64,000 bases of DNA from Spirochaetia bacterium (GTDB lineage Bacteria; Spirochaetota; Spirochaetia; WTKD01; G963693115), in assembly GCA_965226055.1 (NCBI GenBank), contig CBDDCA010000002.1:1-64000 (forward strand). Direction: 5' to 3'. The position numbers were made by a program, and so were the translations under genes. Under the pieces are notes generated by a model that was not told the DNA's origin, did not search any database, and was given only the letters and a program-made list of their open reading frames with translations. Numbering within the stretch: the first letter of the stretch is position 1; each line of letters opens with the position of its first letter. This document shows, piece after piece, positions 1 through 64,000 of the stretch.

Positions 1-147
1 TTAAGAAAACTTGCTGGAGAACCACTTGATATAAAGATAAATAATAAACTTATTGCAAAAGGAGAAGTGGTTGTTATTGATGAGAATTTTGGAGTAAGGA
101 TTATTGAAATAATATCACCGAAAGACAGGATGAAAGAAATGAATTAA
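1..147 (+). CDS. fliN: Flagellar motor switch protein FliN/FliY, C-terminal part (truncated by window edge)
   Basis: Frame 1 reads [38 protein letters not shown]...*, the SpoA-domain signature; lies directly upstream of fliO-fliP. Confidence 0.93.
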
Positions 148-169
148 TAATTGTGAAAGGGAGGGGACG

Positions 170-847
170 ATTTCTTTTAATACATTTACTACATTTTTAT
201 TTTTTCTCAGCTTTTTTACCTCTGTATTGCTTTCTCAAGAAGTAATAGAAGAAAGTATAGAGAGCGAAAATAATCAAGAGCTAAATTCTTCACAAGTAAT
301 AGAAACAGAAACTCAGTTGACATTTGGAACTCCTGAAGAAACTGAAGAAATATCAGTCTCTTCAATAGGATTTTTAGATATGCTTCGTATTTTTTTTATT
401 CTCGCTATTATTATTGCGATAGCGTATTGTATTATTTGGGTATTAAAAAGAATTCAAAATAAATCGTTAGTCAATTCGGAAAGTATTGAAGTTCTTTCAA
501 CACAATCTTTACAGCAAGGAAATATGTTGTATATTGTAAAAACTGGAACATCGTATTTTTTATTAGGAGCTACATCACAATCTATTTCAACTATTAAAGA
601 ATTTTCAAAAAAAGAAGAAAAGGATGAGTTATTATTATCTTTATCAGTCAATGAGGCTCAGTCATCAACAGAAACAAAAACTTTTTTTTCAATACTAAAA
701 GGAGCTTTTACACGTATCATAAAAAATGATAAAAGTCAGAAAAAAATAAAAAAGGATACATATTCTGATGCTAATGGTTCTGTTGCAAACGCACTTGATT
801 CTCTTCAAAAAAATGCTAAGAGAGGAGAAACATTAAATGGCAAATAA
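170..847 (+). CDS. fliO: Flagellar biosynthesis protein FliO (called FliZ in spirochaetes)
   Basis: TM helix followed by 'IEVLSTQSLQQGNMLYIVKTGTSYFLLG'; sits between fliN and fliP. Track start is TTG 227, but an in-frame ATT at 170 follows a strong SD (AAAGGGAGGGG) and adds a signal-peptide-like segment. Confidence 0.85.
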   Translation: MSFNTFTTFLFFLSFFTSVLLSQEVIEESIESENNQELNSSQVIETETQLTFGTPEETEEISVSSIGFLDMLRIFFILAIIIAIAYCIIWVLKRIQNKSLVNSESIEVLSTQSLQQGNMLYIVKTGTSYFLLGATSQSISTIKEFSKKEEKDELLLSLSVNEAQSSTETKTFFSILKGAFTRIIKNDKSQKKIKKDTYSDANGSVANALDSLQKNAKRGETLNGK

Positions 848-1646
848 AAGATATTTCTTTCTCTTGTTGTTTTTTATTTTTGTGATACCTTCTCTTTTTT
901 CACAGGATGCAGTAGAATTATCAGAACAAACATTACAGGAATCGCAGCTAGAAGGACTTACTATCCCTTTTATAAACTTAAATGTTCGTGGCGCTCAAGA
1001 TGGTGGAGAAGTAGCTCTCTCAGTGCAGCTTATCTTGTTGCTTGCGGTACTGTCTTTATCTCCTGCTATTTTGATTCTTATGACCTCTTTTCTGCGTATA
1101 GTTATTGTGCTTTCTTTTATTCAACAAGCGTTAGGAACACAGCAGATTCCTCCTCGTCAGATACTTATTGGTTTAGCTATTTTTCTTACACTTTTTATTA
1201 TGTGGCCTGTAATGCAAGAAATAAATGAAAAAGCAATACAACCTTTATCGGAAGGCTCTCTCAGTTTTTCAGAAGCATATCCAGAATTTATATCTCCACT
1301 ACGAGTATTTATGTATAGACAAATGCAAAATGATCCCAACAATATACGATTGTTTATGAGGATGTCAGGATTAGATGCTCCACAGACTTTAGCTGATGTT
1401 CCCAGTTATGTGTTAGTTCCTGCTTTTGTATTGCATGAATTAGTTATTGCATTTAAGATGAGTATCCTGTTGTTTATTCCTTTTGTCATTATTGACATTG
1501 TAGTGGCATCTGTGACAATGTCTATGGGGATGATATTGTTGCCCCCTATTCTTGTCTCTCTTCCGATTAAGTTGGCATTATTTGTGCTGGTAAATGGGTG
1601 GGAGCTAATTATGCAACAACTAATTTTTAGTTTTGGAGGACGCTGA
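837..1646 (+). CDS. fliP: Flagellar export apparatus protein FliP
   Basis: LMTSFLRIVIVLSFIQQALGTQQIPP, FLTLFIMWP and SMGMILLPP motifs. Confidence 0.97.
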   Translation: MANKRYFFLLLFFIFVIPSLFSQDAVELSEQTLQESQLEGLTIPFINLNVRGAQDGGEVALSVQLILLLAVLSLSPAILILMTSFLRIVIVLSFIQQALGTQQIPPRQILIGLAIFLTLFIMWPVMQEINEKAIQPLSEGSLSFSEAYPEFISPLRVFMYRQMQNDPNNIRLFMRMSGLDAPQTLADVPSYVLVPAFVLHELVIAFKMSILLFIPFVIIDIVVASVTMSMGMILLPPILVSLPIKLALFVLVNGWELIMQQLIFSFGGR

Positions 1647-1909
1647 TGGATTTAGGACAATTCTTATCTATTTTACAATCAAGTTTGATAGAAATTCTTA
1701 TTCTCTCTGGTCCAGTGTTGCTGGTATCGGTAGTATTAGGGTTAATTATTTCTATATTGCAAGCTATAACATCTATTCAAGAACAAACATTGACATTTGT
1801 GCCAAAGATATTGGGTATCTTAATACTGTTATTATTTCTTGGCCCATTTTTTGCTAATCGTATGTTAAACTTTACTTCAGAATTATGGGGACAATTAATA
1901 CGAGTATAA
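1646..1909 (+). CDS. fliQ: Flagellar export protein FliQ
   Basis: GLIISILQAITSIQEQTLTFVPK motif. Confidence 0.97.
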   Translation: MDLGQFLSILQSSLIEILILSGPVLLVSVVLGLIISILQAITSIQEQTLTFVPKILGILILLLFLGPFFANRMLNFTSELWGQLIRV

Positions 1910-1937
1910 GCATGAGAATAAAAGGTGTATAGGTAGT

Positions 1938-2717
1938 ATGTTAAATATTGTAAGTGATCAAATAACTCTTATTATTCTCTTTAGCATTAGAGTACTAGTA
2001 ATACTCTCTTTTATTCCAGTACTCTCTGGAGAACAATCTCCTGTTTTTGTTCGTGTAGTATTGGCATTTCTTACGGTATTTTCATTGCAGCAATTTATTC
2101 CTGCTGATCTTATGCAAGTGCCTCAAACGGTATATGCGTTTCTTTTTATGATTTTTGGAGAAGCTCTTATTGGTGCACTTATTGGCTTTTTTGTACGTCT
2201 TGTATTTCTTATGTTAAGCATACTGTCAGAGTTTTTTACAACACAGATGGGACTTCGTGCAGCACAGATTGTAAACCCAATTACTCAAACAGAAACAGTT
2301 ATCATTCAGCAGTTTATATCATTTTTGGTACTCATTGTATTTTTGTCATCTTTTACTTTACAGAAAATATTTTTTTATGGAATTCTTCAAAGTTTTTATA
2401 CATTAAGTGCAGAAAAGATTTTTGCTATGGGACAAGAATCATTTCTTTTTATTTTTGCTGCCTTTTTTACTGTGTTTCAACGTTCTTTTTTAATTGCTTT
2501 TCCTATTTTTGCTGCATTATTCTTAGTAAATATTGGGCTTGGCCTTGTTGGGAAAGTAGCCCCACAGATGAATGTACTTATTCTTGGAATACCTGTTCAA
2601 ATTGCAGTTGGTTTTATAATGTTAATTATTTTTATTCCCAATATAGTACATGGTATAGAAATAGTATTTGATTGGACTTTTGAACATTTACGACTTTTGG
2701 TAGGAGTAAGAAGGTAG
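1938..2717 (+). CDS. fliR: Flagellar export protein FliR
   Basis: Hydrophobic 259 aa with GEALIG, QMG and KVAPQMNV motifs; operon position. Confidence 0.95.
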   Translation: MLNIVSDQITLIILFSIRVLVILSFIPVLSGEQSPVFVRVVLAFLTVFSLQQFIPADLMQVPQTVYAFLFMIFGEALIGALIGFFVRLVFLMLSILSEFFTTQMGLRAAQIVNPITQTETVIIQQFISFLVLIVFLSSFTLQKIFFYGILQSFYTLSAEKIFAMGQESFLFIFAAFFTVFQRSFLIAFPIFAALFLVNIGLGLVGKVAPQMNVLILGIPVQIAVGFIMLIIFIPNIVHGIEIVFDWTFEHLRLLVGVRR

Positions 2718-3868
2718 TGAAAAAAGTAGACATATACACTGATAATCATTCTTTTCTTGGCTCGTATGTTGATACATTGCATATACATTTACAATGGTTT
2801 GCAGCAGAAGATGAAGGAAGAAGTTTTGATCCTACTCAACAAAAAATTCGTGAAGCAAGAAAAGAAGGAAGAGTTGCTAAATCAAATGAAATTCCTTCTG
2901 CCTTAGTCTTATTAGCTGGGCTGGGTATTTTGTGGGGATTTAGTTCGTATTATGCTACTACCTTGCAAGATATTTTTCGTTTTTACGTACAAAAAACAGG
3001 TAATGCTTCTTCTGTTGTTGTAACTACAGAAATTGCACAGTCGATACAGTATGTATTTCGTCTTTTGTTACCGATAGCTTTTGCTGTATTTTGTATAGCA
3101 ATTTTTGGTAACATTATTCAGTTTGGTGTGCTGTTTAGTATCAAAGCTATAAATCCAAAATGGTCAAAGATAAGTTTTAATCTTTCAAAGTGGATAGAAA
3201 AATCTATTTCTAAGCAAGGATGGTATGTTTTAGGAACTTCTTTATTTAAGATTGCTTTAATTTCTTTTATTGTGTTTCTTAATGTTAGGATGCATTTTAG
3301 TAATTTTATTGGCTTTAGCTCAAATTCTTTTCAGAATAATGTAATATATATTTCGCAGCTCATTGGGCAGATTATTATTCAAAGTGGTATTGCTCTGCTT
3401 ATATTAGGAATTTTAGATTTTCGTTTTCAGTCTTATATGTTTAAGGATCAGCTAAAAATGACAAAAGAAGAATTGAAGAAAGAATTTAAAGAAACAGAAG
3501 GAGATCCAGAGATAAAAAAAAGAATAAAGAGTCGTATGCAAGAATATTTAAGTAGAAATATGCCAGAGCAACTGAGTCAATCAGATGTAGTAATTACTAA
3601 CCCTACTCATTTTGCTGTAGCGTTGAAATATGATATGCACACTATGGAAGCTCCACAAGTAATGGCAAAAGGGGTAGACAGTATAGCAAGAAGAATACGG
3701 ATGCTTGCTGCAGAGTATGATGTCCCTATTATTGAAAATAAGCCTCTTGCACGAGCATTGTATGCTGACCTCGAAGTAGGTGATGTTATTCCTGAAAAGT
3801 ATTTTCGTGCTGTAGTATTGGTTTTTAGAGAGGTATATACATTGAAGGGAGTACAAATTAATGAATAG
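2717..3868 (+). CDS. flhB: Flagellar export switch protein FlhB
   Basis: NPTH autocleavage motif, KETEGDPEIK; spirochaete-type LQWFAAEDEGR N-terminus. Confidence 0.97.
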   Translation: MKKVDIYTDNHSFLGSYVDTLHIHLQWFAAEDEGRSFDPTQQKIREARKEGRVAKSNEIPSALVLLAGLGILWGFSSYYATTLQDIFRFYVQKTGNASSVVVTTEIAQSIQYVFRLLLPIAFAVFCIAIFGNIIQFGVLFSIKAINPKWSKISFNLSKWIEKSISKQGWYVLGTSLFKIALISFIVFLNVRMHFSNFIGFSSNSFQNNVIYISQLIGQIIIQSGIALLILGILDFRFQSYMFKDQLKMTKEELKKEFKETEGDPEIKKRIKSRMQEYLSRNMPEQLSQSDVVITNPTHFAVALKYDMHTMEAPQVMAKGVDSIARRIRMLAAEYDVPIIENKPLARALYADLEVGDVIPEKYFRAVVLVFREVYTLKGVQINE

Positions 3869-5978
3869 AATATTACAATGGATACAGAGTAATTTCTTTA
3901 AGAAAATAGGAGATTATGGTTTTGTAGTAGGAATTCTTATTGTCATGATGATGATTATTCCTTTGCCTACTGTTCTGCTTGATTTTTTCATGATATTAAA
4001 TTTATTGCTAAGTATTATCATTATTCTTAATATACTCAATATTACCTCACCTTTAGCTATTTCATCGTTTCCTACATTGTTGCTTTTTTCTACTGTATTT
4101 TCTTTAGCATTGAATGTGTCATCTACGCGTCTTATTTTGTCGCAAGGAGAATCGTTTGATGGAAAAATTGTACGGGCTTTTGGTACCTTTGTTGTCGGAA
4201 CAAGTAGTATCGAAGGCTTAGTCATAGGTCCAATTATCTTTATTATTATTATGATTGTACAGTTCATTGTTATTACGCGGGGAGCCTCTCGGGTTGCCGA
4301 AGTTTCTGCACGCTTTACTCTTGATTCTATGCCAGGCAAGCAAATGGCGATAGAGGCAGAGTTTAATTCTGGTGCTATAAGTGAAGAGGAGCTTATTCAA
4401 AAAAGAAAGGATTTACAAAGAGAAAGTGATTTTTATGGATCAATGGACGGAGCGTCTAAGTTTATTTCTGGAAATATTATAGCGGGGTTTATCATTACCT
4501 TTATAAATATAGCTGGTGGATTAATTGTTGGAGTCTTAGTACGCGGTGAACAAATTGGTACTGCAGCAGTAAACTATATACAATTAACTATTGGGGACGG
4601 TTTAGTTTCTCAATTACCAGCATTACTTATATCAACAGCATCAGGGGTTATTGTTACAAAGGTAGCTTCTTCGGGTAGTATTAGTGAAGAAGTATACAAA
4701 GATCTTACCAGTGATACAAAGCTATATTATGTAGCAGGTGCATTACTTGCTTTTCTTGCATTTTTGCCAGGATTTCCTTGGTATATATTGCTCCCTCTTG
4801 CTGCAGTTCTTATTTTTGCTGCGTATCTTTCAGGAAGAAACAAAAGAAATGTAAGAGAGAAACAATCTGAGCAAGCTAGCGAAGAAGTAGCAAGTACAGG
4901 GCAAGTAGAACAACCAAAGTTAGAACCACTTGATCCTATTGCTTTAGAAATTGGATATGATATTGTCCCACTTGTTCAGGATGATACTGGTACCGCAGAA
5001 CTTTTGAATAGAATTACAAGTATTCGAAGAGAAGTAGGAGTAAAACTTGGGTTTGTCATACCGCTTATTCGTATTGTTGATAATTATCTCTTAAAACCAA
5101 ATGAATATTCTATAAAGTTTAGTGGTATTGAATACGCTCGTGCTACTATTTTTGTAAATAAACTGTTGGCTATTCAAACAGAGAAAGTATCGCAAGATAC
5201 AGAAGATACTCTTATGGGAGAGTTAGGAAAAGATCCTGCTTTCGGGTTGCCTGCATATTGGATAGTGGCGGAAGATAAAGCAGAAGCAGAACGTTTAGGG
5301 TATATGATAGCTGATCCAAACTCGGTTATTTCAACACATATTGCTACTGTTATTGAGACGAATGCCTCAGATCTTTTGAGTAGGCAAGATGTATCAAATA
5401 TGCTTGATGATTTTAAGGAGAGATACCCTGCTATTGTAAACGATGTAACACAGCATTTATCTATTGGTCAGTTACATCGTGTGTTACAAAGGCTGTTAGA
5501 AGAAAAAATTTCAATTCGAAATTTGCGTTCAATCTTGGAAACTCTCAGTGATTATGGTGCCTTAACGAAAGATATTTCTTTTCTTGTTGAAAAAGCACGT
5601 CAAGCATTAGCACGTCAAATAACAGCTCAGTATAGTGATAACAATAGTGTTTTATATGTATATTCACTTGATCCAGATATTGAAAGAATATTGTCTGATA
5701 CAGAAGAAGGTGGAGGAGCTTTAATGATAGAACCTCAATTACGAACTAAAATAATACAAGCTATTTCAAATGCTTTTTCTTCAGGAGCTCACTATAATGG
5801 AAGCACCCCTGTACTAGTAACAAGTGAGTTAGTAAGACCAGTTATATATAAGCTGTTAGCTATGACAGTGAATAGTAAACAATATGTGGTGCCTGTGTTA
5901 TCTGTACTAGAAATTACAAGTAGCTCTCAGGTACAAACATTAGGAGCAATATCATTACAAGAAAAAGAGCTTGTATAA
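3861..5978 (+). CDS. flhA: Flagellar export gate protein FlhA
   Basis: RVAEVSARFTLDSMPGKQMAIEAE, FYGSMDGASKF and TIGDGLVSQLPALL motifs. Confidence 0.98.
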   Translation: MNRILQWIQSNFFKKIGDYGFVVGILIVMMMIIPLPTVLLDFFMILNLLLSIIIILNILNITSPLAISSFPTLLLFSTVFSLALNVSSTRLILSQGESFDGKIVRAFGTFVVGTSSIEGLVIGPIIFIIIMIVQFIVITRGASRVAEVSARFTLDSMPGKQMAIEAEFNSGAISEEELIQKRKDLQRESDFYGSMDGASKFISGNIIAGFIITFINIAGGLIVGVLVRGEQIGTAAVNYIQLTIGDGLVSQLPALLISTASGVIVTKVASSGSISEEVYKDLTSDTKLYYVAGALLAFLAFLPGFPWYILLPLAAVLIFAAYLSGRNKRNVREKQSEQASEEVASTGQVEQPKLEPLDPIALEIGYDIVPLVQDDTGTAELLNRITSIRREVGVKLGFVIPLIRIVDNYLLKPNEYSIKFSGIEYARATIFVNKLLAIQTEKVSQDTEDTLMGELGKDPAFGLPAYWIVAEDKAEAERLGYMIADPNSVISTHIATVIETNASDLLSRQDVSNMLDDFKERYPAIVNDVTQHLSIGQLHRVLQRLLEEKISIRNLRSILETLSDYGALTKDISFLVEKARQALARQITAQYSDNNSVLYVYSLDPDIERILSDTEEGGGALMIEPQLRTKIIQAISNAFSSGAHYNGSTPVLVTSELVRPVIYKLLAMTVNSKQYVVPVLSVLEITSSSQVQTLGAISLQEKELV

Positions 5979-6020
5979 ATTTTGAATACTTTAATGAGTA
6001 GAAAAAAATAAGGAGGATAT

Positions 6021-7199
6021 ATGTCACGTATAATAGATAGTGAAGATGATTTTATTTTTGAGGAAACTTTTTCTCAATCATCTAATATTAAAACAAAAAT
6101 TAAGGAGATGTATGGAGAAAAGGCAAAGATACTGAGAGTAGAGAAAAAAAATAGAGGGCTTTTACGATTTTTATTGCCTCCCTCTGTAAAGGTTACTGGT
6201 AGTATTAGCAAAAAGGAAGATAGAGCACGAGTTGAAACAAACCTTTTGTTAGGGAAAGTAAAGCAGATGCAAGATAGAGAAGCATCTCCTAGTACTCTTT
6301 CTAAAGAAGATACAGCTTTCTCTTTTGATATAAAAGATTTGAAAGGATTGCATAATAGTCTGCAGTTTTTAGAAAAAAAAGGATTTTTAACTTCTGTCTT
6401 AGAACATTTTCAAGAGAAAATGATGTCTACATTTGCTATTCCTCAGCTTCAAGATTCTGATTTTATGCACGATCAATTAAAGTATTATTTACATAAAAAT
6501 ATCCCTCTATTAGAAGAAGCTAATTTTAATGTAGATAGCACAAGAGTTGTGGCTTGTATAGGCCCTACAGGAATGGGTAAATCATTTTCACTTATGAAGC
6601 TTGCGGTACAGTTATTTAAGTCTATTCAAAAAGGTGTATATGGTTCTATTGATATTATTACACTTGATTTTTTTAAGGTAGGAGCTTCCGAACAAATTGA
6701 AAATTTTGTCAATATGATACATAGAAAATTTCCTGAACTCAAAGATACTATTAATTTTCTTAAGATGAATGAATCTTCTGTATTTCATTCTCATCTGCGT
6801 AAAAAAAGGAGATCGAATGTTCTGTTAATAGATACTGGAGGGAAATCAATACGCAATAGTAATGATGTTATGTTCTATAAAGATTTTCTTGATTATGATT
6901 CTGTTGTCAATAAACATAACTTAAAAAAAGCCTTAAAGGATAATTTAGAGCTTTATTTAGTATTGTCTGCAAATATATCTGCCATTGATTTACGTAATAT
7001 TATTGATGTATATTCTGTGTATCCTATTAAAGGAATTATTGCTACAAAATTTGATGAAACCTCTACTTTAGGCTCTTTTTTAAGTGTTTGTATTGAAAAA
7101 AATATTCCTCTAGCGTATATAAGTTATGGTCATGAATTTTCAAACTATTTTGATGTTGCAAGTATTGAGAAATGTTTTCAATATTTGGGCATAGAGTAG
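6021..7199 (+). CDS. flhF: SRP-family GTPase FlhF
   Basis: GPTGMGKS, DTGG and TKFDET GTPase motifs; between flhA and flhG. Confidence 0.9.
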   Translation: MSRIIDSEDDFIFEETFSQSSNIKTKIKEMYGEKAKILRVEKKNRGLLRFLLPPSVKVTGSISKKEDRARVETNLLLGKVKQMQDREASPSTLSKEDTAFSFDIKDLKGLHNSLQFLEKKGFLTSVLEHFQEKMMSTFAIPQLQDSDFMHDQLKYYLHKNIPLLEEANFNVDSTRVVACIGPTGMGKSFSLMKLAVQLFKSIQKGVYGSIDIITLDFFKVGASEQIENFVNMIHRKFPELKDTINFLKMNESSVFHSHLRKKRRSNVLLIDTGGKSIRNSNDVMFYKDFLDYDSVVNKHNLKKALKDNLELYLVLSANISAIDLRNIIDVYSVYPIKGIIATKFDETSTLGSFLSVCIEKNIPLAYISYGHEFSNYFDVASIEKCFQYLGIE

Positions 7200-7242
7200 T
7201 ATTTTGTACTATTGTTAAATGTTATAGAAAGGAACAAACTAT

Positions 7243-8097
7243 ATGGAACAACAGCTTGAAAAATTAAGAGAAGAATTTGATAAAAGTATCATGAACAATA
7301 CTCGTATTATCACTATTGCAAGTGGGAAAGGAGGGGTTGGAAAATCTAATATTGCTACTAATCTTGCTGTTGAAGGGGCAAGTAGTGGAAAAGATGTTAT
7401 TCTATTTGATGCTGATCTCGGGCTTTCCAATGTAAATATATTATTAAAGGTGCTGCCTCAGTATAACCTTATAGATGTGACACGAAAACATAGAAAAATG
7501 AAAGATGTGTTAGCAGATTCTGGATACGGATTTAAGTTTCTCAGCGGGACTATGGGGTTTTCTGGATTAGCAAATATTACTGACGCAATGTTAGATTATT
7601 TTGTAAAAGAAATGATGACATTATCGTTTGCTCATATTATTATTGTGGATACAAGTGCTGGTATTGGGAGAAATGTTACTACTTTTCTTGAAGTATCTGA
7701 TGATATGTTGATAGTAACTACCCCAGAACCTACTGCTATGGCAGATGCATATGGTATGATGAAAGTGTTGGCTGTTGATATTAATATTAAGAATATAAAC
7801 ATTCATCTGTTGGTAAATAAAGTAAAAGGACATCAGGAAGGAAAAGAAGTTGCTGACAAAATTATACAGGCAAGTGAGAACATTTTAGGATTAAAAGTAA
7901 AATATTTAGGATCTATATTGGATGATTCTGCTGTAAATAAAGCGGTTATGCATCAGGTACCATTTGTAGTGTTTAATCCTAAATCAAAAGCAGCCATGAA
8001 CTTAAAAGCTGTTGCTCATAGACTGATACGTCAAGAGATAAAGAATAAAAAAGGATTATGGGGTTTACTAGAAAGATTTATTGGAGGTTCATCGTAA
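7243..8097 (+). CDS. flhG: MinD-like ATPase FlhG (FleN)
   Basis: ASGKGGVGKS deviant Walker A, DADLGLSN, TTPEPTAMADAY. Confidence 0.93.
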   Translation: MEQQLEKLREEFDKSIMNNTRIITIASGKGGVGKSNIATNLAVEGASSGKDVILFDADLGLSNVNILLKVLPQYNLIDVTRKHRKMKDVLADSGYGFKFLSGTMGFSGLANITDAMLDYFVKEMMTLSFAHIIIVDTSAGIGRNVTTFLEVSDDMLIVTTPEPTAMADAYGMMKVLAVDINIKNINIHLLVNKVKGHQEGKEVADKIIQASENILGLKVKYLGSILDDSAVNKAVMHQVPFVVFNPKSKAAMNLKAVAHRLIRQEIKNKKGLWGLLERFIGGSS

Positions 8098-8104
8098 TAG
8101 TCAT

Positions 8105-8653
8105 ATGAAAGAATTGCGTATTCCACTTTTTTTTGCTGTTTTCTGTTTTCTCATTTCATTTTTACTTAGCTTATTTTCGGGGATAGGTTTTTTATCTCTA
8201 CTATTACGTGCTTCTCTGTTTTCGTTGCTTGGATTTATATTTTTATTGTTTGTAATAAAATTTTTACTGCTTTTAGTGCCTGAATTTGAAAATGTGCTTT
8301 TTGCTGTATCCAATGGTGATGAGGAGAGTGAGTTTACAGATGACGAAGAGATTGACGCTGTAAATGAAGACGATGATGAAGATGCTGCTATGTTAAAAAA
8401 AGACACAGAAGTAAATGATATGTCATATCATATTCAAGAAGAAAGAGATAGAGAGCAAGACAATGAAACTATGGAACATCAGCAACTTGATAGAATTATT
8501 TCTACCCAAAATGAAAAATTGGAGTATAATAGTAACAGTGATAATTTTGATGAAACTCGTGCTGACATAATGTTAGAAGGGATTAAAAAAGAAGCTATTG
8601 AAAATAAAGAAAAAATGGCAAAATCTGTAAGTCATTTTTTGAAAAAAGAATAG
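8105..8653 (+). CDS. Hypothetical membrane protein (two TM helices plus acidic tail) of the flagellar operon
   Basis: ORF between flhG and fliA; ATG at 8105 preferred over track start 8081, which overlaps flhG. Confidence 0.7.
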   Translation: MKELRIPLFFAVFCFLISFLLSLFSGIGFLSLLLRASLFSLLGFIFLLFVIKFLLLLVPEFENVLFAVSNGDEESEFTDDEEIDAVNEDDDEDAAMLKKDTEVNDMSYHIQEERDREQDNETMEHQQLDRIISTQNEKLEYNSNSDNFDETRADIMLEGIKKEAIENKEKMAKSVSHFLKKE

Positions 8654-8662
8654 GATAGAAAC

Positions 8663-9439
8663 GTGGACGATAAAGAAATAGAACTATGGAAACAATTTAA
8701 AGAAACTGGCGATATAGAAATTCGCAATATTCTCGTTGAACAATATGCTCCGCTTGTTAAATATGTTGCAGGTAAGATGTTTCAAAAAATGCCAAAAAAT
8801 GTTGAATTTGACGATTTATTAAGTGCTGGTACATTTGGCTTATTTGATGCTATTGAAAAATTTGATGTCACTATGAATGTGCTATTTAAGACCTATGCTA
8901 TAGCAAGAATACAAGGAGCTATTAGAGATGATCTGCGAACTCATGATCCTTTACCAAGAACTATTAGGCAAAAAATTCGTGAGCTTGATGAAGTAACCCA
9001 ATTACTTCAGGACAGATTAGAAAGACAGCCAACTGAAGATGAAATTTTAGAAGCTATGGGAATTCAGAAAGAGCAGTACGATAAGATTATGTCGTATGTT
9101 AGTCAAGCATATATTTTATCCTTAAATGATGTTCTTTTCACTAATAATGATGGTGAACAGATTACTTATTTTGATCAGGTAGGAACAAATATAGAAGATG
9201 CACCTGAATTTGCCTTTGCTGAAAAAGATATTATCCGTGTATTAAAATTAGCAATTCAAGAACTTCCAGAGCGAGAACTAAAAGTACTAGTGCTGTATTA
9301 TTTTGAAGAGTTAACGCTTAAAGAAATAGGAAAAGTATTAAATGTTACAGAGTCTCGTGTATCTCAATTACATGGGCGTGCTATCAATAAACTCAAAACG
9401 AAATTATATAGTTATAAAAAAGGAGTATTTGAAAAATAA
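8663..9439 (+). CDS. fliA: Sigma-28 factor FliA/WhiG
   Basis: YAPLVKYVA, DDLLSAGTFGLFDAIEKFD, LTLKEIGKVLNVTESRVSQLH. Confidence 0.95.
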   Translation: MDDKEIELWKQFKETGDIEIRNILVEQYAPLVKYVAGKMFQKMPKNVEFDDLLSAGTFGLFDAIEKFDVTMNVLFKTYAIARIQGAIRDDLRTHDPLPRTIRQKIRELDEVTQLLQDRLERQPTEDEILEAMGIQKEQYDKIMSYVSQAYILSLNDVLFTNNDGEQITYFDQVGTNIEDAPEFAFAEKDIIRVLKLAIQELPERELKVLVLYYFEELTLKEIGKVLNVTESRVSQLHGRAINKLKTKLYSYKKGVFEK

Positions 9440-9444
9440 AAGGT

Positions 9445-11379
9445 ATGGTAGACTATAAAAATTTTGTATATAAACTAAAAAATAAGCTACCTAAAAAAAT
9501 AAGCGAAGAGCCTATACTGCGTATCCAAACTGGGTCTATTGAAGAGATACAAGAAAAGGCAAGTAGCTATTTTAATATGCCTATTGAAAACCTTAATTTT
9601 GAAATTGAAACTATTACTAGTTCTGCTAATACAAAACAGTATTCAGTAATTACTTATCCTAAAGTTAATTATTTGCGACAGGAATTTTTTGGTACTAATG
9701 TTGATAACAAAGATGGAATGGCTATTGTTCGCTTTGATGAATCAGGGAATATACTCCTATTAGTTGCACCGGCAGTAGGAGAAGGAAAGAATATTACATT
9801 TGATAGTGTAATAGATAAAGTGTATCAACGTATACCCTCCACAATTTCAGTTAATGCTTCTCTCGTTAAAAAAATTGTTCTTGCTGCAGAAAATAAATGG
9901 TCATTTATAGCTACCTATCCTTATGATGTAAATAATGATGTAAAATATAGTGTGTCTTTTTCTGAAGATGAGATGGTTGCTTTTTTATATATGATTCCTC
10001 CTGGTGTGAATGGAGCAGATCCTTCAAGAAAAAAAATAAGAAATATGCTTTACGCAGAAGGGGTGGTATATGGCATTGATGATAATATGCTTACTCAATT
10101 AGAATACATGCCATGTTATAATGAAGCTATTGCTGTGGCATATGGGAAAGAGGTGCAACATGGGGAAGATGCATGGATAAAGCTCATATCTTCTTTTGAT
10201 AAAAAGGAAGTGCAAAAGAGGTATGATCTGGCACATACCTTAACTTTGGTGAAGCAAGGTGATATAGTAGCCGAAAAAGTACCCTTAACATATGGATCAG
10301 AGGGCTATACAGTGACTAACAATGAAATTTTTCCTGAACCAGGGAATGATGTTGTTATGGTTTCTGGAAAAAATGTGAAATTAAGTCCAGATGGAAATTC
10401 TGTGGTAGCACTTAAGGATGGTGCAGTAAAGCTTATTCAAGGAAAGAAAGTAAGCGTAGAAGATTTATTAGTTATAGATTCTAGTCTCTCTTTAGAAATT
10501 GGTAATATTAATTTTCCTGGTTCGGTGCTTATTAAAGGAGATATTCCCGATGATTTTGAAATAACGGTAGGAGGGAGCTTACAAGTATACGGTGGTATTT
10601 CAAATTCTAATATACATGTAGATGGTAATCTTACCGTAGGGCATGGAATTAAGGGACGTGGAAATGCTCAAATATATGTTGGTGGAAATATGTTTGCAAA
10701 GTTTATTGAAAGTGCTAATCTTAGTATAGATAGGGATTGTTTTGTTGAACAATCTATTATTTCATCACAAATATTAGTGAAAGGGAGAATAGTAGTAGTA
10801 AGTGGTCGTGGGAAGGTGATGAGCAGCACGCTTACTGCAGGGATGGATATTTTTGTTCGTTCTATTGGTTCTGAACTAGGAGAAAGTAGTATACTAGAGA
10901 TTAAATCAAGGCCTAAGCTACGAAAGTTATATGAACAGCTTATTTTTACTAAGAGAGAAAAAATAAAAGAGCTAAATAGTTTGAAGCATTTTTTAGGAGA
11001 AGAAGATTATGCACTCATAAGAAAATTTTCCTCAATGGATAGTAACAAAAATACAGATGATGGCTTGTATATAAAATATGAAGCTGTAAAAAAAACAGTG
11101 AGGAGTATACAAAATATACAGCGAGAACTAAAAGGTATTGTACAAAAGCTAAAAGTTCTCAATGGATATCTTATAAAAGAAAAATCTATAGCTCTATTAC
11201 ATGTTATTCAGGATATTAAGGAAGGTACTGTTATCTCTATTGATAATGCGAGAATAACCACTAAAAATGATCTGCAACAAGTTGTCTTTTATTTGAATGA
11301 TGAAAAAATTTCTGTACGTGATTATAATCTAAAAAGTGATACCGCTAAACTTGAACAGGTGCTAAACAGTGTTAAATAG
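9445..11379 (+). CDS. fapA: FapA/DUF342 family flagellar assembly protein
   Basis: GNINFPGSVLIKGDI beta-helix repeats and C-terminal coiled coil; directly after fliA. Confidence 0.85.
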   Translation: MVDYKNFVYKLKNKLPKKISEEPILRIQTGSIEEIQEKASSYFNMPIENLNFEIETITSSANTKQYSVITYPKVNYLRQEFFGTNVDNKDGMAIVRFDESGNILLLVAPAVGEGKNITFDSVIDKVYQRIPSTISVNASLVKKIVLAAENKWSFIATYPYDVNNDVKYSVSFSEDEMVAFLYMIPPGVNGADPSRKKIRNMLYAEGVVYGIDDNMLTQLEYMPCYNEAIAVAYGKEVQHGEDAWIKLISSFDKKEVQKRYDLAHTLTLVKQGDIVAEKVPLTYGSEGYTVTNNEIFPEPGNDVVMVSGKNVKLSPDGNSVVALKDGAVKLIQGKKVSVEDLLVIDSSLSLEIGNINFPGSVLIKGDIPDDFEITVGGSLQVYGGISNSNIHVDGNLTVGHGIKGRGNAQIYVGGNMFAKFIESANLSIDRDCFVEQSIISSQILVKGRIVVVSGRGKVMSSTLTAGMDIFVRSIGSELGESSILEIKSRPKLRKLYEQLIFTKREKIKELNSLKHFLGEEDYALIRKFSSMDSNKNTDDGLYIKYEAVKKTVRSIQNIQRELKGIVQKLKVLNGYLIKEKSIALLHVIQDIKEGTVISIDNARITTKNDLQQVVFYLNDEKISVRDYNLKSDTAKLEQVLNSVK

Positions 11380-11680
11380 TGATGTTATTCAAAATAATGT
11401 ATCTTCTCTATATACTGTCGCATCTGAAGTCGATAAATTAAAGAAAGAAGGGGTAAGAAATCAGGAAGCATCTCAAAAAAAAATTGATGAGATTGCTAGC
11501 AAACAGGTAACATCAGTGACTGCTACTGATCAAGATTCTGATGCTCAGAAAGTGCTTGATGATGAAGAAGAAAAAGAAGAAAAACAGAAAAAATTGAGTG
11601 AGCATAAAAATATATCTCATGAAAAGAGAGAGATAATGAAAGACACAAGTAAAGGTGTTGTTGTGGATATTACGTGTTAG
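11369..11680 (+). CDS. Small charged hypothetical protein
   Basis: Coupled to fapA; C-terminal 'D..KG..VDI' pattern typical of small flagellar-region proteins. Confidence 0.65.
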   Translation: MLNSDVIQNNVSSLYTVASEVDKLKKEGVRNQEASQKKIDEIASKQVTSVTATDQDSDAQKVLDDEEEKEEKQKKLSEHKNISHEKREIMKDTSKGVVVDITC

Positions 11681-11684
11681 TGTT

Positions 11685-12182
11685 ATGTCATGGGTGAGCA
11701 TCTTTGTTATTATTTGTTTTTCAATTCTCATTAATATTGTAATATCATCATTTTTGATAGCACGATCCCATCATTCAAAAAAAATAGTATTGGAAGTGGA
11801 GCAAATATTATCAGATCTCATTAAAAATATTAATCAAGCTACATATGAACAGATAACCCTCGCAGAAGAGAGTATAAAAAAACTGCGTCATGAAAATAAA
11901 CAAGGAAAAGAAGTACATGCAAAACTTGCATTTTTAAGTGAAGAGAAGTATCAAGTATTATTACATGTTCTCAAAACTATTGAAAGAAAAAAAGCACACA
12001 CTTTAATTACCCCTACTGGTAGTAATGGTATTTCTAAAGAGAGGATGATAATAGCGAAAAAAAAATCGCAACAAGCATCTTTTCGTACACAGAATACACA
12101 AAAAAATCATGATAACCAAACATTGCAAGACATTAATTATAGTTCATTGTCATGTGATGAAATTGATCTACTCAAGCTATAG
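11685..12182 (+). CDS. Hypothetical single-TM coiled-coil protein
   Basis: N-terminal TM, 'INQATYEQITLAEE' coiled coil; last gene of the flagellar operon. Confidence 0.65.
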   Translation: MSWVSIFVIICFSILINIVISSFLIARSHHSKKIVLEVEQILSDLIKNINQATYEQITLAEESIKKLRHENKQGKEVHAKLAFLSEEKYQVLLHVLKTIERKKAHTLITPTGSNGISKERMIIAKKKSQQASFRTQNTQKNHDNQTLQDINYSSLSCDEIDLLKL

Positions 12183-13785
12183 AGTATGATCTGAAATTTC
12201 CATTTTTTGTTTCCTCTATCCCTAAATAGTTATATAATGTTTCTTTTTTAAAAATAGTTTCTTTACTTAACACTTCATGATATATTGGTAAATATTCTAA
12301 ATTTTTTCGCAATACTTTGTTAGTCTTAAATAATGATGAATATAGCCAGTTCATAAAATCAGAACTCAAATAATCTGCTAAAACTGAGTGTTTGATTGGA
12401 ACAAATATACTAGGAATTACTAAATTTGCACTATTTAATAAAAAATGTCTTTTGGTATCATGTGCAAAAATTAATTTTGATGAAATAAAACGATATACCA
12501 ATTTACTGTTAGCGGTATACAAGTCTATATCTGCCACTTGTTGATATAATGATACATTCTTAGGGATAAATAATTTCGGAACTTCAATACATTTATTATG
12601 AATATCTTTGCCACGTAAAATTGGCATATATCCCTCTTCTTCTTTTTTACTAAAAAATTTGGAGTTATTACCAGTTACTATCCCTAAACCCCAACGAGCA
12701 TTATTAGCTAATGTTATATGCTTTAAGGATAATAAATATTCAATAGTATTTTGTTCTTCTTGTATCACATCAATATTGAAAATATTTTCCCAATTTCTTG
12801 TAAATGAATGTTGTAGTCGAGCATGAGAAGTTGTATCATTATATTTTGAACAACAAACTATATTATTTGATGTGCTTTTTTTATTTTTTAGAAATAGACC
12901 AACAGAGGATGCCATCAATCCCTTAAATGGTTTTTTATAATCTACTAAACTAACTATTTCTTTCTCTAATATTTTTTCTCTAATATCAGCGAAAGCACTC
13001 ACAGAAAAACAAGAATCTGGTAATAGTAATCCAATAAAACCATTTTCTTTAGTGCATAAAATAGACAATGCTATAAAAAAGGCTGAGCTATCCATACTTT
13101 TACCTGTTTGAAAAATACGAGAAAAATTATTTTTTATATTTTTTGAATATTTTTTTCCCCACGGTGGATTGGTCATTATCACATTGTATGTTTCAGTTTT
13201 CCCTAGATAACACTGCTCTAAAGTATCAATATGCTTTAAGTGTGCATAACATCCTGTGCGTTCAAAAATACGTTTTTGTGCTATGTTCAGAGCTGTTTTG
13301 TCGATATCAAAACCATAAATATTTTCAGGTACAAACCCTGCTTCAATAGCTCCTAATAAAAAATTCCCTGTACCACAACAAGGATCGCAAAAAGTCATAC
13401 TATCGTTAATATCATCTGTCATTTTTTCAAAAAAGTCCTTAATGATATTCTCATGAGTGTAAAATATTCCTTCTTTATTCCGATAAGAACTTGATAATCC
13501 CTTTTCATATATAGAACTTAGTTGCTCAGTTGCATATTTTTTTTCTGCAATATTTTTAATTAATTCATCATGATTATGTGTATCTAATAGTAATTTATTG
13601 GCACGAGAATGTAATTTTTCTTTGCCTAAGATATTATTTTGAAAATGAGAAAAGGATGTATAACTTACCAAACCTTTCCCTGTAGTGTGCAAGTATCCAC
13701 ATTTTACCCAATTTCTGACAGTTGCTAAAGAGACACTAAAATTCTCTGTAATCCAATCATAAGAGACATGCTCAGTATGTATCAT
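12172..13785 (-). CDS. Gamma-class amino (likely N6-adenine) DNA methyltransferase with TaqI-like C-terminal domain and N-terminal HTH-like segment
   Basis: Motif I DPCCGTGNF, motif IV NPPW, 'LGIVTGNN...PILRGKDI...KLVYRFI' TaqI_C-like region. Confidence 0.9.
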   Translation of the reverse strand: MIHTEHVSYDWITENFSVSLATVRNWVKCGYLHTTGKGLVSYTSFSHFQNNILGKEKLHSRANKLLLDTHNHDELIKNIAEKKYATEQLSSIYEKGLSSSYRNKEGIFYTHENIIKDFFEKMTDDINDSMTFCDPCCGTGNFLLGAIEAGFVPENIYGFDIDKTALNIAQKRIFERTGCYAHLKHIDTLEQCYLGKTETYNVIMTNPPWGKKYSKNIKNNFSRIFQTGKSMDSSAFFIALSILCTKENGFIGLLLPDSCFSVSAFADIREKILEKEIVSLVDYKKPFKGLMASSVGLFLKNKKSTSNNIVCCSKYNDTTSHARLQHSFTRNWENIFNIDVIQEEQNTIEYLLSLKHITLANNARWGLGIVTGNNSKFFSKKEEEGYMPILRGKDIHNKCIEVPKLFIPKNVSLYQQVADIDLYTANSKLVYRFISSKLIFAHDTKRHFLLNSANLVIPSIFVPIKHSVLADYLSSDFMNWLYSSLFKTNKVLRKNLEYLPIYHEVLSKETIFKKETLYNYLGIEETKNGNFRSYSIA

Positions 13786-13871
13786 TATATTCCTTTCTAT
13801 TTTTTAGTATATCTCATTTTAGAGTTTTTATTTTGATATGAGATTTTTAGATCAGCCTCAAAAATGCTATG

Positions 13872-15710
13872 CTACTCAAAATAGAGATGCAGTGTTTTAT
13901 TATTTTCAATACTCGTGTTAGGTGCAGGTTCTTGATGTACTACTGTTCCATTTCCATGTAATTGTAGTTGTATATCCGTATTTATAAACAAAGACCATAT
14001 TTCTCGTTTGCTTTTTCCTCTATAGTTTTCATATACAGATCCTAAGCGTATGTTTGTATTTTCTTTTTGTTGTCTATACGCTACTGTCTGTACTTTTTCT
14101 GTTTCTTCTGTATTTTCAAGATATCCCAGATAAGGAAGAATAAACTTAAGCATCTTACGTATCATAGGAGCAGTAGTACGTCCCCCATATATCTCTCCTG
14201 AAGTTGGGGTATGGATAGCTGCATAAATAATAAGCTCAGGATCTTGTGTTGGAATGATACTGAGTGTTGAAGCTATAAAATTATCTTCTGAGTATTGTTT
14301 TTGTTCAATATCAAATACTTGAGCAGTGCCTGTTTTTGCTGATATGTCTATGCCGTCTATTTTTAGTCTATGTGCAGTACCTCCAGAACTTGTAGCATTG
14401 TTCATCATACGAAGCACTGTCTGTGCAGTCTCAGCCTTTAATACTTGTCTTTTTTCTTTTTTTTGAAAAGAGTATAATACATCTCCTTCTGAGGATATAA
14501 TTTTTTTTATTACTTGAGGGGTAAGCAAATACCCATTATTTACAAGAGTAGTAGCGGCTGTCACTAACTGCAATGCTGTTACTGCTATTTCTTGCCCCAA
14601 TGCAATAGTTGGCTTTGAACGTTGCGACCAGTATTTTGTATCTTTCAATATCCCATAATTTTCACCAGGAAGCTGTATTCCTGTTTTTTGTCCAAATCCA
14701 AATGCAGTGAGATATGTATGGAATGTATTGTTTGTTATTGTTTCGCTTGCTCGGGCTATTCCTACATTACTTGAGAATTTTATAATCTCTGATGTTGTAA
14801 TGACTCCAGGATACCAAATATCTTGAATGGTATATCCATATTCTTTACTAACATAAGGAGTACTGGCATCAAAGCGTGAATAAGGAGTGATTGCACCATA
14901 ATCAAGTAAACTCGCAATGGCAAATATCTTAAAGACACTTCCTGGTTCATAATTAAATCGTATCAATTTATTACTCAGTTGTTCTTGTGAATACCTATAG
15001 TATGTATTGAGATCAAAATTAGGGAGAGAAGCAAAAGCAAGTATTTCTCCTGTTTTTCCGTTCATAAGTATTGTGTTTATAAATGATGCCTTGCTTTCGA
15101 TAAGTGTTTCTTTTACAATTTCTTCTATGCTACTTTGTAAGATAGAGTCAATAGTAAGATAGAGAGAATTTCCTAATGGTGTTTCTTGTGTTGCTTGTAA
15201 TTCTGTGTCAAAACTTGCCTCTATACCATCTAAGCCCTTTCCTTCTTCTCCGTAGTACCCAATAAGATGTGCGAGCGACTCTTTTCCTGGATATTTTCTC
15301 CATGTCATTTCTGATAATTGCACTCCGTTTAATTTTCCTTCTTTCTTGAGAGCAGTAATAGCAGTATATTCATCGCTAGTAATGTGTTTTTTTATTCTGA
15401 CATATTTGTTAGGCTGTATTAGTTTTTGTTGTATTTCTTCAAGAGGAATATGTAATACTTCCGAAAGAGTTTCTTGTATTTCTTTTGGATTATCTGTATC
15501 AATTAACCGTAGTCCAACGCTTTTGCTTTTTACTTGCATAGCAAGAATATTGCCGTTTCTATCAAAGATAGGACCTCTTTCCATATACAGTGGTTGCTGT
15601 TCTTTATTGTTTTGGGGAGCATTTTTTGTGAGAGATACCATTTTTAAGGCAGTTATTATTGGGAGCATGAGAAATAAAGAGAAAATTACTATCCAGACAA
15701 GATATTTCAT
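13872..15710 (-). CDS. ftsI: Class B penicillin-binding protein (FtsI-like transpeptidase) with C-terminal PASTA-like domain
   Basis: RGPIFDRNG, YEPGSVFK (SxxK), SSN, KTG motifs. Confidence 0.88.
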   Translation of the reverse strand: MKYLVWIVIFSLFLMLPIITALKMVSLTKNAPQNNKEQQPLYMERGPIFDRNGNILAMQVKSKSVGLRLIDTDNPKEIQETLSEVLHIPLEEIQQKLIQPNKYVRIKKHITSDEYTAITALKKEGKLNGVQLSEMTWRKYPGKESLAHLIGYYGEEGKGLDGIEASFDTELQATQETPLGNSLYLTIDSILQSSIEEIVKETLIESKASFINTILMNGKTGEILAFASLPNFDLNTYYRYSQEQLSNKLIRFNYEPGSVFKIFAIASLLDYGAITPYSRFDASTPYVSKEYGYTIQDIWYPGVITTSEIIKFSSNVGIARASETITNNTFHTYLTAFGFGQKTGIQLPGENYGILKDTKYWSQRSKPTIALGQEIAVTALQLVTAATTLVNNGYLLTPQVIKKIISSEGDVLYSFQKKEKRQVLKAETAQTVLRMMNNATSSGGTAHRLKIDGIDISAKTGTAQVFDIEQKQYSEDNFIASTLSIIPTQDPELIIYAAIHTPTSGEIYGGRTTAPMIRKMLKFILPYLGYLENTEETEKVQTVAYRQQKENTNIRLGSVYENYRGKSKREIWSLFINTDIQLQLHGNGTVVHQEPAPNTSIENNKTLHLYFE

Positions 15711-15809
15711 CTCCTTAAAATATCGACAATAGTAAAACAGTACTCAATAATTATATTGATTGTGTCGAAAATATCGGTAGTATACAATAAAAAAAGAATA
15801 AAAATAATT

Positions 15810-17027
15810 ATGAAAACTCAAAAAGTATCACGAAATAAATCCATAGAAACTTCTCTTTATTATTATGGTGTCGCTACCGCAGAATATGATGTCTTTGATA
15901 ATGATATTCAAGATACCGTAAATTCTTATTTTCATAACAATAATGAGCGCATGGATACTGATACATATCGGGCTAAAGCCAATCGTGTAGTTTCTAAAGA
16001 AAATACTGCCCTTAAAAAGAATATATTCTCTCTTGTGTATATGTGGAAACAGATGATGAGCCTTGCTATGAGAGTGGCTGTTTTTCTTACAAGAATACCA
16101 GTACCAGTATTATGGTTTATTTTGTTAAGTTTTATGTCTTTATATCTTGGAATGAGTACGATAAACACTATTCATGGTGGTTTTGGCCATATGTCAAGCG
16201 AAAAAGTATACAACGGTATTACTACGGTAATGATAAACCCTCTCTCTTCCCATGAAGGATCACAAAATCAAGAGTCTTTTGATACTTCTCTGTTACAAGA
16301 GCTTAGTATGGATTCCTATGTCTTGCAGAGTGGAGATACATTGCTTGCATTAGCTATAGAGTTTGGTCGTAATGTAGATACGCTTGTAAGTGTAAATGCC
16401 ATTCAAGATGCTACCTCCATACAAATTGGTCAAAAAATCTTTGTTCCTACCCAAGACGGAATTATTCACAAAATTAAAAGGAACGAAACGCTTGGCTCTA
16501 TTGCTAAAACATATAATGTAAATGAAAATGCCATTGTAGATATAAATAATCTTCAAAATGAGACTCTTACTATTGGAAAACAATTATTTATTCCCGATGC
16601 AAAGATGAATTGGTTTGATCTAGGGCTTGTTTTAGGGACAGTATTTCAGTTGCCTACAAGAGGAAGATTGACTTCTGGATATGGCTATAGAGTAAGTCCT
16701 ATCACTGGGAGACGTCATTTTCATGGAGCTATTGATATTGCTAATAAAATCGGAACTCCCATCGTTGCTGCAGCCACAGGAGTAGTAAGCGCAGCTGGGA
16801 CTAATGTAGTATACGGGAAACATATAGAGATTGCACATCCTAATGGGTATAAAACATTGTATACTCATCTACATAATATGAAGGTACGCAGAGGACAGAG
16901 GGTAAGTCGTGGTGCTGTTATTGGATCTATGGGAAACACAGGACATAGTACAGGCCCTCATTTACATTTTGCTATCTTTAAGAATGGAAAGCATGAAAAT
17001 CCTCTTCTCTATGTTCGCTTTCGCTAG
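15810..17027 (+). CDS. LysM-domain M23 family peptidoglycan endopeptidase
   Basis: Two LysM repeats (GDTLLALA, NETLGSIAKTY); HGAID and STGPHLHF M23 zinc motifs. Confidence 0.92.
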   Translation: MKTQKVSRNKSIETSLYYYGVATAEYDVFDNDIQDTVNSYFHNNNERMDTDTYRAKANRVVSKENTALKKNIFSLVYMWKQMMSLAMRVAVFLTRIPVPVLWFILLSFMSLYLGMSTINTIHGGFGHMSSEKVYNGITTVMINPLSSHEGSQNQESFDTSLLQELSMDSYVLQSGDTLLALAIEFGRNVDTLVSVNAIQDATSIQIGQKIFVPTQDGIIHKIKRNETLGSIAKTYNVNENAIVDINNLQNETLTIGKQLFIPDAKMNWFDLGLVLGTVFQLPTRGRLTSGYGYRVSPITGRRHFHGAIDIANKIGTPIVAAATGVVSAAGTNVVYGKHIEIAHPNGYKTLYTHLHNMKVRRGQRVSRGAVIGSMGNTGHSTGPHLHFAIFKNGKHENPLLYVRFR

Positions 17028-17108
17028 TTGCACTATAGCTTATAGCATAACTACTGTAGTGCTATTATAGTTACACTGTTATTCTTTTCTATTTCAACAA
17101 TATCTCGT

Positions 17109-17735
17109 TCACCGTACTGAAAAACTTTTTCGATGAATACTACTCATGCCATGTTGTCGTATTGCTTGTTTGTGTTTTGCGGTAGGGTATCCTTTGTGGA
17201 TATTCATATGGTATAGTGGATATGCTTGATGTAAAAGCTCCATAAGTTCATCACGTGCTACTTTTGCAAGTATGGACGCTGCTTGAATTTCAGGTACTTT
17301 AGTATCACCTTTGACAATAGCTTGACACTGTACTGGTATCTGTGGGCAGAATTTTCCGTCTACTAACACTCGTATATTGTCTCTATCTTTTTGTTGGTTG
17401 TTTGTATAAAAAGACTGTAGCGGATGGGAATGAGCAGTATGTATACGGTGCTGTATGTACATAGTACATTGTGTATAGGCTCGTTGCATTGCTAAAAGGC
17501 TTGCATGATGAATATTGAGAGTATCAATTTCGTGAGGATATGCCCAGCCAAAGCCCCAGTACGCATGTTTCTTTATGACTATTGAGGCATTTTTTCGTTG
17601 TATTGCAGAGATTCTTTTTGAATCTTGTAATATACTATAAGAAGTGAAGTTGCTGTAGCTAAAACTTACACATGCAGCTGCAACAGGGCCGCATAAAGCA
17701 CCTCTACCAGCTTCATCTATTCCAAATATAACCAT
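17109..17735 (-). CDS. rnhB: Ribonuclease HII
   Basis: GIDEAGRG, DSK, VKGD, AASILAKVARD, KGYPT motifs. Confidence 0.96.
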   Translation of the reverse strand: MVIFGIDEAGRGALCGPVAAACVSFSYSNFTSYSILQDSKRISAIQRKNASIVIKKHAYWGFGWAYPHEIDTLNIHHASLLAMQRAYTQCTMYIQHRIHTAHSHPLQSFYTNNQQKDRDNIRVLVDGKFCPQIPVQCQAIVKGDTKVPEIQAASILAKVARDELMELLHQAYPLYHMNIHKGYPTAKHKQAIRQHGMSSIHRKSFSVR

Positions 17736-17780
17736 TTATTCATATTATATGGTAAAACAACAGGAAAGGTATATAATAAA

Positions 17781-20570
17781 GTGTTTTTAAAACGTATAGA
17801 ACTGTTTGGTTTTAAGTCTTTTGCAGAAAAATGTACTATTGACTTTTCAGAAGATATTTCAGTAATTGTTGGTCCGAACGGCTGTGGTAAAAGTAATGTC
17901 GTTGATGCTATTCGTTGGGTCTTAGGGGCTCAGAACGCTAAAGCTATGCGAGCAGACAAGATGGCTTCGGTTATTTTTAATGGAAACAAAGACAGAGCTG
18001 CTCTGAGTGTAGCGCAAGTAACATTAGTGGTATCCAATACCGATAATGTGTTGCCCTTAGAGTTTAGTGAAGTAGCAATTAAGCGGAGAGTATATCGAAA
18101 CGGAACCAGTGAATATTACATAAACGATACGCAAGTCAGCTTAAAAGAATTGAGGGCTGTATTTTATGATACTGGCATTTCGGTATCAGAATACTTAGTG
18201 CTTGAACAAGGGAAAATTGATCAAATTTTGTTAGCAAAGCCAGAAGATCGCCGTAAAATTCTTGAAGAAGCTGCTGGCATTTCTAAATTTAGGATAAGTA
18301 GTCAAGAAGGCATGCAGCGTCTTGAGAAAGTAGAAACAAATATCACACAGCTTGAACAGGTATTTCATGAGGTAGTACTCCGCTATGATACCTTAAAAGT
18401 ACAGGTAGAAAAAGCAAAGCGTCATAAACATCTAAAAGAGAGTGTTTTTTTATGTAATGTTGCTATGTCATGTAAACAATATCATAGTTTAGAAAAAGAG
18501 TCAAGTAATATTGCAATAGGGATGCAAAAAAAACAACAGAAAAAGCAAGAAGCAGAGAAAGTACTACAGTCACTCATTGAAAATGATGAGCAGATTGGCA
18601 CTGAACTTAAAAAACAAGAGAAAACAATCATTTCGCATCAGAATGTTCTTATGGAAATGCAAGCAGAAAAGAGAGTGTTACAGGGGCATATTAATTCTCT
18701 TGAAAAAAACAAAGAGGATCATAAAGTTCGTATTATTCATTTTGAACAGCAAATGCAGTTACAACAAAATCGTATCAAAGATATGCATGCTTCCTTAGAA
18801 GCATATCAGAAAGAAGTGAAGGAACAAGAGCGTTCTGTAAACAGTACAAAAAAGCAGATTGAACAGTTACAGCAAAGGGAGAGCGATGCAAAAAACAGAA
18901 TAGAATCATTAAAAGTAAAAAAAGAAACGCTTATACAAAAAGAAGCCGAAAGCAGAGATGCCATTGCAAAGTTACAAAAAGAGCTTCGTAAAGTGGTAGA
19001 CACCTTAGCAGAAGAGTTAGACAAACATACAGGACTAGGGCATTCTCTTTCTGTGCAGGATAAAAAACAGCAGGAGTTACAAGTGCAACTACAGCGTCTT
19101 GTACACAAAGCACAAGTCCTTACAGAAAAGATTTCTGACAGCTCTCTTGTTAAGGAAAACATGAACACAGCAGTGTTTTTAGAAGAGATGCGTGTCGTGT
19201 ACGAACAAACAAAAAAAACACACGATGATTTTTTAGCATTCTGTTCTGTTCTGCCAAACTTTCTCTATGATTTTGTGAAAGAGGAGGGAGTGCTTTCTCG
19301 TAAGCACACTATTGATGACAGTATCCACAGGGAACAGAACAATCTTGCACAGAACGCTGATGAACAGCGTCTGATAAATGAAAGTTTGATAAAGCTCGAT
19401 TCTGAGCGTGCATCTCTCGTAGAGACTATTCAGGATTGCAAGGTGAAACTGGGAACATACACGCAAGCACAAAAATATTCTCACGAGCAAATACAGAGAA
19501 GCAGCTTGGATATTAAGCAAGGAGATTCTCTCTTACAGTCTATACAAGGTCAGCATACAAGAGAAAAAGAATTGCTTGAATCACTCTTAGTAGAAAAAGA
19601 TACCTACAAAGAAAAAATTCAGAAAATTACCGAAACAGAGAAGCAAACAAACAAGCAAATAGAAATAGTGCAATCTAAGATAGGCAGTCAAAGTGAGCAT
19701 TTAATTGCTTTTAAGAATAAAATATCAAAACAAGAGGAGCTTATTAGCTCTCTTCGTGATATGGTATATGATACTCAATCTAAAAAGGATAGGGTAGACA
19801 TGAAAATGCAGTTATTAAAGGAAAATTTTTATTCTGCACATGGAGTACAGCTACACTCATATCTGGCAAAAGGCGAAAATATAGCAGGTATCGAAAAAGA
19901 ACGTCAGCAATTAACAAAGGAAATTGAACAATATAAATCGGAGTTACAAAAGCTAGGTTCTGTAAATTTGCTTGCTGCCGAAGAGTTTAGTGAAGTAGAG
20001 GAAAGAAGAAATTTTCTAGAAAAACAGCTTGATGATTTGAAAAAATCGCAAGAACATTTACAAACAGTGTTATCTGATATTCATATTGAATCTGAAAAAA
20101 AATTGAAAAAAGCGTATAATGAAGTAAGGAAAGAATTTTCGTCTTTATTTAGTAAAGTTATGGGGGGAGGAAAAGCGGATATTGTATTTAGTGATGAAGC
20201 AAATATTCTTCAATCAGGATTAGAGATTATTGCTCAGCCAGGTAACAAGAAAACACAGATGTTATCTCAGTTATCAGGAGGGGAGCGGGCTATGACTGCT
20301 ATTATTCTTATATTTGCTTTGTATACGGTAAAGCCCGCTCCTTTTTGTGTGTTAGACGAAATTGACGCTCCTTTGGACGATAGTAATATTGATAGGCTCG
20401 TTATGCTCTTAAAAAACTATGTGCAGAAGATTCAGTTTCTTATCATTTCCCATAATAAACGAACTATTGTTCATGCAAAAAATATTATTGGCGTTACTAT
20501 GGAAGAGATGGGAGTGAGCAGTTTAATACATGTAAGGGTAGATGACGAAAAGAAAGATAAAAAGAAATAG
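17781..20570 (+). CDS. smc: Chromosome segregation SMC protein (short form)
   Basis: FGFKSF, GPNGCGKSN, LSGGE, LDEIDAPLD and long coiled coils; 929 aa. Confidence 0.92.
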   Translation: MFLKRIELFGFKSFAEKCTIDFSEDISVIVGPNGCGKSNVVDAIRWVLGAQNAKAMRADKMASVIFNGNKDRAALSVAQVTLVVSNTDNVLPLEFSEVAIKRRVYRNGTSEYYINDTQVSLKELRAVFYDTGISVSEYLVLEQGKIDQILLAKPEDRRKILEEAAGISKFRISSQEGMQRLEKVETNITQLEQVFHEVVLRYDTLKVQVEKAKRHKHLKESVFLCNVAMSCKQYHSLEKESSNIAIGMQKKQQKKQEAEKVLQSLIENDEQIGTELKKQEKTIISHQNVLMEMQAEKRVLQGHINSLEKNKEDHKVRIIHFEQQMQLQQNRIKDMHASLEAYQKEVKEQERSVNSTKKQIEQLQQRESDAKNRIESLKVKKETLIQKEAESRDAIAKLQKELRKVVDTLAEELDKHTGLGHSLSVQDKKQQELQVQLQRLVHKAQVLTEKISDSSLVKENMNTAVFLEEMRVVYEQTKKTHDDFLAFCSVLPNFLYDFVKEEGVLSRKHTIDDSIHREQNNLAQNADEQRLINESLIKLDSERASLVETIQDCKVKLGTYTQAQKYSHEQIQRSSLDIKQGDSLLQSIQGQHTREKELLESLLVEKDTYKEKIQKITETEKQTNKQIEIVQSKIGSQSEHLIAFKNKISKQEELISSLRDMVYDTQSKKDRVDMKMQLLKENFYSAHGVQLHSYLAKGENIAGIEKERQQLTKEIEQYKSELQKLGSVNLLAAEEFSEVEERRNFLEKQLDDLKKSQEHLQTVLSDIHIESEKKLKKAYNEVRKEFSSLFSKVMGGGKADIVFSDEANILQSGLEIIAQPGNKKTQMLSQLSGGERAMTAIILIFALYTVKPAPFCVLDEIDAPLDDSNIDRLVMLLKNYVQKIQFLIISHNKRTIVHAKNIIGVTMEEMGVSSLIHVRVDDEKKDKKK

Positions 20571-20581
20571 GAGGGGTTCTA

Positions 20582-20974
20582 TTGCACTTTATAAGACATA
20601 CTAAAAATTTTCATATAAGAGAAATTACTGTTATGTGTATGCTCGTTGTTTTGTTCTTTTCATGTTCAAATGATGAAAAATTATCTACCGAAGAGAGCGG
20701 TAGCAATGCACCTCTTTCTGAGCAGTCTGAGCAGAAGGAAGAATATACTGCTGTTCCTAATACCACAGACTTAGAGCCACGCTATTATGTTCCCTCTGAC
20801 TATGATATTCTCAATGCTCCCCCCGCCAGTGTTACTGAATACTTACAACAGCATAGGAAGGATGTAGATACTATCCTTAATGAATTGGATATAGATGTCG
20901 AAGAAGAAATAGGGAAGTACTTACAAGAAGAATATGAGTCTACAAAAGACGAGATATTTTCTCGTGTTCCCTAA
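20582..20974 (+). CDS. Hypothetical lipoprotein
   Basis: Lipobox-like LFFSC after a hydrophobic stretch; SD GGAGGGG upstream. Confidence 0.7.
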   Translation: MHFIRHTKNFHIREITVMCMLVVLFFSCSNDEKLSTEESGSNAPLSEQSEQKEEYTAVPNTTDLEPRYYVPSDYDILNAPPASVTEYLQQHRKDVDTILNELDIDVEEEIGKYLQEEYESTKDEIFSRVP

Positions 20975-21026
20975 TATTACAGCATATACTATGATGCTAT
21001 GTTTGTGTTAAATAGCGTATTATTCT

Positions 21027-22406
21027 ATGAGAAAGTGTTATTGTATTAGTGTTATAATATATACACTATTATCTGCTACTGTGTATGCAGAGATACTCAA
21101 TGTAGGAATAGAAAGAGTTTCTGCTCCTATATTTTCAAAAATTTCTATCACCTTAAAAGGAGATGCTTGGATTCTTGATGCAGGCACGTCTCAATTTAGT
21201 AGCACCAATACAGGAAGCAGCTCCATCATATCTCTGTTAGAAATTGAAGAAAAAGAACAGAGTACACGTTTTATAGTGTTGCGTACAGAGGCGGCAACGG
21301 ACACGCTTGTTTTTTCTCGCAATGATCTACAGACAGGACAGCAATATACCTACAGCATTATAATACAGTGGTCAGATATTGACACTGATATTTTTTCCGA
21401 TATGGGTATCAATGCTTACACAACAGGAGAAAGTACAAGTACAAATGAAAGCAACAATGATGATCGTGTGAAAAGCCCCTATACTCCTTATACAAAGAAT
21501 ACGCAAAAGAATATACAGACGAATACTCAAAGTGCAAGCATGCCTGATAATAGTGTACAAGGTATAGAGCAAGAAGCAGTGCAGGAGATAGCATTATTTT
21601 CGGATGCCATTATTACAGTAGGCTATGTTTCTTTTGTGGAATCATTACAGAACATACAGCCAAATATACAACAGGGTACACAGCTGAACATACAGCAAAA
21701 TACACAAAGCAGTACTAGGAGAGAGCAAGGCATCATACTGGGAGACAGCTCTGAGAGTGCCAATGCACAGAGTAACAGCGTAGAAAGTGACAGCCGTATG
21801 AGTACGCAAGAGCAGGAGCTTGTATCAGAACAAGCACAGGAGCAAGCTACTGTACAACAAGACACAGCACGCACACAAGCAGAACAGTCTGTCATAGAGA
21901 ACGAGGCGACATCCGTACAGCAAGACACACAACAAACCAGCTCAGCTACAGACGAGATTGCCTTATTCATTGACAGCCGTGAGCAATCAATACAGCAAGA
22001 TAAAGCTGACAATCAAAACAATAGTCAAAACAACAGTCAAGACAGCACTATGAGTACGAGTACTGATGCTAGTGCCAGTATGAGCCTGCAAGATATACAG
22101 ACACAGATGAAAACACTGTGGAACAAGGGCAACAAGCAAGAGGCAGAAGCATTGGTAGTATCGTGGGTACAGAACAATAGAAAGCACAGTAACAAAAAGC
22201 ACAGTAACGAAAAGTACAGCGAAGAAGCAGAAGCCTACTATATGCTTGCCACTATGTACGAGAACACTGCTACTGAGATAGCTGATATTAGGAAAGCCAT
22301 AGATTTTTATACTATCATATACACGCAATATATTCTCAGTCAGTACTATGAACTAGCACAGCAGCATATAGAAAAATTACAAAATACCTATATATTTATT
22401 CGATAG
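21027..22406 (+). CDS. Secreted Q/S/T-rich protein with C-terminal TPR-like helices
   Basis: Signal peptide (TVYA-E), low-complexity linker, 'AEAYYMLATMYE...IRKAIDFYTIIYTQY' TPR-like end. Confidence 0.7.
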   Translation: MRKCYCISVIIYTLLSATVYAEILNVGIERVSAPIFSKISITLKGDAWILDAGTSQFSSTNTGSSSIISLLEIEEKEQSTRFIVLRTEAATDTLVFSRNDLQTGQQYTYSIIIQWSDIDTDIFSDMGINAYTTGESTSTNESNNDDRVKSPYTPYTKNTQKNIQTNTQSASMPDNSVQGIEQEAVQEIALFSDAIITVGYVSFVESLQNIQPNIQQGTQLNIQQNTQSSTRREQGIILGDSSESANAQSNSVESDSRMSTQEQELVSEQAQEQATVQQDTARTQAEQSVIENEATSVQQDTQQTSSATDEIALFIDSREQSIQQDKADNQNNSQNNSQDSTMSTSTDASASMSLQDIQTQMKTLWNKGNKQEAEALVVSWVQNNRKHSNKKHSNEKYSEEAEAYYMLATMYENTATEIADIRKAIDFYTIIYTQYILSQYYELAQQHIEKLQNTYIFIR

Positions 22407-22423
22407 AGTGTGAGGTAAGGCTT

Positions 22424-23500
22424 CTGTTTAAGAAAAAAAAGAAATATTTCATACTCTCTATTGATTCTGGTGGCTTTGGCTCTCTCTTGCCAGTGCTTAT
22501 ATTAGAAAAACTACAAGAAGAGTTGCGTATGCAAGGCTCTTCAAAGTCGTTGACTCAGTGTTTTGACATGATTGTTGGAAGTGGCTCAGGCTCAATTACT
22601 GCAGCAACGCTTTTTTGTATGGATGATGCAAAAGGGCAATTACGCGGAAAAGACTCAAAAATATACAATACTGTCCATGCCATGAGCGAGCATTATTTTG
22701 ATCCTCTGGAGCATTATTTTTTTAGAAACAATCAGAACATTGAAGCTACTCTTTCAATAAAGCAACGTTACTTAACACACGAGTTAGCAAAGATATTTGC
22801 ACAGAAAGGATTGCTTGCTATGCTAAGTACATCCCTCTGTGTGCCAGTGCTGGACAGTACTACCTATAGTACCCGTATGCTTTCAGGCGATACAAACTAT
22901 ACACTATCACTGTATGATGCCTTAGTGCTTGCAAACCAGTATTTCTTTGTCCCCGAAAGCTATGCCTTTCATAGCACCGAACAACACATACACATACCAC
23001 AAGGAGCAAAACAGGAACATGAGGAAAACACCTCTCTCAAGTCTTCACAGCTTATCAATGCCTCATTGACTGCACGTAATCCCACGTTACTGGCATATCA
23101 TTATGCACGGAAAGAGCAAGCCATAAACACGCAGTATTATGTACTATCCTTAGGCACAGGAATGTTTCCTCCAATATATCCCGTGTTTGATATAGAACAA
23201 CATATATCATATCTCAATATTCAATCGCACAATGCTATGTTACAGCAGAATATACAATCTATCCCTAACATACAGTACTATCGTATTGATGGCACTGTAT
23301 CAGCAGAACAAGTAGCACAAAAGGGCAATACTTACGAAAGCAGTCAACAAAAGGACATATACAACATAAGCAATACTTCCCCGCTGGAAAAGAAAGAATA
23401 TATGCTACAGGTGTTTGAGAAAACAGGCATCCGTCTTGTTCACAAAGCCATCCCCATACTCAGAGACTTTGTCAATACACTCATGAGGGAGGGGAGGTAG
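22424..23500 (+). CDS. Patatin-like phospholipase fold protein with degenerate catalytic motifs
   Basis: Extending upstream to CTG 22424 gives ILSIDSGG; also FDMIVGSGSG, LINAS..RNP, VLSLGTG and YYRID. Confidence 0.78.
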   Translation: MFKKKKKYFILSIDSGGFGSLLPVLILEKLQEELRMQGSSKSLTQCFDMIVGSGSGSITAATLFCMDDAKGQLRGKDSKIYNTVHAMSEHYFDPLEHYFFRNNQNIEATLSIKQRYLTHELAKIFAQKGLLAMLSTSLCVPVLDSTTYSTRMLSGDTNYTLSLYDALVLANQYFFVPESYAFHSTEQHIHIPQGAKQEHEENTSLKSSQLINASLTARNPTLLAYHYARKEQAINTQYYVLSLGTGMFPPIYPVFDIEQHISYLNIQSHNAMLQQNIQSIPNIQYYRIDGTVSAEQVAQKGNTYESSQQKDIYNISNTSPLEKKEYMLQVFEKTGIRLVHKAIPILRDFVNTLMREGR

Positions 23501-25538
23501 GTGTTTTTTGATTTTCCTCAATGGTAGTTTGAAATTTCTGTAGAATTTCTTTTAAATCTTGTTTTAATTGATTTAATATTGACTCTGATATTAAATAACC
23601 TGGTGTTTTTTTGTTATTTTCTGCTACGGTTTCAATATAACTCATGAGTCTATTAATAAAATATTTTTCTTCTAAAATATTGTTTCTTATTTTTTCATGA
23701 GGCTTACCTACTCTATATCGTTTCTTCAAAGCTGATATAAATTGAGGCATTCTTTTGAAAAAGAGTTTATCTGTATTTTCTAGTTGATTTAATAAATTTT
23801 TTATTTCTTCTCTCACATTACGCATTTCTTCTTTTTGTTCAGGGTACAAGAATACTGGTATATCAAAAAATTCTTTTTCAGGGGTTATTTTTTTGCAAAA
23901 TTCTTCAATATTGTCACTATATTCAAGAGAGTTTTTGAAGTCTGTACGAAATATACTCAACTTAGAGTTGTCTTGGTTTTGTTTTAAATTTTCCTTCATA
24001 TTTCTCATAAAAAAATATAATTCTTCTTCATAATACAGATGAACATATGTATCTATATCTACATTGTTTGGTATTGTATTACTAAGTATGCTAATATTTT
24101 CATCTATTTGTATTATATTGCTATCATAATCTACTTTTAATAATGATAGTACAATCTCAAAGGAGTGTAATAATTCCCGAGCGTTCTCTATGTTACCTTT
24201 TTTTATATCAGATACACATTGTTTGACTTGATTTTGAATCTGCCAATCTGATGTATTATGTGATCCTTCTAGTAATTCTTGTAATATCCTAAATGTTTTT
24301 GATTCTTTTTCTTGTTGTTCTTGCATCTTTTTAAAAATATTAGCTAGTTGAGATGAGCAATCTTTATGTGATATAACCATATCATACCAGTTAAGATTAT
24401 GTATAATGTGCGGTTTATAATAAAAAAGTGCCTGTTTATTCTCAGATTCATAAAGAAAAGCATTGATATTTTCAATCCAATTATCCTTAGTTATTTCACC
24501 ATCTTTTTCCTTGAGGAAAAGAAAAAAATATATACAAATAATATGCCCAAATTCTGTAATATTTCCTTTATACATAGGTGGCAATGAATCATATCTATTC
24601 TCTAAGAAATCAATCATTTCCTCTGGAAATTGCTTTAAGAAATGAGGAAAAGACATAATTGCTTGTCGTAGGCTTCTGAGGTTATTTGCTCCAATTTTAT
24701 TATATGTATTACGAATTAGGTTCTGATATTTTTCGGTTTCTAATATTTTTTTTGTTTTTGTTTCTTTCTTAAATGTATCATCAAATGATATAAAAGTACC
24801 ATAAATATTATCTATTTGATATGTTGTTATTTTGGTATTATCTAACTTAATAAATTGTTTAAAAGCAATATCAAATTTGGATTCCAATTTAAAAGTTGCT
24901 CCAATAATTTTTTCTTTATATTTTTTTGTATTTTCTTCTCCCACATTTTCAAATAGCTTTCCTTCATGGGAAAGCAGTACTACTTTTTGTTTTTTATGTT
25001 CGACAAAGCTATTAAGATATCCAAATAACTCCTGATGTGGAATATGACAGCGTTCAATATCATCAAAAATCATTATTTTGCTATCCTGCTTATTTTTATC
25101 AAATTTCTTTCTTATCTTGTCTATCGCTTTAGACCAATGCTTGTTAATAACATCGACAGGAATATATTTTGTTAGTCCTAGTGCAAAATCTGTTATGATA
25201 CTCCCTGCATTCTCTTCTCTAAAAAATGGAAGCAATATCTCTTGAGAAATTTTAGCATCTATTTCTGTAGTGTCTTTTATTCCATAAAGGCTAATATACA
25301 GAAATGTTTCAATTTTTTCTTGTTTTACTTTATTTCCATTATCTGTTTGTTCTGCATCGTTTCTATTCTTTTCCTGTTCCTTCTGTTTTTCTTTTGTATA
25401 AGTCTTCATTACCTCCGTTATAAAATGGGTTTTTCCGCAACCCCACTCACCAGAGAGCATGACTGCGTAAAGAGGAGCTTCTAATTGAAAATAATGATCT
25501 ATGAGATAATCTGATATATGACTGTTTTCATCACTCAT
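23481..25538 (-). CDS. KAP-family P-loop NTPase with uncharacterised C-terminal helical domain
   Basis: Walker A GEWGCGKT, YISLYG, Walker B IFDDIERC, KYKEKIIG and NLRSL; start moved to ATG 25538 because track start 25589 lies inside the tRNA. Confidence 0.88.
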   Translation of the reverse strand: MSDENSHISDYLIDHYFQLEAPLYAVMLSGEWGCGKTHFITEVMKTYTKEKQKEQEKNRNDAEQTDNGNKVKQEKIETFLYISLYGIKDTTEIDAKISQEILLPFFREENAGSIITDFALGLTKYIPVDVINKHWSKAIDKIRKKFDKNKQDSKIMIFDDIERCHIPHQELFGYLNSFVEHKKQKVVLLSHEGKLFENVGEENTKKYKEKIIGATFKLESKFDIAFKQFIKLDNTKITTYQIDNIYGTFISFDDTFKKETKTKKILETEKYQNLIRNTYNKIGANNLRSLRQAIMSFPHFLKQFPEEMIDFLENRYDSLPPMYKGNITEFGHIICIYFFLFLKEKDGEITKDNWIENINAFLYESENKQALFYYKPHIIHNLNWYDMVISHKDCSSQLANIFKKMQEQQEKESKTFRILQELLEGSHNTSDWQIQNQVKQCVSDIKKGNIENARELLHSFEIVLSLLKVDYDSNIIQIDENISILSNTIPNNVDIDTYVHLYYEEELYFFMRNMKENLKQNQDNSKLSIFRTDFKNSLEYSDNIEEFCKKITPEKEFFDIPVFLYPEQKEEMRNVREEIKNLLNQLENTDKLFFKRMPQFISALKKRYRVGKPHEKIRNNILEEKYFINRLMSYIETVAENNKKTPGYLISESILNQLKQDLKEILQKFQTTIEENQKTPTSPPS

Positions 25539-25559
25539 ATGCGAACTAATATGAAAATA

Positions 25560-25632
25560 CTCCCCCGGCTGGACTCGAACCAACGACATGGTGGTTAACA
25601 GCCACCCGCTCTACCAACTGAGCTACAGGGGA
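25560..25632 (-). tRNA. tRNA-Asn(GTT), CCA not encoded
   Basis: Cloverleaf TCCCCTG/CGGGGGA acceptor stem, D arm GCTC/GAGC, anticodon arm GGTGG-CTGTTAA-CCACC, T loop TTCGAGT. Confidence 0.97.
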
Positions 25633-25643
25633 ATATTGTATAT

Positions 25644-25672
25644 ATCATAACAAAGAGATAATTATATGTCAA
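25644..25672 (-). promoter_or_regulatory. Sigma70-type promoter for tRNA-Asn (possibly reading on into the KAP gene)
   Basis: TTGACA-N17-TATGAT on the minus strand. Confidence 0.7.
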
Positions 25673-25722
25673 GCCCACTTTTCACTAGACAAATATGAGT
25701 ATATTATATACAATCAAATATA

Positions 25723-26112
25723 ATGAGTGAAAACAATACACATACCAATGCCAGTACAGAAGAACATCAAGAAAACGCTACTCCCTCAGACGCTCTGTCA
25801 ACAACCGAGTATCGCGAAAAAATGATAGAAGCATTAAAACAAGTAATTGATCCTGAAATACACATAAATATTGTTGATCTTGGGCTAGTGTATAGAGTAG
25901 AAATTTCTGAGGACCTAAAGCAAGTTGAAGTTGAGTTTACTCTTACTACTCCCGGTTGTCCACTTGCCGATGAAATTGAACAAAGCATAAACGATGCTTG
26001 TCATACAGTAATGCCTCATGTAGAGGTAACATCGACATTAGTATGGACTCCAATGTGGAATGCTGACTTTATGAGCGAAGATGCTCGTTTAGAACTAGGC
26101 TTTCCCATTTAA
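25723..26112 (+). CDS. DUF59/SufT-like Fe-S cluster assembly factor
   Basis: DPE-x-x-x-NIVDLGLVY, TLTTPGCP, VWTPMW motifs; heads the suf operon. Confidence 0.92.
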   Translation: MSENNTHTNASTEEHQENATPSDALSTTEYREKMIEALKQVIDPEIHINIVDLGLVYRVEISEDLKQVEVEFTLTTPGCPLADEIEQSINDACHTVMPHVEVTSTLVWTPMWNADFMSEDARLELGFPI

Positions 26113-26205
26113 GCATACGGATAAGTACAAGATTATGCGTAGGTACTTGTCGTAATAATTATAACAGTAAAAGCTATACAATGAAGCTGATAAAAAGGAG
26201 TGTTT

Positions 26206-26952
26206 ATGAAAGTTGATGTAAAAAATTTATCTGTATCAATTGAAGGAAAGAAAATTCTCAATGATGTAAGTATGAGTTTTGAAGAAGGGCAACTTACTAT
26301 TGTTATGGGACCTAACGGGTCAGGAAAATCTACCGTATCAAATGTTATTATGGGACATCCCAGTTATGATGTAGACGGTGGTGAAGTTATTGTTGAAGGA
26401 GAAAATATCCTTGAGCTAGAACCACACGAAAGAGCGCGTAAAGGCATCTTTATGTCTTTTCAGTATCCAGTAGAAATTCCCGGACTCACAGTAGGGCGCT
26501 TTCTTCGTAGATCGTATGAAGTCTTGCATGGTGAAGTACCGAAAAATTTTGTAGCGTTGTTACGAAAAGAAGTCGAAGAACTAGGATTAAGCCAAGACTT
26601 TATCAATAGATATCTTAATGAGGGATTTTCAGGAGGAGAGAAAAAACGTATGGAAGTATTACAGCTTAAGATACTAAAACCGCGTTTTGCTATTTTAGAT
26701 GAAATTGACTCGGGACTTGACATAGATGCCATACGCATCATTGCAGGAGCAATCAATGACATACGAAGGGAGAACCCTGCATTTTCTCTTATGCTTGTAA
26801 CCCATTACAGACGTATTGTAGATGAACTTGAAAACTCCAACAAAGTGTATGTACTCAGTAAAGGAAAAATCGTAAGCGTTGGGGAATTGAGCATACTTGA
26901 TAAACTAGAAGGACAAGGATATCGTTGGTTAGAAGAAGGAGGTGTACAATGA
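26206..26952 (+). CDS. sufC: Fe-S assembly ATPase SufC
   Basis: [41 protein letters not shown]. Confidence 0.96.
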
Positions 26953-28373
26953 GTGCAGAAAATCAAGCACAGATACAAGAAAATACCGAGCATCTTGTAA
27001 ACGATTACAAATATGGTTTTCACTATGAAGATCACTCTGTATTTAAGACAGCAAAGGGACTCAGCCCCGAAGTAGTGCGTGCAATATCTGAACACAAAAA
27101 AGAACCACAGTGGATGCTAGAATTTCGTCTGCGTTCATTGGAAGAATTTAATAAAAAAGAAATGATAGACTGGGGAGCTGATTTATCAAAATTAAACTTT
27201 GATGATATTTATTACTATGCAAAACCAACACAAGAAAAGTCAAAAACTTGGGAAGATCTTCCTGCCGAAATTAAAGAGACCTACGATAGAATTGGAGTAC
27301 CAGAAGCAGAGAAAAAATTTCTCGCAGGAGTAGGTGCTCAGTACGACTCTGAAATTGTCTACAAAAGTCTCTCAAAGGATCTTGAGGAAAAAGGAGTCAT
27401 TTTTTGTGACCCTGAGACAGCAGTACAAGAGCATACAGAGTTATTACAAAAGTATTTTGGTACTATCATTCCATATAATGACAACAAATTTGCAGCACTT
27501 AACTCTGCCGTATGGAGTGGAGGGAGCTTTGTGTATATCCCTCCAGGAGTGAAAGTAGATATTCCTCTTCAGGCATACTTTAGAATCAACACCGAAAACT
27601 TTGGGCAGTTTGAAAGAACCCTTATTATTGCAGATAAAGATAGCTTTGTACATTATGTAGAAGGATGCACCGCTCCTATATATACCACCGATTCTCTGCA
27701 CAGTGCGGTAGTAGAAATTATTGCACTGCCAGGGGCACGCGTACGATATAGTACCATACAAAACTGGTCAGGTGATGTGTATAATCTTGTCACAAAAAGA
27801 GGTGTAGCATATGAAAATGCTACAGTAGAATGGGTAGACGGTAACATAGGCAGTCAGCGAACCATGAAGTATCCTTCAGTATATCTAAAAGGAGAAGGAG
27901 CACATGGAGAAGTGCTTTCTATTGCATTTGCAGGAAAAGGGCAAGAGCAAGACACTGGAGGCAAAATAGTGCATGCAGCCAATAATACATCAAGTCGCAT
28001 TACATCAAAATCTATAAGCAAGGACGGAGGCATAGCTACCTATAGAGGACATATCAAAGTTGATCCAGAAGTCAAAAATGCAAAAATAAATGTTGTCTGC
28101 GATGCCCTGTTGATTGATGGAGACTCTGCCACAAATACATATCCGTATATGGACATATTAAGTCCCCATGTGTCAGTAGAACACGAAGCACGAGTAAGTA
28201 AAATTAGTGCAGATCAGCTTTTTTATCTTATGAGTCGTGGTTTTGATGAAGATGAAGCAGCAGCAATGATAGTAAACGGCTTTCTTGATCCGCTTGTAAA
28301 AGAGCTTCCTATGGAATATGCAGTGGAGCTTAATAGACTTATAGAACTTGAAATGGAAGGATCGGTAGGATAA
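26949..28373 (+). CDS. sufB: Fe-S scaffold SufB
   Basis: [24 protein letters not shown]-terminal ELEMEGSVG. Confidence 0.97.
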
Positions 28374-29557
28374 TGACAGTAGAAGAACATATAACAAACA
28401 GCACCACACTAAAAGATAAGGCACAGCAACGCTATACTACAAGTGATTGGCCAACCTTACGAGATGAAGAATGGAGGCGAAGTGATCCCTCTGCTATGCC
28501 TGTTACATTGTTGGAACAATACAAAGACAATACAGACCTCACTGCAAGTATTCAAGAGAACATCATGGCTACGGTTGCTTCTCATCCCGAAAAAGATATG
28601 TTTCAGGTGCAAAGTATAGCTGACCTACACAGTAGCGAAGATGCCTTGACCTTGATGGGCATTGCTTTGGAGCATACACAGGATAAATTTGATCTATGGC
28701 GAATGAAGCACTTACAAGCAGGTATACTCATACATGTTCCTGACGGAGTAACGCTAAAACATTCTCTGGACTTTGTTTTGTCAGGAGATACTACAGAAAC
28801 AATATATGCTCCCTTGTTTATTGTTGTGGTAGGCAAGCACAGTAGCATCAGCACTTCTCTTGTTATAGAAGGAGACGGAGTATTTTTGCCTGCATATATT
28901 AGCTCTGTTAATTCTTATGCAGAATATCATTGCTGTGAATTTCAACGTAGCAGTTTAGATTCCATTACTATGGCATCTCATTTTACTGTAGCCCAAGACA
29001 ATAGCAATGTTCAAAAAACAAGTGTTCAGTTTGGAGGCATGATAGCAAACAGTAAGAGCTATGTTCGTATTGAAGGAAGTCGTGCAAATATCAATATGAA
29101 TGGATGTTATTTTGCAAACCAAGATCAGCTTATTGATATACGAACATATCAAAGTCATATTGCACAAAACTCCTATAGTCGTGTTATATATAATGGTGTT
29201 GCAGTAGATGAGTCACATACTGTGTATAGAGGACTTATTGATGTTGATCATCATGCAGAAGAAACAGATGCCTATTTGACCAACAAAAATCTATTACTGA
29301 GTGAAGATGCACGGATGGACTCTATTCCCTGTCTTAATATCAATACAAATGAAGTTCGGTGTAGTCATGGATCTACTACTGGATCGCTTAATGCAGATCA
29401 TATATTTTATTTACAAAGCAGGGGTATGTCAAAGCAAGAAGCACAAGATTTACTTGTGGAATCTTTTATGGAATCTGTATTAGACACTACATTTTCTCCT
29501 CTTAATGAAAGTATTCTGCAATCTTTAAGTGATAAGATGAATAATACCGATAACTAA
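28373..29557 (+). CDS. sufD: Fe-S assembly protein SufD
   Basis: EEWRRSD, NLLLS, PCLNI...CSHGST and FYLQSRG motifs. Confidence 0.92.
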   Translation: MTVEEHITNSTTLKDKAQQRYTTSDWPTLRDEEWRRSDPSAMPVTLLEQYKDNTDLTASIQENIMATVASHPEKDMFQVQSIADLHSSEDALTLMGIALEHTQDKFDLWRMKHLQAGILIHVPDGVTLKHSLDFVLSGDTTETIYAPLFIVVVGKHSSISTSLVIEGDGVFLPAYISSVNSYAEYHCCEFQRSSLDSITMASHFTVAQDNSNVQKTSVQFGGMIANSKSYVRIEGSRANINMNGCYFANQDQLIDIRTYQSHIAQNSYSRVIYNGVAVDESHTVYRGLIDVDHHAEETDAYLTNKNLLLSEDARMDSIPCLNINTNEVRCSHGSTTGSLNADHIFYLQSRGMSKQEAQDLLVESFMESVLDTTFSPLNESILQSLSDKMNNTDN

Positions 29558-29558
29558 T

Positions 29559-29858
29559 ATGGGATGGGTAAAAGCATGTAACGAAGGCGATTTTAAGTAT
29601 AGCTATTGTTTTAGACATAGAAGAAAAGAAATTGCCTTATTTAAGTTAGATGACGGTATCTATGCCACTGATAACTCCTGTACTCATGAATATTCTCCAT
29701 TATGTGAGGGAGTTATTATGGATGGGAGAGTATATTGTCCTAGTCATGGTTCGCGCTTTGATATTAAAACAGGGCAAGTAATTGATTTGCCTGCAACTGT
29801 AAACCTTAAAACATACAAGGTAAAAGTAGAAGATGGAGAGATTTTTGTTAAATTGTAG
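29559..29858 (+). CDS. Rieske-type [2Fe-2S] ferredoxin
   Basis: CTH...CPSH ligand motifs, RFDIKTG. Confidence 0.92.
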   Translation: MGWVKACNEGDFKYSYCFRHRRKEIALFKLDDGIYATDNSCTHEYSPLCEGVIMDGRVYCPSHGSRFDIKTGQVIDLPATVNLKTYKVKVEDGEIFVKL

Positions 29859-29962
29859 TACTATTGTTTGAAAATAATTGCTAATAAATAGAGTTAAATG
29901 GTATATTTTGTATAGTAAATAAGAAAAATAAAGGTATTAGGATAAAAAAAAGCAAAAAAAAC

Positions 29963-29991
29963 TTGACTTTTTTTGGTTTTATAGCTATATT
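29963..29991 (+). promoter_or_regulatory. Sigma70-type promoter of the small Cys-rich gene
   Basis: TTGACT-N17-TATATT preceded by A-tracts (UP-element-like). Confidence 0.65.
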
Positions 29992-30046
29992 AATAGGTGA
30001 AAGGAACTAGCTATTAGTAGGCTAAAAATAAATAAAGGAGGAAAGT

Positions 30047-30166
30047 ATGAATTTATTTACAGGAATAAAGAGTTTATTCATTCGTAAAGAAATGTCAGAT
30101 TCACGCGATTGTATGAACTGCAACAGAAATGAACATGCTTGCATGTGTTATTTAGATGATTACTAA
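30047..30166 (+). CDS. 39-aa Cys-rich microprotein MNLFTGIKSLFIRKEMSDSRDCMNCNRNEHACMCYLDDY (below ORF-track cut-off)
   Basis: SD AAGGAGG 5 nt before ATG, own promoter upstream, intrinsic terminator immediately downstream; CxxC-x6-CxC. Confidence 0.8.
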   Translation: MNLFTGIKSLFIRKEMSDSRDCMNCNRNEHACMCYLDDY

Positions 30167-30169
30167 AGT

Positions 30170-30203
30170 AAGGAAGTCGGGTATATCCTAGACTTCCTTT
30201 TTT
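30170..30203 (+). terminator. Intrinsic terminator
   Basis: AAGGAAGTC...GACTTCCTT 9-bp stem running into a T-tract. Confidence 0.85.
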
Positions 30204-30215
30204 ATGTTTCCTTGC

Positions 30216-30254
30216 TTTTTTTCTCTTTTGTTGCTGTAATACTTGAATTTCCAA
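30216..30254 (+). repeat. Dispersed promoter-upstream element, copy A (most diverged)
   Basis: TTTTTTTCTCTTTTGTTGCTG-TAATACTTGAATTTCCAA aligns with copies B-D. Confidence 0.55.
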
Positions 30255-30276
30255 CGTAATTCCAAGTAATGATAAT

Positions 30277-30305
30277 TTGACACGATGCAAGGATATTAGT
30301 ATACT
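30277..30305 (+). promoter_or_regulatory. Near-consensus sigma70 promoter for the DUF5678-like/protease pair
   Basis: TTGACA-N17-TATACT; inverted repeat CTACT-TT-AGTAG (30304-30315) overlaps -10/+1. Confidence 0.75.
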
Positions 30306-30404
30306 ACTTTAGTAGGGATTGTTCTTAAGGATAGCTGTGCTTTTTTTATTATATGGTGTTCAGCGTATTTCTTAAGTAGATTATAAATATATAAGGAGTA
30401 AAAA

Positions 30405-30686
30405 ATGTCTAATCAGCTCTCTAATAATATTAGCCCCCCCTCTAAAGAAGAGATAAAGAAAGAAATTGAAAATAATCTCAAAGTATTTCAAGAAAAATTA
30501 CCTGAGATTTTGGAAAAACATAATAACGGATATGTTTTATTAAAAGCTGGAAAAGTAAAAGGGGTATATAGTACTTTAAGTGATGTGAGGCAAGCATCAT
30601 CCTTAATAGAAGATGGCTTATATTCTATACAAGAGATTATACAGTCATCAATAAATTTAGGGTATTATTCTCATGCCGTGTTTTAA
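30405..30686 (+). CDS. Small DUF5678-like protein
   Basis: 'FQEKLPEILEKHNNGYVLLKAGKVKGVY...YSIQEI' resembles the DUF5678 pattern; SD AAGGAG; overlaps next gene. Confidence 0.6.
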   Translation: MSNQLSNNISPPSKEEIKKEIENNLKVFQEKLPEILEKHNNGYVLLKAGKVKGVYSTLSDVRQASSLIEDGLYSIQEIIQSSINLGYYSHAVF

Positions 30687-31146
30687 GGGGAATGTACACA
30701 ATAAACAGATTATTATCCATGTGCTTATCAAAGGTGCAGATTCAATAAGTGATGATGTAGAGCATAACGCTCTGGTATTAGAAGAAAAGAATAGTTATAC
30801 TGCATTAGTAGATACAGGGGCACAGTCATCTTGTATAAATGAAAAAGTAGTAGATACATTAGATTTACAACAAATGGGTTCTCGCCCAATAGAGGGTGTA
30901 AATGGTATATCACATAATCCAACATATGTTATAGATTTATTTATTCCAATATTTTCAGTAAATAGAGAAGTAGAAGAAGAACAAATTGTTGAGACTCGTA
31001 GATTATTATCAATAAAAGGATGGAAAGAATATATGGTTTCTCAATTTATCATGAAAAGTAATAATTTCGATGTTATACTGGGGATGGATATATTAAAAGA
31101 TTTTAGTTTTTATATGCATAATAATGAATTTACTATTTGTTATTAG
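30673..31146 (+). CDS. Retropepsin-like (clan AA) aspartic protease
   Basis: ALVDTGA catalytic motif, flap IEGVNG, FDVILGMDIL. Confidence 0.9.
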   Translation: MPCFKGNVHNKQIIIHVLIKGADSISDDVEHNALVLEEKNSYTALVDTGAQSSCINEKVVDTLDLQQMGSRPIEGVNGISHNPTYVIDLFIPIFSVNREVEEEQIVETRRLLSIKGWKEYMVSQFIMKSNNFDVILGMDILKDFSFYMHNNEFTICY

Positions 31147-31266
31147 TAGCGTAAAACTAGATGAAATACTGTTTTTTTGTTATACTTAATAGAGAAAGTT
31201 TATAATTATTCGTATATACATACGGTAATTTTTATTGCTTATAGAAATAATAGCTAAGGAGTTATA

Positions 31267-32088
31267 ATGAAACAGGTACATTCTTATACAGGGGTATCAC
31301 TTGATGTTATTGCATTTGGTACATATCTTCTCTCTCCTGGAGAGCAAACATATGAAACAGTTCGTCTTGCGCTTGAGGCTGGATACAGAAGCATTGATAC
31401 AGCGAAGTATTATAATAATGAAAAGGATGTGGGCAAAGCTATACGTGATGCAGGGTTAGAGGGGAGTGTACAGGTGACTACAAAAGTATGGATAGACGAA
31501 CTTTCTGTCCCTAAAGTAAAAGTAGCAGCAAAGAGAAGTAGAGATTTTTTACAGGTAGAGAGTATCGATGTCTTGCTTGTGCATTGGCCTCGTCCTGACC
31601 TTATAGATACATGGCGTAGTTTTTTAGAGTTACAGGAAGAAGGTGTTGTAAAACATATAGGGGTGAGCAATTTTGAACAAAAGCACCTTCAACAAATACA
31701 AAAAGAAGGCCTTGCTTTACCAGCAGTAAATCAAATAGAGCTAAGTCCTCTTCTTGTTCGTGCTGATTTGCGTGAGTATTGTAAAAGTCTTGGGATAATT
31801 GTTGAAACTTGGGGACCTCTTGTTCAAGGTAAACTTGATGCCCTTTCTCCTATACAGGATATTGCAGATAAGTATAATAAGAGTCTTGCTCAAATTTCAT
31901 TGCGATGGGCAATTCAGCATGGCTTACGAGTATTGCCAAAATCAAGTAAAAAAGAGCGTATACAAGAAAATATAGCTATTTTTGACTTTGAATTGAGTAC
32001 AGAAGAAATGAAAAGGATAGATGGATTGGACAGAGATTATCATTCAGGTCCACGTCCAGATGATATGTATGATCGTGATATATCATAG
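31267..32088 (+). CDS. Aldo/keto reductase (2,5-DKG reductase-like)
   Basis: IDTAKYY, TTK, LVHWP, IGVSNF, NQIE and PKS motifs. Confidence 0.93.
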   Translation: MKQVHSYTGVSLDVIAFGTYLLSPGEQTYETVRLALEAGYRSIDTAKYYNNEKDVGKAIRDAGLEGSVQVTTKVWIDELSVPKVKVAAKRSRDFLQVESIDVLLVHWPRPDLIDTWRSFLELQEEGVVKHIGVSNFEQKHLQQIQKEGLALPAVNQIELSPLLVRADLREYCKSLGIIVETWGPLVQGKLDALSPIQDIADKYNKSLAQISLRWAIQHGLRVLPKSSKKERIQENIAIFDFELSTEEMKRIDGLDRDYHSGPRPDDMYDRDIS

Positions 32089-32105
32089 TAATCTTATGTC
32101 TTTGT

Positions 32106-32525
32106 ATGAAAGTAGTATTAACACGCATAGATGATAAGGTACGTTTTTTAGCAAAAGCAAATGATAATTATGTATACATAGATGGTCCTCCTTCGATGGG
32201 AGGGAAAGAAGCTGGATTTCGTCCAATGGAGCTACTATTATCTGCACTTGCTTCCTGTGCAAGTTTTGATTTTGCAAGTATGTTGTATAAACAAGGGATA
32301 GAAGTCGAAGATATTCTTGTAGAAATTGAAGGACAACGAAAGCAGGAAGGTAGCACTAACCCTTTTTCTTGTATTGAAATTGTTTTCATATTGCAAGGCA
32401 TAGCATCTCATGTTTCAAAATCTCTTATTGATTATCTTGCAAAAAAAGCAGTGTATGAATTGTGCTCGGTAGGAGCCACATTGCGTAAGGAGACTGAGAT
32501 AAAATATGCTATACAGTATGTGTAA
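32106..32525 (+). CDS. OsmC/YhfA family protein
   Basis: GGKEAGFRPMELLLSALASC and LCSV conserved cysteines. Confidence 0.9.
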   Translation: MKVVLTRIDDKVRFLAKANDNYVYIDGPPSMGGKEAGFRPMELLLSALASCASFDFASMLYKQGIEVEDILVEIEGQRKQEGSTNPFSCIEIVFILQGIASHVSKSLIDYLAKKAVYELCSVGATLRKETEIKYAIQYV

Positions 32526-32626
32526 TACTCATTTTAAAAATTGTATTGTTATGTTAATTTTTTGTATTACAGTATATACATGATATTATAGATTATGAAA
32601 ATGCCTTTTTTTGACATCTGCTGAAG

Positions 32627-32660
32627 CCTTTGCTGTCGCAATTAGTTCTTGAATTTGCAA
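32627..32660 (+). repeat. Dispersed promoter-upstream element, copy B
   Basis: TGTCGCAATTAGTTCTTGAATTTGCAA, 21/27 identical to copy D; followed by TTGTAT-N17-TATAGT (32678-32706). Confidence 0.7.
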
Positions 32661-32714
32661 ACTATGTGGGCATATTCTTGTATTTTTATGCAGATTATAT
32701 TATAGTGTAATAGT

Positions 32715-34076
32715 ATGCTAGATACATTACAACGAGGATTTCAATCAATAGTCAAAAAAGTTACTGGGAAAGGCCATGTGTCAGAGTCAAATATAAAAGA
32801 CAGCATAGAAGAAGTAAAGCAGTCGTTACTTGAAGCTGATGTCAATGTTCGTGTGGTAAGACGCTTTGTAAATAGGACTGTTGAGCAGGCTTTGGGAACA
32901 GAAGTATTACGCTCATTGAATCCTGGACAGCAATTTATAAAAATATTAAATGATAATCTTGTTCAGTTTTTAGGCGAAAAACATCAAGATATAGAGTTAC
33001 AAGGAAACCCTGCAACATTACTTATGTGTGGACTGCAAGGGTCAGGAAAAACTACAAGTAGTGCAAAATTAGCGCTATATTACAAAAATGATCAGAAAAC
33101 AGTAGCCTTGCTTGCTCTTGATCTCACACGCCCTGCAGCTATACAGCAACTAGAACAGTTAGGGGAAAAAATAGCCGTTCCAGTTATTACACGAGATACA
33201 TTAGGGCTTTCTCATACTGTATCACTAGAGCAGATTGTACAAAAAGCACAACAGCATGCAAAACAACAAGGATACGAGGTGCTTATCATTGACACTGCTG
33301 GGCGTACCGAGCTTGATCAAGGATTATTGAACGAAATAGGGAGTATTCAGAAAGTTACGAAAAGCTGTGCTAGAATATTAGTGCTTGATGCTCTTACGGG
33401 ACAGACAGCAGTAGATATAGCTAAAAATTTTCATAGTGCAGTAGAACTTACTGGACTTATATTTACAAAAGTTGATTCTGATGCGCGTGGAGGAGCATTG
33501 CTAAGTGTAAAAACAGCAGTAGGCATTCCTGTACATTTCATTGGTTCTGGTGAAACAATGGAAGCGTTAGAGCCTTTTCATCCTGATAGAATGGCATCAC
33601 GGATATTAGGTATGGGAGACGTTGTAAGTTTTGTTGAAAAAGTGCAAGGACAAGTGGATCAAGAACAAGCAGAGAAATTACAAAAGAAAATTCTAAAAAA
33701 AACATTTACTTTGCAAGATTACCTTGAACAAATGCAACAAATCACTAAGATAGGATCATTGGATAAAATAGCAGCAATGATGCCAGGGATGAGTGCTGAT
33801 CAATTACAAAACATAGATACAAAACAAGTACGGCGTGAAGAAGCGATATTATTGTCCATGACTGTGCGTGAACGAGAGAACCCTAAAATACTAGGTTTTT
33901 CAAGAAGAAGCAGAATAGCAAAAGGAAGTGGAAATACGGTAGCAAAAGTGAATGCTCTCTTAAAGAAGTTTGAAAAAATGAGGCAAATGATGAAAAAAAC
34001 GATAAAAGACCCTAAAAAAGTAGCCTCTTTATTTGGAAATGTAGATCCTAATATGCTACAAAATATGAAAAATTAA
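32715..34076 (+). CDS. ffh: Signal recognition particle protein Ffh
   Basis: GLQGSGKTT, DTAGR, TKVD, RILGMGD, M-domain SRRSRIAKGSG. Confidence 0.97.
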   Translation: MLDTLQRGFQSIVKKVTGKGHVSESNIKDSIEEVKQSLLEADVNVRVVRRFVNRTVEQALGTEVLRSLNPGQQFIKILNDNLVQFLGEKHQDIELQGNPATLLMCGLQGSGKTTSSAKLALYYKNDQKTVALLALDLTRPAAIQQLEQLGEKIAVPVITRDTLGLSHTVSLEQIVQKAQQHAKQQGYEVLIIDTAGRTELDQGLLNEIGSIQKVTKSCARILVLDALTGQTAVDIAKNFHSAVELTGLIFTKVDSDARGGALLSVKTAVGIPVHFIGSGETMEALEPFHPDRMASRILGMGDVVSFVEKVQGQVDQEQAEKLQKKILKKTFTLQDYLEQMQQITKIGSLDKIAAMMPGMSADQLQNIDTKQVRREEAILLSMTVRERENPKILGFSRRSRIAKGSGNTVAKVNALLKKFEKMRQMMKKTIKDPKKVASLFGNVDPNMLQNMKN

Positions 34077-34174
34077 GAAAAATAATGTTTACTATTTATA
34101 GAATGTGTACTATATTATAAATAGCTACTAAAATGCTGTAGTAAAAAAGTATAAAATCCTATGAAGGAGGAGTT

Positions 34175-34429
34175 GTGGTTAAGATACGCTTAAAGAAATT
34201 TGGGAAGAAACGGCAAGCATCATATCGTCTTGTAGTAATGGATGCACGGACTAACAGAGATGGACGTGCCATTGATGAGATTGGGTTCTATCATCCCCTT
34301 AATAAAGAAGAAAAAGATCAGATACGTGTTGATTTAGAGAAAGTAGAGTATTGGGTATCAAAAGGGGCTCAAAAAACAGATACAGTTTCTAAAATTATCA
34401 ATAAATTTAAAAGAAATAATGTAAGCTAA
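34175..34429 (+). CDS. rpsP: 30S ribosomal protein S16
   Basis: VKIRLKKFGKK...RDGRAIDEIGFYHP. Confidence 0.97.
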   Translation: MVKIRLKKFGKKRQASYRLVVMDARTNRDGRAIDEIGFYHPLNKEEKDQIRVDLEKVEYWVSKGAQKTDTVSKIINKFKRNNVS

Positions 34430-34440
34430 AAGGAGGCTAT

Positions 34441-34674
34441 ATGGAAAAGGAATTTGTTGAGTATGTAGCAAAAGCTTTGGTTGATGAACCAGAAGCGGTT
34501 GAGGTTCAAGCATTAGAAGGTGAAAAATCAATTATACTTGAACTTAAAATAGCACAAAATGATATTGGGAAAGTAATTGGAAAGCAAGGAAGAATTGCTC
34601 GTTCAATTCGTGTTCTTTTAAGTGCTATAGCAACAAAAACAGGAAAGCGTGTTAATCTTCATATATTAGATTAG
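34441..34674 (+). CDS. khpA: KH-domain RNA-binding protein KhpA
   Basis: DIGKVIGKQGRIARSIR; between rpsP and rimM. Confidence 0.93.
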   Translation: MEKEFVEYVAKALVDEPEAVEVQALEGEKSIILELKIAQNDIGKVIGKQGRIARSIRVLLSAIATKTGKRVNLHILD

Positions 34675-34710
34675 TACCATTGTAAGAAGTTGCAATAACC
34701 ACGTTCTCAT

Positions 34711-34748
34711 GTCTATACTACACTATTACCATGTGTAGTAAGACTTTT
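34711..34748 (+). terminator. Stem-loop with short T-tract (possible terminator/attenuator) between khpA and rimM
   Basis: GTCT-A-TACTACAC...GTGTAGTA-AGAC followed by TTTT. Confidence 0.55.
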
Positions 34749-34755
34749 GTATACT

Positions 34756-34809
34756 TTCATATATAAATCTTCATGTGGAAATTTCATATAGAAATTTTCA
34801 TATAGAAAT
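34756..34809. repeat. Four tandem 13-14-nt units, consensus TTCATATAGAAAT
   Basis: TTCAT starts at 34756, 34770, 34783 and 34797. Confidence 0.75.
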
Positions 34810-34832
34810 ATAGACAAGTAGTATTTGTAGTA

Positions 34833-35387
34833 ATGAAACATACGTCAATACATACACAGTATATTGTCACAGGACGATTGCTTAAACCTTTTGGTCTAAA
34901 AGGAGAAATTGTTTTTTTGTCCTATTCTGGAGAAACAGAACATTTTAAGCAAGTAAAGACGGTATATCTTGGTAATTCATATGAGCAAAAACAGGTAGAG
35001 TACTGGGTAGGACTTGACTCAGCTACTTCACATCAAAAAAAAGCACAAGGCAAAAAGATACGATGTAAGCTATTACATATTGATACCCCTGAAACAGCAA
35101 AGGATCTATGCAATCAGGATGTGTCAATAGAGAGGGCTTTGGCATCTCCACTGTATCATCAAGAATGGTATATATCAGATATGGTTTCATTACAAATATG
35201 CTGTGATGGAAAGTATGTAGGGGTAATTGAAGCAGTGTCTCATGATGCGTTTCAACCACTATTGCGTATACGCTGGAATAATCAAAAAGAGGGACTTATT
35301 CCTTTTAATAAGCACTTTTTTTCTAATCCTAATACAGATACAGGAAGTATAGAGCTGCTCAATGCAGCTCTTGTAGATATGACCTAA
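34833..35387 (+). CDS. rimM: Ribosome maturation factor RimM
   Basis: GRLLKPFGLKGE, DTPETA, EWYISD, LIPF; operon position. Confidence 0.92.
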   Translation: MKHTSIHTQYIVTGRLLKPFGLKGEIVFLSYSGETEHFKQVKTVYLGNSYEQKQVEYWVGLDSATSHQKKAQGKKIRCKLLHIDTPETAKDLCNQDVSIERALASPLYHQEWYISDMVSLQICCDGKYVGVIEAVSHDAFQPLLRIRWNNQKEGLIPFNKHFFSNPNTDTGSIELLNAALVDMT

Positions 35388-35406
35388 CTATTGTTGTATA
35401 CATAGC

Positions 35407-36108
35407 ATGAAAATCCATATTATTAGTTTGTTTCCACAACTAGTAGAACATTATTTTTCTACCTCTATTATTGGTCGTGCAAAGGAAGCAAATATAATTG
35501 AGGTCAATGTTATACATTTACGTGATTTTGCATATGATACACATAAAACATGTGATGATGAACCGTATGGGGGAGGGTATGGCATGATTCTTAAAGCAGA
35601 GCCTCTTGCTGCTGCGCTTGATTCAGTATTACCTCCAAAGCAATGTTATCATAAGGATATGTCTCAACATTCTCCGTTGGTGGTGTTTCCTACGCCTGTA
35701 GCTCCTCTTTTTACTCAGAGTGATGCACAATCTCTTGCATTGGAGAGTGAACTTGTATTTATATGTGGAAAATATGAAGGCATTGATCAACGTATTATTG
35801 ATGTATATGTAGACAAAGTTTTCTCTATTGGTGAATATGTACTTTCTTCTGGAGAAGTTGCAAGTATGGTAATTCTTGATGCAGCCTTACGTTTAATAGA
35901 AGGGGTAATACGCGAAGAATCTGTACAAGATGAGAGTTACAGGGAAAATTTGCTAGAGTATCCACAATATACTCGTCCTGCTGAATTTAAGGGAGTATCG
36001 GTGCCTGAAGTACTCCTATCAGGAAATCATAAGAAAATTGCCCAGTGGCGTGAAGAACAAAAGTACATACGCACTAAAAAATATCGCCCTGATCTTCTTT
36101 CTTCATAA
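35407..36108 (+). CDS. trmD: tRNA (guanine37-N1)-methyltransferase TrmD
   Basis: DDEPYGGG, CGKYEGIDQR, SIGEYVLSSGE, LEYPQYTRP. Confidence 0.97.
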   Translation: MKIHIISLFPQLVEHYFSTSIIGRAKEANIIEVNVIHLRDFAYDTHKTCDDEPYGGGYGMILKAEPLAAALDSVLPPKQCYHKDMSQHSPLVVFPTPVAPLFTQSDAQSLALESELVFICGKYEGIDQRIIDVYVDKVFSIGEYVLSSGEVASMVILDAALRLIEGVIREESVQDESYRENLLEYPQYTRPAEFKGVSVPEVLLSGNHKKIAQWREEQKYIRTKKYRPDLLSS

Positions 36109-36145
36109 TATTTAAGCATACATACTTGCGTGTAATTGTGTATTC

Positions 36146-36181
36146 ACTGTATGTGAGACTGTATATAAGACTGTATATGAG
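36146..36181. repeat. Three tandem 12-nt units ACTGTATRTRAG
   Basis: ACTGTATGTGAG / ACTGTATATAAG / ACTGTATATGAG. Confidence 0.75.
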
Positions 36182-36189
36182 GTAATGGC

Positions 36190-36229
36190 TTTTTTGCTCC
36201 TTTGTCGCAGTTAATCCTTGAACTTGTGA
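36190..36229 (+). repeat. Dispersed promoter-upstream element, copy C
   Basis: TTTTTTGCTCCTTTGTCGCAGTTAATCCTTGAACT, 32/35 identical to copy D; followed by TTGATT-N17-TATACT (36246-36274). Confidence 0.85.
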
Positions 36230-36348
36230 TTTCATGCTGTATAGCTTGATTATATTTTATATTTTATATATACTAGTAAACATAGTAAATTAAAATAAAG
36301 CCTTAACTAATATCTACACAATATCTACTATAGAGGAGGAATTGAAAA

Positions 36349-37806
36349 ATGTTTGATAAAAATAAAATAAGAAATTTTGTTAATGGTTCTTTTATTGATG
36401 CTAGTGCATCGGATGTACATGCACTATACAGCCCTGTAGATGGGTCAATAATAGCGAAAGGTCATTATTCTTCTTCAAAAGATATTGATGATGCTGTTAC
36501 CGTTGCGTCAGATGCACAAAAAAGATGGGCATTATTAACACATAAAAAACGTGCTGAAGTAATGTATAACTATCTCTTTCTTTTAAAAAAACATAGGGAA
36601 GAGTTAGCCGAAATATGTCATATTGAAAATGGAAAAACTATGGGAGAGGCACTTGCTGGTGCCGATAAAGCTATTGAGTTATGTGAGTTTGCAGCATCAA
36701 TGCCACAAATAGTATCTGGTGAAGTACAACAAGTGAGTAAAGGGGTGGTATGTGCTACTCATAGAGTACCGATTGGGGTTGTTGCTTCGATAACTCCATT
36801 TAATTTTCCTATTATGGTACCCCATTGGACAGTGCCAAATGCCCTTGTACTTGGCAATGCTGTTATTCTAAAGCCTTCGGAGCTTACTCCTTTGTCTGCA
36901 CTAAAGAGTGCTGAATTATGGAAAGAAGCAGGGCTTCCTGATGGATTACTCAATGTTATGGTAGGAGCAAAAGAAACAGTCGAGGCTATTTGTGATCATC
37001 CGAAAATTGATGGTGTAACATTTGTAGGATCAACTCCTATAGCAAAAATTGTGTATCAGCGTTCTTCTCAATCATTAAAGCGAGTCATAAGCTGTGGTGG
37101 TGCAAAGAACTATATTTTACTCAGTGAGCATGCACATCCACAGTCGGTACAAGACATTGTAGCAGCATTTTCTGGTATGTGTGGTCAACGTTGTATGGCA
37201 GCATCGGTACTTGTTACTATTGGTACACTTGATACGCAGTTGTCTGCTATTGTTTCTGCAGCAGAGAAACTTATTCCAGGAAGAGATACTGGTGCTATGA
37301 TAAGTAAACAATCTATAGAGAAGGTGTCAGCGTATCTTGATGAAGCACAAAGTCTTGGAGCAAAAATACTATTGGATGGAAGAAAGATAAAAAGTGAAGG
37401 GCATGAGCATGGATATTATATTGGTCCTTCTATTATTGATTGGCGAGGAAATGAAGATAAAATGCCTCTTGAAGAAATTTTTGGTCCTACTTTAGAAATA
37501 CTAGAAGCAGATTCACTGGAATCAGCATGTGCAATACAGCGAAAAACACCGTATGGAAATGCAGTTTCAATATTTACGCAAAATGGAAGAGAAGCAGTAG
37601 AAACAGTACAGCAGTGTAGTGCAGGAATGGTAGGGGTAAATATTGGCATCCCTGTCCCACGAGAACCCTTTTCTTTTGGTGGTATCAATGATTCTCGTTT
37701 TGGGCAAGGCGGTATTACAGGAAAGCCTATTGTAGATTTTCTGAGTGATATAATAAAAGTAACTACTAAATGGAATCCTGAAGATAAAAAAGATTGGATG
37801 AGTTAG
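36349..37806 (+). CDS. iolA: CoA-acylating (methyl)malonate-semialdehyde dehydrogenase
   Basis: ITPFNFP, KPSE, FVGSTPIA, GGAKN, GQRCMA, EEIFGP, GVNIGIPVP. Confidence 0.9.
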   Translation: MFDKNKIRNFVNGSFIDASASDVHALYSPVDGSIIAKGHYSSSKDIDDAVTVASDAQKRWALLTHKKRAEVMYNYLFLLKKHREELAEICHIENGKTMGEALAGADKAIELCEFAASMPQIVSGEVQQVSKGVVCATHRVPIGVVASITPFNFPIMVPHWTVPNALVLGNAVILKPSELTPLSALKSAELWKEAGLPDGLLNVMVGAKETVEAICDHPKIDGVTFVGSTPIAKIVYQRSSQSLKRVISCGGAKNYILLSEHAHPQSVQDIVAAFSGMCGQRCMAASVLVTIGTLDTQLSAIVSAAEKLIPGRDTGAMISKQSIEKVSAYLDEAQSLGAKILLDGRKIKSEGHEHGYYIGPSIIDWRGNEDKMPLEEIFGPTLEILEADSLESACAIQRKTPYGNAVSIFTQNGREAVETVQQCSAGMVGVNIGIPVPREPFSFGGINDSRFGQGGITGKPIVDFLSDIIKVTTKWNPEDKKDWMS

Positions 37807-37840
37807 AAATAAATCTATTAAAAACAATAAAGGAGAGCGT

Positions 37841-38911
37841 ATGGCATCTACATATGAACCATTAACACAAATGGTAAAAAATTTTCCGACACAGTTTTGG
37901 AATGATTCTTGTTCTTTATCTGAACTTAAGTATGCTATAGCAAGAGGAGCTACTGGAGCAACGACTAATCCAGTGATAGTAAAGACTGTGCTTGATACTG
38001 AATTTGCTAGTTACAAAAGTGAGCTTACAAAAGCTATAAGGAATAATGCTTCTGCTACAGAGGATGATATTACATGGCATATGATTGAGTATGCTGCAAA
38101 ATTGGGAGCAAAGCAATTTGAGAAAATATTTGATCCTCAAAAAGGAGTAGGACGTCTTTCTATACAAACTAATACAAAGTATTATAGAAATGCTCAAAAA
38201 TTAGTAGAACAGGCACTTCATTTTCATACTCTTGCTCCAAATATGCAAGTAAAATTGCCTGCTACAAACGCTGGTATAGAAGCTATTGAGGAAGTAACTT
38301 ACAGAGGAGTAAGTATAAATGCTACTGTATCTTTTACTGTTTCACAGGCTGTTGCTGTTGCTGAGGCAGTGGAACGAGCTTTTGCACGGAGAGTACAGGA
38401 ACAAAAGAGTAATAGTGAAATACATCCAGTATGTACATTGATGGTGGGAAGATTGGACGATTGGCTGAAAATAGTAGTTGCAAAGAAAAATCTTACTGTA
38501 GATCCAGAAGCTCTTGAATGGTGTGGGGTAGCAGCTATGAAGCAGGCATATAAGTATTATCAAGAAAAAGGGTATGCAACAAAATTATTATCTGCAGCAT
38601 ATAGGAATCATCACCATTGGTCACAATTTATTGGTGGAGATGTAATTCAGACTATTCCTTGTGGATGGCAAAAGCGTTTTAATGCAAGCAAAGTGCAAGT
38701 AACATCAAGAATGGATGATGAAGTACCACATGCCTATCTTAAGCAGTTATCTGCAATTTCCGAATTTAAGAAAGCGTATACTGTAGGTGGTATAAAGAAT
38801 CATAATTTTGATAGCTATGGGGCAACAGTGCGAACTCTTGTACAGTTTGCAAATGGATATGATGATTTAGTAAAGATAATTCGGTCTCATATGTTACAAA
38901 TGCCTTTTTAG
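37841..38911 (+). CDS. Transaldolase-family (class I aldolase) protein with atypical active site
   Basis: WNDS, GATTNP, VKLP Schiff-base Lys, INAT, VGR. Confidence 0.88.
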   Translation: MASTYEPLTQMVKNFPTQFWNDSCSLSELKYAIARGATGATTNPVIVKTVLDTEFASYKSELTKAIRNNASATEDDITWHMIEYAAKLGAKQFEKIFDPQKGVGRLSIQTNTKYYRNAQKLVEQALHFHTLAPNMQVKLPATNAGIEAIEEVTYRGVSINATVSFTVSQAVAVAEAVERAFARRVQEQKSNSEIHPVCTLMVGRLDDWLKIVVAKKNLTVDPEALEWCGVAAMKQAYKYYQEKGYATKLLSAAYRNHHHWSQFIGGDVIQTIPCGWQKRFNASKVQVTSRMDDEVPHAYLKQLSAISEFKKAYTVGGIKNHNFDSYGATVRTLVQFANGYDDLVKIIRSHMLQMPF

Positions 38912-38936
38912 TGATAGTATAGAGTATAGTTATAGT

Positions 38937-39836
38937 ATGTTTTCTGCGAAAGAAGTAAAAATAGGGGTTGCTCCTATAAATTGGTCAAATGATGATCTCC
39001 CTGAACTTGGTGGGCATATTTCCTTTGAGACATGTATTAAAGAAATGCAAGAAGCTAGATTTGAAGGCTGTGAAGTAGGGAATAAATTTCCACGTGACCC
39101 CTATATATTAAAAGATATGCTCGCTGAAAGAAATCTTCAAGTGTGTAATCAATGGTTTAGTTTTACTTTGAGTACAGAACCACTTTCTATAGTGAAAGAA
39201 CGGTTTATTGCACTATTAGAATTTTTACGTGTATTTGATGTTACTGTAGTAGGAGGAGGAGAGGTTGGCACAAGTATACAAGGGAAACCTCTTCCTTTAT
39301 TTGAAGCGAAGCCAAATAATTCTTTAGAGCAATGGCGAAATATTAGTGTAGGATTGGAAGAGTTAGGAAAAATTTCAAAAGAGGAATATGGTATATCGCT
39401 GTGTTTTCATCCTCATCTTGGTACTTGTATACAGACTATGGAAGAGACAGAGCTTTTACTGGATAGTACAGATCCAGATACTGTGTTTATCAATTATGAT
39501 TGTGGACATATATATGCGAGCGGTGATGATCCTCTTGCTTGTTTGCAGAAAATAGGGAATCGTGTGCGTCATGTGCACTTGAAAGATGTGAGAAAAAATA
39601 TTCTTGATAAAGTAAAAGACGAGCATTTATCGTTTCTTGATGGAGTAAAGAGAGGATTGTTTACTATTCCTTCTGATGGTGATATACAATGTATTCCTCA
39701 AATTATACAAGAGTTAGCGAAATTACGCTATAAAGGGTGGCTAGTGATAGAAGCAGAGCAGGATCCTTCACTGGCTCCTCCTTTAGAGTTTGCAAAGCGT
39801 AGTCGAGAGTTTATTTATCAACACACTGGATTATAA
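38937..39836 (+). CDS. iolE: Myo-inosose-2 dehydratase
   Basis: APINWSNDDLPELG, GCEVGNKFP, HVHLKDVR, IEAEQDP. Confidence 0.94.
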   Translation: MFSAKEVKIGVAPINWSNDDLPELGGHISFETCIKEMQEARFEGCEVGNKFPRDPYILKDMLAERNLQVCNQWFSFTLSTEPLSIVKERFIALLEFLRVFDVTVVGGGEVGTSIQGKPLPLFEAKPNNSLEQWRNISVGLEELGKISKEEYGISLCFHPHLGTCIQTMEETELLLDSTDPDTVFINYDCGHIYASGDDPLACLQKIGNRVRHVHLKDVRKNILDKVKDEHLSFLDGVKRGLFTIPSDGDIQCIPQIIQELAKLRYKGWLVIEAEQDPSLAPPLEFAKRSREFIYQHTGL

Positions 39837-39899
39837 TTTATTTATCATTATTCTTTTTTCTTACTTTATCAAAATGTATGGCTCTATGTACTGGTAGCG

Positions 39900-40622
39900 G
39901 TGAGTGCAGTAATTTCAGGTATGTCTAAAAGTGGGTTTCAAGGCATCAATCTTATTCCTTCTTTGGTACTTATGTACTTTTTTGGGGTAAAAGAGACTAT
40001 TGCTTTTTCTTTGTTATTTTTTATTATTGGTGATATATATGCAGCATTTCATTATCGGAAATCTGTAGATGTCTCCATTTTTGTTGTATTTATTCCATGG
40101 GCTATAGTTGGGGTAGCAATATCTGGTATATTTGGCATGTTTGTATCAGAGAAAGTACTTACTCTTGTAATTGTAGCTATTATCATATACTTGCTTATTG
40201 TCACTATTTTACAAGAATCTCGACAGAAAGAAGGTATAGTGTATGCAGAATCTTCTTCTCCGTTTGTGTTGTTGTTCTATGGTGTGTTTGCTGGGGTTGC
40301 TTCTACATTGGCTAATTTTGGAGGCACAGTTATTGCTATATATCTGCTTAAAAGAAAGCTCTTAAAACGGTATATTATTGGTACAGGAGCTTTTGTATTT
40401 CTTAGCATGAATATACTAAAAACAGGGGTATTCTATTTTATGTGGGAGGCATATACTTTAGAAACAGTATTATTGGCTATAGGGTTTTGGCCTTGGTGCA
40501 TTGTAGGGGCAGTATTAGGAAGAAAAATATCAGATAAAATTCCAGAGAAATTGTATCGTTGGGTGCTGATTACATTAATTTCTTTCTCTTGTTTGATACT
40601 GCTCTTAAAAGAATATATGTAA
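39900..40622 (+). CDS. TauE/SafE family exporter (start may be further upstream, ATT 39840)
   Basis: GMSKSGFQG, GDIYAAFHYR, STLANFGG, NILK; about 8 TM helices. Confidence 0.85.
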   Translation: MSAVISGMSKSGFQGINLIPSLVLMYFFGVKETIAFSLLFFIIGDIYAAFHYRKSVDVSIFVVFIPWAIVGVAISGIFGMFVSEKVLTLVIVAIIIYLLIVTILQESRQKEGIVYAESSSPFVLLFYGVFAGVASTLANFGGTVIAIYLLKRKLLKRYIIGTGAFVFLSMNILKTGVFYFMWEAYTLETVLLAIGFWPWCIVGAVLGRKISDKIPEKLYRWVLITLISFSCLILLLKEYM

Positions 40623-40655
40623 GCAATGCTATTTGTGGTATACTTATTATAGTGA

Positions 40656-42158
40656 ATGCTAGAGCTTAGAAATATTAGTAAAACATTTCCTGGTATAAAC
40701 GCATTGAGCAATGTTACGCTTACTGTTCGTAAGGCTTCTGTACATGTAGTATGTGGAGAGAATGGTGCAGGAAAATCTACTGTTATGAAGATTCTGAGTG
40801 GAGTATATCGTCCTGATTCGGGAAATATATTTTTACATGGAAAAGAAATTTTTATCAAAACTCCTATAGATGCAGAGAAATATCGTATATCTATGATATT
40901 TCAAGAATTAAATTATATTCCAGAAATTACTATTGCTGAATTTTTATATCTAGGGCATTGGCCTACAACATTTCTTAACACTATTGATTGGAAATCAATA
41001 CAAGAGAATGCAAAACAAATTCTTAAAAATGAGCATATTCCTTTTTCTTTTGATACTAAATTAAAAGATATTTCTATCTCTACTATTCAATTACTTGAAA
41101 TAATAAAAGCTACTGTTATTGGTAATTCTGATATTATCATTATGGATGAGCCAACTTCTGCTATTACTAATAATGAGGTGGAACTTTTGTTTAAGAAGAT
41201 AGAAACTCTTACATCACAAGGAAAAAGTATTATTTATGTATCTCATAAAATGGAAGAAATTTTTCAAATTGCAGATGATATTAGTATTTTACGAGATGGG
41301 TTTCTTGTTTCAAGTGGAGACAAAGCGAGCTTTACAATGGATAGTGTTATTACCCATATGGTAGGACGAGAGATATCACGTGAATATCCTAAAAAAGAAG
41401 TGCCTCAAGGGAATATGCTTTTGGAAGTAAAGGGTATTTCAAATGAGGCATTTCACTCTGTTTCTTTTTCGTTAAGAGAAGGTGAGATTATAGGCTTTGC
41501 TGGTTTGATAGGAGCAGGCAGAACAGAAGTGGCCAGAGCTCTCTTTGGGTTGGATGCATATGCTCATGGTGCTGTGTATGTGAGAAATCAGTCTGTGAAT
41601 ATACGTAATCCTATTGATGCCATTCAACGAGGCATAGTTATGCTCTCTGAAGATAGAAGACGGTTTGGGCTTATTCCTATAAGAAGTGTAAAGGAGAATA
41701 TCACATTGTCATCTTTACAACAGTATATACATCATGGGAAACTTCATAAAAAAGCAGAAGAAAAAGATGTGAACAATTTATGTGAAAAAATGAATATCAA
41801 AACTGCATCTATTGATGTGAATGTTGATGTGCTCAGTGGAGGTAATCAACAAAAAGTAGTGTTTGCAAAGTGGTTGCTACAAAATCCTAGTATTTTTATC
41901 ATGGATGAGCCTACAAGAGGGATAGATGTTGGTGCAAAATATGAAATGTACACATTGATGCAAGAATTAGTACAGCAGAAGAAAGGAATACTTATGATCT
42001 CTTCGGAACTTCCAGAGTTGATGGGTATGTGTGATAGAATTTATGTACTCCATGAAGGAACTATCACTGGAGAAATACGGAGACATGATTTTAATTCTGA
42101 AACTATTATGAAATATGCTACAGGATTAGAGAGAACTGCAGTAAAGGAATATGTATGA
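40656..42158 (+). CDS. CUT2 sugar ABC transporter ATP-binding protein (RbsA/MglA-type)
   Basis: GENGAGKST, MDEPT twice, LSGGNQQK. Confidence 0.95.
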   Translation: MLELRNISKTFPGINALSNVTLTVRKASVHVVCGENGAGKSTVMKILSGVYRPDSGNIFLHGKEIFIKTPIDAEKYRISMIFQELNYIPEITIAEFLYLGHWPTTFLNTIDWKSIQENAKQILKNEHIPFSFDTKLKDISISTIQLLEIIKATVIGNSDIIIMDEPTSAITNNEVELLFKKIETLTSQGKSIIYVSHKMEEIFQIADDISILRDGFLVSSGDKASFTMDSVITHMVGREISREYPKKEVPQGNMLLEVKGISNEAFHSVSFSLREGEIIGFAGLIGAGRTEVARALFGLDAYAHGAVYVRNQSVNIRNPIDAIQRGIVMLSEDRRRFGLIPIRSVKENITLSSLQQYIHHGKLHKKAEEKDVNNLCEKMNIKTASIDVNVDVLSGGNQQKVVFAKWLLQNPSIFIMDEPTRGIDVGAKYEMYTLMQELVQQKKGILMISSELPELMGMCDRIYVLHEGTITGEIRRHDFNSETIMKYATGLERTAVKEYV

Positions 42159-43126
42159 AAAGATTTGTGTTATATGTTCAAAAGATAAGCAGAGAGTACA
42201 GCATCTATATTGTATTATTGATACTGTTTATACTTTGTACTTTTTTGAATGAAAATTTTCTTACAGTAGGAAACTTAACTAATATTTCTCGTCAAATATC
42301 AGTGACAACAATATTGGCATTTGGAGCTACTATTTTGATTATTGGTGGGATGCTTGATTTATCCTGTGGTTCTGTTCTTGCATTGTCAGGAACTATCTCG
42401 GTATATGTGTATACACAAGGAGGAACACTGCTATCAGCGGTATTTGTTGGGATATTGGTAGGGGTGCTGTGTAATTTTGTGAATGGTATCTTAGTACAGG
42501 TATTTCATGCTCCGCCTTTTATTGCAACACTTGCTATGCTCACTATGGCAAGAGGAGCTGCCTTACTCTTTACAAAAGGGAGAGATATATATCAAATTGG
42601 CAATTATACGGTATTAGGACAAGGAAGTATTGGAATTATTCCTATTCCTGTAATAGTCATGCTAGCTATTATGGGGCTAACATGGTATATGTTATCTCAT
42701 ACACGGTTTGGGAGATCTCTGTATGCAATAGGAGGAAACGAAGATGCAGCCAGAGTATCAGGTATCAATACAGGCAAAATTAAGATAATGGCATATCTTA
42801 TAAATGGAGTTTTTGTTGCTATAGCTGGTATGTTATTTATGGCAAGAATAAATGTAGGAAGCCCTAATGGTGGTGTTGGCTATGAGTTTGAAGCATTGAC
42901 TGCCGCTATTATTGGAGGAACAAGTTTTTCGGGAGGTATTGGGTCTGCTTCTGGAACACTTGCAGGAGCATTTATAGTTGGATTCTTAAACAATATTATG
43001 AATTTATTAGGGATTGATTCATATTTACAGCAAACGATAAAAGGAGCAATTATCGCATTAGCGGTGATATATGATATATATGCAAAAAATAAAAGAGTAT
43101 CTAAAAAATTAGGAAAACAGGTATGA
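42155..43126 (+). CDS. CUT2 sugar ABC transporter permease (RbsC-type)
   Basis: LDLSCGS, PPFIATL, TRFGRSLYAIGGNEDAARVSGI, IIGGTSFSGG. Confidence 0.95.
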   Translation: MKRFVLYVQKISREYSIYIVLLILFILCTFLNENFLTVGNLTNISRQISVTTILAFGATILIIGGMLDLSCGSVLALSGTISVYVYTQGGTLLSAVFVGILVGVLCNFVNGILVQVFHAPPFIATLAMLTMARGAALLFTKGRDIYQIGNYTVLGQGSIGIIPIPVIVMLAIMGLTWYMLSHTRFGRSLYAIGGNEDAARVSGINTGKIKIMAYLINGVFVAIAGMLFMARINVGSPNGGVGYEFEALTAAIIGGTSFSGGIGSASGTLAGAFIVGFLNNIMNLLGIDSYLQQTIKGAIIALAVIYDIYAKNKRVSKKLGKQV

Positions 43127-43206
43127 TATAGTAATATTACGTAAAGTAAATTAAGAATGTAATATACTATACTATATATAGTATTTTCATGTATAAGGAG
43201 GTTTAT

Positions 43207-44229
43207 ATGAAAAATATAGTTTCTATGATAGTGATAGTAGCAGCCTTGTTGATAGTTGCTATTAGTTCTGTATCTTGTGTTCGTAATGATGTAAAACAGA
43301 AAGAGGAAACACAAGAATCATCTGATCAATCTGTTAAGAGTGATGCTATGCAAAAAACATATCGTGTAGCTTTTATTGCAAGAGCACAACAAGATTCGTT
43401 TGCCGCGTGGTTGGTTAATTCACTGGAGCGTGTTGCTAAACAAGAATATCCTGATATAAAACTTGATATTTTTGATAGTCAAGCTGATGATGCAAAAGAG
43501 AATGCGTTTATTGAAAATGCTCTTACCAATAAGTATGATTTGATTATAGTACAGCCAAATAATACTGAAGCTCAGCGTCCCTATATTGAAAAAATTGTCG
43601 CTGCTAATATTCCTGTAATCACGACTAACCCTAGAATTGATGTTGCTGGAGCAAATACGGTGGATGCTGATCCGTATGAACAAGCTGCTATCAATGCAAG
43701 AGTGGCGTTGCAGCAGATTCCTCAAAATGCCAATGTGGTCATTCTTAATGGCCCTCCAGGAAATACACATGCTATTAAAAGAAGGGAAGCGTGGCAAAGA
43801 GAGTTTTTAGACAAAAGAAATGATGTAACAATAGTAGGGGAACAAATTGCAAATTGGAATAAAGATGAGGCTATACGATATATGGAAGATTGGGTGCAAG
43901 TAAATCCTAAAATTGACGCTGTCATTTCTATGAATGATAATATGGCAGCGGGTGCTATTGAAGTGATAAAGGACAATAAAGCGTATGAGAATATATTAGT
44001 GTATGGAGTTGATGGAACAGTTGAGGCTGCATTGCTTATACAAGAGGGAAAGTTTACTTCTACATCTTTACAAAATGCGTATACATTAGCAGAAGTAAAT
44101 CTTCAGGCGGCTCATGATTTATTGACAGGAAAAGTTGAAAGATTAGATATAGATATAAAATGTCCACTATACGATAGTAGTAATGTTGATGAACTTATTC
44201 AGATACATAAAGAAGCAGGAGCTTTATAA
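43207..44229 (+). CDS. Sugar ABC transporter substrate-binding lipoprotein (RbsB fold)
   Basis: Lipobox SVSC, periplasmic binding protein type I pattern (NDNMAAGA, YGVDG). Confidence 0.92.
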   Translation: MKNIVSMIVIVAALLIVAISSVSCVRNDVKQKEETQESSDQSVKSDAMQKTYRVAFIARAQQDSFAAWLVNSLERVAKQEYPDIKLDIFDSQADDAKENAFIENALTNKYDLIIVQPNNTEAQRPYIEKIVAANIPVITTNPRIDVAGANTVDADPYEQAAINARVALQQIPQNANVVILNGPPGNTHAIKRREAWQREFLDKRNDVTIVGEQIANWNKDEAIRYMEDWVQVNPKIDAVISMNDNMAAGAIEVIKDNKAYENILVYGVDGTVEAALLIQEGKFTSTSLQNAYTLAEVNLQAAHDLLTGKVERLDIDIKCPLYDSSNVDELIQIHKEAGAL

Positions 44230-44258
44230 TATCATATTTTAATTGCTAGGAGGAGTAT

Positions 44259-45284
44259 ATGCAATCATTAGTATTAGAAAAACAACATTCATTATCATTG
44301 AGAGATTTTGAAGTACAGGAAGTGCTTGGAGCTACTGATGTAAGAATTCAGATAAAGGCCTGTGGTATATGCGGGAGCGATGTACATTATTTCAAAGAGG
44401 GAAGAATTGGTGATTTTATAGTACGAGAACCAATGATACTTGGACATGAGGCTTCAGGAGTGGTAATTGAAGTAGGGGAGCAGGTGCGTTCTGTAAAGGT
44501 AGGAGAGAGAGTATGTATGGAGCCAGGTATACCCAATTATATGTCAACAGAGTCTTTGGAAGGAAACTATAATCTTGATGATGATGTACGTTTTTGGGCA
44601 ACTCCTCCTGTACATGGAGTGATGAGGGAGAGCGTGGTGCATCCAGAAGCATTGACATTTAAGCTGCCCGATAATGTCAGCTTTCATGAAGGAGCAATGA
44701 TTGAGCCACTTGCAGTAGGAGTTGAAGCAGCAAAAAGAGCTCATGTGTGTCCTGGCGATATAGCACTTGTCACTGGAGCTGGCCCTATTGGAATTTTAGT
44801 GGCACTGAGTGCACTTGCAAGTGGCTGTAGTAAAGTAGTCATTTCTGATCTATCTGATATAAAACTGAACATTGCATCTCAGTTTGAAGGAATAGTAATA
44901 TCAACCCCTACTGATCTTAGTGAGACAGTAAAGAGAGAAACAGAAGGAAAAGGAGTGGATATATTATTTGAGGCAAGTGGAAGTACAGTATTGTTTCCTG
45001 ATATATTTAGGTTGTGTAAAAAAGCATCTCGTGCAATTCTTGTGGGAATGTCAAGTTCTCCAGTATTACTTGATGTTCCGCTTATACAAACAAGAGGGAT
45101 AAAAATTGATACTGTGTTTCGATATGTAAATTGTTTTAAGCGTGCGTTACAATTAGTTTCATCAAAAAAAGTACAAATAACAAGTCTTATCAGTAAAACA
45201 TTTTCTTTTGCAGACTCAGTTGAAGCATATCATTTTGCAGCAGAAGGGAGAGAAGATATAGTGAAAGTGATGATAGATTTTTAA
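44259..45284 (+). CDS. Zn-dependent polyol dehydrogenase (xylitol/sorbitol dehydrogenase-like)
   Basis: [31 protein letters not shown]; structural-zinc cysteines absent. Confidence 0.9.
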
Positions 45285-45304
45285 GAAGCAATAAAAGGAA
45301 CGAT

Positions 45305-46300
45305 ATGAAAAAAATTGCTCTCATAGGTGCTGGTTTTATTGGAAATATTCATGCTCAAAGTCTTGTTTGTCATCCAGAGGTGGATTTTAAGTATATATTT
45401 GATGTTGATTCTGATCGAGCAAAGCAATTAGCACAACAATATAACGTAAAAGCTGTTGATATTACTACGATTATGGAATCTGATGTTGATGCTGTGCTTA
45501 TAGCTTCGTCTACAAATACACATGCAGATATTTGTAAACTAGCAGTAAAATATGGCAAAGGGATATTATGTGAGAAACCTATTGACTTACAATTAAAGAA
45601 AGTACGTACTATATGTGACATAGTAGAAAGTTCTGGTGTTCCTAATATGGTAGATTTTAATCGTAGGTTTGATGCGAGTCATAGTGCGTTAAAACAAGCT
45701 CTCATGCAGAAAAAAGCAGGGAATATTGAGATTATTCAGATAACAGCCCGCGATCAATCTCCTCCTTTGTTGGAATATGTGAAAACATCTGGAGGACAGA
45801 TGCGTGATCAAACAATACATTTTTTTGATTTATTGTGTTATCTGAGTGATGATTATCCTGTTGAAATATATGTTATGGCAGATGCTTTGATAAACAAGGA
45901 AATTGGAGCTGCAGGAGACACAGATACTGCTGTTATTTCACTTCGTATGTCATCAGGGGCTTTGGCTCTTATAGATTGTAGCAGACGTTCTCCTTGTGGG
46001 TATGATGAGCGAATTGAGGTTATGGGATCTAAAGCTATGCTGGAGTCTAAACGTCAAATGCATCGGCATTTTGCACAGTATGAAGGCAATTATGTCAAAA
46101 GTGATGGGTTTTATGATAGCTGGTATGAAAGAATAAAAGATACATACTACAATGCACTGGATATGTTTGTACATGTGTTGTATGGAAAAAAGACTTCAGT
46201 ACCAATTCCTGATTTTAAGGATGGGTTACATACACAGATTATTGCAGAGTCAGCGACTAAATCGTTACGGTTGGGGCGACCTATAAAAATACAGTATTGA
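45305..46300 (+). CDS. iolG: Gfo/Idh/MocA oxidoreductase, inositol 2-dehydrogenase-like
   Basis: GAGFIG, CEKP, FNRRFD, SGG..RDQTIHFFD, GYDERIEV. Confidence 0.75.
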   Translation: MKKIALIGAGFIGNIHAQSLVCHPEVDFKYIFDVDSDRAKQLAQQYNVKAVDITTIMESDVDAVLIASSTNTHADICKLAVKYGKGILCEKPIDLQLKKVRTICDIVESSGVPNMVDFNRRFDASHSALKQALMQKKAGNIEIIQITARDQSPPLLEYVKTSGGQMRDQTIHFFDLLCYLSDDYPVEIYVMADALINKEIGAAGDTDTAVISLRMSSGALALIDCSRRSPCGYDERIEVMGSKAMLESKRQMHRHFAQYEGNYVKSDGFYDSWYERIKDTYYNALDMFVHVLYGKKTSVPIPDFKDGLHTQIIAESATKSLRLGRPIKIQY

Positions 46301-46317
46301 GCAGTACTAAGCTGTAC

Positions 46318-47091
46318 TTAAGTATGGGAAACACGTAGTATATCTTCTATAAATTGTTCTACTGGTATCAATCCCGATGGCTTTTTTGTATATACCCATT
46401 CTGCTGCTCTTACTGCTCCTAAAGCAAAGCCTGAGCGTGTACGTGCTCTATGGCTGAGTGTAAGTGTATCAAAACTACTGTCAGCACTTACTTCGTGGTA
46501 ACCAGGCTCTTTTCCTACTCTTTGTGAAACAATAGCAAGCTGTGATGGATCGATAGGAGTGCTATTAGGGAGGTCTATGGTAATGGCAGTTTTTCTGTCT
46601 AGTGTATCAAGTATTTTTTTTGCAGTAGAAAGTGCTGTCCCAGAAGGGCGGTCAATTTTTTGTGCATGATGTGTTTCTTGTATAGTTATGTCATACTCTT
46701 GAACATTGTTTAAGAATTGAGCGAGTATTCCAGAAGTTTTCATAAATATATGTGCGCCAATAGAAAAGTTTGAACCGTACAGATACGCAATGGAAGACTG
46801 TTGTACTATTGATTGAATGTGTGACATATCTTGTGACCATCCTGTAGTACCAATAATTGCAGGTATGGTATTCTGTGCATATATGTGAGCATTTTCTACA
46901 ATGGAGCTTGCTGTTGAAAATTCGATAGCTATGTCTATAGTTTCTTTTTCAAAATTAATGGTGTTTAGATGAGTGCAGGTGGCATCTGATGCATATGGAT
47001 CAACTGTATGGACTATGCTATGATTATGTTGTAGAGCTTGTTGTTCTATTTCTTTTCCCATACGACCATATCCTACAATAAGAATATTCAT
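46318..47091 (-). CDS. dapB: 4-hydroxy-tetrahydrodipicolinate reductase
   Basis: GYGRMG, IGTTG, NFSIG, ETHHAQKIDRPSGTA. Confidence 0.95.
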   Translation of the reverse strand: MNILIVGYGRMGKEIEQQALQHNHSIVHTVDPYASDATCTHLNTINFEKETIDIAIEFSTASSIVENAHIYAQNTIPAIIGTTGWSQDMSHIQSIVQQSSIAYLYGSNFSIGAHIFMKTSGILAQFLNNVQEYDITIQETHHAQKIDRPSGTALSTAKKILDTLDRKTAITIDLPNSTPIDPSQLAIVSQRVGKEPGYHEVSADSSFDTLTLSHRARTRSGFALGAVRAAEWVYTKKPSGLIPVEQFIEDILRVSHT

Positions 47092-47104
47092 ATGTTCTCC
47101 TTTT

Positions 47105-48115
47105 TTATGTTTTTCTTTCTTGTATAAGCGTCATTGCAGAGCTAATAACAATTTCGTCAGTAGTACAGCCTCGTGATAAATCGCTTACGGGAGCTGCAAG
47201 TCCTTGTATTATTGGTCCGTAGGCAGAAGCAGAGCCGAAGATTTGAGTGCTTTTGTAGCTTATATTTGCACTGGCAAGATTAGGAAAAATAAGAGTGTTG
47301 GCTTTTCCTGCTACCGATGAATGAGGAGCTTTGAGCTGTGCTACCTCAGGACGAAGTGCAGCATCCATCTGTAGTTCACCGTCAATGAGTAATGCTGGGT
47401 GATTTTTCTGCATCTCTGTGGCTGCTTTTTGTACGACATCTACTTCTGGATGTTTGGCAGATCCTTTTGTAGAAAAAGATAGAAACGCTATTTTTGCTTC
47501 TGCTTCAAGATATACTCTACATGTATCTATTGCAGCGAGAGCTATCTGTACTAATTCTTCTGAGTTAGGATGTGGGATAATTGCACAATCTGAGAATACA
47601 AGGCATCCTTGTTCTCCTAAATGAGTATTGGGATGTTCAATAATAAAGGCAGAGGATATAAGTTTTAATCCAGAAGCTACTCCAATTACCTGTAATGCTG
47701 CACGTAACACATCAGCAGTCGAAGTGATAGCTCCTGCAATCATTGCATGGTATTCTTCTTTTGCTACGAGTGCAGTTGCAAAGTAAAGAGGGTTTTTCAT
47801 GGTAGCATATGCAGTCTCTTCATCAACATTTTTATGCTTTCTTTTTTCATAAAAGAAATGAGCATAATCTTCTAGTCTTGTATCTGTTTCACTATCAATT
47901 ATTTCTGTCTTGTGTTCATTGAGATGAATTGAATAGCTATCTACTGTTTTTGAAATGGTGTCTTTATTTCCTATAAGGCAGATATGTGAAACTATGTTTT
48001 TTTCTTGTAACAGAGCAGCTGCTTTCAATACACGTTCATCACTACTTTCAGGGAGCACAAGACTCCTCTGCATTGACTGGGCTTTTTGTATTATTTTTTC
48101 GCTAAATTGTGTCAT
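47105..48115 (-). CDS. pta: Phosphate acetyltransferase
   Basis: LSFSTKGSA, IDGELQMDAA, GPIIQGLAAPVSDLSRGC. Confidence 0.96.
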   Translation of the reverse strand: MTQFSEKIIQKAQSMQRSLVLPESSDERVLKAAALLQEKNIVSHICLIGNKDTISKTVDSYSIHLNEHKTEIIDSETDTRLEDYAHFFYEKRKHKNVDEETAYATMKNPLYFATALVAKEEYHAMIAGAITSTADVLRAALQVIGVASGLKLISSAFIIEHPNTHLGEQGCLVFSDCAIIPHPNSEELVQIALAAIDTCRVYLEAEAKIAFLSFSTKGSAKHPEVDVVQKAATEMQKNHPALLIDGELQMDAALRPEVAQLKAPHSSVAGKANTLIFPNLASANISYKSTQIFGSASAYGPIIQGLAAPVSDLSRGCTTDEIVISSAMTLIQERKT

Positions 48116-48153
48116 ATATCACTTTATTATAGTATATTTTATATAATAATTAT

Positions 48154-49098
48154 ATGAGGGATACCCGTACTTTACATTGTTGTGTTGCTGGACTTGGGAG
48201 ATTTGGTATGTTCTGGTTTGAGCTATTGTATAAACAAAGAAAGGTGTTGCATGAGATGGGAAGTACTCTTATACACAGAGAGAATGTTACTACTGTAGAT
48301 GCAAGCGTATCCCATACTGCTTATGCACCAGTGAGCAATATTGAGTTTTTGTTATATGATCCTGCATTTTCAAAAGAGATGCACACTACAGTACAGAAGA
48401 TATGTGACACATATACAGCAACAGAAGAAGATGGGGCTACCCATACAGAATTGCATGCCTCTGTTACTACTGAGCTAAGTATTGCTACAAAAGATATGCT
48501 AGCTTTGGCTGATGTTATATTTTTATGTATGCCCATATCGGTATTAGAGACACAAGCAACAGAGCTTCTTTCTTATTGTCATGAAAATGTTATTGTATTT
48601 GATACATGTTCGGTAAAAGAAAAGCCTGTACAGTGGATAAATGCTGCACGCAAAGCAACACAATATTTTATGGCTACTCATCCTCTTTTTGGGCCAGATT
48701 CATTTGAAGATGAGCGTAGCAGAAAAATAGTGCTTAGTGCTGTCCATATGACTCCTCATCTTCTTGTAGCATGGGAAGTATACTTTACCGCTATAGGATT
48801 ACATTGTTTACAGTTAAGTCCTGCCGAACATGACAAACAGATTGCGTATACACAGGGGCTTACTCATCTTGTAGGTCGTATCTTAAAACATATTCCACAA
48901 CAGTCCTATACTGTTAGCACTAAGGGATTTTTGTCTTTACAAGAGATTATTTCACAGACCTGCAATGATTCTGCCGAACTGTTTCTTGATTTACAGGTAC
49001 ACAATCAGTATTCTGCAGAAGTATGGAATGCTTTTTCACATGCGTATGAGACAGTGCTTGATACACTGCATAAAAGTGAGAGGGGGAGTAAAGAGTAG
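48154..49098 (+). CDS. tyrA: Prephenate/arogenate dehydrogenase
   Basis: GLGRFG, DTCSVK, HPLFGP, EHDKQIAYTQGLTH; carries N-terminal insertions. Confidence 0.85.
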   Translation: MRDTRTLHCCVAGLGRFGMFWFELLYKQRKVLHEMGSTLIHRENVTTVDASVSHTAYAPVSNIEFLLYDPAFSKEMHTTVQKICDTYTATEEDGATHTELHASVTTELSIATKDMLALADVIFLCMPISVLETQATELLSYCHENVIVFDTCSVKEKPVQWINAARKATQYFMATHPLFGPDSFEDERSRKIVLSAVHMTPHLLVAWEVYFTAIGLHCLQLSPAEHDKQIAYTQGLTHLVGRILKHIPQQSYTVSTKGFLSLQEIISQTCNDSAELFLDLQVHNQYSAEVWNAFSHAYETVLDTLHKSERGSKE

Positions 49099-49120
49099 TG
49101 GAGCGGTGTTTTAGTTTCCT

Positions 49121-49160
49121 TTTTTTGCTTCTTTGTCGCGTTTAATCCTTGAACTCGCAA
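49121..49160 (+). repeat. Dispersed promoter-upstream element, copy D
   Basis: TTTTTTGCTTCTTTGTCGCGTTTAATCCTTGAACTCGCAA; followed by TTGCAT-N17-TATAAT (49178-49206). Confidence 0.85.
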
Positions 49161-49290
49161 GCATGATTTCCTTTTTGTTGCATTTATGTATAAAGTATTA
49201 TATAATTTATAACTGGGTAAAGGAGGATGGTTTAATCTAATATTGATTATCCATGCCAGCCCCATTATTAATTATTTAGGAGGGTAGGAT

Positions 49291-50592
49291 ATGTGGCTTT
49301 TTACTAAAAAAAAGAAAATGGAAGAGAATAGAATTATTTGTAAGCAATTTAATAATACAGAAGGAAACTCGCCTGTGACCCTTTTAAAAATTGAAGGAGA
49401 TCAAAAAGAAAAATTTTTGAATATTTTAAATGTAGATGCTTTAGAAAAAGAGGGATCATATAAAAAAGGCAGTAAAGTATCCTCTTTCGATATGTTACCA
49501 TTAATCTCAGCTGCAGGGTTTTCATTTGTACCAAATGACTTATATATAGCTACTGAGGATCCTTCAGATTTAATGCGTATTGGAGAAGGAGTTGGGAGTC
49601 CGATTGTAAATGCAGGAAAAATTGTTGGGCATGCTTCTTTTGTTAAATTTCCAACTTCTTCTATATATACCCATTTAATTGCGCTTCAGGTAATAACAAG
49701 TATAAGTATTCAGAATAATTTTAAGGTAGTAAATGAAAAATTAGATTCTATTAAAAATGATCTTATAAGAATGAAAACAGAAAACAATGCAGAGGTTATT
49801 GGTAGATTAGAAAGTGCTAAAAAAATAATTAATAGTATAGAGGAGCAGTATGCAGTAAATAATGATTTTACAAATGATATGAAACAAAGATTAAATCCTT
49901 TAGAGCATGATATAGGTTCTATATTTGAGAAATATGAATCTTTATATGATAAACAAAAATTGGATAAAGAGAGTAATAAAGACGATATAAACACAAAAAT
50001 ATTATATGCTAATATTTATCTTTTTGCTTCTTTTCTTGATATAAAGATCTCATTTTTACGAAAAATGTTTGATGCACAGGAAAACCTACGCAGAAAAAGA
50101 CACCGCAGACTCTTCGCTTTTTTACGAAAAATGTTTGATGCAAAGGAATACCCTGAGTATATAGATATTGCTGATATTAAACAAAAAATTAAGCATTGCG
50201 AAGATGCTTTGGAAAAAATTTGTAAAATACCTAATGAATTAGATTTTGTGAATGAAAATAAAATTGATCACTGCCCTAGTATTTTTGTAGAAATATTATC
50301 AATTCCTGTTTTTTTGTTTACCAAAGGAAAAACCCGCCTTATTAGTTCTTTATTAGCAGGATTTGTATCCTTTTCATTTAGGCAGGGAGAGAAAAGAGAA
50401 AAAAAGAGATTAAAAAGTAACAAAAGATATTTGCTTGAGCAAGGAAAAAAAGTATCCGAAAAATGCAAAATGATGAAAAAAGAAATTGAAGAAATAAAAA
50501 AAGCTTTGAACTCAACTATATACCATATTTATTTTCGAAAAAAAACTTACGTACTAACAAGTGATATTCAGTTTAAAGAGCCAAGCAAATAA
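49291..50592 (+). CDS. Hypothetical coiled-coil protein with hydrophobic segments
   Basis: 433-aa ORF with SD AGGAGG; AT-rich, Lys-rich; internal 66-nt-period duplication. Confidence 0.75.
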   Translation: MWLFTKKKKMEENRIICKQFNNTEGNSPVTLLKIEGDQKEKFLNILNVDALEKEGSYKKGSKVSSFDMLPLISAAGFSFVPNDLYIATEDPSDLMRIGEGVGSPIVNAGKIVGHASFVKFPTSSIYTHLIALQVITSISIQNNFKVVNEKLDSIKNDLIRMKTENNAEVIGRLESAKKIINSIEEQYAVNNDFTNDMKQRLNPLEHDIGSIFEKYESLYDKQKLDKESNKDDINTKILYANIYLFASFLDIKISFLRKMFDAQENLRRKRHRRLFAFLRKMFDAKEYPEYIDIADIKQKIKHCEDALEKICKIPNELDFVNENKIDHCPSIFVEILSIPVFLFTKGKTRLISSLLAGFVSFSFRQGEKREKKRLKSNKRYLLEQGKKVSEKCKMMKKEIEEIKKALNSTIYHIYFRKKTYVLTSDIQFKEPSK

Positions 50593-50681
50593 ATGTTTCA
50601 AATGAGTATCACAACAAAGCCCACAAACATACGCACTAAAAACAACTGTATTTGTGCTACTATAGTAAAAGTACTATTGTT

Positions 50682-52226
50682 ATGCGAAAAAATATACGGT
50701 GTTTCTTTTACTGCTTTCTCATTTTCTCGGTATTGTTGACTGTTTCTTGTTCAAACAATAGAAAGAAGAACAGCAATATAGTGAAGGATATCACTCCACG
50801 AAGTACAGACAATATACCGATTATTGAATCTAGCATTCATAGATCAAATGAAAATGTTCCTCAAGAGGCTTCTGAGGCGATAGTTTCTTCCGAGACAGTA
50901 TTCTCTAGTTTGGTGCCTAGAGATTACTCAATTATTGGCGTTAAGTGGGCAAACTTAGATGTAGATGATATTGAAGAGGCGGTAGTGGTTGTTACAAAAA
51001 AAGGACAGGACTCTGTAAATGTGTTGATAGCTAAGTTCAATACAAACACTGAAAGATATTTTTTTCTGTGGCAAGAAACTACTACCATTATTAGAAACAG
51101 CTTTATTTCATTACATATCTATGATATCAATGATGATGGAAGAAAAGAAATTATTATAGAAGGAAGTAACGAAAACTTACAACAACAGCTAACTGTATTT
51201 TATTTAGATACCCCTAGCTATAATCTTAGAAACTATCAAAATATATTTACTATATCAGGAGTAGGAGGAGGAGATATTGAGTTGCAATTACCTCAAGATT
51301 CATTTTCTGCTGTAGGTATTATCGTGTACCAGATTGATGAAACAAAAGAGGTAATTGAAAAGAAGTCGTATGTATGGAACGATGCTATTTCTAACTTTGC
51401 TCTTTTACGCAATGAGGTATTTTCTTTTGAAGATCAAGCAAAGGAGCGTGTAAACACATTGAATACACGAGATACTCAAGTATGGCTTACTTTTCTGAAC
51501 GGGTTATGGGTGTACGAAAAAGATACTCAACATAGCAATAGTGTTGAAAATGAGCAAATGCATATGCTCTATTTTTCTAATAACGCTCCTGAGCTAAGTG
51601 TGATAAAGAATGATTCTATGAGATTTTATCAATGGGGCAACAGAGCATCAAGGATGTTTCGTGCTAATATTGGTATACAAGTGCAAGTTTCTAATGTAGT
51701 GTTGCCAGATATTTTTGCTTCTTTATCAATAGAAGTATTATCAGAAAAGCAAATAAGCATAGCACTTGAAAAAGATGAATATAGTGAAGCTATTAGAGGT
51801 GTTTTTACACAAGTAAATGTAAATGATATTATTGAGGAAAAGTACGCTCTATTTTCTCTCTTTGAACAGTATGGTATAGCAAGGAAACTGAAGCAAATTC
51901 AAGAATGGGTTATTGGAAATAAGGAAGATAGTAATACAGATAATGCCTATGTATTCTCCCAAGATTCTGTTTCCATTTTTGTTGTCAATAACAATAACTC
52001 ATATACCTATAGAATTTTCAATATAGCAAATGAGTTTTTTATGGAGCTAAAGCATGATGAGCTTCATAGGTTTTATAAATTTACCAATGTTCATGAAATA
52101 GATTTTAATGATGAAGAATCGTCCTTTGCTTTGTTACTACAGCCTTATGTTATTACAAGCAGTAAAGCCTACCCGCTTGATAACGCTAATGATATTCTTC
52201 TTAAGAAAAGTGAAGTCGATAGTTAA
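50682..52226 (+). CDS. Surface lipoprotein, possibly pallilysin-related adhesin family
   Basis: Lipobox LTVSC; FG-GAP-like 'NLDVDDIEE' and 'DINDDGRKEIII' motifs. Confidence 0.6.
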   Translation: MRKNIRCFFYCFLIFSVLLTVSCSNNRKKNSNIVKDITPRSTDNIPIIESSIHRSNENVPQEASEAIVSSETVFSSLVPRDYSIIGVKWANLDVDDIEEAVVVVTKKGQDSVNVLIAKFNTNTERYFFLWQETTTIIRNSFISLHIYDINDDGRKEIIIEGSNENLQQQLTVFYLDTPSYNLRNYQNIFTISGVGGGDIELQLPQDSFSAVGIIVYQIDETKEVIEKKSYVWNDAISNFALLRNEVFSFEDQAKERVNTLNTRDTQVWLTFLNGLWVYEKDTQHSNSVENEQMHMLYFSNNAPELSVIKNDSMRFYQWGNRASRMFRANIGIQVQVSNVVLPDIFASLSIEVLSEKQISIALEKDEYSEAIRGVFTQVNVNDIIEEKYALFSLFEQYGIARKLKQIQEWVIGNKEDSNTDNAYVFSQDSVSIFVVNNNNSYTYRIFNIANEFFMELKHDELHRFYKFTNVHEIDFNDEESSFALLLQPYVITSSKAYPLDNANDILLKKSEVDS

Positions 52227-53260
52227 TTATCCTTGTATTTAAGAAACCCTTCAATTCCAATATTTCGTAATTCTTTTATTTGACTCTGTACATCTTTACT
52301 CTGTGAAAGAGGTATGATTATTTGATAAAAGATAGTATTTTGTACTGTTGATATACTCATAATAGGGTATGCTCCATCAAACATAGCGTCACGAAGAAGT
52401 GCTATAAGTTTATTATAATAATTGTTTGCTTTTTCTTTATTTTGGAATGATGATACTTGATACCCAAGTTCGGGTGCTGACGATAAAGGTATATCTTCTG
52501 TTATTTCATTGCTTGATAAGGACAATGGATTGTTTATTTCTAAATCTAAAAAAGAAAAAAAATGTGATGGGATTGGTAGTGTAGTGATTGTGTTTTGTAG
52601 TAATTGATATTCTATGGATGTTTTATATTTGTCTTGTAGTATCGTAAGGGCATATTCTTTACTGCTATGATTGTTTATTTTTAGTGCTAGTTTATACATA
52701 AAATAGTATATTGACGCTGGCAATAAAATAGCTTCATTTTTTTCTATGGTAGTGTGTATGTACTCTAATGCAGTACTATATTTTTTTTCATAAATATAGA
52801 TTGCTATATTTAAGGTAATGAGTGGTATAATAATATTGGAGATATTGTATCTCTCTTGTAATATTGAAATATTACGTTTTGCTAGATTGATATTTCCTGT
52901 TTGATATTCTTGTATACTTGCCATCAGTAAGTGTTCAGGTAAGCGAGTAATTTCAAAAGCAGAGTAGTACAAAAGTGCTGCGGTTTGAAAATCATAGCGT
53001 AATGTTGCTATTTTAGCAAAATGGATATATATTGAATAATGGATGAGGGATGGGGGATATTGCTCTAGTACAGTGTAGAAAAAATTATATGTCTCTTGTA
53101 TACTTTCCATAGAAGGATAGTGAGTGCTTACAAAGGATAATAGTTCTTGTTTACTAGGGGTGGGGTTATTTTCTATCCATTCACTTGTAATATCTGCACT
53201 AAATAATAGTGTAGTATGAAACAGTAACAGAATAATGATACATAGAATTGATTTATACAC
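52223..53260 (-). CDS. Secreted TPR-like protein with C-terminal SPOR-like domain
   Basis: Signal peptide, helical repeats, C-terminal 'YQVSSFQNKEKA...LRNIGIEGF'. Confidence 0.65.
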   Translation of the reverse strand: MYKSILCIIILLLFHTTLLFSADITSEWIENNPTPSKQELLSFVSTHYPSMESIQETYNFFYTVLEQYPPSLIHYSIYIHFAKIATLRYDFQTAALLYYSAFEITRLPEHLLMASIQEYQTGNINLAKRNISILQERYNISNIIIPLITLNIAIYIYEKKYSTALEYIHTTIEKNEAILLPASIYYFMYKLALKINNHSSKEYALTILQDKYKTSIEYQLLQNTITTLPIPSHFFSFLDLEINNPLSLSSNEITEDIPLSSAPELGYQVSSFQNKEKANNYYNKLIALLRDAMFDGAYPIMSISTVQNTIFYQIIIPLSQSKDVQSQIKELRNIGIEGFLKYKDN

Positions 53261-53273
53261 TATATAAAAAATG

Positions 53274-53597
53274 TTAGTTGATCTTATTGTCAGTAGGGAT
53301 AGTATTTTTTGTTTTTTTATTTGTTTTTTTTAGATTTTTTTCTTCTTGTACGAGTCGTTTTGTTTCTTTTTGTATGCTCTTGTTCAGAATATTACTGGCA
53401 TATTTTCTTGAGTATGAGAAAATAAAAGGTACTGCTATAATTGTTCCTATAATAATACCAATGTATAAAAGCAATACTCCAGGTACATTATGAAGAGTAT
53501 AGAATAAGAAAGAAATTGTTGTTGTATACTTAAAGTTGATAATAGCAAATAAAAGTGCTAATGTAATAATAATTATGATAGAAATAAATATAATCAT
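53274..53597 (-). CDS. LapA/DUF1049-like small membrane protein
   Basis: TM-FAIIN-x-ISFLF-x-P-TM followed by basic tail; SD GGAG. Confidence 0.6.
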   Translation of the reverse strand: MIIFISIIIIITLALLFAIINFKYTTTISFLFYTLHNVPGVLLLYIGIIIGTIIAVPFIFSYSRKYASNILNKSIQKETKRLVQEEKNLKKTNKKTKNTIPTDNKIN

Positions 53598-53620
53598 GCT
53601 AACTCCATTATAGTATAAAA

Positions 53621-55666
53621 TTATTCTAAAATATAGTTTTTAATAAACAGACGTAATGTATCCCAATCGTTATTTTTTGGGAGCAAAATATACGCTCCAT
53701 AATTATTAGAAGAAATGGTTTGTGAAGAAGGAATAGGTATTTCTTTGTTAGCATTTTCGCTATTTTGAGAAGCAAGAAGTTTTGTATATGTTTGGTATAA
53801 GATATTAGAAGTACTGAGTGTGAGTTTTTTATGTAATGGAAGATCTTTATTTTTTGTGATAATGCTAGCAATTTCGAATATGCTAAGATTTGTGCTTATA
53901 TATGGTTTTATGTCGCCTACTATTTGCATAAGTGAAATCATAGAGGAAAATATATCCATACTACTTATTTTATTTCGTATTCCTTCTAGTAGTAGTTGTT
54001 GCCGCCTAGATCTGCTAAAATCATTGGTTGTGTTTCTTGAACGTGCAATACGTAATGCTTCAATGCCATTGAGCTGGTATTCTCCTTGTGTATAATGTAC
54101 ATAGGACCATTTTCCGTTTTCTTTAATTCTATAACTTGGATCTATTAAATCTTCTTCTAAATATATATTTATTCCCCCTATTTTGTCAATGACAGAAATG
54201 AATGCATACATATCAATGCTTACATAATGATCTATTTTTAATCCAGTAACTTTTTCTATAATTTTTAGGAAATTTGATTTGGTATAAAATTTATAATACC
54301 AATTTAGCTTGTTGCCCATAAAATAAATATCCCTAGGGATACTGAGAAGTTTAATACCTTTTTTTGGATGAATATGTGCTAGCATTAAAGTATCAGAAAG
54401 ATTATTATGAGTGCCAATGATAAGAATATTTTTTGTTTCCTCTGGGAGAGTACTATTTTGTATTGCTGTTTCTTGTTCTATGGAAAAAGAGATATTTCGT
54501 ATTGGAACATCGTCTTTATCCATCATCCATAGTTGTCCATTACTGCGTTGTAGGGCAATAGCCCCAATTTTACTTTGTGGATATGGATGTTTTATGTCTG
54601 TATTCACATCAAAATAATAATAGTCATTATCCGTGCGCCAATCTTGTAATATATATATATGTTGTTTTTTCAAAGAATTTTGTATTTTTTCTGTAGATAC
54701 TATAGTTTTAAGTATAGTGAGATAATTGTAGTTGGCAGTTTCTTGTTTGGTAGTATACGAGCTATCAAGTATAACAGAAGTAACGTATGCGGTTCTTTGT
54801 TCTGGGGTATTTGATTTAGAATAGGGTATGCCATTTACTATCAATGTATAATGGAGTGTATTGAGCACAATTTCAACAATAGGCTCATTGATGCTATTGT
54901 ATAATATTGTTGTATGAGTATACTGTGAAGGAGTAGTGTGTTGTACTGACAGGTTAAAGTTGTTTATACGTTGTTGTAGTGTATGCTCTGTAAGAGCTGT
55001 CTTAAACTGTTGTAGAAACTGATCGGATAATTGCAAATGTAGTTCAATAGTTTCTCTGATGTTTTTAATACTGATTTTTAGCTCATCAAAATGTAATGGC
55101 ACATATTTTATGTCTGTAAATGCACTTTGTATATTAAATGCAGTGATTGTATTGGTATTGGCATGAAACAAGGGAGTATAGAGAGCAACAATGCTATCGT
55201 TAAAAAGGTACACTATTTTATTATTTTTTTGATAAAATGATAAGCCTATCTCTTTGTTTATTGTCTTAAATGAAGGTGTTTCTAAAAAATCTGCTAGTAC
55301 TACTTCGTGTAATTCTGTTTGATATGATTTGTACATTTCATCTACCAATAGCTCAATGGTATCAGTTTCTAGTACTGCTTCGTTGTTTTTGTTTGATTGG
55401 AGTTGTAATTCAAAAAATTCTGATTCTAGCCCTAAAGCGTTAGAAACAGCAGAGGAAGAGTCTATAATTTGATGTAATGTATTAAAAATGAGTTCAAGTT
55501 CTTTTTCTGTTGTATTTATTTTCTTTATCAGGGTGTTTATGGTAAAAATACTAATAACAATGAGAACTATACAAACAAAGAAAAGAAATGTGTACCAAAG
55601 CCCTTTGTGTTTATGGGATTTTTGTGGTAAAATTTCATTTTGATATGAATGATTAAAGTGTACCAT
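53621..55666 (-). CDS. LCP (LytR-CpsA-Psr) family protein with long N-terminal extension
   Basis: NILIIG, SDTLML, LSIPRD, IDKIGGI, ARSR...DFSRSRRQQ. Confidence 0.9.
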   Translation of the reverse strand: MVHFNHSYQNEILPQKSHKHKGLWYTFLFFVCIVLIVISIFTINTLIKKINTTEKELELIFNTLHQIIDSSSAVSNALGLESEFFELQLQSNKNNEAVLETDTIELLVDEMYKSYQTELHEVVLADFLETPSFKTINKEIGLSFYQKNNKIVYLFNDSIVALYTPLFHANTNTITAFNIQSAFTDIKYVPLHFDELKISIKNIRETIELHLQLSDQFLQQFKTALTEHTLQQRINNFNLSVQHTTPSQYTHTTILYNSINEPIVEIVLNTLHYTLIVNGIPYSKSNTPEQRTAYVTSVILDSSYTTKQETANYNYLTILKTIVSTEKIQNSLKKQHIYILQDWRTDNDYYYFDVNTDIKHPYPQSKIGAIALQRSNGQLWMMDKDDVPIRNISFSIEQETAIQNSTLPEETKNILIIGTHNNLSDTLMLAHIHPKKGIKLLSIPRDIYFMGNKLNWYYKFYTKSNFLKIIEKVTGLKIDHYVSIDMYAFISVIDKIGGINIYLEEDLIDPSYRIKENGKWSYVHYTQGEYQLNGIEALRIARSRNTTNDFSRSRRQQLLLEGIRNKISSMDIFSSMISLMQIVGDIKPYISTNLSIFEIASIITKNKDLPLHKKLTLSTSNILYQTYTKLLASQNSENANKEIPIPSSQTISSNNYGAYILLPKNNDWDTLRLFIKNYILE

Positions 55667-56585
55667 ATGCTGTATTTTGTTCTGCTAATTGCACTGTATT
55701 TTTCATAAGTGAAGCTATTGTTACTGCTCCTACTCCTCCTGGCACAGGGGTTATGTATGAGCACTTATGTTGTAGAGTGTCAAAATCGGCATCACCGACT
55801 AGTATATACTCTTTTGCTGTGTTATGCAGTGTTTGTCCTTCTTTATCTAGGTGTATTCTGTTGATGCCAACATCAATTACTACTGCACCTTTTGCTACCA
55901 TATGTTCCTTTAAGAAGAAAGGTATGCCTATGGCTACAATGACAATGTGAGCCATTGAGCATATTGAGGTAATATCTTTTTCACTTGTCTTAGAGTGACA
56001 TAGACTTACTGTAGCGTTTCCATATGCTTGTTTTAATGAAAGAAGAATTGAAAGTGGCCGTCCTACAATGGAGCTTCTTCCAATGATAGCAATATGTTTT
56101 CCTTCAGTGCTAATATTATAGTACTTAAAAAATTCAATAACAGCATTTGCTGTACAAGGGATGGGTACATCAGTAGCATTTTTTTGTAATTTACCAATGT
56201 TTATCTCATGAAACCCATCTACATCTTTTGTGGGAAGTATGGCTGATAAAATGGCATCACTATCAATATGAGCAGGAAGTGGTAGCTGTACAAGTATGCT
56301 ATGTACCTTTGGGTCTGTATTAAGTGTATGAATGAGATCTACTATTTCGTAAGTTTGTGTGTTTTCAGGAAGTAAAATTACGTCTCCATCAATGCCTAAT
56401 TCTTTACATTTTTTTGCTTTCATGTGTACATATACTTTGCTGGCAGGATTGTCTCCTACTAATATTACTCGTAAACAGGGAGTAATACCTTTGTTTTTTA
56501 AGTGAGTAAGTCTTGGAAGAAGGGTTTTGTATATATTTTCAGCTACATCTTTGCCTTTTAGGATAGTATCATGATTATGTACCAT
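55653..56585 (-). CDS. folD: Methylenetetrahydrofolate dehydrogenase/cyclohydrolase
   Basis: YVHMK, LVQLPLP, KDVDGFH, GRSSIVGRP, TPVPGGVG. Confidence 0.97.
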   Translation of the reverse strand: MVHNHDTILKGKDVAENIYKTLLPRLTHLKNKGITPCLRVILVGDNPASKVYVHMKAKKCKELGIDGDVILLPENTQTYEIVDLIHTLNTDPKVHSILVQLPLPAHIDSDAILSAILPTKDVDGFHEINIGKLQKNATDVPIPCTANAVIEFFKYYNISTEGKHIAIIGRSSIVGRPLSILLSLKQAYGNATVSLCHSKTSEKDITSICSMAHIVIVAIGIPFFLKEHMVAKGAVVIDVGINRIHLDKEGQTLHNTAKEYILVGDADFDTLQHKCSYITPVPGGVGAVTIASLMKNTVQLAEQNTAYGTL

Positions 56586-56650
56586 TTAAATATTATACTA
56601 CAATATGCTATGCTTAAAGTAAAGCACAATAAAAAATATATAGAGGTGGT

Positions 56651-57883
56651 ATGAGTAGTATAGTATTAGGAGCACAATGGGGAGACGAAGGGAAAGGCAA
56701 AATAGTAGATGTGTTATCTTCACATTTTAGCTGGGTGATACGCTTTTCAGGCGGAGCAAACGCTGGACACACTATTGTAAACAAGGGGGTGAAATATGTA
56801 TTTCATTTATTACCTTCAGGTATTTTACATAAAAATACACAGGTACTCTTAGGTCCAGCTACCGTTGTCGATCCTGAGCAGTTATTTTATGAGTTAGAAC
56901 AGCTAAGCAACGCTAATATTGATTGGAAAGGTCGGATATTTATATCTGATAGAGCTCATCTTATACTTCCATCGTATAAAAAGGAAGATAAAAAGCTAGA
57001 AGAGAAACGAGTATATAAAATAGGAACTACCCAAAAAGGTATTGGTATTGCGTATGCCAAAAAAATGCTGAGAACGGGTATTCGTATAGCGGATATGCAT
57101 GATCCTGCTATTATACGTATGTTATCTAAAAGAGACAGAGCTTTTGTAAAGAAGTATGCTTCTTTTTTGAGTAGTATTTCAGTAAATCATTATTATATTT
57201 TACAAAATTTTACTACTACTGACAAGATATTATTTGAAGGAGCGCAAGGAGTATTGCTTGATTCAGATTATGGAACATATCCGTATGTTACTTCTGGTCC
57301 TACTGGTATAAATGGAGTAACTACTACAGGGTTTCCTATCAAACAAGCAAAGAAAATAATTGGAGTAGCAAAGGCCTATAGTACACGGGTAGGAGAAGGT
57401 CCTTTTCCTACAGAATACCGAAAAGATGAAGTGCAATTACTTAGTCTCATTCAAACGAGAGGAAATGAAAAAGGAAGTACTACAGGAAGATTACGCAGAT
57501 GTGGACATTTAGATTTAATTAGCTTAAAATATGCCTGTAAAGTATCGTGTATTAACTCTTTGATATTGACGCATGTTGATGTCTTGGATGTTTTTGACAC
57601 AATAAAAGTATGCGTAGGATACGAAATTGAGAATGATTTTTATGATTATACTCCTTCTAGTAAAGCAGATATGGAAGCAATACATCCTGTTATGCGAAAT
57701 TTTGCAGGATGGAAAGTAGATACAAGCAGTGTACGAAAGTGGGAACATCTCCCTAACAATGTACTTTCATTTATTTCTTTTTTAGAGTCATATCTTGAAG
57801 TACCTATTGAAGCTGTTTCTGTAGGAGCGGACAGAGATCAAATGGTATTTAAGAATTATCATACATTTATAGATAATTTATAA
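56651..57883 (+). CDS. purA: Adenylosuccinate synthetase
   Basis: QWGDEGKGK, GGANAGHT, FEGAQG, GTYPYVTS, TRVGEGPFPTE, TTGRLRRCG. Confidence 0.97.
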   Translation: MSSIVLGAQWGDEGKGKIVDVLSSHFSWVIRFSGGANAGHTIVNKGVKYVFHLLPSGILHKNTQVLLGPATVVDPEQLFYELEQLSNANIDWKGRIFISDRAHLILPSYKKEDKKLEEKRVYKIGTTQKGIGIAYAKKMLRTGIRIADMHDPAIIRMLSKRDRAFVKKYASFLSSISVNHYYILQNFTTTDKILFEGAQGVLLDSDYGTYPYVTSGPTGINGVTTTGFPIKQAKKIIGVAKAYSTRVGEGPFPTEYRKDEVQLLSLIQTRGNEKGSTTGRLRRCGHLDLISLKYACKVSCINSLILTHVDVLDVFDTIKVCVGYEIENDFYDYTPSSKADMEAIHPVMRNFAGWKVDTSSVRKWEHLPNNVLSFISFLESYLEVPIEAVSVGADRDQMVFKNYHTFIDNL

Positions 57884-57892
57884 ATAGAGAGA

Positions 57893-58227
57893 TGGAGGTG
57901 GCGGGAATTGAACCCGCGTCTTAAAAGAGCAAAGTAGCATCTCTACAAGTTTAGTTTGCTGTTGGTTCTTGCAAAAAACGAAATGGCAAACACATTTTTT
58001 TCTTGCTCAGTCAAATAAGGTGTTCTCTCTCTGTCTTTGACATACAGAGAGAGTGAGTCCCTAAGTGAACAGAAAGCCGTCTAGGAACATCAACGGTTCT
58101 GTAGCAACATAGTATCTATGCTGCTAAAGCTAAATCATTGTCTGCATTTATTGCAGTGTAGTAATTAGGTTACCAATCCACTTGCCATGATACTAATACT
58201 TCTTCTAATCGAGTCCTGTTCACCCCC
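57893..58227 (-). ncRNA. ssrA: tmRNA; tag reading frame 58145-58116 encodes (A)ADNDLALAA*
   Basis: 5' GGGGGTG...GACTCGA, 3' GACGCGGGTTCAATTCCCGCCACCTCCA; G3-U alanine identity pair; ATAAAT-GCA resume context; near smpB. Confidence 0.95.
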
Positions 58228-58260
58228 TATTTTTTATAGTATACTACATACACATACATT

Positions 58261-59121
58261 CTATAAGAAATTGAGAATATGTTCTAGTACTGTTTGTGTA
58301 GAACATGCAATAATATCTTTTTTATTACTGGTAATAAACTCATCCCATTGAATATCATTTCCTTGCCAATCGCATATAATTCCTTTTGCTTCTTTCACAA
58401 GAGGATATATTGCTGCTACATCCCATATATGAGTACTAGGATCAATAACAAGCTCTGCATGAGCAGTAATAAGAAGATAGTATGCAAACGCATCTGCCCA
58501 TGTTCGTGTTATTATGTTTGCATCGTGTGTAAATATATGCTGTACTAATTTTGGGGCTTTTTTATACACTTTTGCCCAATCGTAAGAAAGGTACAGTTGG
58601 GAATTGTGTGTTTCTTTCTGTGCAGATAACGCATGTGTTGTGAGCAATGTATTGTTTTCCCATATGCCTTTGTCTTTTATAGCACATATAACTGTTTTGT
58701 ATGTAGGAATAGATACACAGCCAATGATGGGCTGCATTATTTCAAAATCAAACAAGGCAAGTAATGTAGTAAAAAGAGGAACACCATGAATAAAGGCTTG
58801 GGTTCCATCTATAGGATCAATAATCCAAGCATAACGATTTTTTTCATACTGTGTCTGTGGAGTAGTGTCAGTGCCAAACTCTTCTCCTATAATGGTATGC
58901 TGTGGATACTGTGTGGAAATTGCATTTCGAATTGTCTGTTCTATTTCTTTATCAGCTATCGTAACGGGACTGTTATCTGTTTTATATGTCACTTTATGTT
59001 TATTTGAAGAGCGAAATGTATGAAAGTAGTGTAATACAGTGTCTATAGTAGACTGTAATGTTAATTGAGCAAATTGAGCTGCTTCTCTCATATCTATGTT
59101 AGATGTATTGTTACTCTTCAT
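58261..59121 (-). CDS. Inositol monophosphatase family protein (HisN/SuhB-like)
   Basis: SPVTIAD, IIGEEFG, WIIDPIDGT and WDVAA motifs. Confidence 0.9.
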   Translation of the reverse strand: MKSNNTSNIDMREAAQFAQLTLQSTIDTVLHYFHTFRSSNKHKVTYKTDNSPVTIADKEIEQTIRNAISTQYPQHTIIGEEFGTDTTPQTQYEKNRYAWIIDPIDGTQAFIHGVPLFTTLLALFDFEIMQPIIGCVSIPTYKTVICAIKDKGIWENNTLLTTHALSAQKETHNSQLYLSYDWAKVYKKAPKLVQHIFTHDANIITRTWADAFAYYLLITAHAELVIDPSTHIWDVAAIYPLVKEAKGIICDWQGNDIQWDEFITSNKKDIIACSTQTVLEHILNFL

Positions 59122-59597
59122 TATTTTTTTCCTCTCATCATATCTGCTGATGCCTGTTGTGCTTCACGTTTAAGGGTACGTTCTTTTATACTTTCTTTCT
59201 TTTGAAATAATTTTTTCCCTTTTGCTAATCCTAGTGCAATTTTTATAAGTCCATTTTTGGTATATGCTTCTATAGGAACAAGGGTAAGTCCTTTTTCATT
59301 TGTTTTTCGCTTTATTTTATGAATTTCTTGTTTATGGAGTAAGAGGGTTCTTATGCGTATTGGATCGTATGTTTCGGAAGGAGCAAAGGCATAAGGAGAA
59401 ATGTGCATATGATATAACAAAACACTGTTATGCTTAGAGATACGAGCATAACAGTCGGTGAAATTGAATTGCTTCTTTTTTATAGACTTTACTTCAAACC
59501 CATAGAGAACTATACCGCATTCATAAGTTTCAATAATGGAATATAAAAATGTAGCTTTTTTGTTTTTTAGTAGTGGTACGATTTCAGTTTTTTTCAT
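59121..59597 (-). CDS. smpB: SsrA-binding protein SmpB
   Basis: NKKA, ECGIVLYGFEVKS, LLLHKQEI, GLTLVP, AKGKK; start set at ATG 59597. Confidence 0.96.
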   Translation of the reverse strand: MKKTEIVPLLKNKKATFLYSIIETYECGIVLYGFEVKSIKKKQFNFTDCYARISKHNSVLLYHMHISPYAFAPSETYDPIRIRTLLLHKQEIHKIKRKTNEKGLTLVPIEAYTKNGLIKIALGLAKGKKLFQKKESIKERTLKREAQQASADMMRGKK

Positions 59598-59605
59598 AGC
59601 AATCT

Positions 59606-61264
59606 TTATTTGAGAGGTACAAGGATAATACGAAAAGAAGTATACTCGCTTGCCCAATCAGGACTCATTGCGTTATTTCTGCTGAGGAAAGCATCTAAGT
59701 CTTCGTATGTCTTTATGTTTTTACTATAGTTTCCTCCTAATACTATTTTTTCTCTTCCTAAGGCAGGGGTATAGTCTGCGTTATATTGAGGGAGAGGGCT
59801 GTACCAGCTATCAGTCCATTCCCATATATCATCGTATAAAGAAAGAAGACTCGTATCAATAGTAGCTCTATCAATTTCTACATCATAGTTATTTGATCCA
59901 ATATACTGTTGTGCTGCTCTCCACTCAAATTCATTAGGGAGTTTTGCTCTATATTGAATATTGTTTTCTCTGAGTACCGTATTAAACCATTGTGTATATG
60001 CACGTGCGTCATACCAAGTAATATGTGTTACTGGTGAAGCATCCTCATAGGTATGATAATTAGAGAGGTTAAGATGATTATCGCTATGTTCGGGACTGAG
60101 TGTTTGTGTTGAAGCAGTTTGCCAGAAAGGATTGTTTTTTAGAAATTTGACATATTGCTGTACGGTAACTTTTGTACTTTGCATATAAAAATTTCCACTT
60201 TGAATGGACAGGCTTTTGTTCTGGTTATTTTTTACTGCTTCTTTAAATTCTAGCACTTGAGAATTTGCCGTATCTATAGACGATTGGTATATATCTTGGT
60301 ATTCTAAGTGAGAATGAAGCGTATATTCAAGGGGTTCGTACGGAATGAAAATAAATTCATCACCTAAAATAGATATTTTTTTTGCTCTATTTCTTTCTGG
60401 GTTTCTTTCTTGATTGCTGTTTTTATGCTGTGCTTGTGTAATAGAATCAGATATAGGGTTTGCTGCATAAAACTCTATCATTGTTGCCATATCTTGCATG
60501 CTTATATTGTAAGCTCCCTGTATATTAGAAAGAGGATTTTTTTCTATCACTGCTTGTTTAAGTGAAGGATACTGTTCCATAACATCTGTAATATTGTTTT
60601 GATATACATGTTTGTTTTGTAGATACGGAAGTGAAAAATATATGAGCTGTAATAGTAATGCATAGGCACTTTCAGGGGGCGATAGTATGGGATCAGTATA
60701 TGCTTCTTTTTCTTTGCTTGTGTCTCTGCTTGTGGTTAGGAGGGGAAGTAATTCTTCTATTGTAGTATTTAGGAGAGGAGGGATCATGTATTTTCTTGTT
60801 GATATGGTATTTGCATACGAAGCTATACGAGGAATAGTGTATTCTACTATTGCTTTTCTGTCTTGTAACGTAAGTGTAGTCTGTATGCTATGACGAAATA
60901 TATTTGAGAATAGAGTACGCTTATTGTATTGAATAGTGTTTGTAGTAAATCCTAATTTCTCTATACGAATACTGTGCTTGATATTTTCTATGCGTGTTGT
61001 AATAGGCGTAGCTCCAAGATAATACTCATCTATGTATACTGCTGCATTGGTAGGGGTGGTAGTAATATGTATCTTACTTGTAGTAGGATGAAAGATAAAT
61101 ATAAATGCTATAAATAGTATGGTTAAGCATACTATAAAAAAACAAAGAGGAATGTACACAATAGGGCGAACACCAAAGATAGGTGTTAGTGTTACTGTAT
61201 CCTCAGGAATAGGTTCATACATAGTAGAAGGCGATTTTTTTTTGAGATGTTTATGGTTATTCAT
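59606..61264 (-). CDS. PEGA-domain / FGE-sulfatase (SUMF1)-domain membrane protein
   Basis: TTPTNAAVYID..LGATP (PEGA); PVTHITWYDARAY, LPNEFEW, WEWT and SFR (FGE-like). Confidence 0.85.
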   Translation of the reverse strand: MNNHKHLKKKSPSTMYEPIPEDTVTLTPIFGVRPIVYIPLCFFIVCLTILFIAFIFIFHPTTSKIHITTTPTNAAVYIDEYYLGATPITTRIENIKHSIRIEKLGFTTNTIQYNKRTLFSNIFRHSIQTTLTLQDRKAIVEYTIPRIASYANTISTRKYMIPPLLNTTIEELLPLLTTSRDTSKEKEAYTDPILSPPESAYALLLQLIYFSLPYLQNKHVYQNNITDVMEQYPSLKQAVIEKNPLSNIQGAYNISMQDMATMIEFYAANPISDSITQAQHKNSNQERNPERNRAKKISILGDEFIFIPYEPLEYTLHSHLEYQDIYQSSIDTANSQVLEFKEAVKNNQNKSLSIQSGNFYMQSTKVTVQQYVKFLKNNPFWQTASTQTLSPEHSDNHLNLSNYHTYEDASPVTHITWYDARAYTQWFNTVLRENNIQYRAKLPNEFEWRAAQQYIGSNNYDVEIDRATIDTSLLSLYDDIWEWTDSWYSPLPQYNADYTPALGREKIVLGGNYSKNIKTYEDLDAFLSRNNAMSPDWASEYTSFRIILVPLK

Positions 61265-61319
61265 AGTTGTATATGTTATACTATAACAAATTAGGGAAAT
61301 AAATACAAAACATAGAATA

Positions 61320-62333
61320 ATGGCATCGGTTGTAGATAAAAAAACACATATATTAAAGCAATTTTCAACATTTCTTGTTGTAAAAGTAGAAGCGTTTCTT
61401 TCTCGAAGAAAAACAAAAAAGCGTATTGCAAAGATAAAACAAAAGAAGCGTGGGGTTTTTCGAGATTGGTTATACTCTTTTTTATGGGCTGCTGGGGTGG
61501 TACTTATACTAAATCAATATATTTTACAAGGGTATCGTATTCCATCTGGTTCAATGATTCCCACTTTACTGTTACAAGATAGAATATTTGTAAATAAACT
61601 ACAATATGGTCCAGAGCTTTTACCTGGTATCTTTCGTTTACCTAGTTTGCGTTCTCCAGAAAGATTTGAAGTGGTTATTTTTGAAAGTCCCGATTATATT
61701 AGCAAAGGGACTACATTTGAAGTTCTGCAACGAATTTTGTACATGGTATCACTGTCTCTTATTGATATTAACCGAGATAAGCAGGGAAATCCAAAGGTAC
61801 AATTTCTTATAAAACGTTTAATGGCATTGCCAGGAGATCAATTAAAAGTAGAAAATGGCACTTTATATTTTAAGTTGGCAGGTACTCATACATGGCAGGA
61901 TGAAGTTACCTTGAGAAATACTTTGTATACGTATAAACATTCTCATATCAATACACAGTATATACTTAATAATGAAAAAGAAGGAGTGAGTATTGATAAA
62001 AAGCAGTTGAGAAAGGATGTACGAACATATGTAAAAGATAGATTTTTACTGCATAAAAATATTTCTCTTTCACAAAATTATCCTCGTATAGAATTTGAGC
62101 AGGTAGTATCAAAACTATATCGAGAAGTAAACCCTTCTGTATATCATCAAAAATATTCCTATACAAAATATTCTGAAGGATGGACTGTTCCTAACGATTA
62201 CTATTTTTTTATGGGGGATAATAGGGATAATTCTCTTGATAGTAGATTTTATGGTGCTGTCCCACAACGTAATGTATTAGGAGAGGCTTTTATTATTTAT
62301 TGGCCTTTTTCTCGATTTTCAAGAATAGAATAG
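61320..62333 (+). CDS. lepB: Signal peptidase I
   Basis: IPSGSMIPTL (Ser), LIKRL (Lys), MGDNRDNSLDSR. Confidence 0.96.
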   Translation: MASVVDKKTHILKQFSTFLVVKVEAFLSRRKTKKRIAKIKQKKRGVFRDWLYSFLWAAGVVLILNQYILQGYRIPSGSMIPTLLLQDRIFVNKLQYGPELLPGIFRLPSLRSPERFEVVIFESPDYISKGTTFEVLQRILYMVSLSLIDINRDKQGNPKVQFLIKRLMALPGDQLKVENGTLYFKLAGTHTWQDEVTLRNTLYTYKHSHINTQYILNNEKEGVSIDKKQLRKDVRTYVKDRFLLHKNISLSQNYPRIEFEQVVSKLYREVNPSVYHQKYSYTKYSEGWTVPNDYYFFMGDNRDNSLDSRFYGAVPQRNVLGEAFIIYWPFSRFSRIE

Positions 62334-62342
62334 AGTAATACT

Positions 62343-63002
62343 ATGGAAACGAGATATTATGTACAAAAAAGAAAAAGTTTTCTAAAAAAAATACTATATG
62401 TATATTTGTTTCTTATCATTACTCGTATCTTAGTTGTTGAGTTTGGTGTTCAAATAGTGCAACAAAAAAATACAGTAAGCAATGCCTTATTTTCTAATGA
62501 TAAGAATGCTAAAATACTTACTCTATCTTCTCCTTATATTTTTTCATTATTTGGCTTCATTACTATGATGAGATCACCGCCACCTCAGAAAGGAGATATT
62601 GTACTTATTGAATCTATGGATTATAAAAATCAAAACATAGGAAAGAAAATAATGTTCTCTTTTCTTGAGATATGTACTGTAGGAATTATCAAACAACAGA
62701 AATACATATTTGTGAAAGTAGTGGGAGTGGCATCTCAAACAGTATATTATTCTGCTAAAACTGTTTTTGAAAGTAAGCAAGAGGCAGAACAAGCAAGTGG
62801 GGATATTCCATTTTTTGACATGATAACAAACATAACATTATCTGATGATGAAGTGTTTGTTATGGGAAACAAAGAGTATTCTGTTGATAGTCGTATGTTT
62901 GGTGCAATGAAAGTGTCAGATATAAAAGGAAAGGCGACTTTCCTTTTAGCGCCTTATTGGAAACGTATTGGATTAGTAGCAAAAAATACTTCATTTCGCT
63001 GA
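62343..63002 (+). CDS. Second S26 signal-peptidase-like protein, catalytic Ser box degenerate
   Basis: KGDIV, FVMGN...SVDSRMFG...IKGK retained; no SxSM motif. Confidence 0.75.
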   Translation: METRYYVQKRKSFLKKILYVYLFLIITRILVVEFGVQIVQQKNTVSNALFSNDKNAKILTLSSPYIFSLFGFITMMRSPPPQKGDIVLIESMDYKNQNIGKKIMFSFLEICTVGIIKQQKYIFVKVVGVASQTVYYSAKTVFESKQEAEQASGDIPFFDMITNITLSDDEVFVMGNKEYSVDSRMFGAMKVSDIKGKATFLLAPYWKRIGLVAKNTSFR

Positions 63003-64000
63003 TGGGAAAGTGGAAATCATTATTCCTTCCAATATTTTTATCGTCTCGTTCGCTTGAGTGTCTTATACAAGATGCTCATACATTTGTGAATCGTTGGAGT
63101 ACACAGTGTTCTCAAGTACAAAACATATATGTTCTTATATACATACAAGAAAATATAGAGCATAGTATATATACACATGATATACAAGAAGCTATGAAAA
63201 GTATATTACAATCTCTATGTAATAGTTGTCCCTTATTAGAAGAATGTAGTGTTGAAATCAAATTTACTTCTCATGCTGTAAAACATATGTCTTCTTTTGC
63301 ACAAGCAAAGTGTGCATATCATATTATTGAGCTTTGTTCATACCTATTGTTAAACCATACACATATCTTTTTTCGTTTTATTTTGTATGACATGTTGTTT
63401 CGATGGCTGTATCAGCATAATTACTTGAGTGCAATACATAATACTTTTACATTGTGTTCTGTACATACATACAGTTACGCTTTGGAGCTAACAGCAAACA
63501 ATGTTAGCCCTGCTCTTTCAACATTGGTATCGTATGATATATATACGAAAATAAAGCATATTTCTATTGATTGGGGATCTATATCGTATGATGTCGGTAA
63601 TACAAAAGAAGGAGTATCTATTGTACAGAAAGCACAAGAGTTTGGGTTCATATCGTATCAATATTGGCATTTTTATAGAGAAGAGAAAAAATATAGTTCG
63701 GGATATCTTGATAGTTGTTACTATATGCTTCCCTATTTAGGTATAAAATATAATAAAGGAAGAAAAAAGACAGTATCATGGATGCAGGGGCAAAAAGAGA
63801 GTGATCATTCTTTTCTTTCATCAGCAATAGGCACATATACAGATTGTTTGAAGTGGAGAAAGATAAGTGCATGGGAAGAATTATCCCTTCGTTGTATAAA
63901 TAGTAGTTATGGCATTGTATATATACCTTATTATCTGTACCGTGTACTAGGAAACAGGGAATTGCAATTATTTAAGAACAAGGAAGGATTTCGAGTAATT
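63002..64000 (+). CDS. Open frame to window end; highly diverged HemW/HemN-like protein (tentative)
   Basis: ATG overlaps the upstream TGA; no stop through 64000; 'GFISYQYWHF...YYMLPYLGI' recalls HemW 'GY.HYEISNF...YW...YLGIG'; no CxxxCxxC. Confidence 0.5.
   Translation, partial: MGKWKSLFLPIFLSSRSLECLIQDAHTFVNRWSTQCSQVQNIYVLIYIQENIEHSIYTHDIQEAMKSILQSLCNSCPLLEECSVEIKFTSHAVKHMSSFAQAKCAYHIIELCSYLLLNHTHIFFRFILYDMLFRWLYQHNYLSAIHNTFTLCSVHTYSYALELTANNVSPALSTLVSYDIYTKIKHISIDWGSISYDVGNTKEGVSIVQKAQEFGFISYQYWHFYREEKKYSSGYLDSCYYMLPYLGIKYNKGRKKTVSWMQGQKESDHSFLSSAIGTYTDCLKWRKISAWEELSLRCINSSYGIVYIPYYLYRVLGNRELQLFKNKEGFRVI

Follow-up and report, generated by a model that had tools for sequence, protein, structure and literature searches.

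How is the inositol intermediate 5-dehydro-2-deoxy-D-gluconate (DKG) converted into malonate semialdehyde by a bacterium whose inositol genes include one for a transaldolase-like enzyme? This question is raised by a nine-gene cluster at positions 36349-46300 of a 64,000-nucleotide stretch of DNA from a Spirochaetia bacterium, hereafter called the window. Compared with the canonical B. subtilis pathway (IolG, IolE, IolD, IolB, IolC, IolJ and IolA), the window carries an extra TAL/FSA-fold gene (hereafter TAL) between iolA and iolE. No iolB, iolC, iolD or iolJ gene was found in the window by family searches and tblastn, as an initial annotation had noted, and that annotation went on to propose a kinase-free route in which TAL replaces both IolC and IolJ.

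The co-oriented gene order that it described (iolA-like, TAL, iolE, TauE, sugar ABC transporter, Zn-dependent polyol dehydrogenase, iolG-like) was borne out in coordinates, strand and gene families (Table 1). Neighbouring open reading frames (ORFs), all nine on the + strand, are separated by 20-63 bp or overlap by 4 bp, and we read the cluster as an operon because of this co-orientation and these short gaps; a promoter and terminator scan yielded nothing that exceeded shuffled controls. The flanking genes are housekeeping genes, with ffh, rimM and trmD upstream and dapB and pta downstream on the opposite strand. For the first gene, the best model is that of MMSDH/IolA (TIGR01722, 422.6 bits), just below the cut-off of 448.5. 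The transporter ATPase matches xylose, ribose and arabinose ATPase models at 513-526 bits, each below its cut-off, and the best NCBIfam models for the Zn-dependent dehydrogenase, L-idonate 5-dehydrogenase (175.8 bits) and IolM (143.6 bits), are both below cut-off as well. The IolG-like protein is 35% identical to the IolG of another TAL locus, L023, which passes the cut-off.

Table 1. Genes of the inositol cluster in the window, with the domain or family matches on which each assignment is based.
Coordinates	Strand	Predicted product	Length (aa)	Match
36349..37806	+	IolA-like CoA-acylating (methyl)malonate-semialdehyde dehydrogenase	485	PF00171, 379 bits
37841..38911	+	Divergent TAL/FSA-fold enzyme (TAL)	356	PF00923 TAL_FSA, 140.5 bits
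38937..39836	+	IolE, myo-inosose-2 dehydratase	299	TIGR04379, 330.1 bits (above cut-off 290)
39900..40622	+	TauE/SafE-family anion permease	240	PF01925, 89.5 bits
40656..42158	+	Sugar ABC transporter ATPase (Rbs/Xyl type)	500	PF00005, two domains
42155..43126	+	Sugar ABC transporter permease	323	PF02653, 140.7 bits; RbsC-like, 249 bits
43189..44229	+	Periplasmic sugar-binding protein	346	PF13407, 177.3 bits
44259..45284	+	Zn-dependent polyol or inosose dehydrogenase (MDR family)	341	PF08240, PF00107
45305..46300	+	IolG-like Gfo/Idh/MocA inositol dehydrogenase	331	TIGR04380, 306.5 bits (cut-off 355)

Other inositol genes reside elsewhere in the genome, as had been anticipated for iolB and iolD. 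On contig 5, iolD (856 bits; cut-off 715), iolC (299.1 bits; cut-off 300), iolB (177.5 bits; cut-off 205) and a class II ketose-bisphosphate aldolase gene (TIGR00167, 221.4 bits; cut-off 215.6) form a single co-oriented array. When the organism's own IolB, IolC, IolD and IolJ-like proteins were used as tblastn queries against the whole assembly, they were located on contig 5 only; contigs 3 and 6 contain weak paralogs. Because iolD and iolB are single-copy and reside in the contig-5 array, and iolE and the iolA-like and iolG-like genes are single-copy and reside in the window, the two loci must cooperate. Together they resemble the canonical pathway, with an IolE that passes its model and IolG-like and IolA-like proteins in the window, with IolD, IolC, IolB and the IolJ-like aldolase on contig 5, and with malonate semialdehyde as the end product that passes to IolA.

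In its strict form, the kinase-free proposal has the source organism break down inositol with TAL in place of IolC and IolJ. The window cluster, which carries no kinase or aldolase, would fit this reading, but it is already contradicted by contig 5, where iolC and the IolJ-like aldolase gene flank the genome's sole iolD and iolB, and we give it almost no credence. Because these two genes adjoin iolD and iolB, there is no gap to fill in the source genome. The initial annotation had itself named an iolC plus an iolJ equivalent, present and co-regulated elsewhere, as evidence against its proposal, and both genes were found by the whole-genome search, co-regulation aside.

The TAL protein belongs to a distinct subfamily of the TAL/FSA fold that is large, widespread and as yet without a name, and no earlier description of it was found in the literature. 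Every NCBIfam transaldolase or FSA model scores it far under cut-off (best 103 versus 367), and the top Foldseek match of its AF2 model (pLDDT 95.9) is N. gonorrhoeae transaldolase (TM 0.81, 21% identity). It shares its fold with that enzyme and with E. coli transaldolase B (TalB; TM 0.69), and the Lys, Asp, Asn, Thr and both Arg residues are conserved (K138, D22, N43, T162, R204 and R255 in TAL). However, identity to these transaldolases is 20-25%, their catalytic Glu96 is replaced by Gln and their Phe178 by Met, and TAL has a 13-residue insertion bearing an invariant R183/R184 pair. FsaA likewise has Gln at the Glu position and shares the Thr, and its water-binding triad is described as Q59-T109-Y131 (PMC13259622). 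In contrast, the catalytic Tyr131 of FsaA is Met in the TAL family, and FsaA is of the short type (220 aa), whereas TAL family members are of the long type (about 350 aa). The corresponding positions in TAL are the Schiff-base lysine K138 (K132 in TalB, K85 in FsaA), Q109 (E96, Q59) and M201 (F178, Y131), and these are invariant in all 101 family members examined, as are the family-specific residues W20, N21, S23, R183/R184 and H259. The Glu of TalB and the Tyr of FSA, the two acid/base catalysts known for this fold, are both absent. This pattern is consistent with an altered substrate, and sequence alone cannot tell whether the activity is that of a transaldolase, an aldolase or some other enzyme.

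Growth on inositol yields DHAP and acetyl-CoA, and TAL might simply be an auxiliary sugar-phosphate transaldolase (F6P/S7P/E4P/GAP exchange) that rebalances triose and hexose phosphates under these conditions. The fold and the retained Schiff-base Lys, Asp, Asn and Thr would suit this role, as would R204 and R255 as anion-binding residues, but the loss of the catalytic Glu in 101 of 101 members and the scores far below cut-off for all TAL equivalog models argue against it. The gene contexts of TAL bear on the same alternative.

Among 89 TAL loci from other organisms (80 metagenome loci and nine genome loci, the near-identical L015 having been set aside from an original ten), iolD was found near TAL in 22, iolE in 20, a gene for an IolA-type aldehyde dehydrogenase (ALDH) in 19, iolG in 18 and iolB in 18, or about 25 if a second KduI/IolB type is included. 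By comparison with the canonical pathway, most of these clusters are without IolC and IolJ: iolC is near TAL in one locus and iolJ in none. Where at least 10 kb of flanking sequence is available, iolB or iolD occurs in 18 of 38 loci. When all neighbouring ORFs were clustered de novo, the most frequent recurring neighbours were iolD (27 loci), ALDH (22), iolG (21), iolE (21), a LacI regulator (18) and IolB (16, with some 8 more of the second type); PfkB kinases, class II aldolases and DHA kinases did not form any recurrent cluster. The full set of iolB, iolD, iolE, iolG, IolA and TAL occurs in nine loci, eight of them without iolC or iolJ. In L023, for example, the order is LacI, iolB (338.7 bits), TAL, iolD (920.5 bits), iolE-like and iolG (465.1 bits). 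On its model scores, the ALDH that adjoins TAL orthologs is a true MMSDH/IolA (553.3 bits in L018 and 483.9 bits in L105; cut-off 448.5). TAL-IolA pairs without further iol genes nearby occur in L016, L018 and L019, and a sulfatase gene, an Ldh_2-family gene and a GDPD gene are located near the L018 pair. Of 54 informative loci, counted after removal of iolD-selected rows, 16 show no iol gene within 10 kb or more of TAL. The iol context is spread across the entire TAL family tree, in which the window TAL groups with Spirochaetota TALs located in iol clusters.

Association is also evident at the level of whole genomes. In the window's phylum, TAL is present in 8 of 401 genomes and iolD in 16, with both in four (Fisher p = 1.1e-4; p = 0.005 when counted by genus). 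All six genomes found via TAL alone (G001-G005, G850) carry iolD. The phylum of G001 has 27 iolD-positive genomes among 401; of these, five have TAL, nine have iolC and none has both. These exclusion statistics come from related, non-independent genomes, many of them incomplete MAGs: p = 0.11 across all 27 iolD-positive genomes, which is not significant, and p = 0.002 only when iolD scores are limited post hoc to 880 bits or more. As a control, iolC, where present, lies on the same contig as iolD and no more than 9.4 kb away in 19 of 19 genomes. The five TAL plus iolD genomes have no IolC-model match at E <= 1e-40 (the top score in G001 is 124 bits; cut-off 300), DUF2090 was above cut-off in none of the five, and Dak1 was found in none of the four tested. 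Thus, the predicted association of TAL orthologs with iolA, iolB, iolD and iolE stood across phyla, whereas the predicted exclusion of iolC and iolJ was seen in the phylum of G001 (0/5) but failed in the window's phylum, where iolC is also present in three of the four genomes that carry TAL and iolD. TAL coexists with iolC in the source genome, in G698, where both cluster types occur, in locus L099 and in G690, whose array comprises iolJ-like, iolC (342.8 bits), iolB, TAL, iolA, ABC genes, iolD, iolE and iolG.

The complete canonical iol sets that accompany TAL in the source genome and in G690 would again allow an auxiliary transaldolase, as would G485, G525 and G532, in which TAL is a lone gene amid housekeeping genes and in which, as in G636, iolD was not found at E <= 1e-150. 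In G644, moreover, TAL is the sole PF00923 gene found. G644 stands alone in this respect, however: the five TAL-bearing genomes of the G001 phylum (G001, G037, G173, G213 and G275) each own a classical TAL or TAL fusion, and TAL is therefore an extra in them, the source genome has a short-type copy, and G485, G525, G532 and G636 carry further PF00923 paralogs. An auxiliary role would also leave the step from DKG to malonate semialdehyde unexplained in the eight complete clusters without iolC or iolJ and in the five genomes without IolC, an in-cluster IolJ or DUF2090. We consider it unlikely.

Alternatively, TAL could be a class I aldolase that cleaves DKG-6-P to DHAP and malonate semialdehyde in the manner of IolJ or DUF2090, in which case a kinase would still be needed. 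L099 offers such a pairing, in that its iolG, iolE, iolD, iolB, iolA and TAL genes are joined by a true IolC gene (377.6 bits) next to TAL, with no IolJ-like match and no aldolase-sized ORF directly downstream. But an iolC-like gene is missing from 21 of the 22 loci that hold both TAL and iolD (none of the 22 has iolJ), the five genomes described above have no IolC match, and the source genome and G690 already hold an IolJ-like aldolase in the operon. To our knowledge, known TAL/FSA-fold members use donors with a free C1 hydroxyl rather than 1-phospho-ketoses. We therefore regard this alternative as very unlikely. Precedent for enzyme replacement at this step does exist, since the DKG-6-P aldolases IolJ and DUF2090 were recruited from differing folds, and the IolC-DUF2090 fusion, in which a LacD-like domain is joined to the kinase and the substrate is phosphorylated, is the commonest solution according to the GapMind report (PMC9007349). 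In that account, this non-orthologous replacement at DKG cleavage was also first inferred from comparative and fitness data. In contrast, members of the TAL family are unfused and a kinase is usually absent from their surroundings; a search for DUF2090 in the five genomes with TAL but without iolC found none.

TAL might also act on another anionic ketose. One candidate is a sulfo-sugar, for example sulfofructose; TauE would then export a sulfonate product and the ALDH would oxidize sulfolactaldehyde. Another is a ketose from a different cyclitol or polyol that is imported by the ABC system and oxidized by the Zn-dependent dehydrogenase. The grouping of TAL, an aldehyde dehydrogenase and a TauE-type permease inside the window operon recalls published sulfo-TAL clusters, SDR and Zn-ADH genes recur near TAL (nine loci each), and the genes near the L018 pair could be read in the same way. 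However, among 90 TAL loci probed, TauE was seen beside TAL only in the near-identical L015, and it is therefore a lineage-specific gene outside the conserved module. Neither a sulfoquinovosidase nor an aldose-ketose isomerase domain is encoded by the nine operon genes, and the ALDH partner belongs to the MMSDH/IolA type. Among conserved neighbours, iolB and iolD predominate, and these lead to DKG. The structurally solved sulfofructose transaldolase (BmSF-TAL, 8bc2-8bc4) is of the short type (218-226 aa), differs in subfamily and active-site triad, and aligns with TAL over about 75 residues at 32.7 bits. The parallel drawn in the initial annotation therefore survives as an analogy (an unphosphorylated anionic ketose donor and an aldehyde product passed to a dehydrogenase) and not as common family membership, and we judge action on another ketose to be quite unlikely.

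The ties of TAL to iolB, iolD, iolE, iolG and iolA, mostly without IolC, IolJ or DUF2090, form the pattern expected of an enzyme that turns DKG into malonate semialdehyde. Such family-level data independently support the proposed chemistry, and we assign a probability of roughly 0.55 to the reading that the TAL subfamily serves inositol catabolism as a dedicated enzyme of a late step, proposed to cleave DKG and to act in parallel with IolC and IolJ in the source organism. Several observations weigh against this reading: the source genome has no gap to fill, TAL coexists with iolC in G690, G698 and L099, some TAL loci have no iol gene nearby and some TAL genomes no iolD, both catalysts known for the fold are absent, and the exclusion of iolC in the phylum of G001 is not significant over all 27 iolD-positive genomes. 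The most likely reaction of TAL would be cleavage of unphosphorylated DKG to give malonate semialdehyde. K138 would form a Schiff base with the C5 keto group of the DKG produced by IolB, the C3-C4 bond would be cleaved, and malonate semialdehyde would be released to the adjacent IolA-like dehydrogenase. Viewed from its C6 end, DKG presents the same D-threo configuration as fructose at the scissile bond, which is why IolJ is an FBP-aldolase homolog. For the C3 dihydroxyacetone unit, we tentatively favour transfer to glyceraldehyde-3-P to give fructose-6-P (transaldolase mode); its liberation as dihydroxyacetone (FSA-like aldolase mode) is more doubtful.

Gene content, fold, active-site residues, synteny and co-occurrence are observed directly; the substrate, products and acceptor, like the parallel branch in the source organism, are inferred. 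The window operon would supply uptake, IolG-like, IolE, TAL and IolA-like functions and the contig-5 operon would supply IolD, IolB, IolC and the IolJ-like aldolase, so that DKG could exit either via an ATP-dependent route to DHAP or via the TAL route. Replacement of IolC and IolJ by TAL does not apply to the source genome, which keeps both genes, but it matches the pattern in clusters of many other bacteria, in which TAL may occupy the place of IolC together with IolJ or DUF2090.

Nine open reading frames (ORFs), all in one orientation and separated by gaps of 20-63 bp or joined by a 4-bp overlap, form a cluster in the window whose ORF layout and Pfam and NCBIfam profile matches bear out its initial annotation as an inositol cluster that lacks iolC and iolJ and carries a transaldolase-fold gene. 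The cluster is flanked by housekeeping genes, with ffh, rimM and trmD upstream and dapB and pta downstream on the opposite strand, and its proteins share 93-99% identity with those of a Spirochaetia metagenome-assembled genome (MAG; L015). A scan for promoters and terminators yielded nothing exceeding shuffled controls. The phosphotransacetylase that adjoins dapB just downstream of the cluster would convert IolA-made acetyl-CoA to acetyl-phosphate, and its placement may be coincidental. Further along the window, a 524-amino-acid protein weakly matches the Pallilysin beta-barrel domain, known from spirochaetes, which agrees with the Spirochaetia assignment of L015.

Features discussed, with their locations and profile matches
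Feature	Location	Profile match or remark
Inositol cluster, nine ORFs	window, 36349-46300	
Aldehyde dehydrogenase, IolA-like	within 36349-46300	best model CoA-acylating MMSDH/IolA, 422.6 versus 448.5 bits
TAL/FSA-family protein (TAL)	37841-38911 (+)	PF00923, 140.5 bits (gathering score 27)
IolE	within 36349-46300	330.1 bits, above 290
TauE-family permease	within 36349-46300	
Sugar ABC transporter, Rbs-type, three genes	within 36349-46300	
Zn-dependent dehydrogenase	within 36349-46300	
IolG-like oxidoreductase	within 36349-46300	306.5 bits, below 355
Phosphotransacetylase	window, 47105-48115 (-)	PF01515, 344 bits
524-amino-acid protein	window, 50652-52226 (+)	Pallilysin beta-barrel, 26.4 bits
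tRNA-Leu(GAG)	G000 contig 5 (L014), 7001-7086 (-)	
264-amino-acid protein	contig-5 array, first gene	no assignment
GalM-like epimerase	contig-5 array	
IolD	contig-5 array	856 bits, above 715
IolC	contig-5 array	299.1 versus 300 bits
IolB	contig-5 array	177.5 versus 205 bits
Class II ketose-bisphosphate aldolase, IolJ-like	contig-5 array	TIGR00167, 221.4 bits, above 215.6
AP_endonuc_2 protein	contig-5 array	
Surroundings of a TAL-IolA pair, Spirochaetaceae MAG	L018, 568-10520	
RpiB/LacAB-AP_endonuc_2 fusion	L048, 6187-7503 (-)	438 amino acids
TAL of G003	L024, 911-1972	start of chromosome record
iolD fragment of G003	C1, 3458030-3458965	end of chromosome record
Lone IolD-like gene of G265	L121, 8966-10894	
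Lone IolD-like gene of G093	L122, 8994-10922	
iolG-iolD gene group of G752	L124, 7025-18105	

The transaldolase-fold protein of this cluster (hereafter TAL) is a member of the PF00923 superfamily by profile, and its AF2 model (pLDDT 95.9), a TIM barrel of transaldolase type whose Schiff-base lysine is on the strand expected, is matched best in Foldseek by the transaldolase of N. gonorrhoeae (3clm/7bbx; TM 0.81, 21% identity). All curated NCBIfam transaldolase/FSA models fall far below their cut-offs, with PRK03343 the best (103 versus 367 bits), followed by talAB (68.4 versus 396.2 bits) and fsa_talC_mipB (41.7 versus 245.95 bits). Relatives at 50-65% identity run into the thousands, and all 8000 scored candidates passed; their names are generic or absent, and clusters in the ESM Atlas carry only the generic name ‘transaldolase’.

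Alignment with E. coli TalB and FsaA, taken from the annotated K-12 record (TalB numbering agrees with PDB entry titles), equates D22, N43, the Schiff-base lysine K138 and T162 of TAL with D17/D6, N35/N28, K132/K85 and T156/T109 (TalB/FsaA), R204 and R255 with TalB R181 and R228, Q109 with E96/Q59, and M201 with F178/Y131. All eight residues are invariant in the 101 family members collected here, as are W20, N21 and S23; H259 and R183/R184, the latter in an insertion of 13 residues, come close to invariance. Classical transaldolases (EC 2.2.1.2) of the TalB or mycobacterial type use a catalytic Glu (TalB E96), whereas Gln109 occupies this position in 101 of 101 TAL sequences. Likewise, the Gln and Thr of the FSA triad Gln59-Thr109-Tyr131 are kept, but its proton-shuttling Tyr is Met201 in every member. 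In FSA this triad binds the catalytic water, and residue swaps with TalB turn aldolase into transaldolase activity and vice versa (PMC13259622). Judged by its Gln-Thr-Met residues, the TAL family belongs with neither the classical transaldolases nor FSA. Lacking both acid/base residues known for the fold, it may employ a new proton relay (H259, N21, S23) or the substrate’s own carboxylate.

In the canonical inositol pathway, 5-dehydro-2-deoxy-D-gluconate (DKG), the product of IolB, is phosphorylated by IolC and cleaved by IolJ (by DUF2090 in another solution) to yield malonate semialdehyde for IolA. To place TAL relative to this pathway, we assembled 10 ortholog loci from species genomes and 80 from metagenomes (the best 80 of 580 relatives), which came to 89 after removal of the near-identical L015, and probed them with the Iol proteins of the window’s own genome (G000) and of one ortholog locus (L023). 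Among all 89 loci (and among the 38 flanked by 10 kb or more), iolD was found at 22 (16), iolE at 20 (16), an IolA-type aldehyde dehydrogenase gene at 19 (13), iolB at 18 (13) and iolG at 18 (16). An iolC-like gene occurred at 1 (1) and an iolJ-like gene at none of either set. Blind clustering of all neighbouring ORFs agreed with this directed probing. It recovered LacI regulators at 18 loci, ABC ATPases at 13, SDR and Zn-ADH genes at 9 each and a second KduI/IolB type at about 8, often directly 3ʹ of TAL. PfkB kinases, class II aldolases and dihydroxyacetone (DHA) kinases did not recur. The aldehyde dehydrogenase beside TAL orthologs is a genuine MMSDH/IolA, scoring 553.3 bits at L018 and 483.9 bits at L105 against a cut-off of 448.5.

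When the 89 loci were classified, leaving out the window and seven rows selected through iolD, 29 had iolB or iolD, 9 had only iolE, iolG or IolA, 16 lacked any iol gene although their flanks reached 10 kb or more, and 35 were too short for judgement. Nine loci unite iolB, iolD, iolE, iolG, IolA and TAL, and eight of these are without iolC or iolJ; in L023, for example, the order is LacI, iolB, TAL, iolD, iolE-like, iolG. As far as gene content can tell, TAL is the only candidate in such clusters for the conversion of DKG to malonate semialdehyde. A quick tree spreads the iol context over the entire family and places the window protein with Spirochaetota TALs located in iol clusters (SH-aLRT 91). 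At four loci, including L048, an RpiB/LacAB-AP_endonuc_2 fusion lies near the TAL ortholog.

In a rival reading, the substrate of TAL is another anionic ketose. The characterised sulfofructose transaldolase (sulfo-TAL; 8bc2-8bc4) differs from TAL, scoring 32.5-32.7 bits and aligning only to query residues 101-175, and the sulfoquinovosidase and sulfoquinovose isomerase by which a sulfo-TAL cluster is recognised have no corresponding Pfam or NCBIfam domain in the nine genes of the cluster. Hints in favour of this rival are confined to the lineage-specific TauE and to the sulfatase and Ldh_2 genes near the TAL of L018. Around the TAL-IolA pair of that locus there are also GntR and LacI regulators, a GDPD, a HAD hydrolase and a Gfo/Idh/MocA oxidoreductase, and the Ldh_2-family gene encodes a dehydrogenase; this context is possibly related to a sulfated or phosphodiester-linked inositol or sugar.

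Whole-genome co-occurrence was evaluated first in the phylum of G001, one of the genomes reached through TAL, where iolD occurs in 27 of 401 sampled genomes. Five of these carry TAL, nine carry IolC above cut-off, none carries both and 13 carry neither, an exclusion with a Fisher p of 0.11 over all 27. The 13 mostly hold a lower-scoring iolD homolog (811-847 bits), and if only iolD scores of 880 bits or more are admitted, a restriction made post hoc, 15 genomes remain (five TAL, nine iolC, none both, one neither; p = 0.002). In 19 of 19 genomes with IolC, the gene is no more than 9.4 kb from iolD, which makes the lack of IolC at TAL-iolD loci informative. Neither IolC nor DUF2090 above cut-off was found in the five TAL and iolD genomes of this phylum (G001, G037, G173, G213 and G275). 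Three loci of the ‘neither’ group were read, and two of them, L121 and L122, contain the iolD homolog alone whereas the third has a partial set. The two lone genes represent a distinct IolD-like clade that still scores above the IolD cut-off; no other iol gene is nearby, the genomes have no TAL and no IolC, and the clade may differ from IolD in function.

In the window’s phylum (401 genomes sampled), TAL is present in eight genomes, iolD in 16 and both in four, where chance would give about 0.3 (Fisher p = 1.1e-4; by genus, p = 0.005). All six genomes reached through TAL alone (G001-G005 and G850) carry iolD. TAL occurs in just two of 401 genomes in the phylum of G003, whose chromosome record has TAL at its start and an iolD fragment at its end; the two genes would be neighbours if that record is circular. 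In G752, a spirochaete of the same class that yields neither a TAL ortholog nor an IolC match at E <= 1e-40, iolG, iolD and a gene for a long IolE-like protein (491 amino acids) directly precede PGK, a GAPDH-like gene, malic enzyme and a LarA-like gene.

Several genomes argue against simple replacement of the kinase and aldolase. In the window’s phylum, three of the four TAL and iolD genomes also carry IolC (G000, G690 and G698), and only G644 does not. G690 encodes an iolJ-like gene, iolC (342.8 bits), iolB, TAL, iolA, ABC genes, iolD, iolE and two iolG genes in one array, whereas the TAL-type and iolC-type clusters of G698 lie on separate contigs. A true IolC also stands beside TAL at L099. 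The expectation that orthologs accompany iol genes was borne out, and most of the TAL clusters lack iolC and iolJ; the expected exclusion of these genes held in the G001 phylum and failed in the window’s own phylum. In G485, G525 and G532 (Spirochaetota family f19), TAL is a lone gene among housekeeping genes, with no iolD at the threshold used. The link between the TAL family and the iol pathway is therefore strong without being exclusive, and TAL can supplement this pathway as well as substitute within it.

G000 (2.25 Mb, six contigs, 89% complete) is such a case. Whole-genome searching located iolB and iolD outside the window, as had been anticipated, on a single co-oriented array of contig 5 that also holds iolC and an iolJ-like gene, and this contradicts the view that the organism is kinase-free. 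With tblastn, each iol protein, and likewise TAL, was found as a single copy in the genome. The full set (IolE, D, B, C, G, A and J) is thereby split between iolA-like, TAL, iolE and iolG-like genes in the window and the four on contig 5, and since neither locus is a pathway alone, both must cooperate. IolE and IolD score above cut-off; IolB and the IolG-like and IolA-like proteins fall under theirs, yet these are their best-matching models. A kinase and an IolJ equivalent elsewhere in the genome are thus present. As to their co-regulation with the window cluster, the 240 bp preceding iolA and the sequences ahead of the contig-5 array have AT-rich near-matches only and no palindrome in common. 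Just upstream of that array, a DUF2157 membrane-protein gene is separated from the array’s first gene by an intergenic region that contains a tRNA-Leu(GAG) gene. G000 holds the canonical kinase and aldolase besides the extra TAL enzyme, and the initial annotation is wrong for this genome as stated, while it is probably right about the role of the TAL family.

The most economical reading of these gene contexts is that the TAL subfamily would cleave unphosphorylated DKG and hand malonate semialdehyde to IolA. More specifically, TAL may be a DKG transaldolase that passes the DHA unit of unphosphorylated DKG to glyceraldehyde-3-phosphate (GAP), giving fructose-6-phosphate (F6P) and malonate semialdehyde; many bacteria of soil and sediment would depend on this kinase-free inositol branch alone, and some spirochaetes would run it in parallel. 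We give this proposal a probability of roughly 35%. DKG, read from C6, has the D-threo configuration of fructose and so fits a TAL-type donor site, and the retained arginine pair (R204, R255) could bind the DKG carboxylate or the acceptor phosphate. Transfer to GAP is the favoured mode because TAL retains the fold together with both anion-binding arginines and has no DHA kinase gene alongside. FSA-like release of free DHA is a possible alternative because of the FSA-like Gln. Dak1, which is absent from four of four TAL and iolD genomes tested in the G001 phylum and present only in G000 among five genomes searched, is a weak marker for this aldolase mode because other kinases can phosphorylate DHA.

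Another rival casts TAL as a class I aldolase acting on DKG-6-phosphate. At L099 a true IolC (377.6 bits) adjoins TAL, and no aldolase-sized ORF follows IolC; set against this, 21 of the 22 TAL and iolD loci have no IolC-like gene. A minor alternative is an auxiliary sugar-phosphate transaldolase, and the idea of a housekeeping role was tested by counting PF00923 genes in 11 genomes. A classical transaldolase or transaldolase fusion is present in addition in all five TAL genomes of the G001 phylum, and a second, short-type TAL/FSA gene resides on contig 6 of G000, so that the window TAL is not the sole transaldolase-family gene of its genome. The f19 genomes, in which TAL stands alone, have 5-7 PF00923 genes each; several are long (open frames of about 360-440 amino acids) and low-scoring (78-128 bits), which suggests that divergent TAL/FSA paralogs have expanded there.

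Inositol is a major carbon source from plants, soil and diet, and pathway predictors still show gaps at the DKG cleavage step. A GapMind study reports eight of 26 inositol utilisers with neither IolJ nor DUF2090, and gives IolJ and an IolC-DUF2090 fusion as phosphorylative solutions at this step (PMC9007349). An account of a gut anaerobe assigns this step to class II aldolases (PMC13311982). In the literature searched, which includes few subscription journals, only phosphorylative solutions are described, and transaldolase-dependent pathways came up only in sulfoquinovose work, the other papers being unrelated. No paper there links a transaldolase with inositol catabolism; an earlier description elsewhere is possible.

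If the DKG transaldolase proposal is true, the use of unphosphorylated DKG by a TAL-fold enzyme would constitute a new enzyme activity and would close the gap at this step in many uncultured bacteria of Acidobacteriota-type, Spirochaetota and other groups. F6P would enter anabolism directly, with no ATP spent at IolC, and Gln/Thr/Met would be a third active-site solution in a fold heavily used for biocatalysis. For the organism of the window the meaning is narrower, namely a canonical route plus an extra enzyme: TAL would work beside IolC and IolJ, where it might offer the benefit of supplying anabolism with F6P directly and without ATP.
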